Assembly (NCBI RefSeq): GCF_021028975.2
Contig: NC_059426.1
Location: 150,288,001 to 150,352,000 of the forward strand
Source: Sphaerodactylus townsendi
Lineage: Eukaryota
Direction: 5' to 3'
Length of the DNA: 64,000 bases
The notes beneath the pieces were generated by a model. The model was not told the origin of the DNA and did not search any database. It saw nothing but the letters and a program-made list of their open reading frames with translations. A program made the position numbers and the translations under genes. How positions within the stretch are numbered: the stretch's first letter is position 1; each line of letters starts with the position of its first letter. Shown here piece after piece: positions 1 through 64,000 of the stretch.

Positions 1-3000
1 AAAATCCTTGGCAAGTTGAATATAGTTACGTTTCTCACCCTTCCTAATATGACAGAAACATGTCAATGACATGAAAAGATAATGGAAAAGGTGGTTAGGG
101 AGACTTTCTGTGTGTCTGTAGAATACCATAATAGGGAACAGTATAATTCCCTTGAGTTCTGGCTGTCAGATGAAGAAGGAAAAAGGAAGCAGTTGCAACA
201 CATCTGTCAAGGTGTTATTTCATACTTCAGGCTTTAAAGATTCCAACACCTCGTTTTGGAGGACACCATTTTGATGATCCCTGGTATGATATCCTTAGGC
301 AGGCAGGACTGGAACAACATACCCTTTTGAAGGAAAGACTGGCATGCTAGACAGTGCAGACAATGAGCTAGAGACAGAAGTCCTCATCTTATTAATCGGC
401 TCCTGGTACAAAATTCCCTTCTGCCTTGGTACTAAGTGATTTTTAAGGCCTTGCCAATTCTAGACATTTCTGACACTGCACCATAATTTCTCCCTAATAT
501 ACTACACTGTGTTTCATAATGGATTTTGATAGTGTAGTAGTAAGTAAAATTTAGAAACTTCCAAGGAGGCTCAAACTGACTTGTGCTTTAAACCTCTCAC
601 TGTCACTCTCATTTAGACAAGAGAGACTAAGGATAAATTTAAAGATCTACCCCCTTCCCCCAGAAAATCCCTCAAAGCAAACTGCCTCCTATGTACAAAA
701 CAATCTGTTCTCAGGAGGAGGTAGTCTGGAGACCATTACACCAATGTTCAACAACTGTCAGCTCTGAAACTGAAGTGTCAAGAAAGTGTAGGAATAAATT
801 AATGATGACTTGATTTTCACAAGTAAAATCTTACCTTATTTGCTATAACCATTGTGCCTTTTTCTGGAACGGTGTACCCAGGGCATCTTTGTGTAAACAC
901 TGATGCTATGATCCTTAGGACCTGAATCAGGAAGTGCATTTGTGGCGACATCTGTTTAATCCTGTTTGTTCTTTTGTAACTACTTTGGGTATCAGGCAGA
1001 TAAAACAGATAATGGTGTAATACTAGAAATAAGTAAGTCAGCTTCACTACCTTTCCTTTATATTCCTTGTGACAATCAAGGAAATCGCCTGTTTTGCAAC
1101 TTGATTTTTCCCCCCTTTCAGGTAGGTAGGACCTATAGCAGAAGAAGGAAAAGACCTGAGGTAGCCACAGGAAAGCTGTGCAAAAATGCTCCTGGGCAAT
1201 ACAAAAATGTCATGGGCAATGTAATGTAGACCCATTTCTAACATTTGATAAGGAATAAGAAAATAGACTGCTGAAAGCAGTGCTCACAATTTGCAACTGA
1301 ATTTGAGCATAGGAGCACTTGACAGAAAACAAAGGGAAACAACTAGCACAGCTACTTTAGCAATGGAATGAGAAGGGAAACAAAGGTGGGCCAAGACTAG
1401 CTGAGAGGAGAATTGAAGGCTGGCATTCTTCTGCCTCCACAGCAATACCCTGTCTTTATGACTATATTTTCATTCACTTTCCGGCCATTTGGTGGGCCTC
1501 TTGCTAGCTGGTAAGTAATTGCCCAGTGACATATTTAGCATCACTTGAGGAATGGTGCAAGCAGAAATTGTTTTCTAATTCATGTAATAGCACTTTCAAT
1601 GCACCCCACTCTGATCTTTAAGCACTTTGTCATTTTCACTTGGTCAGGAGCCACAGAAATGCATCTGTTGGTTTATTTCCCTTTCATTGGGTTCTACCTT
1701 TGCTGCTGGAACTGTTTTTCAAGGGAGTTAAAGTGAATTCTTCCACTGCTGTTACATAAAGCATGTGAATAAATGACATTGTAAGTGATCCGTTATTACC
1801 CTAACCCCTCCCCCTCCCGTGCAAATGTGTTCCTAATTTTCAGGTTACTGAGAAGGAAAAATAGCATTGTTAGTCATTTTACTGAACAAAAAATATTGGG
1901 ATGTCAATATGTTGCCTTGCATCACTGAACTTATCTGTAATATGATTAGGGTTCCTTCAGAACTATGCCCTTTCACTGTTCACTTCCATGGGAATATAAA
2001 TTACTGCAGTGGTTCCCAACTTTTTCAATATAGTGATCCACAAGTCCAAATTTAGTAAGTATGATGACCCATTCAAGGCTAACCAGATGTTTTTTGAGAA
2101 ACCAACAAACACTACAGAAAGGGAAGAGCTGACCCAAATGTGAACCTCACGTTACTGGCATTCTGAAATACACAACAGTGACATATGAATGTTACATTCC
2201 AGCCTTTGACCACCCTTTTCTCCATTGCTCCCTCTAATTCCCTCTAAGATTCTGGGGAACTCACTGTAACAACTATCAGGACACAGTTTACTTGATTCTT
2301 TATCAATCAATGCATGGTGAAGAAAAAAAACCAATTAATGTACCTTCTGGAACATACTGTTTAGAGTTTGGTTTCCAAAACACAGGTTAAAGCCTCGCCT
2401 CGGATTCCTCACTGAAGTTGGTTATTCAAGGAGCCATTTCACACATGATGATTTTCATAGAGAAATATTATTCAACGCAGGAAAATGTGTACACCTACCA
2501 TCTGTAGTCAAATGTCATGTTTTCATTGGTGAGCTAGCACAATTGGTTGCATTTATCACACATGACAGCATATAGTCTTTTCTCTTCGAAGAAGAAATAT
2601 CAGTGCAAGTATATCACATTAAAATGGCCTGGTTTTCAATCTCAGTGCAGTGCAATACAAACTGTGAAAGCACCCCTAGTTTCTATCTTAGTTTGGAAGA
2701 CCAACTTCTTACCACTGTGTAACAAAAATGTATGAGCGGGCAGATGCTACTCAACAGGTGTTTGCTCAGATTTGCTTAACTCTGAGTAACCTTTTTTCCC
2801 CTGTCAAGACCCAGCTGACTTGAGGCAATCCCGTAGGGTTTTTAAGGCAAGAGGCATCTGGAGAAGGTTCACCATTGTCCACCTCTGCATTACATATATT
2901 ACCTCTGTCTCTTGCCTTGAAAACCCTGTTGAGTTGCTAAAAGCAGGCTGCAAGTTGATAGCACTTTCCACCACCAATATATTTAATGGTTATTTAATGG

Positions 3001-5149
3001 TTAAAGAAAATATGCTGTAATAGCTGTTAATAATATCAAAAGTATTAAACAGTTTAATAACATTGACATATTACACTTTAATATAAACTTATTCCAACCC
3101 TTTTCACAGTTTGATCCCCTGCATATTCAGCCCTGGAGCATCAGATTACATAACTGGAAAAATCTGTTGCACAAGATACAATTCCGCCCTCCTGTAGTTA
3201 ACAATGTCAAAGTCAAGGACAAAGGATATATTTTAGAAAAGTAGAGTTCAGCAAACACAGAGCTGGGAAGAGGGAATATTACAACACTTTGGTGGTCATT
3301 TTCCTAAGCCCAGCAACAAAATCATGACTACTGTCTTTGTCTGGAAGCACAGCCATAACCTTTGCCCACACAGAGGAAAACTGGAAAGAAACACAGAAGA
3401 AAGCATAACCAGGTATCTTGTAATTAGGTTTTAAAATTAAGCATGCAAATTTGGATGTAAGTCCCACTGATCTGCTGAGACTTAAAACTTCTGCATACAC
3501 AAATTGTAATAGATTGTGGGTTACAGAGTCAGCATTGGGAAATAGCAAGAGCATGGAGTAGGAACTGGATTGAAATCTCCACTCCACCATGAAAGCTTAC
3601 TTGATGACCTTGGACTAGTAACTTTCTCTGTATAAACCAGATGAATACAGCTAGCAATTACTGTGGTAAAATGGGGAGGGTAGGTGGGCAAGCTGACAAA
3701 GGAGGCTCCTGAAGACAAAGGAGGCTGAGACTAGCATAAGCCGGCTTTTCATGGCTGTGCAGGTCCACTTGCCTACTGCCTGACATGGCAGGCTGCTTTT
3801 GTAGTGGCCTGAACTCAATGGATCTTCCCAGGGACACCATGTAGCCAGCAGCCATGCCTTCTAGCTCCTGCCCCCGCCCTCCCAAACAGCAACTGGTGGC
3901 CACAGTAAGTCGGAGCTGCATTTCTCTGCACCACCTAGTAGGAGGAGCAAATGATATTGTAAGCCACTTTGGGTCGCCATTGGGCAGCAGAGCAAGGCAT
4001 GAAAAAAATCTAAAAGGTGATGGTATTAAGGCAATAGCGTTATCTCAAAGCATTTAGAACATTTCACTCTGTTTTCCACCATGCTAGAAAGGTAGGAAGG
4101 GGAGGAAAAAATTTTTTGAATTTCTAATTGAAAAGTAGCATATGAATAAACTAGACCAACTAAAAGTATATAAAAAAGAATTCCTTACAAAGATTCTCCT
4201 CCCCACTTCTATCTAGTAAGTACCACTGCAAGCAGTGTGTGCTGGAAGCGGGTTCACCTTCTACTGTGCAAAGGAGATGTAGGTGATGGAGATTGAAAGT
4301 TACTACCTGACACAGAGTCTTGGGGCTGTGCATTCCTTTGATCTTTTCCACTTTGCCGACCTTGCCTCTAGGAGCATATGTAGAAGGTGATGTGACAACA
4401 CATAATGGATTGCCAGGGAGTCTAGTCTCTTACCAAGGGAATCATTAAAGAAGGGCCTTGAAAGGTTGATGTTTTCATTTATGTGGAAATTATTGATTTA
4501 CAGTGTGCTGTTCTTACATACGACAGTTGTCTGCATTAGTGGGATCAATCTGATAGCTAAAACTGATCCATGTGTTATGAAAAAAAGGCTACTACTGGGG
4601 CACATATATGGCACTCAAATCAGTTTTGCTGAGAATCCGAAAACCCTGTTATGATGCTGTTTCTTCATGTCTCGTGGAACAACGCCCACACTTTGCTATG
4701 TATATTGAATAGCTTTCTGTATGAGTTTTCATTAATTCTCCAGAGATTATAATATATAGAGATCTGTGATTCACATTCTGAAAGTGGCCCTACAGAGTCA
4801 AGTTATGCATACTCAAATGATACGTTTATTTTTATTCAGTATACTGTATGTCTATCTTCTTTTTCCTCCCAAGAGCTCAGATTGGTGTGTAATGTTTTTC
4901 ATCAGTACATAAACCCACTGAGATAGATTAGGTTAGGCTGAGAGAGAAAGAGACTAGCCCAAACTTATCTAGTAAGCTTAATGGCTGAGTGAAGATGCAA
5001 ATTCAGGTATCTGAAGTCCAAGTGTGCCACTTTAATTACTGTATTTCATTGACTTCAATAGTAGGCAAGAGGCTCCAAGTACTAATTTCTTCCTAACACT
5101 GAGCTACATACATGCATATGTATGTATGGCATAGGCACACATATCTAAT

Positions 5150-5480
5150 AGGTGGTGAGATTGCTCTTAAAGAAGTCGTCTTTGGGTCCTCAGGATCCAT
5201 CCAATTACTGCCCAGTTTCGAACCTTCATTTCCTGGTGAAGGTAATTGAGAGAGCAGTTGCAGAGCAGCAGCAGGTATTTCTAGATGAAACATCAGCCCT
5301 AGATCCATCCCAATCCAGTCTCTGTACTTGCCACAGGGTGGAAATAATTCTGGCTCCTCTCATGAATAACCTTCTGGGACACCTGGACTGAGGTGGGTCA
5401 GCCCTGCTGATATGTTTCAATTGGTAGATGACATATTGACCAGCCTTCTCACTGACATGGGAATACAGGGGACTGCCCTG
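5150..5480 (+). mobile_element. L2 RT N-terminal fragment
   Basis: LLKKSSLGPQDPSNYCPVSNLHFLVKVIERAVAEQ (NYRPISNL-like motif). Confidence 0.85.
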
Positions 5481-6534
5481 CTATTTGTGTGGGGAAATGA
5501 TTCATCTTCTTTTGCACTACTTCTGTTTCTACCAATAAATTCCAATGAACGTATGTATTTTTCAAGATCACTTGTGTGTCAAGAAATCTGCACCATGCAC
5601 ACCTTTATTTATTTATTTATTTATTTATTTATTATGAGATTTATGTGCTTTCTCCAAACAGTACAAAGGGGCAGCACTTACCTGGGTTGGTTTCTTTTGA
5701 AGAAGATAACACTAGAGACTGATGGTGTGTTTTAGTTTTTGGTTTGCTTGCAAATGTACAGGAACATGAAGAGCAACCCGTCCACTATGCCATGGAGACA
5801 AGCACATCTTACCATGCCAGCCATGGATAGAAACATTAGAAGTCAAAACTTCAAGACCAGGGCCCCACAGCCTCAAAAACCCACCATAGCCAAGTGATAC
5901 ACTATGCTGTAAATAAAATATACAGTCGAAATCAGATCCTGAGAGAGGGAGGGAAAGGGAGAGAGATCCTGCACTGCCAGAGTGCTTCAGTCAGTGTCAT
6001 TTTGCATCTTTCACTTTGTGTCCTTTGTTTTCTAAAACTACACTTCTTTTTCATGCTTCCCTGCACTGCACCTATGGATGATGAGTCATTTCCAAGAGGA
6101 ATTCCTTGAGCACAGCCATTAAAGCTCATGGGGCAGGATACCACTCCTAAGAAATTCCCATTCTTTTAGCCATCTAAGAAGGCTGAGCCACAGGATATAT
6201 GAAAGTGGTTTATAAGGACACGTATATACAGAACCAATAATTTTATAAAAGCTGACAGAAAAACAACAACAAAGATTTGAAAACACTGACACAAAAAGAG
6301 AAATGAGTAAAAAGGATTGTCAGACCTCAGAATCTAAGCAGGGAAGGAATGACAGGGTTACTACACAGAGGCAGGTATTGGCAAATGATCTCTGAATGTC
6401 TCTAGCCTTGAAAACATTGTGGAATTGCCAGAAGTCAGCTGTGACTTGACAGCACTTTCCACTACATAAAAGAAGTAACAGGGATCTTTTTTTTATCAAT
6501 CCTGGTTAGCAGCTCCAGAGGCGCAAATAGTCTG

Positions 6535-8525
6535 TTGCAGCACTAAATTGGGAGGAGCAGCAAGCACACCAGAGGGTAAAGATAGAATTCAGCGAGATTT
6601 AAACAGACTAGGAAAGTGGGTGGATGTGAACGAGATGCAATTCAGCAAGGAAAAGTGCTGAGTTCTACATCTGGGTAAAAAAAATGAGAAACATTCATAG
6701 TGGATGGAGAATACACTTCTGGGTAGCAATGTGTGTGAACAAGTTCTTGGAGTATGGACGGACTAAATTGTGAATATGAGCAGTCAGTTTGGTGCAGTGA
6801 CAAAAAAGGCTAGTGAGATCTCGGGGTATATCAATAGAGACATAACATCTGAATGGCAAGATGTCATAGTCCCACTGTACACCGCATTGGTCAGGCCTGG
6901 ATCATTGGGTGTAGTTCTGAAAATCTCACTTCAAAAACAATGTGGCTAAAATGGACCAGGTGCAGAAAAGAGCAATGAAGATTATGATGATCAGGGGCCT
7001 GAAGCGCAAGCCCTATGAGGAGAGAGACTTGGAAATGTTTAGCTTGGAGAAGAGGTTGAAAGGGGACATGATTGCTCTCTTTAAGTATTTGAAGAGCTGT
7101 CACTTAGAGGAGGCCAGGGAGCTGCTCCTCTTGGCAGGAGAGGATAGAACTTGCAATATTGGGTGAAATTACAGCTAGAAAGGTACCAACTGGATATTTT
7201 TATTTATTTATTTATTTCTTCAATTTATATACCGCCCAATCCCCAAAGGGCTCCGGGCGGTAAACAACATTATCTAAATATCAGACAGGAGCGGTCATAC
7301 AAAATATAAATACATAGGCTCCATCCCATAAAATAACTTAAAACTCATAAAACAGCGAATGACAGTAATACATAAATGAGCAAGAGGCGTCCAACCCCAA
7401 TTTAAAACCTACCCCCATGAGGGGAGAGACGGTGGGGCCCCTCAATATGAGGGGACCCTGATATAACTGGCCCAAGGCACAGAGCAGTAAGGGGGCACCC
7501 TTTGGAGCTGGACACTCCAAAGGCCCGGTGGAACAGCACGGTCTTACAGGCCCTGCGGAACTCACCTAGGTCCCGCAGGGCCCGGACAGCTGGAGGAAGG
7601 GTGTTCCACCAGGCCGGGGCCAGTGCCGTAAAAGTCCTGGCCCGCGTGGAGGCCAGCCGCATCATAGAGGGGCCGGGGACCACCAGCAAATTGGCCTCTG
7701 CAGAACGCAGGGGCCGAGATGGGACATATGGGGTGACGCGGTCCCGAAGGTACGAGGGCCCCAGGCCGCGCAAGGCCTTAAAGGTCAAAACCCACACCTT
7801 GAAGATGATTCGGAATTCGACCGGAAGCCAATGCAGCTGACGCAACACAGGCTGGATGTGTTCTCTGAAGGCGCCTCCTGTGAGCAGGCGTGCTGCCGCA
7901 TGTTGGACCAGTTTTAACTTCCGAATCAAGCGCAAGGGAAGGCCAGCGTACAGCGAGTTACAATAGTCCAGCCTGGAGGTGACCGTTGCATGGATCACAG
8001 TGGCCAGATCCGCCTGGGAGAGGAAGGGGGCCAACCGCCGGGCCTGACGAAGGTGGAAAAATGCAGTCCAGGTTGTATGGGCCACCTGGGTCTCCATTGA
8101 AAGAGACGAATCCAGGTGGATCCCCAGACTGCGAACGGAGTAGGTCGGCGCCAATGAGACCCCCTCCCACACCGGCAGCTGGAAGTCCCCAACCTCATCC
8201 CCGCGGCCTAGCCAGAGGATCTCCGTCTTCGATGGATTCAGTTGCAGCCTGCTCTGCTGCAACCAACCAGCTACCGCCTCCAAACAATGCTGGAGAGCTG
8301 CAGGGGTGGTAACTGTTCCCCCCTCCATCAACAGAATATCAGGACTTTTTTAATAGTACAAGTTGTCCAACGGTGGAATCAGATAATCAGAGAGCCTCAC
8401 TGGCAGCTTTTAAGCAGCAGCTTGACAAGCACTTGTCAAGAATGCTCTAGACTGATCCTGCATTGAGCAGGGGGATGGACTAGATGCCCTCTATGGTCCC
8501 TTTTAACTTTATGATTCAATTATTC
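6535..8525 (+). mobile_element. CR1 LINE 3' portion, split by the L2 at 7197-8336
   Basis: VQKRAMKIM...FSLEKRLKGDMIALFKYLK; 3' UTR resumes at about 8337 (caacggtggaatc...gactagatg...atgattc tail). Confidence 0.9.
7197..8336 (-). mobile_element. Young 5'-truncated L2 LINE (RT C-terminal region, 3' UTR, (TAAA)n tail) inserted into CR1
   Basis: 309-aa ORF without stops: LQLNPSKTEILWL, RLDYCNSLYAGLP, LHWLPVEFRIIFK; CpG-rich. Confidence 0.95.
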
Positions 8526-10044
8526 CTTACTTGAACCTAACACTTCAAGCAACAGAAAGGTGGAAATAGGGAGATATTATAAAGAGAGGTGAGCTAGAAA
8601 CAATAACCAGTCAAAGAGGATTCAACCCACTAATTTTCCCGCACTCCAAATTGACTGAATTATCTTTGATTGGTTATTGTTTTCAATTGGCCTATCTTGG
8701 AAACATCTTGCTACTTTCACCCTTCTGCTGCTTATAAGTGTAGTTATAAAGACATCATCTATGAAATCCACTTATCTGATCAAATGCCTCATGCTTTCTT
8801 ATGTTGTAATAAGTGTCGTTAGTCTTTGAGGTACTACTGGACTTCCATTTGATTTTCCTAATAAGCAGGTAAATGTAAAATTTAGAGATTTAAAAAACAT
8901 CCAGGAAAAAAAATCAAGATCATAGTATGGATCCAGAAGAATCCTTATCCTCACTGTCAAGAAGAGTAAAATTGCAAAGGGGATAAGAAATTAAACTAAA
9001 GGAGTGTAGAATTATGTAGATTCAAATAGAGAGGCACAAAATGTTATGGGTTTACATACAGAAGTCCAGTCAAACCCAATTTATGTGAATGAGTTCAGTT
9101 AGCACTGACCTCAGAGGAGCTTGCATCAAGGGACTACGGGCACAGTGTCAGATTAGGAATAGAGTGTCAGATTAGGAACAGTGTCAGAATCCCAGTCTAC
9201 CCTGGGTAACCTTGGGCCTTTAATTATCTTCCTGTATAATCTACTGGTCTATTGTAAGGATAAAATTAGCTGGAACATCCATTCATCCCTGTTGTCCTGG
9301 GGCATTTGTAATTCCCTGGGATTTTGAGTGAATGAAATGAATGACTACAGTACACATATTGTTAAGATAGTGTTCTATCATGGACTATCAGGTATTTTGT
9401 CTCAATTTGTGATATATTGCCTGTGTAATATCATAAATCCAAGATGGCTGTCCCTACAGGCATTAATTTGCATCCCAGGCTATAACTCCTTTTAGAGTGG
9501 TCCTCTGAAAATGTTACTAATGACCTTTTTGCTAAACATAATAAGGAACAAAAAATTGTTAGTAATAATTCAGTATTATTAACCATTTAGAAGAAGAGTT
9601 TGTGTTTATACCCCACTTTTCTCTAAGTCTCAAAGAGGCTTACAATATTTTTCCCTTCTCCCCATAACAGATACTTTGGCCCACTATGCATGGAATGCTT
9701 ATTTGGGGGCTCTTAGCTGCACAGAAGGGCTGGAGCGAGGGGAAACTGTGCCCAGGGTACTCGTGCACCCTGCGCCCCTGCCATGCCTTTGCCTGCCCCA
9801 GATCGCCCCTGTCATGCCCCAGAATGCCCACACCATGCCCCCGCACTGGCGTGAGCCTGGTGCATCGTGTGCACACACACACCCCACTTCCTCGGTGCTA
9901 CGCCACTGCTGTGCAGTATGGCTTTGGTGTGATCTCCTCATGCTTCTCTGTTTACATGCAAGGAGCCAGTCTCTCTCTGCCCCACAGCTGCTTGCTGAAG
10001 TCTCAACAGGCCTCTGCTTTGTTAAAGTCCTTTAAACTACAGTT

Positions 10045-10807
10045 ATATTTATATAGCTCTGGTTGTAGTTATATAGATAGTCTGCCCATACCAAATCCAC
10101 CCCCCCAATGAAACAGGCAAAGCAATTTCCTGGACCACACAGTGCTGAAGAAGGGGACCATGTGCCATCTGGACATGGCCCACCCACCCTACAGAGGAAG
10201 GGGAAGGTGAGTGAGGGTCCGGAGGTTTGCTGGACCAAACACTCTGAAATTTGAACACAACGTAGCTCATGCCTCCCAGCGTATTTTAAGCCACTTACCT
10301 AGCTCATGTACCACACCTATCCCAGGTAAACCATTATAACAAGCTACGTTCCACCCAGTTCTCTCCCCCCCCCCACATAGGAACCAAAAGTCAAGTAGAA
10401 ACGGATACACACATCTCTTAGTGGTGCGTTTCAGCCTAACTGTGAGAGGTATTGTGTACATGCTACACCTGTGACAGTTGAAACCATGGTTTTGTTCCAC
10501 AACAGCGCCATCTGGTGGATGTCAACAGCAACACACTTCACCTGCAAGGGTAGGGAGTGAAAGGGATGGTTTCCACCATCTGGACATGGGCCACCCACCC
10601 TAGCAGAGGAAGGGGAACATGAGGGAGGGAGGGGGCGGGGTGCCATGCAAGGGAACGGGAGAGAGGGAGGGGAGAGAGGGGGCCCTTGCCCCTCCCTTCC
10701 CTTGCAAGCATTGTGCAATGACACATGTTAGAACTGTTCGCTTTCTCTTTTCTTTCTTTTCCACTTCACCAGACTGAGCCACAGCAAAGTGTGGCCGGGT
10801 ACACTAG
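10045..10807 (+). mobile_element. Non-autonomous Helitron
   Basis: 3' hairpin GCCACA-gcaaag-TGTGGC (10778-10795), then CTAG 10804-10807 followed by T; AT-rich 5' end poorly defined. Confidence 0.7.
10503..10518 (-). promoter_or_regulatory. Consensus CTCF motif
   Basis: CCACCAGATGGCGCTG on the minus strand. Confidence 0.55.
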
Positions 10808-12412
10808 TATCTCAATATTAGCATTTGGAGAAACAGGACAGAGCTGGTAATGTGGAAGGGAAGGCAGGGGGAAAGGAATGGACAGCAGTGTGAGGGAGTG
10901 GGAAGGATGAAGCTAGGTAGGCCATGGGCATAGGGTGGATGTCTGAGGCAAAGCTGTGTTCACTGGCAAATCTGTGCCACTCTGGCCATAAAGTAGATTA
11001 AAAGTTATGCTAGAAGTGGTGTCACTTAATGTGGAGAGAATGGAAAGTGAAAGTGTGACTTGAGGAGATATATCAGTAAAAGAAATCTTGGTGCAAAGAA
11101 CATTAGCCCCCATTGCGCACCAGATCCCTTCTGCATGATCAGTCTTTGTAAAGTACATGGGGCTGAGAGGGTTCCAAGAAAATTGTGACTGGCCCAAGGT
11201 CACCCAGCAGGCTTCATGTCAAGGAGTGAGAAATCAAACCCAGTTCTCTAGATTAGTATCCACCATTCTTAACTACTGTACCATGCTATACCACTATACT
11301 ACACATTTAGGAGATATAGGCTATTATACTATTAATTCCATTACAAATCCTCTTTTTTACAATTGTTTTTAGGTCTCTATGAAATATTGCAACATTCTCA
11401 TTGGAATATGCAATTTATTGAAACTATTGTATTTATGTACCATGAAATAATGCTTTACAGGTTTCACAAGTCCTTATCAGGGTCCCAGAGATCATTTTTC
11501 TGCTGAAAGGGTAGCATAAAAACATGGGCAATAAATATACACTTTTGGAGTCTTACCAACCAAGGGCAGCTTGAAAAGAGGATAGGAAAACCCTCCAAGA
11601 GAGTTTTTTTCCCTCTTGCCATAGTCTTAATTTACTGGTGGTTAGTTAGGTCACAGCCTGGGTCATAATATTTTTGTCATTTTAAAATCACCCACTGGCA
11701 GTCAAGAAAGAACCAAGAACAAATTAGTCCTGCGACGGCAGTCAAGTGCAGACTGTATATAGTAATATAATTGAAATCAGAATCTGATTAGGGAGGTTAG
11801 TGCAAGATTCTCCGGATGCCACTGAAATTACCATTCAGCCTACAGTGCATATTCCATTTGCTGCTCTCATGCAGACACGTTCTCAGCCCGATTTAGAAAA
11901 CATCACTGCCTTGAATGTTGTTTTGTTTGTTAATTTCAAGGCAAGCATATGTTCCATGCTCTGCTTCTAAGTTTAGACCTATTCATAGTTTCCAAGATGC
12001 TGCAGTACTTTTGCAGCCTCTGCAACAGTTTGTTGCACTGAGCCCCCTGAAGCATTGGAACTTTCCTCCAAGCAACTTTGGATGGAAAAGCAGGCTCCTG
12101 TTTTCCATAGAATCAAGTGCAGAAGAGGCGGTCTGCAAGGCTTAGGCAGTGGCAACCAGGCTGATGTTTCCTCCTTGCATTGATCAGGAAGCCAACAAGG
12201 TCAGTGTTTGGGACAGCCTGCCCCTATTGAGAATGGCAGGACAAATGGAGAGTGTCCCATTTCAGCATGTCTGCATAAAGTTTATTCCTGTCATTGGTGC
12301 AATCAAATTAAATTTGTTTGCCAAAAGTCAAAGCTATTGAAGCCTCTCTTTTAATTTCCTGCTCGATATTCCAGGAATTATGGAGCCATCTACTGGCGTC
12401 TTTTCTTATAGG

Positions 12413-12415
<3 letters not shown>

Positions 12416-12488
<73 letters not shown>

Positions 12489-12495
12489 TGTGTGT
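12416..12495. repeat. (TG)n microsatellite
   Basis: About 40 TG units, nearly perfect. Confidence 0.98.
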
Positions 12496-13559
12496 ATATA
12501 AAAAAACCAACTATAGCTCTTGAACTCTGAAAGTAATGTTTAAACCAACATCATAAAAGACCAATCCAGTTAGACATGCAAACTGCAGGGGTCTATAGTA
12601 GCATCTTCAGCATGTGCTTCCAGAACAATGAAATATTTAACTGAAGGTACATTGGAGTGGTATATGAGATGCCAGAATAACCACAAAGTGAAGGGAACAT
12701 CAGGACAAGATTTTAATGGGACAAACAGGGTTCTTTGAGATGCTTTGCAGTTGCCAAATGGAAATAGATTTTTGCCAATGCACTAAAACAATCACAGTAG
12801 TCATTTCTGCGCAGCACAAATAAAACATTAAAAGTGTTTGGGGGAAGAAGTCCACACAGCTTTTTCCCCAAAATGATTTTGGGATTTTTTATTTCTGCTC
12901 AACTAGGATTTTTGTAAAAATGCTAAGTTAGTGATCTTTTTCCTCAAGACAGGTTGAAGATGTTTCCTGCTTGTGCAGAAAGCAGGAAACATCTCAATCT
13001 TCCTGCCTGACTTCTAACAGCTCTTACTTTCATTTTCGCCAAAGCTCATGCCCACCATTTTCTCCCTCTTGTAATTCTCCCTGCCACACTGCATTTGGTG
13101 AAGGTTTCCCTTGGAGGCTTCCTCTGCTTGCAGCTCATCTGCCTGCAATTTCATTGTACAAAGTTCAATGAATAAAATTCATTCAGCAAGTTATCCCGTG
13201 AACCTGTTGTTTTTCCTCTCTCATTTGTTTGTTTTGAGGGAGGTGTCTCTGAAGCTACTCAAAATATGTGCATACTGCCCATTCTCATTGGGTTGTCATA
13301 GTTTTGAAGATACCTTCCCCAAAGAAAAAAAATGACAGTCCAAACTAATTTTAAATGATTTCCTGTTGCTGCAAAACCGAGTTCGGCCTACCTGAGCCTT
13401 TGAGGATGTGCTGCCAACATACCTTAGAGGACTAGAGTCATATTACAGCAGCTTGCAACATTCAATCGTGAGCTTATTCAGACTATTATTGACACTGTCC
13501 TGCGGTGCACATCTCTATATAAGTGATTTCTCTTTAAACAAAGGATATATTTACTTCCA

Positions 13560-13705
13560 AATGGCCCTGGCTATCCTGATCTCATTGGACCTTGGAAGTT
13601 TATCAGGGTCAGCCATGATTAGTACTTGGATGGGAAACCACCAAAGAAGTCCAGGGTTGCTATGCAGAGGCAGGTATGGCAAACCACTTCTTTGAAAACT
13701 CTGCA
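13560..13705 (+). mobile_element. 5S rRNA-headed Sauria SINE (5S-Sauria-like)
   Basis: cctgatctc...ggaagtttatcagggtc...ttagtacttggatgggaaacc matches the 5S internal control region; followed by gcagaggcagg..atggcaaaccac Sauria body. Confidence 0.78.
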
Positions 13706-13972
13706 GTCATTAGTGTTGCCAGACCACCACTAGGGGTGGGGGACCCTCACTTTGGGGTTCTCCCCCAGTACTGTTCAGTTGACCAGCAAGGGGATCTACC
13801 AGAGGCAAACTGAGGGCTGTTGCTGGTGTTCCATTGACATCATTTATGGCGCTCACTGAAGGCGACACCATGTTGCCGGCAAGGTGGGATGCTCGGTTTT
13901 TGGGTGAAAACTCTAAGGTATAAATAGGTTCTACTACCTCATTTTTTCCCAAATACCAAGTATCCCCATGTC

Positions 13973-14134
13973 CAGAGGTGTAGCAAGGGGGGAAAGCGCC
14001 TGGTGCACCTGTGCGTCCTCCGCCCCGCCCCACCTCGGAATGCCCCCACCATGCCCCCAGAATGCCCTCATCACACCGCCACAGGGGCACGCTCCCAGTG
14101 CATCGCCCCCCATCCCCTTGGAGCTACGCCTCTG
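13973..14134. mobile_element. hAT MITE with 8-bp TSD
   Basis: TIRs cagaggtgtagc / gctacgcctctg; TSD cccatgtc at 13965-13972 and 14135-14142. Confidence 0.9.
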
Positions 14135-14607
14135 CCCATGTCACCGGTACCATGCTGACATCATTTCCAGTGTGACTACGAGTGACGTTGACATATCACT
14201 AGTGATAGGAATGCTTAGGCTTGCTTCTTCAGTTTGCTTCTGCTAAGTTCCTCCATCCACCCCATCCCTCTCCAATTGCCAAAGGATATCTGACCATCAT
14301 AGGAAAAAGAAAAGAAACCACAGTGAAAATATTTATGGGGAATTCTAAAAAGGATTGCAATTGGATTTTATCATGTGACATACATGACCAAGATGCTCTG
14401 GTTCACACTGGTGTTTGCCAGCTCCCATTTCGCAGCATCCTGGCATCACAGGTAATTAATCAATGGAAATCATGCTCCCATCCATACTGCTTCTATGTTC
14501 TATGTAAACCTAACTATATATATTCCTTAGCCAGTAATCATGCCCCTCTTTCACCCCTACAGTACTTGGCAGGGGCAGAGAAGATAACTTAGATGTGCCC
14601 ATTTGGA

Positions 14608-14915
14608 CTTTGGTGTAGTGGTTAAGAGTGGTGGAACCTAATCTAAAGGACGAGGTTTGATTTCCCCTCCTCCACATAAATGACGGATTCTTATCTGGTG
14701 AAATGAATTTATTTACCTGCTCCTATACATGAAGCCTGCTGGGTGACCTTGGGCCAACCACAGTTCTCTCAGAACTCTCTCAGCCCCACCTACCTCACAA
14801 AGTGTCTGTGTGGGGAGAGGAAAGGAATGAATTTGTAAGCCACTTTGAGACTCCTTAAAGGAGAGAAAAGCAGGGTATAAATCTACCTCCTTCTTCTTCT
14901 TCTTCTTCTTCTTCT
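14608..14915 (+). mobile_element. Full-length tRNA-derived SINE (Squam3-like)
   Basis: A box tggtgtagtggttaagag; B box ggtttgattt; (TTC)n tail. Confidence 0.85.
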
Positions 14916-16149
14916 TTTTGAGAAGTCCTATGATCTCCAGTTTCTCTGAGTAACAAATGCCCTGGAGCCTTCTTCCTTATAACCCTCATCTTGCAATAAA
15001 ATATAACATGTGGTGGCATTAAGTGGGAGGTTTGAAGCCTCCAGGTTTTGGTATATTGCAAAGGTATTATTATGCACTAGGACTCTGGTCTATTAGGGGA
15101 CATGTAATACTGGAGACATACCAATCAGCACTTCAGATTCACATTAATTTCTATTCCTGGTAAATAGAGTTGCCAGCTTTCAGAAGGGGCCTGGAAATCT
15201 ACTGGAATTGGAACTGATCTCCAGGGATGAATTCCCCTGGAGACTCTATGACATTGCGTCCCAAAATGACATCCCCGAACCCTGTCCACCCCAAGTATCA
15301 CCACTACAATCTCCAGGAATTTCCCAACACAGATATGGTAAGGATTCTGACTGATCCAAATCGTTTCCAAATTTAGACACAAGGGATGTCAAGCATCTCT
15401 GCGATTATCACAGGGCCACTAGTATAGATCATCTGCCTGAGGCTTCTCTTTTTGTTTGAGACAAATTACAAACTTGGGTTTTGGTAGTGTTTACAGCTCT
15501 GGATTGGGAAATACCTAGAGATTCGGGGGCAGAGTTTGTGGACAGTAGGGATCAGAGAAGGATCTCAATAGGTTACAATGCAATGGATGAGCTACAAGAG
15601 GATGTGGGGTGCGCTGTGCACTGGGCACATGCTTGGGGGTATGAAAAATCACCCCCAGGCCCCTCCCTCTTCCCCCCGTGGCACCCCTTTGCAGCGCCCC
15701 CCCCCTCCTTCCCACACTTACCTTAGTTCCTTTCCTTTTCCTAGAACTTTTTCAGGCTGAAAAAAAGGCCTGTTCACAATACAGGCTAAAAACGGCCTGA
15801 GAAACTACAATTCCTAGGAGACTCTGGGAAGTATAGTTCCCATAACGCCGTTTTTTAAAAGTAGTTATAATTGAATATATTATTAAGATTTTGTTCTGAA
15901 TAGACCTACTCACTGCCACAGTGAGAAAGACCCCTTACCATGATATGCCTCTGAAGATGCCAGCCAGAGATGCAAGTGAAACTGTATGTTGGAAGCCACC
16001 CTGAGCCCGCAAGGGGAAGGACAGCATGTAAATGGAATCAAACAAAGGTGGGTTTTGCACAGCACAAATATGACATCTTCATGACATTACAAATAGTGTT
16101 ATGTGGAAGAACTTCGCACGGGTCTCTTCCTCAAAATGGCTTAAGTCAC

Positions 16150-16275
16150 AGCTTCCTAACAAGGTATATATACTACCATCTTGCTTTACTACCATCAGAT
16201 CCTCTGAAGATGCCAGACACATATGCAGGCGAAACGTCAGGAGAAAATGCTACTGGAACATGACCATACAGCTTG
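16150..16275 (+). mobile_element. Penelope-like element pLTR fragment
   Basis: ctctgaagatgcc...gcaggcgaaacgtcaggagaaaatgct...cccacaacacccc terminus. Confidence 0.75.
16200..16242 (+). ncRNA. Minimal type I hammerhead ribozyme (Penelope-associated)
   Basis: Helix I TCCT/AGGA; CTGAAGA 16204-16210; helix II GCC/GGC; GAAA 16231-16234; CG then GTC cleavage triplet. Confidence 0.7.
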
Positions 16276-17946
16276 GAAACCCCACAACACCCCAGATGTT
16301 TTAGTTTATGGACCTGGGCCTGAATCTTCTGATGTGGGGAGGTGATTTGGATTTGACCTTAGCCCAAGGGGAGAAGGGTTTACTCCCTATCATTTTTCTG
16401 AGAGAAATCCCATATCAGAAGCTATCACTGATCCTGAGGGAGAAAAGATAAGAGGTATTATTTATGTATTTCGATGCATTTCTATTCCTGCCCTATACTC
16501 AAAATCTCAGGGCAAGCACGTGAACTCTCTTAAATCAGCATAGGGGAAAGTTTGTCTGTGCCCTTCTGCACTTCCAGCGCAGCCCTGATCCAAATTCTCT
16601 CTCTTCACAATGGCTTTTTTACAAAGCTTATGCTACAAATTGGGAGACTTCGTTCCCATTATAACATGTCCTTTGGCTCTCAGACGCGATACAGACTTCA
16701 GCAGCTCGGCAAAGACTTTGTGATACAGGAAAAGGAGAAAAATACTCTTCATGAGGTGAAGACAAAAGCTAAGGGAAAGTGGCTGACAAAGATCCCGGGA
16801 TTTTCAACCTTTAACACTTTGCTAGTTTTACTTGCTGACTTATCGATTGAGTTTCATTAAGCAAATTGATCGGCAAAGGACGCAGGGCAGGCTGCTTGCT
16901 ACAGCAAGTGACACCGCAGCACAGGAGACAGGAGGCTCTCCGAGGGGGTTTATCTTCACACGTTTCTACATTTTTAAGGGCTCAGAGCATGACAGACTAA
17001 AGTGTTATTGAATCTGCTAAATATACCATCTTATGCGGCTATCTCAAATGGGGCTAAAGCACAGCCAAGTGTGGCACGGCTGCCATCAGCACTCCATGGG
17101 CAATTAAAAGAAAGAAAGCGAAGAAATATGGGGCAGAGATCTTCAAAATGACACATATTATAACTGGATATTGACTTCCAGACACTTCCGATACCTTGCT
17201 GTTAGTGAAAGGTTTACAAACGCTGTTGACTGAATGGGGTTGAATTAATTCCAAGTGGGCTTTTTTTAGACAGTGAAGGGGCATTCATTTATTGCATTCT
17301 GGGGGGAAAAAACATAGACTGTGTTATAGTGTTCAAAGGACCATGTCAGATTTTGACAAAACATAAAAACTTGGATCCTAAGTCTTCTTGCATTCCTCTT
17401 CATCCATTGCAGAAGCGGTCATCTACTACAGTTGCCATCTTTGGGTTGGGAAATTCCTGGAGATTTTGGCAGTGGAGTCTGGAGGAGGCAGGGTTTGGAG
17501 AGGGACTTTGGTGGGGTATAATTTCATAGTGTTTACCTTCCAAAGCAGCCATTCACTCCAGGAGAAGTCATCTCTGCAGTCTGGAATGCAACTGTACTCC
17601 TAGGAAAGCTCCAGCTACCACCCAGATGTTGGCAACTATGTCCTCTGCTGCAGACCTTAGACTTCCAGCAGGAGGCACTTTGCAGCTCATGGAAAAGAAA
17701 CTGGTCTTATGTGAGCAGAATGGCATAATGCCAGTAGAACATGCTCCACAGCGAGAACTGGCTCTACAGTGGAAAGAGACACTCACACTGCACAAACTGA
17801 ATCAGGGTTTAGGATCCATGCTTTGCTTCATTGTAAATCGAGATTAAAATGCTTAAATCCATTAACCACATTTCTGATCAATGCATAATGGTCATAAAAA
17901 TGTTGATGAAACAAAGCAGAAGAAGAAAACTAGGGCTACATTCCAA

Positions 17947-18641
17947 GGTCGAATCCCCACTACCGTCTTAGCCAGGTTTCAGAACACAAACTAACCAGGT
18001 TTGAGGGACGACCTCCCCATTGCTTGCGTGGCAGATTCTGTTTCTGGTGCTCGTTCTCCCCATTAATCTGCGTTCCGGCAGGACCTGGTTGCAAGTGGCA
18101 TAGACCCCATTAACACAGTTCAGAGCTGATCCGAGGGGATGGATGAGGGTTGAAACCCAGACTCGTTTCCCACCCTGGAGTGTGATGCAGAATTTGGGCA
18201 ACCAATCAGCACTGCGATGCACACGTAGCCTTTCCTTGGTTTCATTTCTGCTTTTGCGATCGGCCAACAGAAGGGGATGCAAACATTAAACAGTCAAACG
18301 AGTAACTTTGAATTGTTCATGGTTTATACAGGTAATGATTCACTGTTTGCACAGTTAAACAGTTAAACAGTTAAACGTTAAACTTTTACACGCTGTTTTT
18401 TTTTTAATCACACCCCTACAATGTACGTTTCCGTGGTGGGAAAAGGTCCCCCCCATCAAGGCACGCCAGCCAATCAGGGGAGACCAGCGAAGCAAGCTAG
18501 CCTGGTAGTGGGGATTGCTAAGAGTTCTGCAACCGGGTGTGTCTGCTGTGTGCTCGCTGCGGTGGGGAGGGAGAAACTCCGATGAAGTTTCACAACGAAC
18601 AGGTTTGGATCTGCGTGCAAATTTCAAGTGGGGATTCGACC
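17947..18641. mobile_element. PIF/Harbinger-like non-autonomous element
   Basis: Perfect 15-bp TIR ggtcgaatccccact; 3-bp TSD caa; CpG-rich. Confidence 0.82.
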
Positions 18642-21600
18642 CAAGATACTCCACACTGTAGGCTAGCTCCAAACTACTGTGCATGACGTTTCATGCATGC
18701 ATATGGCTTCTCAGCTCTCTCTTCCCATGGAAGTCCCAACAATGACACTGCATTAATGGCCTGTGACACCTACCTCCACCCCCCACCCCCACACATAATG
18801 AAATACACAACAATCTCATACCTTCAGTTCTTGTTGAAAATACTGGTTGAGCAATCAATCAATCAGTTCCTAGTCTGAAGTTCTTAACACCACACTTCAC
18901 TGACTTTCTTGGAGTGGCTGCAGTTGAACATTAGCTAGAACCCAGGTTTAGGTCAGTCATACAAGTCATGTGGTATCAAGTGTCTCAATTAGTCCTAACA
19001 CAAAGGTCAGAACAATTCTGAAAATGGCTTTGCCCCTCCCCTTGCCTTGTACCAACAGGAGCCAAGTTTGTTGTGGCTGTCTAGCAACAGCCACTGAGGT
19101 GATTTTAAAGCTACAGGCACTGCTGTAATCACTTTTGGGCTACATAACTCCCCATATTTTTTAAGCTTTCAATTTTTGGGAGTTTGGTTTTTTTTTTGAA
19201 AAACTGGGGCTGGGGGGGGGGGAGTTTTCAGGTTTGCCAAAAGATTTGGCTTGGCTCTTTTCAAGTCCAGTGTCTGAACAGAAGTATCCTTGGATCTTGC
19301 TGACTTCACTGTTAGAATATACAGGTGGGAACCTACAAGGACCTTAGAATATAAAAGTGGGGACCTACAAGGACCTTTGGGATAAACATCATTTCCCCCT
19401 CCCCACTGTTTCCTCTTTTCTTTTCCTTGAAAGACCCTATGGCCACTCCTCTTTTCCTCATTCCATCTCTCCTTCCCACTCAACAGTCATCCAACATTTT
19501 TCTGCACCTGAGACAACAGCTTCCACTTTGCCCTAACCCTCTTTTGAAAAAAATATGGCTCCGTTGTGCCAACCAGTGGGGCAAGCCCACTTGCAAAGAA
19601 GGGAACCCTTAAGGACTTGTGTGTTGGACATCACTTTCTTCTTTCTCCTTCTCTCCATACTATTTTATCTTTTCTTCCTCCTGGCAAGCTTCATAACATC
19701 TCCACTTCCCCATCTCATTTTCTCCCTCTCAGCCATTCACCAACTGACCTTCTATCTGCCTTCTATCTTCAAGTACATTTATTATTTGTTTACTCTGTTT
19801 ATACTCCATCTTTTCCATAGTAGGAACGAAAGCAGATTTCATTATTGTTTTCGTCCTCACATCAGCCCTGTAAGGTAAGTTAGGCTGAAAGTATGTGACT
19901 GGCCCACAATCACCCAGTGAGCTTTCACAGCAAGATAGGGATTTGATCCTGGGTCTGAAGCTCTAACTGCAATACCACACTGGCTTTTATAAAGTGGGCT
20001 GCTGTTGAACAGTAGCAAGCAGCCAGACCCAGTCACAGGTCAGGCAGTATCAAGTCATCCAGTGGTTGCTTCCAGGACCGTCTTCGATCAGTCCTCCCTC
20101 AAAGGCCAACATAGGCTTTGAAAGGACTCTGTTGCCACACTTCTACCTTTTGCTTGCAGGAACCAGGCCTATAATGTTGTGATTGCCTAGCAACTGCCAC
20201 TAAATGCTTTCATTTGTTAAAGCTATGGGCAGTCCTTTTATCATTTTTGGGTTTTTTAGCCCCAAATGTAATGTGATGCGGTGCAAATATGTGTGTCTAT
20301 CTATCTGTCTGTCTGTCTAGCTATATAAAATTGAAAAATGGGTGCTAGTTGCCTTGAGAAACAGAGCATGAAATATGTAATGCTCCACGGCATCATATCA
20401 GGCTATGGGACTGGCACACCAGACAGTTGAAATGAACAACAGTGGCCAGAAGGAAGCCAATAATACCTTTAGAGACTAGACATCACCATCTATAGGAACA
20501 TTATGTTCAGCATAACAGAATCATAAAAACATTATGTCCCCAAAATTCCTCTCCAGAATTTACTTATTTTCAGCCTTGGGCTCCAGTATCAACCTGTACA
20601 ATTGATTTGATACTTTTTTTGGTGTCACCTTATCCTGAAATAAATATAAAGCAGCACCGAGCCCAGCAAGGATCAATGGCAGGCTAGTAAAAAGTCAGAA
20701 ACCAAGCCCTACCTTTTCAGTCAGAGCAATAACTCTGGCACCGGCAAATAGATACGAAAGTCATCTCTGTATCACATAACATCTTAATAAAACAAAGAAG
20801 GTGCTTTGGCTCGACATTCCTTTATTAACCTCTACTGTCTCCTCTGGAATGCTGTATTGTTCTTAGCTGGCTGTTGTCTAAGTTAATGTTGGCTCCTTTG
20901 GGAGCAAGAACCTATGTCTGATGCTTCAAATCATAAATAATTTTGAGATGCATGGAAGCAGGATCAAAGTGTTCATGCTTTGGAAATGTGTAATAAAATG
21001 CAAACCTGGAACAATAACCAAAGCCACAAGGCTGACAAGGCAGTCTTTCAAGGCCGTTGGATTCTCTGGGTCTGCAGTCCTCATGAAACTATGTTATTCA
21101 GGTCCGGAGGATTTATCCCCAAAGGACTGAAGCCTATGAAGTTAACAGTGCAGTCCGAAGTAGAGTTACAACCTTCTAAAACCATTGACTTCATCACATT
21201 TCAAAGGATATAATTCTCTTTAGGACTGAAGTTAACAATTTGAAGTTAAGAAATTGATCCAAAACGTATTTACTCGGCTACCGATTTCAGTGGTTTCGCT
21301 GAAGAACGCTGCTGAATTTTGCAGCCCTGTTGTTTCAACTTGAAAAGCCCTGTTGCATTTTTGCTTCTCCCTGGTGTGAAATGTACACAGTAATTCTTTG
21401 TTGTTGTTTTTTGCAGGATTTTGTCTCTTCTTTTGCTGAATTATTCCTGTTACATTTACACATGGGTGATAGGTGTCAAATGGCATAAGAATAGCATAAA
21501 AGATACAAATTTAGGCTACCAGCAACAAAGATGAACAAAATAAATTGGCTCGCAAAACTGCAAAACTAAAAAAGGGCATCTGTTACTTTCTTATGGGTAG

Positions 21601-22007
21601 AATTCCCTTCCTCCAAGCGAGACTTGGAGTTCTCTTGGAATTATCACCAATTTCTATAGACTACAGAGATCAGTTCTGCCAGAGGAAATGGCAGATTTAG
21701 AGAGTGCACTCTATGACTTCATCTTCCTAACTGGCTGATCCTTAACTGAATGATTGCAAACTCCCTCCCCTCCCCAAACTCCACCCTCCCCAAGCACCAC
21801 CTATATTTCTCTATATTGAAAACTATAACACTCTGGCTTTCTGATCAGTTTGTTGCCAGTTGCCTCTTAGTTCTGCTCTAATACCAAACCATGCAATCAG
21901 GACCTGTTTGCCTATCTTTGCCTGTGAGTATGACTGAGTGCTCCTCATTTGTATATGGTGTCATTCTTCACTAATGATCTTATATTCTTGATACAGTTTT
22001 AACTACA

Positions 22008-22250
22008 AGAGCCAGAGTGGTATAGTGGTTAAAAGCTATGGACTCTAATCTGGAGAGCCACATTCAGTTCTCCACTTCACCATATCAAGCCTGCTGGGTT
22101 ACCTTGAGCTAGTCACAGTTCTCTCAGAACTTTCAGTCCACATGGAGGCAAGCAGTGGCATGCCACCACTGAATGTATCTTGCTCTGAGAACCCTGTGGT
22201 CTCCATAAGTCAACTGTGACTTGACAGCATTTTCTATCACAACCACCAAT
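22008..22250 (+). mobile_element. tRNA-head SINE with Sauria-type tail
   Basis: agagccagagtggtatagtggttaa head; ccataagtcaactgtgacttgacagc tail. Confidence 0.8.
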
Positions 22251-23656
22251 GGTATGCAGCAGCCTGTCTCAGTTGTAGTCTACATCACTAGTGCTTAGTT
22301 CCTTGGATCATAGGGTTTCAAATGTATTAGAGATGGTTAATGGTTGGACTGAGATTTTTAGTTTCTTACCTTCTCTCACTCTTCCTCCACAGGGCTCATC
22401 TGCAATTTCCTATTAGTCTTGATGGTCATAGTTATGCAGTTCCAGCTTTAAGGTTCTCTGAATTTCCATCGGTCTTTAATCAGATGGATTTTTTGACATT
22501 TCTTCAAGCACCTGGGAGGTGGCCAATGCTGAAGAACAAGTTATTAGGCTAAGTGGACCACTGCTGTTGTCAAGCGAGGCAACAGTTTCTTGCATTAGGT
22601 ACCTTACCCCAGCTGTGTCACTCAATAAGTGTCGTATAAGCAAACACTAATTTCAATAAAATTTTGCATTTTATTGATTGTACTTTATAACTATCACAAG
22701 CCACTGGATGGGCTGAGTGCCTGGGCTGCGAATCTGACTGAAAAGTGGGATGTTAATTTAAAAATAAATTGAAACAGGGATGAAAATCAGCAACGTCAGT
22801 GCCAGCCACATTTTGTTACCTTCCGGCTTAGAATCAGTTTCTCGTCTATTTCCATCTGTGCATGAGTTTTTAAAGTAGTCTTCGGGGCTCATCATTTGAA
22901 ACCAAGAAAGGCTTGTAAAAGGTATTAACAACAAGTAAAATTACAATGGCTAGAGGACAAAGTACAATGGAAATCAACTAAGGTACCATTATCATGGCTA
23001 AGTGACTGGTTAGTCCTTGCCTCTAGTACTGCACCCAATGGTAGGACACATGCCGTCGAAACAGCATAATTTCTTTTGATTCAGTACATCCTACTGCGAT
23101 CAAAATGATCTAAGGCTTCAAAGATATTGTATTATGAAAAAAGGATAGAAATAACTGAACATATTCTGACTGGATGATAACAGCCTTCAAAGTGATCTAA
23201 GAGAGATTTGTAAAGATATTGTGGAGATACAAAGAATCCAAGAAGAGTCTTTACAACAGAAATAAAAAAAAACCTGCTCAAGACATACCGGAAAATTAGA
23301 AAAACAGTGAATAAAATATCAGCATAGAGATATTTCAGAGAAGGGCAAGTTAGTCATGAAATATTGAGCTCAAAGGAGTTATATTGGGATGGAAAGCTCA
23401 AAGTAGGAACTCAAGAGACTGGAGAAGTTCAAAGACTGCACGTAGGGGAGACCAAATGAATTTTCTTTATAGAAAGAAAGTTGCCACTTACTTGAGACTC
23501 AAGGTGATTCCATATATCCCATGAGAAAGAAACCCAACACCAGCTTATTTGATTCACAGCCCAGGCTAATCACTGCAAAATCTCTGCCAGCTTCAGAGGG
23601 CAAGGGATGCCTCTTGGTCAAAGAGTACCCCCGCCCCCCCCAAAGAAGTACATGTG

Positions 23657-23904
23657 TAGGGTTGCCAGATCCAGGTTGGGATTACAGCTAGGGTAGGGAA
23701 CAGACACCAAAATCCAGGTTGAGAAACTCCTGGGATTTTGGGGATGGAGCTTGGGAAGGACAGGAACCTTGGTAGGGAACAATGCCATAATGTAGTCCAC
23801 TCTCCAAAGCATCCATTTTCTCCAGGGGCACTGATCTTTGTAGTCCAAAGACAAGGTATAATTCCAGGAGATCTCCAGGTCTCACCTGGAGGCTGGTCAC
23901 CCTA
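23657..23904. mobile_element. TAGGGTTGCCA-ended MITE (hAT-Blackjack-like); related copies near 15165-15340, 17430-17640, 21600-21800, 34838-35038, 56120-56330
   Basis: Termini tagggttgcca / tggtcacccta; shared core tccaaagcagccattttctccagg in the other copies. Confidence 0.75.
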
Positions 23905-24104
23905 CATTTATGTACATATGAAACATGACACAACCCATTTATAGCATCAAGACAAGATATTGTTCCTTGGATATACGGCATGCTGATCAGTTGGATTGTA
24001 TTGATTGTTTATCTTTCTTCCTTTTAATGATCAATCCCTGGGTTCTGGACTGTCTCCATATTTGTCATTAGTTTTCAGTATCCCATTGCCTCGAGCCATA
24101 ATAC

Positions 24105-24511
24105 CAGAGGTGGGATCCAGCAGGTTCTCACAGGTTCCCAAGAGTAGGTTACTAATTATTTGTGTGTGCCAAGAGGGGGTTACTAATTTGTGATTTTGCC
24201 ACATGATTTTTGCCTTAGTTATGCCCCTCCTCTGCTCCTCAGCAGAACTTGAAGCAGTCTAGCAGAACTTGAAGCAGTCTAGCAGGAGGTGCACCGGCGT
24301 GTGTGGCAGCCTGCGCCTGCGTGTATTCGTTTCCCGCCCAAGGACCGGCGCAGCGGCTGCATCCTTGCCACAGCCCTGCCCAGCAATGCCCCACCCCGGA
24401 ATGCCAGGCCATGCCCCCATCATGCCCCGCCCAGCCCCATTGGCGCTACACCACTGTTTGAATCCCACCACCATGGGAACCTGTTACTAAAATTTTTGGA
24501 TCCCACCACTG
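24105..24511. mobile_element. hAT MITE with 8-bp TSD
   Basis: TIRs cagaggtgggatcca / tggatcccaccactg; TSD cataatac on both sides; CpG-rich; internal 20-bp tandem duplication 24241-24280. Confidence 0.92.
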
Positions 24512-25849
24512 CATAATACAGTCACTTTCCTCCTACCCCAACAGATCCTATACATGCAACTAGGGAATTCATCAGTTTAATCTTCATTCACTTTCTTAAT
24601 CTTCTCCAAAGCCCTATCTCCCCTTGTGCCCTTCACTTAAACATATACCCAATTGTCCAGCTCACTAAATTCCTTGTAACGTACTAAAAATGTTTTTAGA
24701 TTATGCAGTCATTCCATAATGATTTATGCACAATCAAAAGTTCATGTGTTCAGAATTCATCTGAAATGTAGATTATCGATTTGATTCCTGGGCAGTTTAG
24801 TAGAAACATTAAGCAGAGAAAAGTGTTTATTCCCGCAACTCTGAGAATAACATACAACGTGTCTACATTGGCATTGTGTGCATAAACTGGAACTGAAATT
24901 TAATGATTTTAACATTTGAGAAATGTCCTGGTTTGTGCGCCCATGTTCCTGCATGAAAAGGGATGCCATTTGAACAGTTTTCAAGAACAGTATGATTATG
25001 TGAATAACAGCAGAATGATTTCACTTCACTTTTTTCGAAAATATTGATGAAACGCTTTGTGTATTATATAAAGAGATTGGCTATGTGGTAAAAAGCTACA
25101 ATTAAGATGAAATTACATAGAAAGAACTGATTAATGCACACAGAAGTAGGCTTTTAACATCTAAAAATACATTTGTGAATGTGATCCGGAATAAAAAGCA
25201 ACTTCACCTGCTGGGGCAAAGCCCCTTTTGCAAATTGCCATCCCAGTTTTCCCCTTCACAATCAAGGCAAGGTGTCCTTGAAAACAGAGGTCTCTGTTGT
25301 ACTTATGAATGGGGAGACCCAAGAAGACCTTGGTTATAGACTGTCCCAATGGTCCACTATGATGCTGTGAGTCTCACAAATAGCCGGTTCTAAATTGAAC
25401 TTACTCCACATGCAAGCCCATTTTCTCTCAAGTCAAGCAACCTATACTCTTGAACTGCTAATTTTATCACGACTTAAAATGAATAGGGTGCCAAGTGTTT
25501 TTTCTTTCACAGCATTTAGCTATCACATAGGTAGCTGAACAGTAGCTGGTTCGTGATGAGGACTTATTGGATTGTTGGTTTGATGAAAATTATAGTTTTG
25601 CAGGCTTCTGTTTTAATTTAGGAGCCTGTGAGAACTGTGAGACTGTGATAATCAACTCAACAAGAAATGACGCTAGGGAAGATTTACAAGTATAATTTGT
25701 AGGAAATCTAGATCTTGGGTGGAACCGATGCTTTGCCTTAAAAGATGTCCATGGCAGGTTATGCCTCTCCCTTTGGAAAAGAGTAGAATGGTGGTATGGA
25801 AGCAACTGGCAAGGAGAGTGAAACTGGAAGGAAACAGGGAGGGCTTTTT

Positions 25850-26220
25850 GTATGTGTCGAGGTTAAAAGCAATGCACTCCAACCTGGTGAACTGGGTTTG
25901 TTTCCCCACTCCCACACATGAAGACTGCAGGGTGACTTTGGGGCAGTCACAGTTCTCTCAGAACTCTCTCAGCCCCACTTATCTCACAAGGTGTCTGTTG
26001 TGAGGAGGGGAAAGGAAGGTGATTTTTTGAGATTCCTTAGGCTCATTCCGCACATGCAGAATAATGCACTTTGAAACTGCTTTCAGTGCTCTTTGAAGCT
26101 GAGCGGAATGGCAAAATCCACTTGCAAACAGTTGTGAAAGTGGTTTGAAAATGCATTATTTTGCATGTGCGGAAGGAGCCTTAGAGAAAAGTGGCTATAA
26201 AAACCAACATCTTCTTCTGC
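25850..26220 (+). mobile_element. Squam3-like SINE interrupted by a Harbinger MITE
   Basis: gggtgactttggggcagtcacagttctctcagaactctctcagcccc body. Confidence 0.78.
26040..26180. mobile_element. Harbinger-like MITE nested in a SINE
   Basis: TIRs ggctcattccgcacatgca / tgcatgtgcggaaggagcc; TSD tta. Confidence 0.87.
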
Positions 26221-27277
26221 ACATGCATTTAAGGTCATATTTAGGTTCCAGCAGAGATAGGTGTCAATATGTAATCCCTAATCTTCAGAGTACCATTACT
26301 ACAAGGGTAGGGAAGAGAAACCAATATCTCAAAGTAGGTCTTCTGAGAATTCTTCATCTCGCAATCATTGCAAGAAACACGAAATTGGTACTCCAGCATT
26401 TCCACATCTACTCTTGTAAGAACACAGCTGAAAATATATTATATTGCACACCATCACTTGAGTAGAGAGTTTTGAGAGCAGACTGTAAGGCCACCAGCTT
26501 TTTTTTTTTTGCTTTATAGAGCTTCTGTTGAAAGCTCACTACTCTCCCTGTCAATATGTAGACAACTGGTAGTACTCTGGATGTCTGCATTTGGTGATAG
26601 GACCTCCTACTGAATGCTGTCCACACTTCCAAATAGGGGAGTTTCATTGGAACACATTATTGTTTCTTCCACAGCTTGGTCTTCATCTTTCAGAGAAGAA
26701 TGAGGCAGAAGTTTCTTTTTTAGTGTTCACCAGTAAAGGTGGCTAAACTCTTCACTGCTTTTTCTAGTGCAAGGTGTAGTTGTGGAATTGTTTCTGCCAC
26801 TACATCATTGCCCCATGACTTCTATATGATAGATGTCAGTACCATCTGTAAACTAATGATCAGCGAGTCTTCATATTCTAGGAGCTGGCAGTTCATGTCC
26901 AGTGTTTTGTACTCCATGAGATATTGAAGTGGGAACACAAAGGACATTCAATAGTTATAATTTGAATTATGGGTTCCCCTGTCCTTCCACCTTTTAATGG
27001 TAATGTGAATAGAAGAGATTACATTTCTCATTAGTACCTCCCTCTGACCTGAGAAAGTAGCCTTTTTTTTTAAGTGATAAGGAGTGGAGAAAGGAGCTAG
27101 AGAAAGGGACAGCCCTGGAACAGCCCTGAAGGGGACAGCCCTGAAGGGGATAGAATCACAGATGAACATAGCTACTCCTCCCCCCTGGCCTCTGTAAGGT
27201 TCCTCGATTGGTGGGAGAAGGCATGCAAAGGAAACCTAGTGCATGCGTGACCTCACTTCCAAGGCTGACAGTCTAGT

Positions 27278-27625
27278 CAGGGTAGGGAACCTGTTTGACT
27301 CTCCAGATAAAATTCAGGAATCTACAATTTAACAGTTTTCTGTCAGCATGGGCCAATGGCCATGCTGGTAGGGGCTGGTGGGAATTGGGGTTCCTGAACA
27401 TCTGAGAGCCGAGTTCCTACTCCTTATCAGTTTCTGTCAGCATGGCCACCACCATGCTGGTAGGCTGATGGGAATCTCTTGTAGTTCCTGAACATCTGAG
27501 AGCTCAAGAGGTTCCCTACCCCTTGGCTCCAGCCTCTGTCAGCATGGCCAATTAGCCATGCTGGTGAGAAACTGATAGAATGCTGGATTCTGAGCCTCCT
27601 GGAAAGGCTCGGAGACCTACCCTGA
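27278..27625. mobile_element. Three noisy tandem partial copies of the 61825-type palindromic MITE
   Basis: Repeated tgtcagcatggcc...ccatgctggta...ttcctgaacatctgagag units with many indels. Confidence 0.65.
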
Positions 27626-30600
27626 ATCTAACTCCCTCTCTCGCACCCAGGTTTCAGTCATGCAAGCCAGGTCAATCTGCTGGGCCCCAAGAAAATCCCG
27701 GAGCATCGCAGTCTTATTGTTTATAGACCTGGCGTTTATCAACACCAACGACGAAGCAGGGAACTGCTGAACCCAACCACCTTCATTCCTCGGGATAGGT
27801 CAGAGGTCAGAAGACGGACGAGCAGATCTGCATCTCATCCGTCTTCTCTCATATGGCCACCACCTACCATCATATTTACCCCATCCCACCAATACTGGAA
27901 TCCCCAGTCCCAAAAGTGGTGCCCCCATAGTCCTACAATCCTCCCTTACTTACAAGCCCACTAAAATAATACTACTAAGCAGCCCTACCTAGCTGCTAGC
28001 TAACCTAACCTAACCACTAACCACTAATAGTGAGAGATCTCCAGCTACCACCTGAAGTTTGGCAACCATACCTACCTCATAGGGATAAATAGGGAAGACA
28101 AATAAAAGGAGGTTTTCCAAGGCATCCAACAGAACCTGGGACAAAGCCTCCTTCTGTCACATACACAGAAACATTTGTAAACTCTTTGCCTTTCCTTTTG
28201 GATGACCAGAATTTCTCTTCCTCTCTGCTTTGACTTTTAAATACACAGTTGGATTCACCATTCCCATCCAACCAATCTTCCACTCTTTCCCTCTCATCCC
28301 ATGAAACTCTCTTCTAGCTGAAAGCTAGTTTCTCTGAAATCAGAGGAAGTAAAGGGACTCTGCTTTGATCTCAGCATTTGCATTTAGATGTTTTTACAGT
28401 GCCTCCTGCACATTTGTCTCTGTCTCCTAGCAGGGTTGTAAACTAATGAGGCTACCTCCATACTCCTTGTTGAAATATTAATTAGATAAATAGCATACTG
28501 CATGGTGTAAAGTCCCAGAGAAAAAATCACAGGCCACACTTTTTAAAGTAATTCTCACAGTCTTTTGTGTAGCCTTGTTGGTACTACTTTAGTAATAAAG
28601 AAAATTCATTTATTTCATCAAACCATTTAGTGAAATGCGTGAGCAGGAAAATGCACATTTGTCATGGGAATAAACAAATCCACCAATAACACTGGGTCAA
28701 GGGATTGAAAATGTTTGAGTTTGAGATCTCCATTTAATCACAGGTACAGGTCTCTAGAGACATTTGTGCATTAGAATAGAGAATCATTATCATTTACAAA
28801 ATGCTCAGTGAAGGAATGACATGGAGCAGGCGCAGAGCTTTTAATTTCAGTACTGCAGGTTACCACTCTGCACCCTGGGGCCCTATTGGTCGTGCTTAAA
28901 GGCACAAAATTACCTTCAAAAGAAAAACTTTTCAGATATGTCCTGCAATGCAATGCACAAATTGTTGAATTCTTTGTGTCAGCCCACGATAAATGTAACC
29001 ATTTGCCATTAGTAAGAGATGTGTATGTTTCCAGTTTAAGTTCAAAATACTATTATCATCTTGCTTCAAACTGTTTCTATATCATGCAATCTCTTTTGCA
29101 GTAGTCTTCTCTTCACTTACCGCTTGAAAAACCCACTTTTTTGAGTAGCCAGCTTTTTAGCATGAGTCAGCCTTTCTTTTGAAATGGTGACGGCATACTA
29201 TAAAGCCATTTTTAAAAATCAGGTTAAGATCAATGAAAAACTTATTTGTGAAACTGAAATTATTTAGGCTTTGCTTTCATAGTCCGAGAAGGTTGGGACA
29301 GATGATTTATGATGAATCAAAGTAACAAAGTTAAACCATGGACAATGGCACAGGCAGGTATATCAAAATGAGTTCGGGTGATAGATATTTCAAGTTAACA
29401 AAAAACTAGGCCTGAAAGCAACTCCGACCCCTCTAGTCATAAAGAACAGCAGTCTTATACCAGAAATGTGAGTTCAGTAGAACCCAAGTCTGACCTGAAC
29501 AGTTCACTGATGTAAAAGAGCATAGAAGGGGGCAGCTCTGTTTAGGATGGTGTTTTTGTTCACAAGTTTTCCTGTGCATATAATGAATGTCTGAGCCAGT
29601 AGATTGCAGTTCATCATTTTTAGCTATAGCAACTTCCACTTTGAATTGTTATGAATCATAGAAGTTACTATGAGCCAACATAACATACTGAAAGCCCCAT
29701 CCAAAGGGGGTGGGCAAAAGGGTTCTAGAGAGAGCAGTGTGGCCTTCTGTTGGCGTGTTTGCCCTCCCAGGGCACTCACCCCAGTAGAGGGGCACACACG
29801 TTGGTGGATGCCCATCCCACAGCCCCCCCACTGCGGAACCCAGAAATTCAGGCTGCGGTGGGGTTTGGCTGGAGTCCCTCTTGGATGTCATCCTGTGGGA
29901 GGGGGGGTTCCCAGAGGTGGAGCCAACAGGAGAGTGGAGGTGGGGGATGGGAACAGCAGTTGATGACTGCATGACATCACTTCAGGGAAAATCCTGAAAG
30001 TGGTGTCATATCTCTCTAGGCCATACAGAGGACTGACAGCAGTTCCAAGAATCACTGGGAACTCTATGGTTTTATGATCAAATTTCTGGCACTTCATAGA
30101 GAGGCATGATGATACTTCTGGTTTTCCCCCAGAAGTACATCTTGCCACAGGTCCAGTGGCCATTTTTTAATTTTATTTTTTCCTCCCACCACTGTGAACA
30201 GGAGCTGGGGATGGGGAGGCTGGGAGACTGGCAACCGTAGTTGGATTCAGCTAGATTTTTCATTCATTTCTCACCCAATTCTTCTCCTTCCTACACCCTT
30301 CATTCCACATGACCATGGTATATGCAGGTTCCATAATCTCCATCATAGCATTTTTATTGACCAGTAGGGAACCCTCCTTCCTTTGACATCAGCAGAGAAG
30401 CTGATTAGGTCTAGCCTATTGTTCCTTATTTGTATGTAGCATGTTCAACTGTCAGTGGCGATTCTTCACTGAAGTAATATAATCATGCTTCATTTCTCTA
30501 ATGTACCCAAGTTTTCCAGATAATCCAAAATTCAAATTAGCGACCCAACAGGTACTACAACATTTTAGTGCCATGGAACAATCTGAGGGGGGAAAAGAAT

Positions 30601-32046
30601 TAATACCTGAGGTTTGGTTAATTAGAACTTCAAATCCATTCTTCTCATTGTGCCTTGTGACTTTTTTCAGTACTTTGGGGAACAACACCACATTTCAGCT
30701 TTGCTACATTACAACCGTGTATTACAATTCACAGCAAGTAAATTCTGTTTACCACTTTCTGGCAGGAGAAAATTAGGAACATGATTTTGGGAGACATTTA
30801 GGGGTGCTTCAGGAGGGGACAGTGAGAAAATGGAGCTCTGCAGACTGCAGGCAGAAATCCTGGCCTGCATAGAAACAATTCTCTGGATCCAAGTCATTGA
30901 GCAGACTGCTCAATATGAAGAAGTCACTGGCCAGAGGCAGCATGCAGTATTTGCTTCCGCCACTACTGCCCTGCTGTAGGTTTGCAGAACTACCTGCTGA
31001 TATGTTAGGCAAAACTATTACCTGTTAGCCTAAAGTGAGCATACAGTAGAAAGCAACCAGGAGCAAATGCATTTACACTGAGTCAAATCAAAACCCTCCT
31101 CCTAAACTGGTGATTGTCTAAAACAACTCTCTGGAATGACAAACATATCAGCACAGTCTTTGTTGGTGGCGAGATGTGTGTGACTGGTTAACATCTGCTG
31201 TGTTCAACTTATCTACTGAGTCACTTTCTCCTCATTCTCCCACTCCCACCCTTTATCTTCTTGAACTCTCAGCCAACCAGACAGATGGTAGAATAATGGA
31301 CAGATTGGACTATTTTCTAACATTACCAAAGGTCATTAATTTTCCAGTTCAGATTAATTGTAACTATTAAAAAAACACAGAGTTCTTCAGTTCAGGTTTT
31401 GATTAGTTGCTATCCAACTTCAGATTCCCATGGGAAAAAAAGGCTTATTGTACAATAGAACCATTATGTACAATCATATGATTTTAATTTACAGTACCAA
31501 ATACTGTGTGTTGGGAATATTAATAAGTGAAGGACTGCATTAAAAACATCAGGCAGCTTGGCAGAAATCTGCATGTTATACAAATTTATGACTTTTGCAT
31601 GTAGGGCTGAAAAACATTAAACTTTTTTTTTTAAAAAAAAGATCAATAAAAGAAAATAACTTTCTACAAAATGCAAATTTGAATACACTACTCGCTTCTC
31701 ATTCACTTGTCCCTGACTTTTGTTTTAATAGCAGTAGAGTTTATTGCTCAGGTAATTACCATGCCCCCCCCAAAAAAATCAACTCTACAGTTTAATCAAT
31801 TAATTTTGAACCAATGGTAAACTTCTTTTTTTAAAAAAGTTGAATGGAAATAGATTCTGAGCCATATATGAAGGCAGTACTGCTTCTAACAAGAGCAAGC
31901 AGGGTATAGTGTTTAAGAGCGGTTCTAATCCTCACTCCTCTACATGTTGGGTGACCTGGGGCCAGTTACAGCTCCCTCAGAACTCTCTCAGCCCATGTAG
32001 AGGTAGTAATGTAGAGCCATTCGCGGCCTTGTAGAGGTGGTAATGT

Positions 32047-32547
32047 AGAGCCATTCGCGGCCTTGGCCCTGCTTATCTGAGGGACCGTCTCTCCCTATAC
32101 CGCCCTTCTAGGCCCCTCCGCTCGTTGGAGGCGGACCTACTGGTGATCCCTGGCCCCAAGGCAATCCGGCTGGCCTCTACAAGGGCCAGGGCTTTTACAG
32201 CTCTGGCCCCTACCTGGTGGAACAGGCTTCCAGGTGAGATCGGGGCCCTGGGGGACTTACAAAGTTTCCGCAGGGCCTGTAAAACGGACCTGTTCTGCCA
32301 GGCGTTTGGCCAGCCGGGATGATGTCAACTCCGCCATAAGAACATCTGGCCTCCCGTGGGTACATAAAGGGGGAAGGAGGGGTTGTTTAGTATTTTATAG
32401 TATAGTACAGCCATCTGTAGTTAGTATTTTATATATTATTCTATTGTAAATTATGTATTTGATGTTTTAAATTGTTTTGATGTTGATGGACACCGCCCTG
32501 AGCCTTTGGGGAGGGTGGTATACAAATATAAATAATAAATAAATGAA

Positions 32548-32578
<31 letters not shown>
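32047..32578 (+). mobile_element. Young L2 3' fragment inserted into a Sauria-tailed SINE
   Basis: RARAFTALAPTWWNRLP...FRRACKTDLF; (TAAA)n tail; SINE halves at about 31900-32010 and 32580-32660. Confidence 0.9.
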
Positions 32579-32579
<1 letters not shown>

Positions 32580-33249
32580 GACAACCCATCTCCAAAGGTC
32601 TCTTGCCTTAAAACCCTATGGGGTCACCATAAGTCAACTTGACAGTACTTTCCACCACTGCACTGCCTCTAACAATGACTAGATCTGAAGAGTGTTAAAA
32701 AGAGAACAGATGAAGCTAGGGTTTGAGCATTCCTGAGCACCACAATTTGGCTTTAGAAAGAAGACTGGATTAAGGAGAACCGCTCTAAATTCATATCTTT
32801 CAGGGTGCCATTTTTGAAATAGCTAAATGATAAGATTTGAATCACACATTGCGCCTCCTGTCCTTGGTATTTGTACAATGTTACCATCTAATCAGTATGC
32901 CATAGAATATAAAATATGAATAATAACTTAATTCTACACCCAAATATGATCTCCTGTGGCACAAGTGAAATTGATATCCTGGGCAAGGAAAACAGGACAA
33001 TGCCACACAGTCCTTTTCCCCTCAGTTGTTCTTTTGGAAATATTCTTGAGAGTTAAATTTTGCTTCTAGATGTATGGAAAATTTCCACTTAGTATACCTT
33101 TCGGATTAAATTGTTTATGTATTTATATGTATAATACCTTTCTAGACATCCATAGTAGTGTACATACAACATAAAAACAATTTATATAAAGAATACATAC
33201 ACCAAATCAAACACAGTCCTCAAAACCCAAATTCAAGTTGTCTAACTGG

Positions 33250-33725
33250 TAAGAACATAAGAAAGAGCCTGCTGGATCAGATTTGAGTCCATCTAGTCCA
33301 GCACTCTGCTACTTGCAGTGGCCTTTGGGAGCTCACATGCAGGATGTGAAAGCAATGGCCTTCTGCTGCTGCTGCTGCCGAGCACCTGGTCTGCTAAGGC
33401 ATTTGCAATCTCAGATCAAGGAGGATCAAGATTGGTAGCCATACATTGAGTTCTCCCTCATAAATATGTCCAAGTCCCTTTTAAAGCTATCCAGGTTAGT
33501 GGCCATCACGAACCTCCTGTGGCAGCATATTCCAAAGATCAATCACGCGTTGGGTGAAGAAGTGCTTCCTTTTATTAGTCCTAATTCTTCCCCCCAGCAT
33601 TTTAGTACTGTTTTAGTATTGTGAGAAAAAGAGAAAAAAAATTCTGTCAACATTTTCTACCCCATGCATAATTTTATAGACTTCAATCATATCCCCCCTC
33701 AGACGTTTCCTCTTCAAACTAAACA
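33250..33725 (-). mobile_element. CR1 3' end
   Basis: taagaacataagaaagagcctgctggatcag terminus; same family as 63775-64000. Confidence 0.8.
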
Positions 33726-34249
33726 GTCAGTGATTAAATAAAATCCAACCTACACAGGAAAATCTCAGGACCAAATTGGCTGTGACAATGCCATTGTCAT
33801 TTTAAAGGGATTTAAAGATACTGCAAGGGCCCAGTCCTAACTGGCCTTGCAGTGTGGTGATCAGAGACATTCTTGTCCCCGTCCTCGCCCCAATGGCTTT
33901 TCAGCTACTGAAACAGCCACAATATCACAACTGTTTGGGCACTTGAAAAGGCACAAGGAGAACAAGACTACCACAGCCTGCCACACTGAAAGCCTGACTG
34001 GGCCCTTGCCCTTGGTTTTAAAAATCATTTTAAAATGGTGACAGTGGCCATGGGATGAATCTCCAGACCTGAAGAATTATATATTTTTATTTAGAGAATT
34101 TCTCTGCTATGACTTAAGGCAGATTATAAAATAAAACCCAATGAAACAAAAGTTATTTTGAAACCTAGCATTCAAAGCCCAGCCAGAACATAAATACAAC
34201 ATAAAACTCTGAGTAGTTTAAAAAAAACAGCTCTCATGTTGTAAATGAT

Positions 34250-34790
34250 GGTAAAGTGATCCACCTTGCAATTAAAAGCCTGAGTGAAAAGGAAATTTTA
34301 GCCTGGAGCCTAAAAGAGAGTAGGGTAGGCACCAGCTGAGTCTCAAGGGGAAGAACATTCCATAGTTCAGGTGCTACTGCTGAATAAGCCCTTTCTCAGT
34401 CTCCCACCTCACCTCACATTTGATGTTGTAATAGGCAACCCCCTCCAGATTATCAAGACTGCCATGGAAAATGCATTCATTTTGCCTCAGGGGAACAGAT
34501 CTGATTCAACAAGGGAATTCTCAATTGCTGGGCAGATCTCAAAAAGTATGTCCTTCATATACAACAAAAACCCCAGACTGTACTGAGCTTCACAGCATAT
34601 TGAACTGCACCATGAGACTAACTGGTAGTAGATGGTAGCTATCTCAAAAAGGCAAAATGTGCCCACCCGACTCCAAAACTGGCAAATAATGGGCAACTGT
34701 ATTCTGTGCCAGCTGAAGTTTACAAATCATCTTCTTGGGCAGTCCTGAGTAGAGTTTATTATAGCTATCTTGCCTGTATGTTACAAAAAC
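34250..34790 (-). mobile_element. Old L2 3' fragments
   Basis: Minus strand gives LYSGLPKKMICKLQLAQN-like and AFSVAPELWNVLP-like remnants. Confidence 0.6.
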
Positions 34791-35349
34791 CATGACAAAT
34801 AAGATTAAAGTGGATGAGTCGGGGGGGGGGGATTAATAGAGTTGGCAACTTCCCAGTGGGGACTGGAATTCTAGACTTACAACTGATCTCCTGGCTACAG
34901 AGATTCGTTTCCTTGCAGAAAATGACAGCTTTGCAGGCAGAATCTATAGCAAGTCCTTGCTTCCCTCAAACTCTACCCTCTTTTGGTTCCACCCCTCAAA
35001 GTGCCAGAAAGTTCCTGACTTGAATTTGGCAACCCTAGAAAGCAATCTATAGACTAGATGCAAGTGGAAGAAAACATTTCAGACACCAACACAAACTTTT
35101 TTTCCAAATAAGAGCACTGTTTCACACACACATTCAAATAATCCACAAAAAAAGTTCATCTGATCAGTGGGAGCACTACTCTCCATTAATCCAAGGATAA
35201 ATTAATCCATTTCAGAGCAAGTATTTCTTACTATAATAATATCTACTTAGTTCTTCTTACCATCCGAAGTCCTGAAACCTTTTTACATATACCTGCTATA
35301 CACATTTAGGGATTTACTGACAAGGGTCAAATTGAATGGGCAAGGAAAA

Positions 35350-35470
35350 GCCAGTTGGTTGTGGTGGGTTTTTCGGGCTGTGTGGCCGTGGTCTGGTGGA
35401 TCTTGTTCCTAACGTTTCACCTGCATCTGTGGCTAGCATCTTCAGAGGTGTATCACAGAGGGAAGTCAAC
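35350..35470 (-). mobile_element. Penelope-like pLTR fragment with hammerhead-like core
   Basis: Minus strand cctCTGAAGAtgctagccacagatgcaggtGAAAcgttagg. Confidence 0.7.
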
Positions 35471-37049
35471 AGACTTGCACTTGCATCAGACAAAATAGTA
35501 ATAGTAATGGTGGTAGTAGAAATACCAATAGCAGTAGTAGTAGTAGTAGTAGTGTCTGCAGCAGCAATAATGGTAATAGTAGCTGCTATTCCCAGAAATG
35601 TACTGAGAAATTTTTTAAAAAGGGAAACTGAAACCTGTTTTCATTGTTTGGAGCCATTTCTTTCTACCTTTAGCCTCCACAAAACGTTTATGAAATAACC
35701 TCAAGAATAATACTCTAATGAAGAAATAAATTATTTGCAACATAAGCTTCTGGAGAGAAAAGTACTAATAATCTCAGTAGACCAGCCTCATGCAGATGTG
35801 CTGAGACAAAACCACCCATGGAGATGGAATGATCTCCAAACCTCAGACCCGTGGACAGACGAAGCAGTATATATTTCCTAATCCAGACAGCACCTGCCAG
35901 ACTCCTGATTTTGTTTCACTAATTCTAAACCATTGTAAGTGGAAATGAATTATTATATATATTCTTGAATGTATTTAAAACATATTTGTTTTGTGATTGA
36001 TGCTGGGATGACAATGGAGAAGACCCCAGTGACTCACTTCAATGAATCTGATATGACTTCTGCAAAGTTCATTAACATGATATTAATTCCCTCATCAAAT
36101 ATTATCCCATTCAGTAAGTATGTACTTCAACAATGAAGAGCAAATAAGCAGCCATTTAAACCAGTATTCTTAATATGTAGAAAATGCAACGCTAACATGT
36201 TTGGGTACATCTCACATGGAGCAAGCAAGTGGGGCCCAGTCCATACACCTTTGTACACCAGTGAAAAGCTCACTCTAACAATACTAGAGTGTGTTTGACT
36301 TCCTTCAATGTTTTGCACACTTATAAGTTACTGGAACTTTAAACTGTTCACCAAATAGAAAAGTGAATTGAGTTTGGTTGCATTTTCAGCAGCTGTTGAC
36401 AGCTATGGGGTGCTGTCCAGCCAAAGGTAAGCACTTTCCATTCTGGCTGATTTCAGTGTCAGAATTATGCATGTATATAAGGACCAAAGCAAATGTGACA
36501 CTGGAACATCTGTATTTCCCCTTATTTATAAGCTGAATTGCAGAGGTCAACTTGGACCAGAACTGTGATGCACATACAGAGGGACTACAACCATTCCACT
36601 CTGAGCTATTTTAATAATTGAAATGAACCCCTTCATATGACTGCTGTTAACCCCAGAAAAGGGGGAAAAAGACAGACAAAAGGAGAGTGTCTGTCTTTTT
36701 TCCCCCTTTTAAGCCTAATGTGTGGGTAAAAGAGAGCAGATTGAATCATGGGTCTTACCTGGTTTGAATCTTTCCCATTGAAATCATTAGGACTTAAAAG
36801 ATCACAAGCTGTAGTTCAGCTGTCATCAACCTTTTAGAATTGAAGAGCCCAATTTTAGAGGAACTGATCAATAAAGAGAAAGAAAGCCAATTTGCATAAA
36901 TAAAAATTCAACATTATTGAAATTTTTAATTTACTGAATCCCTGCCTTTCCTTATAGTTTAATGTAGCTATGTTACTTAATAATTTATAAATGTGTTTCT
37001 ATTCCTTGACACAATCATTAAACAAAAGAGAGACTGCCAGTGCCACCAT

Positions 37050-37560
37050 GAAGAAGCTTGGAAAGGTTTTTAAGTGAGACAATGTCACTGGAGATCAAAA
37101 TCAGGATAATTCATACTACAGCATTCCTTATTACTGTGCATGGATGTGAACGTTGGACAATGAAGCAAGCAGACAAGAAGAAAATTGTTTCACTTGAAAT
37201 GTGGCATTGGAGGAAGGTTTCATGGATACAGTAGACCACCAAAAAGACAAGTAAGTGGGTTCTAGATCGAATCAAGCCTGAATTCTCTCTAGAAACTAAA
37301 ATGATTAAACTGAGGCTATCACACTTTGCTCACATGAGAAGGCAATATTCATTGGAACAGACAATAATGCTAAGAAAAGTTAAAGGTAGTAGGAGAAGTA
37401 GAATATCCAACATGATATGGATTGACTCAATAAAAGAAAGTCATGGTCTTCAGTTTGCAAAACCCGAGCAAGGCTGTTAATGATAGCATGTTTTGGAGGT
37501 CATTAATTCACACGGTCACCCTAAATCTGAAGCAACTTGACGGCACATAACACACACACG
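37050..37560 (+). mobile_element. RTE/BovB-like LINE 3' remnant
   Basis: HGCERWTMKQADKKKIVSLEMWHWRK (YGCESWT...FEMWCWRR motif); (CA)n tail. Confidence 0.85.
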
Positions 37561-38029
37561 TTAGTGAATAATCCAAAAAATTGCTGCAGGCCTAATACTG
37601 GTGGTTAGGAAATAATACGCATGAGGTCTTACAATAAGTAATAAATGTATACAGGTTTCCCTATGTGGTTGTAATGAACTGGCAAAAAACTGTGCTTGGT
37701 TTGCACTTGAATTACTGACAACTATTTGCCTCAATCATTTCCCTTTCTGTAAAGCATTTTTAAGAAGCCCTTTAGCCTCATTAAAAAAAAAACTTTTGCC
37801 TTCCCTTCACCAACTAGTTCTTTCTTCCCACCTACCCCTCCAATATACTTTAACAAAATTTTAAATTTGAAGATATATTTAAGTTAATTTAAAGATTTGA
37901 TTTTTTTTTCTGAAACAGCCAAGTTTGATTCTATACAGAGACACATTTGACTCCAGGTTGTAGATCCTGTTCTATAGTTTAATCATGCCATGAGTGTTTA
38001 ATCTTACACACAGATCTTAGAAATGGCTG

Positions 38030-38216
38030 CATCTGGTTCTCAACCTGGAGGTCGCGACCCCTTTAGGGGTTGAATAACCCTTTCACAGGGGTCGCCTAAG
38101 ACTCTCTGCATCAGTGTTCTCCATCTGTAAAATGGATAAATGCTAGGGTTGGGGGTCACCACAACATGAGGAACTGTATTAAAGGGTCGCGACATTAGGA
38201 AGGTTGAGAACCACTG
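38030..38216 (+). mobile_element. SPIN/URR1-like hAT-Charlie non-autonomous element
   Basis: tggttctcaacct..ggtcgcgacccc..cctttcacaggggtcgcctaagac and ggttgggggtcaccacaacatgaggaactgtattaaagggtcgc..cattaggaaggttgagaaccactg match SPIN/URR1 ends as I recall them. Confidence 0.82.
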
Positions 38217-39119
38217 CTAGTGGAACATACCACAGCAGAATCCTCTTATTTTAATGGATGCACAGCAGGCCAGCTAAACAGATTAGCATCTCCTTGACCT
38301 GACTGACACATGAGTCTCTCTGTGTCCGAGAACATCAGGAAGCCAGTGGGTTCAGTGAGTCTTATGGGCAGCAGTATAATTAGTTTCCGCTCACAAGTAG
38401 GGAACTGGGGATGCTTACCATTTCAAGAAAAGAGAAATATCTCTATGAGCATTTTGTCCTGGACTGTAAGGCAAAAGGACCAAGAGATCATAGTGGATTA
38501 CTTTTGTTCCACTAAATCTGAATCTGTTGAGCAGCTTCCTTCCTCCCATGAAACATGCTACTGATATGATGTATGATGTGATAGTAAGGCTATAGAGTCC
38601 AAGCAAACATATTTGCCACTACCACATCACAAAGGTATGCATCAACTTGGAGCCACCTGTGGTAAGTTCAGATTTTGAGCCTAAAGTACACTATATAGGA
38701 GAATGATGAGGTACATTGTTTAAGGCTAAGCAGGACTTAGTCTACTGGGTTTCTGGTTGGGAGAACATCTGGAAGCCCCATATAAACCACACTGAATTTA
38801 TTGAAAGAAGAGCAAGATGGAAGAGAAATCAATGTGTGTGTGTTTGTGCATAGTTCAGGCAAGATTCCTTACATCCTCTTACATAGGTATATCATGTTCA
38901 ATTTCCCTTTGTGTGTTTGTCTGTGGGAATGTAATAGTAGTAGTAGTAACAGCAGCAGCAGCAGCTGTAAGAAATCGTTACCTTGAAATCAATATTTGAG
39001 GAATGCACTATTTCAATGCAAATGGAACCTAGTAGGTATAAGGTTGGGATTTATCATATATGGTCAGTCTTTGGCAAAGATGCTCACTGCCCTATCAACC
39101 CTCCATAGCATCCTGAGCT

Positions 39120-39870
39120 GATGAAACAAGGGCCCCTGGTTCCCTTATGTAAATACCAATATCGAATAATCACTGACTGTATGCTCCTTATATTAGCGAT
39201 TAAGGATAGATTAGACATTCTACTTGTCTACTGGCCACCAAGTTCCCAAGTGGAAACCCTCCATGAGTTGGCAGACATATTGTTGGATGTGGTAATGGAA
39301 ATTCTTAGACGGATTATTCTAGGGGACTTCATTCATGACAATGATATCCTGTTCAAACTAGCCCAGGATTTTATAGCTTCTTTGATTGCCTTAGATCTCT
39401 TCCAGGTTATGACAGACACAACGGATTAAAGAGATCATACCCTGGACTTAATCTTTTACACTGTAGGAAGGTTTGGTTTCAGGGCAGGAGATCTGCTTTG
39501 GCCACTACCTACTGAAATCCAAGGTGACTGTGGTCCCAGCAACCCGCATGAAACTGGACCCAATTAACCTGGTCCTCATACAAAGGGTCATAAACATTAC
39601 AGGATTCTAGAATACTTTGGGGGATTTTAGGATTTTGAACATGTGCCCTGTTGAGGCTGCAATGGAAACATGGAACCAGAACCTCCTTGAACCTATCAAC
39701 AAGGTTTCATCTCACCAACCTCTCCCACTCCTGGGATGAAACTCAGTCCCCTTGTTTACCATGGAGCTGGGTGATCTGGAAACAGGAGATGTCTAGAATG
39801 GCACTTGCTGAGAATTCATACTGAATGTAACAGATCATTCTATAGGACTCCTTAAGCAGCAATGACAGAA
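39120..39870 (+). mobile_element. Old L2 ORF2 5' part (APE endonuclease remnant)
   Basis: ILLVYWPP...IILGDF...DHTLDLIF motifs. Confidence 0.8.
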
Positions 39871-39879
39871 ACAAAGGAA

Positions 39880-40450
39880 AGTTGCATATGTGTTTGGTGG
39901 AACTATATCATCTTTTTTCAGGTTTTTAATTTAATGATTTAAAAACCAAAGTTTTTCGGCAGAGCTGAATAGCCTCGGTGCCAAAAGAGTCAAATGTAAT
40001 TTAAAAAAAAATGGGGGGGGGGGGAGCTTCAACTAAATGCTGGACTAGTGTTTAGCACTCAGTTGAAGCACTCCCTGCCACAGTTTCCCAGATGTGGATA
40101 GTCCCAGGAAATGGCGATAGGGAGCACAGGGCTTCAACTAATGCTAAACTTCTGCCTAGCATTCAGTTGATGCTTTCCTCAACATGGTTTCCCATGTCTG
40201 TGTGAACCTGGGAATGGTGGCATGGCAAGCAGAGCTTCAACTGAATGCTGGACTGGAGTTCAGCAATCTGTTGACGTTCTCCCCCTCTGCTGTCCCCAGG
40301 TCCCTGTGGACTTGGGAAATGGCAGCAGGGCGAGGGGAGCACAATCTTTTTCATTTGTTAATCAGGTTTATTCAACTTTACCCAAAAAATTCAGGTTTTT
40401 GAAACTCAAACCTGGAATTTATTGAAAGAAAGAGATTGTGCACCCCCTAG
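39880..40450. mobile_element. Old DNA-transposon-like insert with repeated hairpins, lying between the two L2 pieces
   Basis: Three gcttcaact.aatgct...agca.tc.gttga units; right end tgtgcaccccta. Confidence 0.5.
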
Positions 40451-41319
40451 TTAAGTGCTATCAAGTTGCTTCTGACTCATAGCGACCCTATGAATCAATA
40501 CTTCCTTAGACAAAACTTAAAGCACATAAACTTAAAAAAAAAACCTCCTGTGCTTTAAATTGCAGTCAAGATGTTATGCTGCTCAGCTGCTCAGTTTGAC
40601 TTCAGCTGCTTTTTTCTCCGGCACTGCAGCTTAGAGAGATTTTATTGCAACTCAGACTTTTCTTTTGTTTCCCTTTCGACACCAGCACCCACCTATTTAC
40701 TTTCTTCCCTAGCACTTTGTGTTGCTTTTAACAAGTCTCTTCCCTAGCTCCAACCAGTTCAAAGGTCTTGCAAAATGGAGCAAGCTTAAATGCTCAACCG
40801 TGCTTGGCAAGTGTGTAACGCCCGTTGCCACAGGCTTTCAGCTGCCTCCAGTGTGGGCTTTTCCTGGAGGTTTCTATCAACCTCTGAGGGTGGGTGCTTT
40901 GATGCTCTGCTGTCTTCCCTCTGTCTGAGAAGGGAGTAAAATCCACTCCCTAGATTTCTCTTACATTAAGGGAATCTCACTGAGAGTGGGAAACAAAACA
41001 AAGCATGGGTGATTCCTGAGCTCACTTGTAGACGCTCCACTCACAACCAGAAGTCCCAGAGTCTAGCATTCTTACCCACTACTCCACGTTGGGTTCTTTT
41101 TTCCAAAATACTCTTTTCCTGCCAACACCACAGGTCTTTACAGAGACACTAAATACATCTGACCCCCCCCCCTCCCCATTCCAAGAGTTCCAACCTACAT
41201 TCCTGTCAGGTTTTTTCCTGCTTCTACATGCTTCCAACTTTGAAACAGCATTATTCAGAATGGAGTTTTTCATTCACTAGTTTCCTTAATTCCGTCACAA
41301 AAGTCCTTAAGACAAATTA

Positions 41320-42180
41320 TTCTTGGTTTGGAAGTTGGTGTTCATCAATATGCTGATAAAACTCAGCTCTACATATCCTGATGGTGTGATCGAGTTCCTG
41401 AACCACTACCTGGTCATGATGGTTAACTCCCAAAAGATGAACAAATTGAAACCAAACCCTGAGCACACAGAAGTTTATGCTGGTTGGGATGGCAGAGACC
41501 TAGACATTGTTCCCCACACTTTTGATGGAGTTCAACTGATCCTTGCTGATTCAGCTAAAAGTCTCAAGGTAATATTGGATCCTGCTTTATTACTAGAGAA
41601 GCAAATTAATGCAACTTCAAAAAGAGTTTTCTTCCAACTCAGCCTAACCCATAAAATAGCTCCTTACCTTAATACAGCTGACCTGGCCATCAGGATCCTT
41701 GCCAAAGAAACATCGTGACTAGGCTACTGTAATGCACTGTACATTGGTCTCCCCCAACTCAGAAACTCCAACTAGTCCAGAATTTTGTGGCTTGACTATT
41801 AGCAGGAGCTAGATAAAGCATGAATACTACTTTCATTCTGCCGATACTCAATTGGCTGCCCATTTGTTACTGATCTCAGTTTAAAGTATTGGCTATCACA
41901 TACAAAGCCCTTCATGACCTTGGTCTCTCTTATTTGCAGTACCACCTCCCTCCCTATGCTCTACCACGATAACCCTGCTCATGTCAGCAGGGGTTTCTAC
42001 AGGCACCAACCAACAAATGGGCAAAATCAAGGACTGCCTGCATATGTGCTTTCTCTCTTGTGGCTTTGATCTTCTGGAATGGCTTGCCCAAGGAGGTCAG
42101 TAAAGCTCCCACCCTCCTGACCTTCTGCAGACTATGCAAAACTGAACTATTCCAGAGGGGTTTTCTGCACAGATAAAAAC
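41320..42180 (+). mobile_element. Old L2 RT C-terminal remnant, probably the same copy as 39120-39870
   Basis: KLKPNPEHTEV, KSLKVILDPALLLEKQI, RLGYCNALYIGLP; same strand and domain order. Confidence 0.85.
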
Positions 42181-44247
42181 CCTGCACAGTACAAAATGGT
42201 TCACAAACTTGGAGAAGTTATTGAGACTGCAGTCTATACTGCTGCATATAGCTTATCATATGTAGGATCCTATGCTATTTAATGTGTCATATCAATACTT
42301 ACGCTATATTTCAGTTCTTTTTGGTGGTCCAAGACTTTTATAATCCAAATGCATTGTTTATTGAATGTGTGTATAATAAAACCCATATCTCTGATAAATG
42401 AAAGCATCACCAGCCACTGAGTCAATTGTAATAGACCAAATTTTCCCCACAAGTATATTTGTGGTGAAAATTGTCTTGTCAAGGGGATGAGTCTTCCTGG
42501 TGGGGAAAATCCTTGTTTTTACCGCTTTGGGCATGGCTCACAGCTGTTCACAGTCATTGTTTTCTTGATTTGCTGCATCTTCAGCCACATATATATTTGA
42601 TCAGGTCTTCCCAGCCAATCTGGTATCATGAAGTGAGTGTGATGACATCACTGATTCCAAATGTAGTTGACTTAGTGAGATCAGAGTTCTGGGGCTGGTG
42701 CAACACTCCATATTGAAGGAAAGAAATAAACACTTTTATTTAACAAGAGAGGAGCAACATATCTTGCTCTGGATCATGACTTTTTTTGCGCTACAGATAT
42801 CATCTTCTACCAGCTCACTGGCACTCTGTTTCTTTGAGTTTCTAGAAAACTTTTTATCTTCTCCCTTTTCAATCCACTTTTAATGATACCCTTGAAATTA
42901 CTAAGAGTGGCAACATTTTGTATTTGATAAAAATGTTAAAAAAGATCACATATATACACATACCAATTTTATAAAATCAACACTCATGTGAATACAGATT
43001 TGGAGGAAACCAGCCATTTACTACCCCTATCATTTCATTTTACTGCCTGCCAGCAAATAGGTTTCCCATAGTTGAAAATGCAGAAGTGAAAATTCACATA
43101 TATTCCACATAGCCCTCTACAGCTCACCATGACAGACCTTCTCTGGTTGCCAGCTTTCCCATTGACAAGTGAAGAAATATGTTCTTATATTTGGAGAATG
43201 GAGCTTAGAATGCAGAAAATTGAATGAAAAGGTGGCATTCAAGATATCAGGTTACTTTCCTTTAAAAAAAACTAAACATTAACATTTGACCCTTCCCTCA
43301 TAAAATATGAATCTCCACTGGAATTTTACAACAGAGATGAGATCGTTTTTCGCAGGTATAAATCATTAAATTATGGGAGAAGATCAAAAATTTAGTATTT
43401 TCCTAACAGACTCCCGGGGGTATTTGAAAACACTCATTTCCACATGTGTCTTGACTGAAGCTATTGATGATGAAGCGAACAACATCTGGTTTTCTGTTTG
43501 TCACTACTGAAGGCAACACTTTATTGGCCAATCTTTCATCCATATGAAGGTTCAATTAATGCTGAATGTACATCTTAAGAGGCCTGCTTAAAGAAAGAAA
43601 GAGAACAAGACTCATCTTTCCTGCTGGCTTATGTACAATACATGGAATTTAATGAATGCAAACACAGTGAAGTCATTTCAGACTACCTTACTTTCAGGTG
43701 ATTTTGCTTAGATTGGCATTATCAAAAGTGTATGCCAAGGTAACATTTGACCTTTTAGCTTTATTGACTTCTTTGCTTGAGATTATTTTTCTTTTAACTA
43801 GCACTTTATTTGCATCCCAGTTCCAGCTGGTCAGTTATTTTTCCAACCCAACATCAAAGACATCTCAGGACCATTTTTAGTCATTCACAAAGGATCTTTC
43901 AGTATGTTTGCCAGCTTGAAGACCACAGTTCCCAAGGTGCTCCATTTGGACTCATCTGGGTGAGTAATTCTTTCAAGCAGCAAACCTCAACTATAACTAG
44001 TTGAAGATAGCTCTATTACCACTAAATTCATGAACTTGTTACAGGACAGAGATCAGGACCTTAAGTTATTATGGAGGGTGAGTTGAAAACACATGAAACA
44101 AAAGTTCCATATGTTGTCCATCTCTGTTCCTCAGTTTCTCCATAGATTTAATTGGTGTTCTCAACTTGCTTGGTGGGAAAAGTTGCAGTGCAGTACATTC
44201 ATCTCACATGTTGTGTTTGATTAAGCAACAGGAGGAAAATCACATCA

Positions 44248-44580
44248 ATCATAGAAACTATAGAAACATAGAGTTGGAATGGTCATGTAGTCCAGCCCCC
44301 TGCCCAATTAAGGAAATTCACAGCTATCTAATGCGGGAAATTCACAGCACACACACACATCCTAGTGGCCCCTGCTCCATGCCCACAAGATGGCAAAAAA
44401 AATTCCAGGATCTTTGGTCAATTTAGCCGGGAGGAAAATTGCTTCCTGACCCCAAAATGGCAATCAACATTACCCTGGGCATGTAAGGAAGGGCAAAGAG
44501 AATCAAGCACTGATGCAACCCTGCCCTGCCCTTCCTCTCCTGATTTGCCATCTAGCCTCTGCTTAAAGACCTCCAAAGAA
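44248..44580 (-). mobile_element. CR1 3' end
   Basis: atcatagaaactatagaaacatagagttggaa tail; PSLEVFKQRLDG on the minus strand. Confidence 0.75.
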
Positions 44581-46029
44581 GGCCTCACAGCCATGGCGAG
44601 CGAATGGCCGCAGCTGTGAGGAGCATTAGGCAGCTGCAATTTAACAAGAGAATTGCAGTCCCCGACTGCCATCTGCAGAGCCATGGAGGGACAAAGGGCT
44701 GTTTCATGGCCCTGGGGGTCAGTTGTGCCTGCCTGTGAAGCTGAGCTTTGGAGGGACACAGGAACCCAAAATAACAGAGTTAAAACGACATTAATGGAGC
44801 ATATAAACAACACAGTTACATAGAATATCAGCTCCGTGGAATATAACATTTAAACTCCACAAAACAGCGTATCATACAAAATAAATAAATTGGCGTCCAG
44901 CTTAAAATCTTATAAAACCCTCCCAAGAAAAAAGGAAAGAGAGCAGGGCCCCCATAGATGTTAAGGGGCCCAAAGGAGAACAGAAGTAATATGTGAAGTA
45001 ATCTACCTGGAATCCAAAGCATGTGGGGAAAGTCTTTTATTCTCTACGTGAGCGTCCAAAAAGTATCCATTTCAGATGCCAGTACTACTTAACAGCCATC
45101 TAATGCATCAAATTATGATAGGATTTGCTACATGCTGGCAGCATATTATGGGTTTTCAGAGAAAATTCCCACAACAACTACAAGCCCATTGGGTATGCAG
45201 CCATTATCATCAGCGTTCAGTCAGCAGACACTGTTTTTAGCTCATGAATACAGTAATGGTTTAAAATATTCTTGAGAACTAAGATTTTTTTTTGCAATGA
45301 AGTTGATGGTGACTATATTAATGTACACTTTAACAGGATTTTATAAATTACTAGGGATACAGGATACTCCATTGCACTTCCAAAGGACAGCCACAGAGAA
45401 AAGAAGAGTTAATTCCTTAACTTGGAGCAGCTGCCTCCATTAGTTGACAAGGTAAGCACATAATTAATGACACAGAAAATTTGGATGCAGACGGTAAGGG
45501 AAAAAGAATCTTTACTAATGACTTTTTGTGGCTGTGGGGGGGGGGGGAAGCTTTGTAACCCCCAATGAAAACCACTGCAGGGCGGAAATGAATTTTCCAC
45601 TGACCTTTAGGTCACCTTGGTTGTCCTCAGGAGGAACTTCAGGTGTTTTTGCTGTTATAGATCAAGACATTTGACAGATGTGGGCATATCAACTCTAGAG
45701 ACTCATTCCATCCTCAGCAGCTGTAGTTCTCTGAGGAAGGGTAAGGATCATGAACAGAAGATTCTCATTCTCAGCTACTGTTCATATAATTCTTTGAAGG
45801 ACGACATGACAGTTGGATGAAACCAACACTGATTTGTTGTATCTGTAAGATTTGAGAGAAAATGCTATGCTTTGTTACACCCTCAGTCCACATTTTTGGC
45901 TGAGGCCTGCTTGTCCCCTCCCCCACCCCATTTGACTGGATAAAGACCAGGCTGGCAGACAAAAGGCAGAGATTAAGGGAAGCATGAACCACACAGGGAT
46001 AAAATAAAGGCTGCTTAACACTGTTGAGG

Positions 46030-46715
46030 GGGAAAGGAGCAAGTCAGGTGGATGGGAATGGGTTGGAGAACTTGATCCAAGGACTAATTGTCAAAGGCAT
46101 TTCATCTGATTGAAGGGAGATGTCCCAGGACTCAGTTCTGGACCAGAACTTTTCAATATTTTTATAAAAGATCTGAATGAGGGTGTGGCAAGACTACTCA
46201 ATAAATGTGCAGATGTCACCAAATTGGGAAGAGTAGCAAACAGCCTGGAAGATAGAGATATAATTAAACAAGATTTGAACACACTGGAAAAGCAGGCAGA
46301 TGTGAACAAGGTGCAGTTCCACAAGGATAAGTGCCAAGTTCTACATCTGGGTAACAAAAATGAGGAACTCCCACACTGCATGGGGGAACAGACATCTGGG
46401 TGGCAATGTGTATGAACAAGATATTGGGGTACAGGTAGACTGCAAGTTAAATATGAGCAGCCAGTGTGATGTAGTGACAAAAAAGGCTAATGTCATCTTG
46501 GAGTGTATCAGCACAGGCATAACATCCAAATTACAAGATGTCATCATTCCATCTCTCCTGGCATATTATATGCAGTTCTGGAGGACTCACTTCAGAGGAG
46601 AGTGGCAAGGATGATCAGGGGCCAGGAGACCAAGCTCTATAAGGAAAGGCTTAGGGACCTGGGAATGCTTAGTTTGGCAAAGAAAAAGTTGAAGGGGGTT
46701 ATGATTGCTCATCTG
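46030..46715 (+). mobile_element. CR1 RT fragment
   Basis: VPGLSSGPELFNIFIKDL...KCADVTKLG...DKCQVLHLG; SSQCDVVTKKAN. Confidence 0.9.
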
Positions 46716-48417
46716 GTAGAGGCTGCCAGAGGGGAGCTGAAAACAGAGGGACAGATGCAGGTAGGTTTGCTGTCAACTGGGAAGGAGAGAAGAAAGCAGG
46801 AAAAGGAGACTAGCTATAGGGGCTTTCAGAGAAGGGGAAGAAGAAATAATGAAAGCAGGAAAATAAGATGTTCCCTTAGAGTCCTTGAGCTTCCCACTTG
46901 TCATCTTCTGATAATCACAACCTTATGTTAATGAGTGGAACCCTGACTTTAGAGACTATAAAAGTCTGATAAACCACAAGAGATACCAATATCTGTGTTT
47001 TCTCTGCAGAAGTTTGATGCTATGTAGATAAATCTTTATGAAATTATTTTGGCGTCAGGGTTTTTTCTTAACTATGGAAAGTTCATGTGTATGTTTTGTA
47101 TCACACCAAAAGCTGACAGCTTTTAAATGACTCATTCACTGTGGATGCTTGGCTTCAGTCTGAATCCACCCAGTGTCATTTTGTACCATTGGAGAATCAT
47201 CAGAATCATTCCTTTCCTGATTGTTTGTCCACACACATAGGAAAGTCTTGGCTAGCCCACCACACAGGGTTGGTGTCAAAACACAGAACAAGACATCCTT
47301 GAAGCAAGAGTGGGACAAAGATCAAATAAGCAATCGCAAAGTCACTACCCTCAGTGAAACAGGAAAACCAAACGTTGCAATTCCATATGAAATAATTGAA
47401 GTATGCACTTTGAGGACAGTCATTGCAGGTATTTTTTAATAATGAATAATTGCACATTTGTAAACAAGATGTTTAAAATCTCAGATTGCTCTTGTGTGAT
47501 CGTAAATCAGAATAGCTCTTAGACCAGACAGATGGCTACAGTAAATGAGCAAAGCTTCAGTGATGTCAATAGGGACACGCCAATTAGCACAAGTTGAAAA
47601 CCTAGTGCTATAGATCTAATATTTCTCTAAAGACTCAGACCACAGGGGCACAATTACTGACTGGAGGAATGGAAGTGAAGCACAAGTCTCAGCAAGACTG
47701 AAAAGTTTGCTAGCGGAGATATTCTTGATTAAACAGCAGAAATGTTAAGAGCCATTGTTGTGGTTACTTACAGTGAAATCCTAAGAGCACATTCCTGGGA
47801 GAAAATTGAGCTGAGCAGGATTCTGAGTAGCAGTGTTCAAAACAGTGTTCAGAACTAGCCAGTCTGGTTCTTCTCCTGTTCACGCGTCACAAACAGGGAG
47901 CTGATATTTCAATGATCTCTGTGATGGGTTTTTTTGTTCTTGGTTTTTAACTGCATTCCTTCCTATCCATGCAGTACAGCCCAGTGACTTGTCGGACATA
48001 CATGTCCTCACCCAATGCAGTTGAGATCTCCTACCACCTGTGTAACTGGTGCACTCAGCAAGATGGCCTTTAAACAAACAATTAATCTGGTCAAAAATAG
48101 TATAAATCAATCACGAACAAGTGCTATGTTTTAATAAAACCCGCCCCTTCAGCCTTAATCGATGTAGTCCCTGGTGACACCAATGGCTGACAATCATCTT
48201 TGTACATGCCACGTTTTGCATAAACTGAATGCAAACCTGTTTGGTAGACATTCATGGCTGTTTGGCAGGAACTGAACAGGCTGAATGATTGGTCATACAA
48301 GACATTTAACTGCTGAACATGTTCCTGGTGAAATCTGTAGCATCCCTAATTCTGAATAGACCATTTTAGGATTGCTCTCTTTGTGTACAAAATAATAACT
48401 ATGCATTGGAGACATAC

Positions 48418-48573
48418 NNNNNNNNNNNNNNNNNNNNNNNNNNNNNNNNNNNNNNNNNNNNNNNNNNNNNNNNNNNNNNNNNNNNNNNNNNNNNNNNNNN
48501 NNNNNNNNNNNNNNNNNNNNNNNNNNNNNNNNNNNNNNNNNNNNNNNNNNNNNNNNNNNNNNNNNNNNNNNNN
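48418..48573. other. Assembly gap
   Basis: N run. Confidence 1.
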
Positions 48574-48809
48574 TCTGTCTGTCCAGGTGAGCCTTGAAGC
48601 CATGTTTCTCACTTTCACAAGACCACATCATGCCTCCCAGCTTTGGAAGAGCCTCCTATCCCTCCAGAATTGAATTTCTCTCTCATTCTAAGCAAGATCC
48701 CCAACAAAGGACTCTTTCCCTTTTATTGTGTGCACAAGGCCCCAGAATTCATTGACGACATGATTTTTCAACTGAAGTTGTCTGTATGTGAATGTGCGTG
48801 CGTCTGTGT

Positions 48810-49020
48810 GCACAACATCAAGTCACAGCTGACATATGGAGACCCAGTAAAGTTTTCAAGGGAAAAGATGTAGAGAGGTGGTTTGTCATTGCCTGCCTCT
48901 ACATGCACTGAGAGAATTCAGAGAGAACTGTGGCTGGCCAAAGGTCCCCCAGTAGGCTTTTATGTGGAGGAGTGGGGAAACGAACCAGGTTCACTCTTAA
49001 CCATTACACCAGGCTGACTC
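48810..49020 (-). mobile_element. tRNA-head SINE with Sauria-type tail; further SINE pieces at 49600-49730 and 49955-50195
   Basis: Reverse complement of the 22008-type SINE. Confidence 0.75.
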
Positions 49021-49245
49021 CCACAACTGAAGTTATGAGAGCCTTATAGTTTTGTTTGTTAGTCCTCAATAACATATCAATTCCCATTCTCCTAAGTAGG
49101 AGAGTTGGGAAAGGTGATTAGAAAAAGCTCCTTTGCAGCCTTTCTCCCACCGGAAAGGCCATGCAATCTGTAGTGCCATCATAAATCAATTGACTTAGAG
49201 AACCTATTCAGCATTTCTCTTCTAGAGGTGTATACACTAGGCCCA

Positions 49246-49391
49246 CCGTGGTGGCGAACCTTTGGCACTCCAGATGTTATGGACTACAATTCCCATCAGC
49301 CCCTGCCAGCATGGCCAATTGGCCATGCTGGCAGGGGCTGATGGGAATTGTAGTCCATAATATCTGGAGTGCCAAAGGTTCACCACCACTG
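49246..49391. mobile_element. Palindromic hAT MITE
   Basis: Near-perfect 146-bp hairpin centred on atggccaattggccat; partial relative at 62565-62645. Confidence 0.88.
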
Positions 49392-51179
49392 CATCATTTC
49401 ACCACCCTATATACTTAGAAAAAAGGAAGAGTCAATATAGAATCCCAGCCTGATTTTAACTCCTGCTTCTCCTGAGCATTGCCTGCTCACAGATAGCTTT
49501 CTTTTCTATGTTCAAAAAATCCCATATTCTGGAGCGGTCTAGTGAAAAGTCTTGGTGGTGGGTGGGTGAAGCTATCTGTGTGTGTGGGGGGGGGGCCTCA
49601 GGAGATTTCTGAGAAAACTATGATTGGCCCAAAATCTCCCAGCAGGCTTCACGTGGGGGAGTGGGGAATTGAACCTGATTCTCTAGAATAAAGAGTCCAC
49701 TGTTCTTAACTGTTACACTATGCTGGCTCTCCAGCTATGATAACCTTTCAGAAATCCCTAGAATTGCAGCCATGTGGAAAGTTCATGTCCCCAATGTTTC
49801 AAATGAATCCCACACTGTATTTACACATCACATGTGATGATCCTTCTGGCAGTCTCACCTAGCCACCTCTCTACCATTTTGTCATGAGCCCAATGAACAT
49901 TGACCTCCCTAGCCTCATCTTCTTCCTCTCTTCCACAGGCAGCAGCTCCTCCAGTCATGAAGAAGAGGAGGAGTTTGGATGTATATCCCACTCTTCTTTC
50001 CTGTAAGGAGACTCAAGGTGGCTTACAAACTCCTTTCTCTTCCTCTCCCCACAACAGATACTAGCCGAAGGTGGGGAAACAAATCTGGCTCACCAGATAA
50101 CCCTCTGCCGCTAATGTGGATGAGTGGGGAATCAAACCCCAGTTCTTCAAAAAAAAACCACCTGCTCTTAACCACCACACCTTGCTGGCTCTCTTTCTGC
50201 TCTCTGGTCACCATTGAGAGCCACATTTTGAAGCTCTGGCTGTCTCCACTTCTTTTTCATTGACACCCAATCCAGGGTGAGTTTCTACCCTGAGAAATGC
50301 CTTGGCCAACCCCTGGCCTAGGAGATTACTGAACCCCATTACTTTCCCTTTGACCCTTTCTCCACCCTTCGAGAATTCCTGCCTCCTTCTTGCACTCAAG
50401 CAGACAAACCAGCAGGAAGAATTGTCCCTACCTTGCAGTGAGCCCCCACCACTGCCTCTGACAAACTCAGCTCCCTGGCTGGGCTGTCCATTGCTGGAGC
50501 CCATTTCTGGAGTGGAGATCCCTGCCCTTGACAAACTGGGCTGCACCCACCAGTCAAGTTTCTCAGCTGATCACACTGCGGAAGGATGCTCACTGCGGAA
50601 GGATGCTCACCAGGTGGCACTGGTAAGGACTGGATGTGTTCAAGAAATGCCTCCGTGAAGCTATCTCCCCATACCACTCCTTGCTGGAATGTAAGGATTC
50701 CATGAAGCATTTTCCTGTGGTTATATTTACAAGCAATTGTCTGCTACATCTCCCTTTAGAAATCAAGGGGAACGGTCTCACTGAGATAGGCATTAGCTGG
50801 GTCATGCCTAGGAACAGAAGCAGAAGACCTCTCTCAAAGGCTGTGCTTTATTTTGAGATCAAAGCTGTATTAATAAGGGATTTCTTGATTAAATTCTCTG
50901 CCCCAGTTATTTTAATGGCCAGCTCATATTTATAGTCAGTGTAGCAAAAATTTCTTCATTCTGACTTCTGCAGATTCATGAAAATTTATGCTTCTGGAGG
51001 CTTTTTCTTTTTTAAAAAAAAACCCTCTATCAATTCTTACTAATAAGTAAGGCACTGTTGCTTAGCTTAGCCCATTGTGATCTTGCTTCTCCATCCGGTG
51101 ATCATAATGACCTAATTCCCGTTGGAGGCAAGCACCGAGAAGACTTCATCTTTCTCTGTTTAAGTTTTGCAGCCATAAT

Positions 51180-52260
51180 ATATTCTTTGCCTTTTTTTTT
51201 CTACAGTGCATCCTTCCTGGCACTCAAATTACGTATAATGGCAATTACTAAAAATACACATCAGCATTCTTAAAATAATCCAACATAACAAAAGCAAAGA
51301 TGGCAATCTTGCGAGGCATTCATATAGCGGCTACCATTTTTCTTCCTCCAATCTATATGTAAATCTTTTTTCTGTATCACAGCAATAATTGTAACATAAT
51401 TATAAACCCTTGCACTATAGTTTTGCTGTTATTTTTGAAATATTATGAATAGCCCCGTAATCAGTAGCAAATAAAGCACACGAGTTGGTAGTTTGCTTTC
51501 CAAACTTATTATGAACTATTTATGATAATACATTTTTAAAATTATGTTTAGTTTTATAGGGACATGGCGTCCTTTAAAAGCCCATTTTTGTCTAAAAATG
51601 CCTCATATGATTGTCTTTGAATGCTAGTATTATAAGTAAAGAAAAGGGGAGGGGGTAAGAGTACAAAACATTACATTTCTGTACTTCCATTTCTTGGATG
51701 TGCTTTCTCTCTTCCTCTTTCTTCTGTTCATTTGCATCATCTGTTCCTCAGCAAACATTTGCATGCAATCAAAATTTGTTTATTGTCCAGTGCCCCATTC
51801 ATGCACACTGCTTCTCTTCTGTAGGGAATATGTGCAGACATATATGTTCATACCGTACAAAACTTTAGGAACACGACAAAGGCATGGAAATTAATCTGGT
51901 TAATCTAATTAATATTTCAAACAACAAATGAAATATTTTATATGCCAACGGAGGAACGGAACACTCCCGATTAAACGCCCATTGTCTTCCATGAAAAATA
52001 GACCTGGGAGGATTTTATATATTTTAAATCACTGTGTGTGAAGTGTCTGGAAATTCAGATCAGTTGTTACAGGGTCAGCCTCTTTGGGGACCAATTATTA
52101 TTTACGATACCAAGTTAAAATGTATATGGTTTGTTTATTTTTTGAAGTTCTTAGTTTAGTTAGGAATAGCAGAAGTACATTTAACTTGCAAATGTAACTG
52201 TCTAAAATAATATTCCACTTAGTCATAGATAGTAACTACATCTGTAGTAATAATGAACAT
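51180..52260. promoter_or_regulatory. Candidate conserved non-coding element or enhancer
   Basis: Repeat-free and AT-rich with retained CpGs; two ATTTGCAT octamers (51730, 51757); TTAATCTGGTTAATCTAATTAAT homeodomain cluster (51891-51913); CATTGT SOX motif near 51980. Confidence 0.4.
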
Positions 52261-52446
52261 CGCATGTGAATATTTGAAAGAAAAAAATGTTGCCCCCCCC
52301 CCCATACACATGCATATGTGTATTCTAAATGGGCTATCATTTCTTTAGTACAGATACAAAGCACTGTTGCTTTGGGAACTGTAGTGTCATACTTGAACAA
52401 GGCAAGCATAACACATTTACACTACAAATGCCCCATCTCTACAGGC

Positions 52447-52610
52447 TATTATTATTATTGATGTTGTTGTTGTTTTTAATGTCACAATTCTTTAGCTGGA
52501 TGTTGGCTTTTCATTACACCTCACCCACAAGCCTAGGAAGTCGTAATGTATTGGCGTAGTATTCGTGTGGATCCCAGCAGGGCTGCCTTCTGAATTTGAC
52601 AGATGTTATT
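52447..52610 (-). mobile_element. R4/Dong-type non-LTR retrotransposon 3' end
   Basis: Minus strand reads NICQIQKAALLGSTRILRQYITTS-stop, then a short UTR and a (CAA)n/(TAA)n tail. Confidence 0.7.
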
Positions 52611-52614
52611 ATTA

Positions 52615-53048
52615 TATTTATTTGTTTGTTTGTTTAATTTATTATACCACCCACCCCTAAACGGCTCTGGGTGGTGTACAGATAAAACACTTAAAAGTCA
52701 TAAAAACAATTAAAACAGAAATAATGTAAAAATAGAGGCAACGCAACAAACAAAATCTAATGTTGGATGGCAACCCATAAAAAGCCACTAACCCCCTGGG
52801 AAAGGACCAGGCTGCATAAATCGTAGCCCACAAAGATGGTATATAGAGGAGTAGCATGGGTGGGTGGGTGGCAATCAGGGGCTGCCCCCCCCAGGTCTGG
52901 TGGAACAACTCCATTTTACAGGCCCTGTGGTACTGTCCAATGTCCCGCAGGGCCCTGACGGCTGGAGGGAGAGTGTTCCACCAGGCAGGGGCCAGGGCTG
53001 TAGAGGCCAGCCACATCATTGAGGGGCAGAGGACCACCAGCAAATTTG
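52615..53048 (-). mobile_element. L2 LINE 3' end
   Basis: LAPAWWNTLPPAVRALRDIGQYHRACKMELF, nearly the same as the 7402-8331 ORF end; 3' UTR and (TAAA/CAAA)n tail. Confidence 0.88.
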
Positions 53049-53120
53049 CAGCAGTGGCGTAGCAGTTATGAGCAGGTGTACTCTAATCTTGATTCCCTGC
53101 TCTACCACTTGAGCTGTGGA
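53049..53120 (+). mobile_element. 5' fragment of a tRNA-derived SINE fused to the truncated gypsy protease
   Basis: gcagtggcgtagcagttatgagcaggtgtactctaatct...ccacttgagctgtgga matches the head of the SINE at 61525-61816. Confidence 0.7.
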
Positions 53121-53405
53121 GAGGGCCCCTCCCAACAAGGTACCATCCATTTGCTCAAACTGGAGCGGCTGCTTCAACTTTATGAGTTTGAATCTCAACA
53201 TTCCCACCATGTCGGGGTGGATTAGACATCTCGAGAAACCGGAATCGATAAGGGTCTCGGTACGAGTTTGGGTTTGGGACCCCAGGGATGATAGGGTGAC
53301 CATGATGACTATGGGATTGGTTGTGAGGGCACTCACCCACTCCCTAGCGCCCATCGGGATGACCTGGCGATTGGCACACTTCAGGCCAGGTCGACGTTGT
53401 TTCCC
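53121..53405 (-). pseudogene. pol: pol N-terminus: retroviral-type aspartic protease, truncated
   Basis: -1 frame reads GKQRRPGLKCANRQVIPMGAREWVS...TETLIDSGFSRCLIHPDMV...QMDGTLLGG; DSG at 53238-53246. Confidence 0.88.
53346..53405 (-). other. -1 programmed ribosomal frameshift element (G GGA AAC plus stem or pseudoknot)
   Basis: Heptamer 53399-53405; 6-nt spacer; perfect 8-bp stem GACCTGGC/GCCAGGTC; loop AGTGTGCCA can pair with downstream TGGGCGCT; -1 frame is open into the protease. Confidence 0.85.
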
Positions 53406-54832
53406 ACCAGCACGCTGCAGTCTTGGGCATCCAACGCCTCAGAATCGCTTGAGTCACCAACCAGGTTTACCGGGTTGCATGCAGCTTTAGCTGTGGTGGG
53501 GCAGGGTCATTGGAGATCCCTTGTGGGGCCTCTCGGGCATTGCAGGTCCTTGTTTTCAGAAGTTGCTGCTGGGGTGCGGTGTCCCAGGCAAGAAGCAATG
53601 AGGTGGCCGCTCTCTCCGCAATGCAGGCACAGTCCAAAATGGTGACAGTGGTCTTGGATGGATTTGGGGAGGGACCCGCTCACTTCTTAACGTTGTCCTT
53701 TGCCTTCTCAGCTGCCTGGAGCAGTTGGCGTTGGGCTCTGTTCCACTGCTGTTCTGATTGTTCGACTTGCCGGATCCACAGCTCTGCATCCCCTGCTCTC
53801 CTGATGCATTTCATTAACGTCTCAGGGTCGCCGTGGATTAGGGCCCATTGCAGTATTTTGGGGTGTAGGGCATCCTTGAAGAGCTAGACTAGGACCATCT
53901 TTGGCCACCCGCGCAAGCGGCTGGCAAGCCAGTGGAAATTAGCAGCAAATTCGCTGACTGAGCGGTTCCCTTGTCGGAGGCATTGTAGTTCGCCTGTAGC
54001 CTTCTCTTCTGCCAAGGGGTCCTCAAATCGCTTTCATAGGGCTAGTAGGAACGCCCCCCCCAGTTGTAGATCTCTGGTGCCTCTTCCTCTACCAGACCCA
54101 CTAACCAATTGGCAGCCTCCCCCTGGAGCCGGGTCCCGATCTCGAACACTCTCTCCCGGTCCAAGTAGAAGCTGTGGCCATGGATCTCCATGTACAAGCC
54201 CACTTGTATATTAAAAAAGCCAAGCTCATCAGGGTTTCCATTAAAGTTCACCTTGAAACTTTTCCAGGGTCCTCCCTGGGGCGCAGGACCTCGTCGGAAG
54301 GTCATATCGCCCCTTTCAGTAGTGACCAGCCCACCGGTCTGATAGTAGAAACTGTGGTCTGGCATGTGGTCATCCAGTCGCCCCTGCAGGGAGCGCAGCC
54401 CAGATCTCAGTTCACCCCCCTCAGCTACGGAGGCATTGGGAGTCGCATTCTCCCTCTCTCATTCACCCATCAGGACCGCCACTTGCTGCTGAAGGTTCAA
54501 AATGTTGGATCACAGCTGGTCTCTCTCCTGGATGATCTCTGCTGTTCGGAGTTGTAAAGCTTCGTAAGTCCAATGCTGCTTGTCCATTTCATGGTTGGAT
54601 CCACTCCCCAGTGCTTTGAGTTCATTTAAGAATGATGCCAGGCGCGCTCGCTCAGCGTCTGCATTTTGACAGAGGGTGCCGATGTCCACCCTGGATGAAC
54701 GGCGGGGGGTGACTTGCCCGCTCATTCGGGTGTGGGCCACCTCACCAGGGTTCCTCGTCCCAGTGGTGAGCGTCCGAGATAGTGGCCATGTTCCCCTAAC
54801 CCAGCCATCTTTATGGAGAGGTCTGGGCACAT
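53381..54832 (-). pseudogene. gag: gag pseudogene (capsid plus CCHC nucleocapsid) of the gypsy element
   Basis: ORFs 54510-54842 and 54042-54365 share a frame and are split by TGA stops that look like CGA decay; frameshift in the G-run near 54055; knuckle starts at 53629 in frame with the terminal GGA AAC ... TGA (53381-53383); start codon uncertain. Confidence 0.88.
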
Positions 54833-54863
54833 GGTAGAACAAAAGGAGTCAGTTCCAGCACAA

Positions 54864-55159
54864 TGTAAGGCTGAACACACTCAAAGTTGACTTAATAGAA
54901 AGGAATTAACTTTATTGAACTATGTTGCCCTAACTACAGGGTGCTAGAACTGAGGATTCTTGTCCTCTGTTCCAGTATTTATTTCTATTTGTAAAACAAA
55001 GAGTAACCAATCAACTCCCCCATGTCCCCCTGTCCCCGCTCCCCCATTGGCTCCATTGGAGCTGTGTGGTTTCTATTGGCCGCAGCCTCCCGCTCAGTTT
55101 CCCGCTTCTCTAGCCGAAATGGCGGGGACTGGTGGCTGCTGGGAGTTGTAGTTTTGACA
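54864..55159 (-). promoter_or_regulatory. 5' LTR (about 296 bp) of the gypsy element
   Basis: Minus strand starts TGTCAAAAC and ends CCTTACA; ACTACAACTCCCAG motif near the 5' end; three CCAAT boxes (about 55046-55080); ATAAATA TATA-like box 54976-54982; AATAAA 54911-54916. Confidence 0.82.
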
Positions 55160-58104
55160 GCATTCTTCTTCCACTACCCAGCTGAGTGGTGGCCAAAAGC
55201 ACATGCTGGCAGCAGCAGATCCTATACCATCAGCAGGAACCTGACAATCCTGGCTAGAGCTCCAGGGCAAGTAGAAACAGAAGAAAAAGACTGCAATAGC
55301 TGCTCATACTCAGTTGAACTTGTGTTTCTATTTGTGTGAGATGTTGAGCAACTAATTTCTGGGCATGATAACATGTAGGGAGGAAAGCACCAGATACTAC
55401 AAAAGATCTCACCCAAGTAGTCTCTTTATATTTCCGCTTGCACATCACTAGGTCCAAGCTAATATATCTCAGTTTAATTTCAAAATGAATAAGAATTTCA
55501 GGCAAGGAAGCTCAACTTGAGAAGCTAGGGAAATCCTTTATTTTTTAGTCTGTTATTTTTTATCACTGCTGACACAGTTAATTAACATACCACATGACCA
55601 AAGAAATTTTTACAACATCTCAAAGTAGAAATCCCGTTGTCACAACACCGGTGAGTTCAGGGGGCAAATGCATGTTCCTTTTCTGCAACAGGCCTGTGAA
55701 GTTGATTTGACTGAGGGGAGGAAAAACTGGCACAAAATCCCTCAGTGAAATGTGTGATTGTGTTAGACCTCCTTGGTCAGGGTCTTCTACTCTATCCCAC
55801 TACACCACACTAGCTTTCTGTATGTTGTTCAAAGTTTTAAGCAGCTGCTAGCTATAGACTTGGTAAGGAACCATGCTGGGCACTGAAGCTCTGCCCACAC
55901 TTTTCTATGCTGAACCCCACCTTTGAAGATTAGTAATTTGCTGTAAAAAATGAAATTTACAGTTCTCAGGATTCTGAACTGTACACCCAGTATCAAACTC
56001 CATGCTTTTAGGACCCTTTGTTGAAAACAGCAAGATATGGTTCCAGGTGAGATTAATATGGAAGCAAACTCCTTCAGCTTGCTAAGCACTGTCTTTGAAG
56101 TGGAGGCATTAAACAGCGATGACAGCTCCGGTTTGCAAAAATTCCTGGAGATTTGTGGGTGAAGTTTCAAAAGAGTGGGGTTTGGGGAGAAACCTCATTA
56201 GTATAGTCATGCCATACAGTTCACACCCCCCCCCAAGCAATAGTCATTTTCTCCAGGAGAACTTACTTCTGTCTGCTGTCATTCCAGGAAATTTCCAGGC
56301 CTCACCTGGATGTTGACAGGCCTATTATCACCATGCGTCCATATATAGACCCACCTCAGTTGAAATTGGGGCTGGAAACCTGATTGTACTTGGGGCAGAA
56401 TGATTTGTGAAGGGGAGCTGGGAAACAGGGTAAGGAGGGCATCATGGAACTCCAGGCCCATACTACTTTTGCCTGATTTCACCACAATCCAAGCATGGTC
56501 ACCTTCACAGTGGCTAGAGATGCCACTGATCCCTGCAGTTAGAGCACGCACAAAGTATTTAGATCATGTAAAAGCTTTTGAGCATTCCATTGCCTGGCGT
56601 GGAGTACAGAACCTGTTTGAGGCTCCACAACTCATGGGAGTTGCATGTAGCAGAATGCATTCATGTCATGTGCTACTAAAACACTTTTGAATCATATTTA
56701 GTGGCTCCATTCTTCCCTACCTCTGTGATCCCTAATCCTGAACTGCTGACAGAAGTGTCAAGAAGTGTCTCCATGGCCCTCAAAATTCCTTCCCTCTAAT
56801 CCATGTGCCTATTAGTCCACATGAGTCCTGCAACCTCAGAAATCATCATTCCTAGTGTTGGAAAAGAGTGCTAAGGGCAGGGGAGCAAGGAAAATATCAC
56901 TGCCTTCCACCAATAAACCACTGGAATTAACCCTCTCAATGTAAGCAAAATGCAACTTTAGTGTCATTCCAAGAGAAAATAGAATGCAGTGAGGGGACAT
57001 AGGGAATGCTGCATTAATATTCCAGCAAAATATGCCATATATGAAGACTGTGCATGATTTTGCTTATTTTTCTTTCTTCACTAACTCAATTGCCCCTTTC
57101 CAAACCTTTCTTTTAAGTAAAGTTATGTGGAAAAGAAGAACAAAACAGTAAAGTAAAAGAACATTTTGTTCTTAAAGTATTTTGAGGTATTTGGAAGGCT
57201 CTCTCTCGCTCTTTTTTTTAGCAGACGCTCCAAAATATTTTTCATTGAAAACATATGTTCATTTTTAAATGATTTATGGCAATTCAGACATCTGAATGTC
57301 TTCAAAGTAGGAATTCCAAAGATAATACACACACTGGGACTGTAACATCTATCCAATAGTTCTGGGTGGTTTGCTTTATATTTTGATTTAATTTTATGAA
57401 TTGCACATCTAGATGAATTCTTTTTCCTTAATGTGCTTTCCAAGACTAAGAAATGGCTTCAAGCGAGCGATTGTAAAGAATAAAACATAATTGTTAATAC
57501 TGAGGGAAGTGGTTTAATAAATGGCCAGAGATCTGATTATTAAACAAAGATTTAAATTCCACTTAGAGCTCAAATATTTTCTTAGTGTTTAGCAATGTCA
57601 ATGGGCAATAAAATTAGGTGAGTTTCTTTAGGAAGCCAGTCATACAAAGCAAGTTAATATCACACACACTAAATAATTCAGTAAGGAGCAATGAAGCCAA
57701 TGATACTGCTGACCCACTAAAAGTTAAGAAACAGAACATAAAACTTTTCAGGAGAAGTATTCCTTATGCCTACATGGCTTCTTAAGATCAAGGCAAGCTT
57801 GAGGAGTCCTGTTTATGCTAAATGCTTGACATGAATCCCAGACAGAGAGATTAAAATCTGATTCATGTTTGGATCCACATTGCCCCCAGGGAAATGTGGA
57901 TCACGTAAATGTATTAATTATTTGATAATAGCAATCTCATACAATTTCTGGAAGATGTGAATGACCACCACAGATCTAACATCTAGGACTTACTTGTTGA
58001 CCAATTTTCCGGGGGGGAGGGGGGGTGGCTTGGTAAACAAAGTTGTTAACAAAGTTTGGTAAATAAATACATGCAAAGCTGCACTCAATAAAGCTGACTG
58101 GAAC

Positions 58105-58405
58105 AACAAGAAGAAGAAGAGTTCGGATTTATGCCTCACCTTTCTCTCTTGTAAGGAGATTGGAGGTGGCTTACAACTCCTTTCCCTTCCTCTCCCCATA
58201 ACAGGCACCTTGTAAAGTAGGTGGGGCTGAGAGAGTTCCGAAGAACTGTGACTAGCCCAAGGTCACCCAGCAGGAATGTAGGAGTGCAGAAACACATCTG
58301 GTTCACCAGATAAGCCTCTGCAACTCAGGTGGAGGTGTGGGGAATCAAACCTGGTTCTCCAGATTAGAATCCACCTGCTCTTAACCACTACACCACACTG
58401 GCTCT
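58105..58405 (-). mobile_element. tRNA-derived SINE (Squam3-like)
   Basis: Minus-strand head gagagccagtgtggtgtagtggttaagagc; (CTT)n tail. Confidence 0.87.
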
Positions 58406-59052
58406 CAAAATTGCATAAAGGGGTCAATTACCACCTGGTGTTCAGCAATTGCTCACCACTGCAATCTGTTGCCTTCTGGAGGTAGGAGAAAAGGGCAGGG
58501 GAAATCCGTGTCACTCGTGCTTCAACTTCCTTTCCCACCAGTGTTTTCACTCCATTACAGGGATTCCACTTCCATTTCTTGGTTGGAAATGGTGTTGTAG
58601 CTTCATGCAACACCATTTCCATCTCTCTACATCCCGCACAGTGCCTCTGTTACCCTGGTAAGCCTCTTACAAGTTGCTAGCTTAGGAATGGTAACCCTAA
58701 GCAATAACTAGCTGCAGTCCTTCCTGTAACAGAGGAAATATGTAGTTTTCAGGAAATATGTAGTTTTCAGTCAAAAAGAAGCATAACAAGAGGCAGGGAA
58801 AAAAACAGATTCTATGAATTTTAAGTAATAGAATTTGTATATTGTAACTCACCCTAGAGCTAGAGTGGACTAAACATACCCTTTATTCTACCAACTTGCG
58901 GTGTTTCCATCACAAGAAGAGCAACTTGTATTCTTTGGATGGAGGAAGGTCTCAACTTTGTTCTGCAATATAGTACCATTTGTATTCTATGACACCACAC
59001 AAATTCACAAAAGAGTATTTAGAACTACAAAAGCTGACATAATAGCTAGGAG

Positions 59053-60682
59053 CAGAGGCGTAGCTACAATGGGGACATCTGGGGACAAATGTATTGGGCA
59101 CCCATCATTGGGGGCGCAGAAAAATTTGGGCTCATTTCTAACTTTTTTGGTATTTTTAGTGTTTTTATTTTGTCGGCCAGTAGGGGGCACAATTTTTAGG
59201 CTAGCAGCACTACAGTTTCAGGCTGTTGTCAGGTGACACTCCTGCTGATACCAGCCAAGTTTGGTGAAGTTTGGTGAAGTTTGGTTCAGGGGGTCCAAAG
59301 TTATGGACCTCCAAAGGGGGTGTCCCTATCCTCCATTGTTTCCAATGGGAGATAATAGTAGATGGGGCTACTTTTTCAGGGTCCATAACTTTGGACCCCC
59401 TGAACCAAACTTCACTAAACCTAGGTGGTATCATAAGGATAGTCTTCTGCTGATACCACCCAGGTTTTCTGAAGTTTGTTTCAGGGGGTCCAAAGTTATG
59501 GACCCCAAAGTGGGTGCCTGCATCCCCCTCTGTTTCCAATGGGAGCTAATAGTAGATGGGACTACCCTTTTGAGGGTCCATAACTTTGGACCCCCTGAAC
59601 CAAACTTCACTAAACCTGGGTGGTTTCATCAGGAGAGTCTCCTGAAGATAGCCTAAAATGTTGGTACTGTTAGCTTAAACATTGCTCCCCTGACAGGCAC
59701 CCTCAAATTTTCCCCAGATTCTGGTCCCTTCTGAGTGGATTTAAAGGGAGAATCTGGGCTCCCTAGATTAAAAAAAATGAAAGTATTGTTGAAGGCTTTC
59801 ACAACCAGATTCAACTGGTTGTTGTGGGTTTTACAGGCTGTGTGGCCTTGGTCTGGTACATCTTGTTCTAACATTTCACCTGCATCTGTGGCTGGCATCT
59901 TCAGAGGTGTATCACAAAGAGAAGTCTGTTATAAGAGAAGTCTGGACACAGTGTATAACAGACTTCTCTCTGTGATACACCTCTGAAGATACCAGCCACA
60001 GATGCAGCTGAAACATTAGGAATACAAGCTACCAGACCATGGCCACACAGCCCGGAAAATCCACAATAACCAACATTGAAAATGATGCTATTTGGGGGTG
60101 GGGTGGGGGAATCTACCCTGAAACAGCATCACTTTCAATGTTGTTTAAACTAGGGAGGCCAGAGTCTCCCTTTAAGGTGAATCTGGGCTCCCTAGTTTAA
60201 ACAATATTGAAAATGATCCTGTTTTGGGGTGGATTCTCCCTTTAAGGGGGATTTGAAAGGAGAATCTGGGCTCCCTAATTTAAACAACATTGAAAATTAT
60301 GCTGTTCCAGGGTGGATCCCCCGCCCCCCTCGAACAGCATCTCTTTCAATGTTGTTTAAACTAGGGAGCCCAGATTCTCCCTTTAAGGTAGATTTAAAAA
60401 GAGAATCTGGGCTGTCTAGTTTAAACAACGTTAAAAGTGATGCTGTTTCAGAGTGGATCCCCCCTTCAAAAAATAGCATCACTTTCAATGTTGTTTAAAC
60501 TAGGGAGCCCTGGGTGTGTTCAGATTTGTGTTTTGGGACATGTTCTATAATGTGATGGTGACTTTAAGGGGTCCTGGTGCAAAAAATGTTGTTTGGTCGC
60601 AGTGGGGGAGGGTGGTCGCTCATATGGGGGGCGCAAAACTCAGATTTTGCCCTGGGCTCCATTTTTCCTAGCTATGCCTCTG
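59053..60682. mobile_element. Large non-autonomous hAT-like element with internal palindromic tandem arrays
   Basis: TIRs cagaggcgtagcta / tagctatgcctctg (same TIR class as 13973); no matching TSD. Confidence 0.8.
59788..60075. mobile_element. Inverted (palindromic) Penelope-like pLTR pair nested in a hAT element
   Basis: Arms of about 115 bp at 59817-59932 and 59955-60072 are reverse complements; each has a decayed CTGAAGA...GAAA core. Confidence 0.78.
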
Positions 60683-61290
60683 GTAGGGACCCAGTCACCA
60701 GGCCTGGCGAAGATGAAAAAAGACAATCTGGGTAACGTGGGCCACCTGGGTCTCCATGGAAAGAGATGAATCCAGGTGGGCCTCCAGGTTGAGAGCCGAA
60801 GAGGTCAGTACCAAAGAGACCCCTTACAACACTGGTGGCTGAAAATCCCCAATCCCCCCACTGCGACCCAGCCAAAGGATCTCTGTCTTCGATGGATTAA
60901 GTTTTAACCTGGTCTGCTTCAACCAACCAGCAACCACCTCCAACACTGTAGACCCACAGGGGCAGAGGTCACCCCCCCATCAACAGAATGAGCAAAGTGT
61001 CATCAGAATATTAATGACAGATCAGCCCAAAGCTCTGCACCAACTGAGCAAGGGGTTGCATGTAGATGTTAAATAATAGTGGGGATAACAAAGCCCCATA
61101 GGGCATACCACAATGAAGCGGGCACCTCTGGTAGGCCTGGTCCCCACACCACACCTGCTGACCCCGGTCCCAGAGAAACAAAGCAATTAACTGAAGGACA
61201 GTGCCCCGCACCCCAGAGACGTCCAGGCGGTGGGTCAAAAGGTCATGGTCGACCACATCAAATGCTGCTGTAAGGTCTAGCAGTAATAGA
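60683..61290 (-). mobile_element. L2 RT core fragment
   Basis: AAFDVVDHDLL...GMPYGALLSPLLFNIYM...YSDDT (degenerate YADD). Confidence 0.9.
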
Positions 61291-61524
61291 ACACTTTAAA
61301 AGTTCAGAAATGCTCCCCCCAAAAAATAACAAATTAATAAAGCTACAGAAACAAGAACAAGTAATTCAAATCTGGGGAGAAATTTAGGAGATCATTTGGA
61401 AGCATCCCTGTGTTCCATGTACATATAAACAATAATTCTGCAACTGTTTTGCTGATGGGTTTACACATTTAGATGCACATGACACTTATGAACTATCAAA
61501 CTATTAATTTATTCAAGGACAAAG

Positions 61525-61816
61525 AATAAGAAGAGTTTGGATTTATATCCCCCCTTTCTCTCCTGTAGAAGACTCAAAGGGGCTTACAATCTCCTTGTCC
61601 TTCCCCCCTCACAACAAACACCCTGTGAGGTAGGTGGGGCTGAGAGAGCTCCGAGAAGCTGTGACTAGCCCAAGGTCACCCAGCTGGCATGTGTGGGAGT
61701 GTACAGGCTAATCTGAATTCCCCAGATAAGCCTCCACAACTCAAGTGGCAGAGCTGGGAATCAAACACGGTTCCTCCAGATTAAATACACGAGCTCTTAA
61801 CCTCCTACACCACTGC
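61525..61816 (-). mobile_element. tRNA-derived SINE (Squam3-like)
   Basis: Same body as 58105-58405. Confidence 0.87.
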
Positions 61817-61824
61817 CACTAGAA

Positions 61825-61972
61825 CAGGGGTAGGGAACCTGCGGCTCTCCAGATGTTCAGGAACTACAATTCCCATCAGCCCCTACCAGCATGGCCAATT
61901 GGCCATGCTGACAGAGGCTGATGGGAATTGTAGTTCCTGAACATCTGGAGAGCTGCAGGTTCCCTACCCCTG
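61825..61972. mobile_element. Palindromic hAT MITE with 8-bp TSD
   Basis: Near-perfect 148-bp hairpin; TSD cactagaa on both sides. Confidence 0.93.
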
Positions 61973-62130
61973 CACTAGAAGATACCCATGGTATTGAGTT
62001 GTCTGAACTTTACAAGAAATGGATTTATTTTACTTCTTTCCATTTCTAAACAAATGAGAATTCTAAAATATCTCCTTGTAGCTCCATTGAACAGGATTAT
62101 CTGGATGGTGAAATGGTAGAGAACATATAC

Positions 62131-62326
62131 NNNNNNNNNNNNNNNNNNNNNNNNNNNNNNNNNNNNNNNNNNNNNNNNNNNNNNNNNNNNNNNNNNNNNN
62201 NNNNNNNNNNNNNNNNNNNNNNNNNNNNNNNNNNNNNNNNNNNNNNNNNNNNNNNNNNNNNNNNNNNNNNNNNNNNNNNNNNNNNNNNNNNNNNNNNNNN
62301 NNNNNNNNNNNNNNNNNNNNNNNNNN
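62131..62326. other. Assembly gap
   Basis: N run. Confidence 1.
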
Positions 62327-63187
62327 TGACTATGACTGAGCAGCTTACAGACTCTCTCCCTCCTCCTCCTCCTCCTTCTCCCTATCTTCAGACATCATCT
62401 TGAGAATGCTGATACTGTGGTTTCGGAACTCACCAGTCTGATCACAATTTGTTCTGACATCTGTATCAGGATGTTTAGCAAGTAATGGTTAGAACTTGGT
62501 GTCAGAGTCTGAACTACACTGACACACCTCCCAGATTCATCCTGATAACAGGAGAGTCCATGCTTGGACTACAATTCCCATCAGCAGGGGCTGATGGGAA
62601 TTGTAGTCCAAAACATCTGGAGTGCCAAAGGTTTGCCACCACTGTACTATAAGATCCTTTTCTCTAGATGCCAGGGATGAAACCTGTAGTCTTAAGCTCC
62701 GGCAAACAGATGCTGTACCTCTGAATCATGGCTGTATCTCTTAGCCTGTGCACTAATTCTGCTTTCCAATATTGTCTTAACTAGTTCCACTTGATAATTG
62801 TAATTTTTCCAATTATAATGAGCTTAATTCTCCAATAGAGGGATGGAAAATAGCCATTCACATAAAAAAATGGCAGCAGAAAATATTTAGTCAAGAGATG
62901 TGCATTAAAAGTACAGACATAGGATTAATGCCTAAAGATCTATGTATGGATAGTCCCAGAGAAAAATAAAAGTACATTGATTTAGATGAAGGATAACTTA
63001 AAATGTATGGTTTATGGAACAAAATCTGACCCAGAAGGAAGATTTGTTTCAGTCCAGGCTATTCTGCAAGAGATTAATGTACTTTAATGACAGTTTATGC
63101 CCTAACTGAACTTCAGAAAGCTTTCTTTAAGAAATTTGCTACAGAAATATATTCTATTTAGAGTGAAATTGATTATAGGAGGAGGTC

Positions 63188-63575
63188 NNNNNNNNNNNNN
63201 NNNNNNNNNNNNNNNNNNNNNNNNNNNNNNNNNNNNNNNNNNNNNNNNNNNNNNNNNNNNNNNNNNNNNNNNNNNNNNNNNNNNNNNNNNNNNNNNNNNN
63301 NNNNNNNNNNNNNNNNNNNNNNNNNNNNNNNNNNNNNNNNNNNNNNNNNNNNNNNNNNNNNNNNNNNNNNNNNNNNNNNNNNNNNNNNNNNNNNNNNNNN
63401 NNNNNNNNNNNNNNNNNNNNNNNNNNNNNNNNNNNNNNNNNNNNNNNNNNNNNNNNNNNNNNNNNNNNNNNNNNNNNNNNNNNNNNNNNNNNNNNNNNNN
63501 NNNNNNNNNNNNNNNNNNNNNNNNNNNNNNNNNNNNNNNNNNNNNNNNNNNNNNNNNNNNNNNNNNNNNNNNNNN
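63188..63575. other. Assembly gap
   Basis: N run. Confidence 1.
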
Positions 63576-63774
63576 TGTGATCATCATAAAATGTCCTCAA
63601 TTACTAGCAAAGTGGCTTAAAATGTATTGACATGTAGAGAGGGAAATAGAACTAAAAGGGATTTTATATTTTACAATGTTTCATTTCTCTGACATTCTTG
63701 AACTGATTCTCACCTCAAAGACAGGAACCAATTATAAAAAGTGAGACACAGATCAGGCTCCAGTTGTGTAGACT

Positions 63775-64000
63775 AAGAACATAAGAAGAACATAAGAACA
63801 AGCCAGCTGGATCAGACCAGAGTCCATCTAGTCCAGCTCTCTGCTACTCGCAGTGGCCCACCAGGTGCCTTTGGGAGTTCACATGTAGGATGTGAAAGCA
63901 ATGGCCTTCTGCGGCTGTTGCTCCCGAGCACCTGGACTGTTAAGGCATTTGCAATCTCAGATCAAAGAGGATCAAGATTGGTAGCCATAAATCGACTTCT
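63775..64000 (-). mobile_element. CR1 3' end (runs off the window)
   Basis: (taagaaca)n tail; highly similar to 33250-33460. Confidence 0.8.

Follow-up and report, generated by a model that had tools for sequence, protein, structure and literature searches.

A slippery heptamer followed at 6 nt by a pseudoknot causes a fraction of the translating ribosomes to slip back by one base (PMC3835772, PMC4598141). The gag sites of SRV-1, MPMV, JSRV, HERV-K10, FIV and CAEV combine the heptamer GGGAAAC with a spacer of 4-7 nt and an H-type pseudoknot (PMC3835772), and in PEG10 a G GGA AAC heptamer, a spacer of 5-6 nt and a downstream pseudoknot are accompanied by a gag stop at the eighth codon and, soon after, by the DSG motif of the protease (PMC4598141, PMC2800197). 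GGGAAAC is also used at the sites of PNMA3, PNMA5 and Rtl3 (PMC11299033); since the PNMA genes go back to a metavirus that was domesticated independently (PMC11011659, section 8), this heptamer does not mark a lineage. Among the Tf1/sushi retrotransposons other than those of fission yeast, -1 frameshifting is predominant (10.1101/2022.12.06.519325). Here, we describe a gag-pol junction with a comparable layout in a family of gypsy-type elements of the gecko Sphaerodactylus townsendi. Whereas loop 1 of the betaretroviral and lentiviral pseudoknots cited above measures 1-2 nt and no linker is present, loop 1 of the gecko family is 7 nt long and holds the gag stop, and a 4-nt linker is predicted.

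One copy of this family lies on the minus strand of the window, i.e. the whole 64,000-nt stretch of DNA that was analysed (contig NC_059426.1, positions 150,288,001 to 150,352,000; Table 1). As originally predicted, gag ends in G GGA AAC with TGA as the eighth codon counted from GGA, a perfect 8-bp stem is found 6 nt past the heptamer, the zinc knuckle is located 75 codons upstream in frame 0, and the -1 frame runs without a stop into a DSG protease. An X XXY YYZ heptamer is thus present in the 0 frame over an open -1 frame, with a conserved structure (stem 1) at 6 nt, inside the 5-9 nt interval in which programmed frameshift sites carry one. The arms of stem 1, GACCTGGC and GCCAGGTC, flank a loop of 16 nt; in the predicted pseudoknot, the 6-nt spacer and the 8 bp of stem 1 are combined with a 7-nt loop 1, a 5-bp stem 2, a 4-nt linker and a 9-nt loop 2. 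The bulged stem 2 proposed at the outset can be drawn in the window copy, but was only 64.5% paired across 96 distinct copies and was dropped for the 5-bp register given in Table 1, in which 419 of 480 cells were paired in the same copies. Extending stem 1 into the spacer yielded pairs in only about half of the copies (33-37 of 68), and the stem was therefore kept at 8 bp.

Table 1. Features of the retrotransposon copy and its gag-pol junction, in window coordinates
Feature	Position	Strand	Remarks
5' LTR	54864..55159	minus	296 nt, TGTCAAA...CCTTACA
Predicted self-primer in LTR (R region)	54941..54951	minus	complements the primer-binding site, one G-U pair
Primer-binding site, self-priming type	54851..54861	minus	starts 2 nt past the LTR end
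Broken gag	53381..54845	minus	coiled coil, capsid, knuckle, tail; 5' limit approximate
CCHC zinc knuckle	53588..53629	minus	75 codons ahead of the slippery site; first Cys at 53629, same frame as heptamer
In-frame TGA, decay	53507..53509	minus	between knuckle and slippery site, window copy
-1 frame ORF, overlap plus aspartic protease	53435-53016 (open)	minus	DSG, D codon at 53246
Slippery heptamer G GGA AAC	53405-53399	minus	
Stem 1, 5' arm GACCTGGC	53392-53385	minus	after 6-nt spacer; pairs with 53368-53361
Gag stop TGA	53383-53381	minus	within loop 1; codon 8 from GGA
Stem 2, 5' arm GTGCC (family register)	53377-53373	minus	
Stem 1, 3' arm GCCAGGTC	53368-53361	minus	partner of 53392-53385
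Stem 2, 3' arm GGCGC (family register)	53351-53347	minus	
Different interspersed repeat beyond the truncation	52858..53049	minus	67-84% match to unrelated loci

Judged by its domains and termini, the element is a truncated, dead chromovirus (gypsy) of the Tf1/sushi group. Its gag, interrupted by stops, is spread across three frames and, owing to this split and to the in-frame TGA downstream of the knuckle, a ribosome coming from the gag start would miss the slippery site in frame. The Pfam matches of gag (DUF4939, 29.6 bits; Retrotrans_gag, 24.7 bits) lie at or barely above the cut-off, and that of the protease ORF is weak (Asp_protease_2, E=0.042). The element sequence stops near 53090, and the window copy is devoid of reverse transcriptase (RT), RNase H, integrase and 3' LTR. 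Other copies of the family carry RT, RNase H, integrase, SH3_Tf2-1 and a chromodomain, in the Pfam order gag-PR-RT-RH-IN with a gypsy-type RT whose best PDB matches are Ty3; in copy L050, the chromodomain (PF00385, 32.8 bits) occupies the integrase's C-terminal end, and SH3_Tf2-1 scores 58.3 bits. At both of its ends, the window LTR is 70-80% identical to 3' LTRs from other copies, and these ends fit the Sushi LTR motifs (Table 3 of PMC3601003). The primer-binding site appears complementary to the 5' end of the transcript, the self-priming arrangement that is a hallmark of the Tf1/sushi group (PMC6317226, 10.1101/2022.12.06.519325); among seven other copies in which the LTR end was located, the 11-nt complement inside the LTR was exact in four, carried one mismatch in a fifth and was not found in two. 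It is on the chromodomain, SH3_Tf2-1, the self-priming site and the Sushi-type LTR ends that we base the assignment to Tf1/sushi, with which the family also has in common, besides the chromodomain being part of the integrase, a CCHC gag and the -1 overlap of gag and pol (10.1101/2022.12.06.519325, PMC2774666, PMC6317226). Within that group, its gag belongs to a long-stemmed clade of which all named members are squamate. The LTR pairs of two family copies are 93% and 98% identical, and a UniRef protein labelled Sphaerodactylus townsendi matches a gag ORF of copy L036 at 100% identity. No capsid was retrieved from PDB with single gag ORFs as queries, whereas profiles did retrieve one, and word-indexed protein searches returned either 21 matches, all of them gecko proteins, or none.

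Other repeats were seen elsewhere in the window. Positions 59176-60528 hold arrays of direct and inverted repeats with units of ~83, 141 and 195 nt, similar sequence being present in loci L051 and L169; these are probably nested non-autonomous elements of the DNA-transposon type. Two near-perfect, MITE-like palindromes with arms of 71-80 nt that are 93-97% complementary occupy 49248-49389 and 61819-61978, and the plus strand of 46110-46931 encodes fragments which, from the look of the peptide, we take to be a CR1-like LINE reverse transcriptase.

A single copy is weak proof of a frameshift signal, because a heptamer followed by an 8-bp stem is not rare by chance: 12 matches were obtained among the 671 X XXY YYZ heptamers of the 64-kb window. 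Single-sequence folding of the window copy placed stem 1 in the minimum free energy structure of 3 of 4 folds, and a 69-nt window adopted another fold; since only the 40-nt hairpin was significant against shuffles (z=-3.0 vs only -0.8 to +0.4 for windows of 53-96 nt), such folding was not relied on. The case rests instead on the family. A DNA search of the genome yielded 42 matches, ~65-75% identical apart from the window itself, and the heptamer-stem pattern gave 98 genomic matches vs 2 for its reversed control. A further search used the protease alone, and therefore involved no selection on the frameshift signal; it returned 150 places, 90 of which were read, namely the 30 highest-ranking and another 60 ranked in the lower half. 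The cassette was in register in 68 of these 90 copies, down to ~40% protease identity, entry to this set requiring at least 8 of the 12 stem 1 core bases to match, which raises the conservation of stem 1. The 22 copies left out comprise 7 members of sister families that lack the cassette (3 of them stop-free in one frame from the knuckle to DSG) and 15 copies that were judged by eye to carry indels or interruptions.

In the 68 in-register copies, the heptamer preceded the DSG codon by 156 or 159 nt (58 copies) and by a multiple of three in 60; it was exact in 32, most of its variants corresponding to CpG-type decay at its two ends. Codon 8 was a stop in 64 copies (TGA in 38, TAA in 21 and TAG in 5), and the knuckle lay 72-78 codons ahead of the slippery site wherever this distance could be measured. 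Some younger copies still have both frames open across the gag-pol junction. All parts of the cassette were intact in only 7 of the 68 copies, including that of the window, as befits chance survival rather than selection after insertion; the intact signal of the window copy has most likely escaped neutral decay by luck. In one copy (L135/L023; G000:C4:139.35 Mb), the loop between the arms of stem 1 is wholly deleted, at a short repeat common to the arms.

Pairing was assessed in an alignment of 98 rows (A4) comprising 64 of the 68 in-register copies and 34 of 36 copies selected with the pattern, i.e. on the heptamer and the stem 1 core and not on stem 2; four out-of-register or partly deleted rows and two with 3' deletions were dropped. 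Stem 1 was 93.1% paired in the 96 distinct copies, and both stems together reached 84.1%, compared to 23-39% in slid controls. A simple pseudoknot search recovered the fold in 50 of the 98 rows vs 19 of 980 shuffles, and no frameshift family of Rfam matched loci L111 or L163 at E<=5. The strongest argument for a structure comes from constraint at silent sites in 57 copies. Transversions amounted to 0-4% at third codon positions within the stems, whereas four third positions outside any pair showed 32-56% and eight fourfold sites around DSG 18-53%. The 5' arm of stem 2 showed 0-4%, and the 3' arm of stem 1, which lies beyond the gag stop, 0-4% at seven of its eight columns and 14% at the top pair. 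The signs of compensatory change in the alignment are modest. When the stems were tested for covariation among copies, as the original prediction had called for, both proved conserved and the covariation score was reached by only 1-2 of 500 shuffles, a value that may be inflated by relatedness, but the counts of two-sided changes over the whole structure did not rise above shuffles (412 and 139 of 500 reached them). Covariation was detected at no position of the stem 1 core, and relatedness and double CpG decay can both mimic compensatory two-sided changes. The pair 53377:53347 changed from G-C to A-U in 7 rows of A4, and the flank pair 53372:53352, which co-changes between subfamilies, was C-G in 32 rows, U-G in 7, A-U in 5 and a pair of unpaired purines in 47; clean compensations are confined to two or three subfamilies.

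We consider it likely that the family-conserved heptamer and the predicted H-type pseudoknot at the gag-pol junction caused programmed -1 frameshifting when the family was active. During translation of gag, a ribosome that meets the pseudoknot at its mRNA entry channel would pause while G GGA AAC occupies the P and A sites; a minority of ribosomes would then slip back by one base and continue into protease and pol, and those remaining would stop seven codons later, in loop 1, thereby setting the ratio of Gag to Gag-Pol. The stop may occupy codon 8 because the heptamer, the 6-nt spacer and the 8-nt arm place loop 1 there. The data establish the sequence, the frames, the conservation, the constraint on silent sites and the assignment to the group; the pseudoknot fold, the slip and its rate are inferred.

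An unlikely alternative with regard to structure is that stem 1, as a plain hairpin, would stimulate a genuine frameshift, and that stem 2 would owe its conservation incidentally to coding in the -1 frame. Stem 2 indeed has just 5 bp, covariation is modest, and conserved Ala and Gly-Ala codons fall within its arms. Coding of those residues sits poorly, however, with silent third positions that are almost solely C or T in both arms of stem 2 (0-4% transversions); and while 61 of 490 core cells are unpaired, 41 of the 61 failures correspond to G>A or C>T decay. In one subfamily, moreover, A-U replaces G-C and an amino acid changes along with it; in others, the helix of stem 2 is lengthened by flank pairs. 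That pol was expressed by splicing or reinitiation, with heptamer and stems arising as by-products of overlapping coding, we regard as very unlikely. The slip itself is a prediction, and many copies display a conserved, splice-donor-like GGTGAGT just downstream; yet GTGAGT encodes a conserved Val-Ser ahead of the protease and persists in sister families in which gag and pol are in frame. Such a scenario is also at odds with the presence of a canonical heptamer precisely in the -1 register and of a structure 6 nt past it, and with the continuation of the constraint beyond the gag stop, where one frame only is coded. Programmed frameshifting at a pseudoknot thus remains our preferred reading of the junction.

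Similar layouts are seen in distant relatives from metagenomes. At the protein level, 19 of 66 gag-like matches ended in G-N plus five residues and 5 of 66 in G-N plus six, Paroedura and Batrachochytrium being included. A search of metagenomes for the knuckle motif, its query seeded with gags that end in G-N plus residues, contributed 80 loci. Of the 49 distinct loci in which the protease was placeable, 44 had it in the -1 frame; 60 of 65 distinct loci satisfied a loose heptamer rule, and 26 of these 60 had their stop at codon 8-9. A pseudoknot search succeeded in 38 of 55 loci vs 22 of 550 shuffles. These gags (L291-L370), whose heptamers among the 60 of 65 loci include G GAA AAC (19), G UUA AAC (11) and G GGA AAC (8), make up a large set of putative natural frameshift signals of a distant Tf1/sushi type. 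A literature search, with most subscription journals outside its reach, found no paper on a squamate gypsy frameshift signal, and the gecko cassette was apparently undescribed before.

The original prediction went on to see in the cassette the ancestral recoding layout of the PEG10/RTL lineage and, in the gecko family, a possible close free-living relative of PEG10. Its placement of the PEG10 gag stop at codon 8 was accurate: two proteins that we take as PEG10 ORF1 (P0110, 131 bits vs the PEG10 structure 7LGA, and P0138, 75% identical to P0110) end in G-N-S-P-A-P-L. The heptamer, the codon-8 stop and the similar spacer (5 nt in PEG10 according to PMC2800197, 6 nt in the gecko family) would all be compatible with a cassette homologous in detail to that of PEG10, and the gecko gag does match DUF4939 and the capsid of 7LGA. 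It may be added that Gypsy-15_Ano, the published proxy of PEG10, is without a frameshift in the account of PMC11011659, hence the wish for a proxy that does frameshift. Close kinship of the gecko family with the element domesticated as PEG10 is, all the same, very improbable, and the comparisons made here largely refute it. Using capsid C-terminal profiles against 7LGA, the frameshifting family scored lowest of the three gecko groups (30.1 bits; its in-frame sister families reached 38.8 and an older gecko family 63.3). A full HMMER protein search returned 2631 matches at E<=0.001, the best 150 of which were examined and supplied P0110 and P0138. In a gag tree of 63 rows and 200 columns, from which RTL1 and sushi-ichi are absent, the frameshifting family, its in-frame sisters and 16 database gags formed a 100/100 clade on a stem of length 0.66, which parts it from PEG10. 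Nine of the 16 database gags are named, all of them squamate (Anolis, Paroedura, Sceloporus, Eublepharis and Ahaetulla), and seven are without names. PEG10 grouped instead with the older gecko family and a Logan protein, P0114 (83/93), and gag did not group the frameshifting family with PEG10 apart from other metaviruses. A single clade of PEG10 and the frameshifting family was rejected by the AU test (p=1.6e-5); PEG10 as sister to the whole squamate clade was not (p=0.40, 200-column gag tree).

Details of the junction also differ. PEG10 belongs to another clade, the knuckle is 24 codons from the slip site in PEG10 ORF1 vs 72-78 in the gecko family, and the codons past the heptamer are not the same. 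The stems of the PEG10 pseudoknot are longer than those of the gecko family and are not known to be related to them in sequence. A stop at codon 8 after G GGA AAC, although present in both, is not diagnostic, as G-N plus five residues also ends gags of Paroedura and Batrachochytrium, and heptamer and stop geometry recur in distant relatives. Nor is the layout specific to the PEG10/RTL lineage, the same heptamer being found in PNMA3, PNMA5, Rtl3 and beta- and lentiviruses and -1 frameshifting being the norm of the Tf1/sushi group; an ancestral layout is plausible at the depth of that whole group. What holds of the original identification is a gag-pol -1 cassette with conserved stems in a sushi-type gypsy element, and what falls is its use as a marker of the PEG10/RTL lineage. 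The likeness to PEG10 is a shared default of the Tf1/sushi group, not a token of close kinship.

The same genome harbors younger sister families (L201-L215, L220, L227-L238) in which gag and pol form one frame, with ORFs of up to 1616 aa. They lack the cassette and have the protease type in common with the frameshifting families. With the older family as its root, a gag and pol tree nested the in-frame sisters inside the frameshifting families (99/100), while a topology holding the frameshifting families together was not rejected (AU p=0.145); in a tree of gag only, the frameshifting families formed one weak clade (85/37) and the in-frame rows were split in two. Locus L038, which fell among the in-frame families in a first fast tree, is probably chimeric. 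The older gypsy family is decayed and represented by L216 (1540-2262; G000:C1:106.51 Mb), L225, L244, L226, L051 and L054. By its capsid (the 63.3 bits vs 7LGA given above, and up to 64.7 bits vs DUF4939), it is much nearer to PEG10, and knuckle and protease share one frame in L216. In L216, L225 and L244, a P-G-N-S peptide without a slippery heptamer is seen at about the knuckle distance of PEG10; this peptide is possibly a relic of a lost frameshift. One old-family copy (L223/L219; G000:C3:48.27 Mb) has a damaged knuckle followed by G GGA AAT and TCC, and its protease lies in the -1 frame with respect to that heptamer; this is a single copy, and its frames are ambiguous. P0114, a protein of 313 aa, is an intact gag of the older family's type that ends in G-N plus five residues and shares 50.6% identity with PEG10 ORF1 across the C-terminal domain of the capsid; it would be a better candidate for a frameshifting relative of PEG10. 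Whether the combination of G GGA AAC, pseudoknot and stop in loop 1 is the ancestral Tf1/sushi design, inherited by both PEG10 and the squamate clade and repeatedly lost by in-frame fusion, with P0114 as the frameshifting proxy for the PEG10 ancestor that the 2024 survey lacked, is a scenario that we put forward tentatively and with more doubt than confidence.

In conclusion, these results leave the known mechanism of frameshifting unchanged and offer a good new example thereof, in the form of a well-supported cassette for a large family of squamate retrotransposons with dozens of natural variants to compare. They also correct an easy inference, in that the pairing of G GGA AAC with a codon-8 stop is no sign of PEG10 kinship, being common across the Tf1/sushi group, and they point to the older gecko family and P0114 as better candidates for free-living relatives of PEG10. 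Frameshifting and single-ORF sister lineages coexist in one gecko genome and, if the scenario of an ancestral design with repeated loss is true, would provide a natural series for the gain and loss of recoding.
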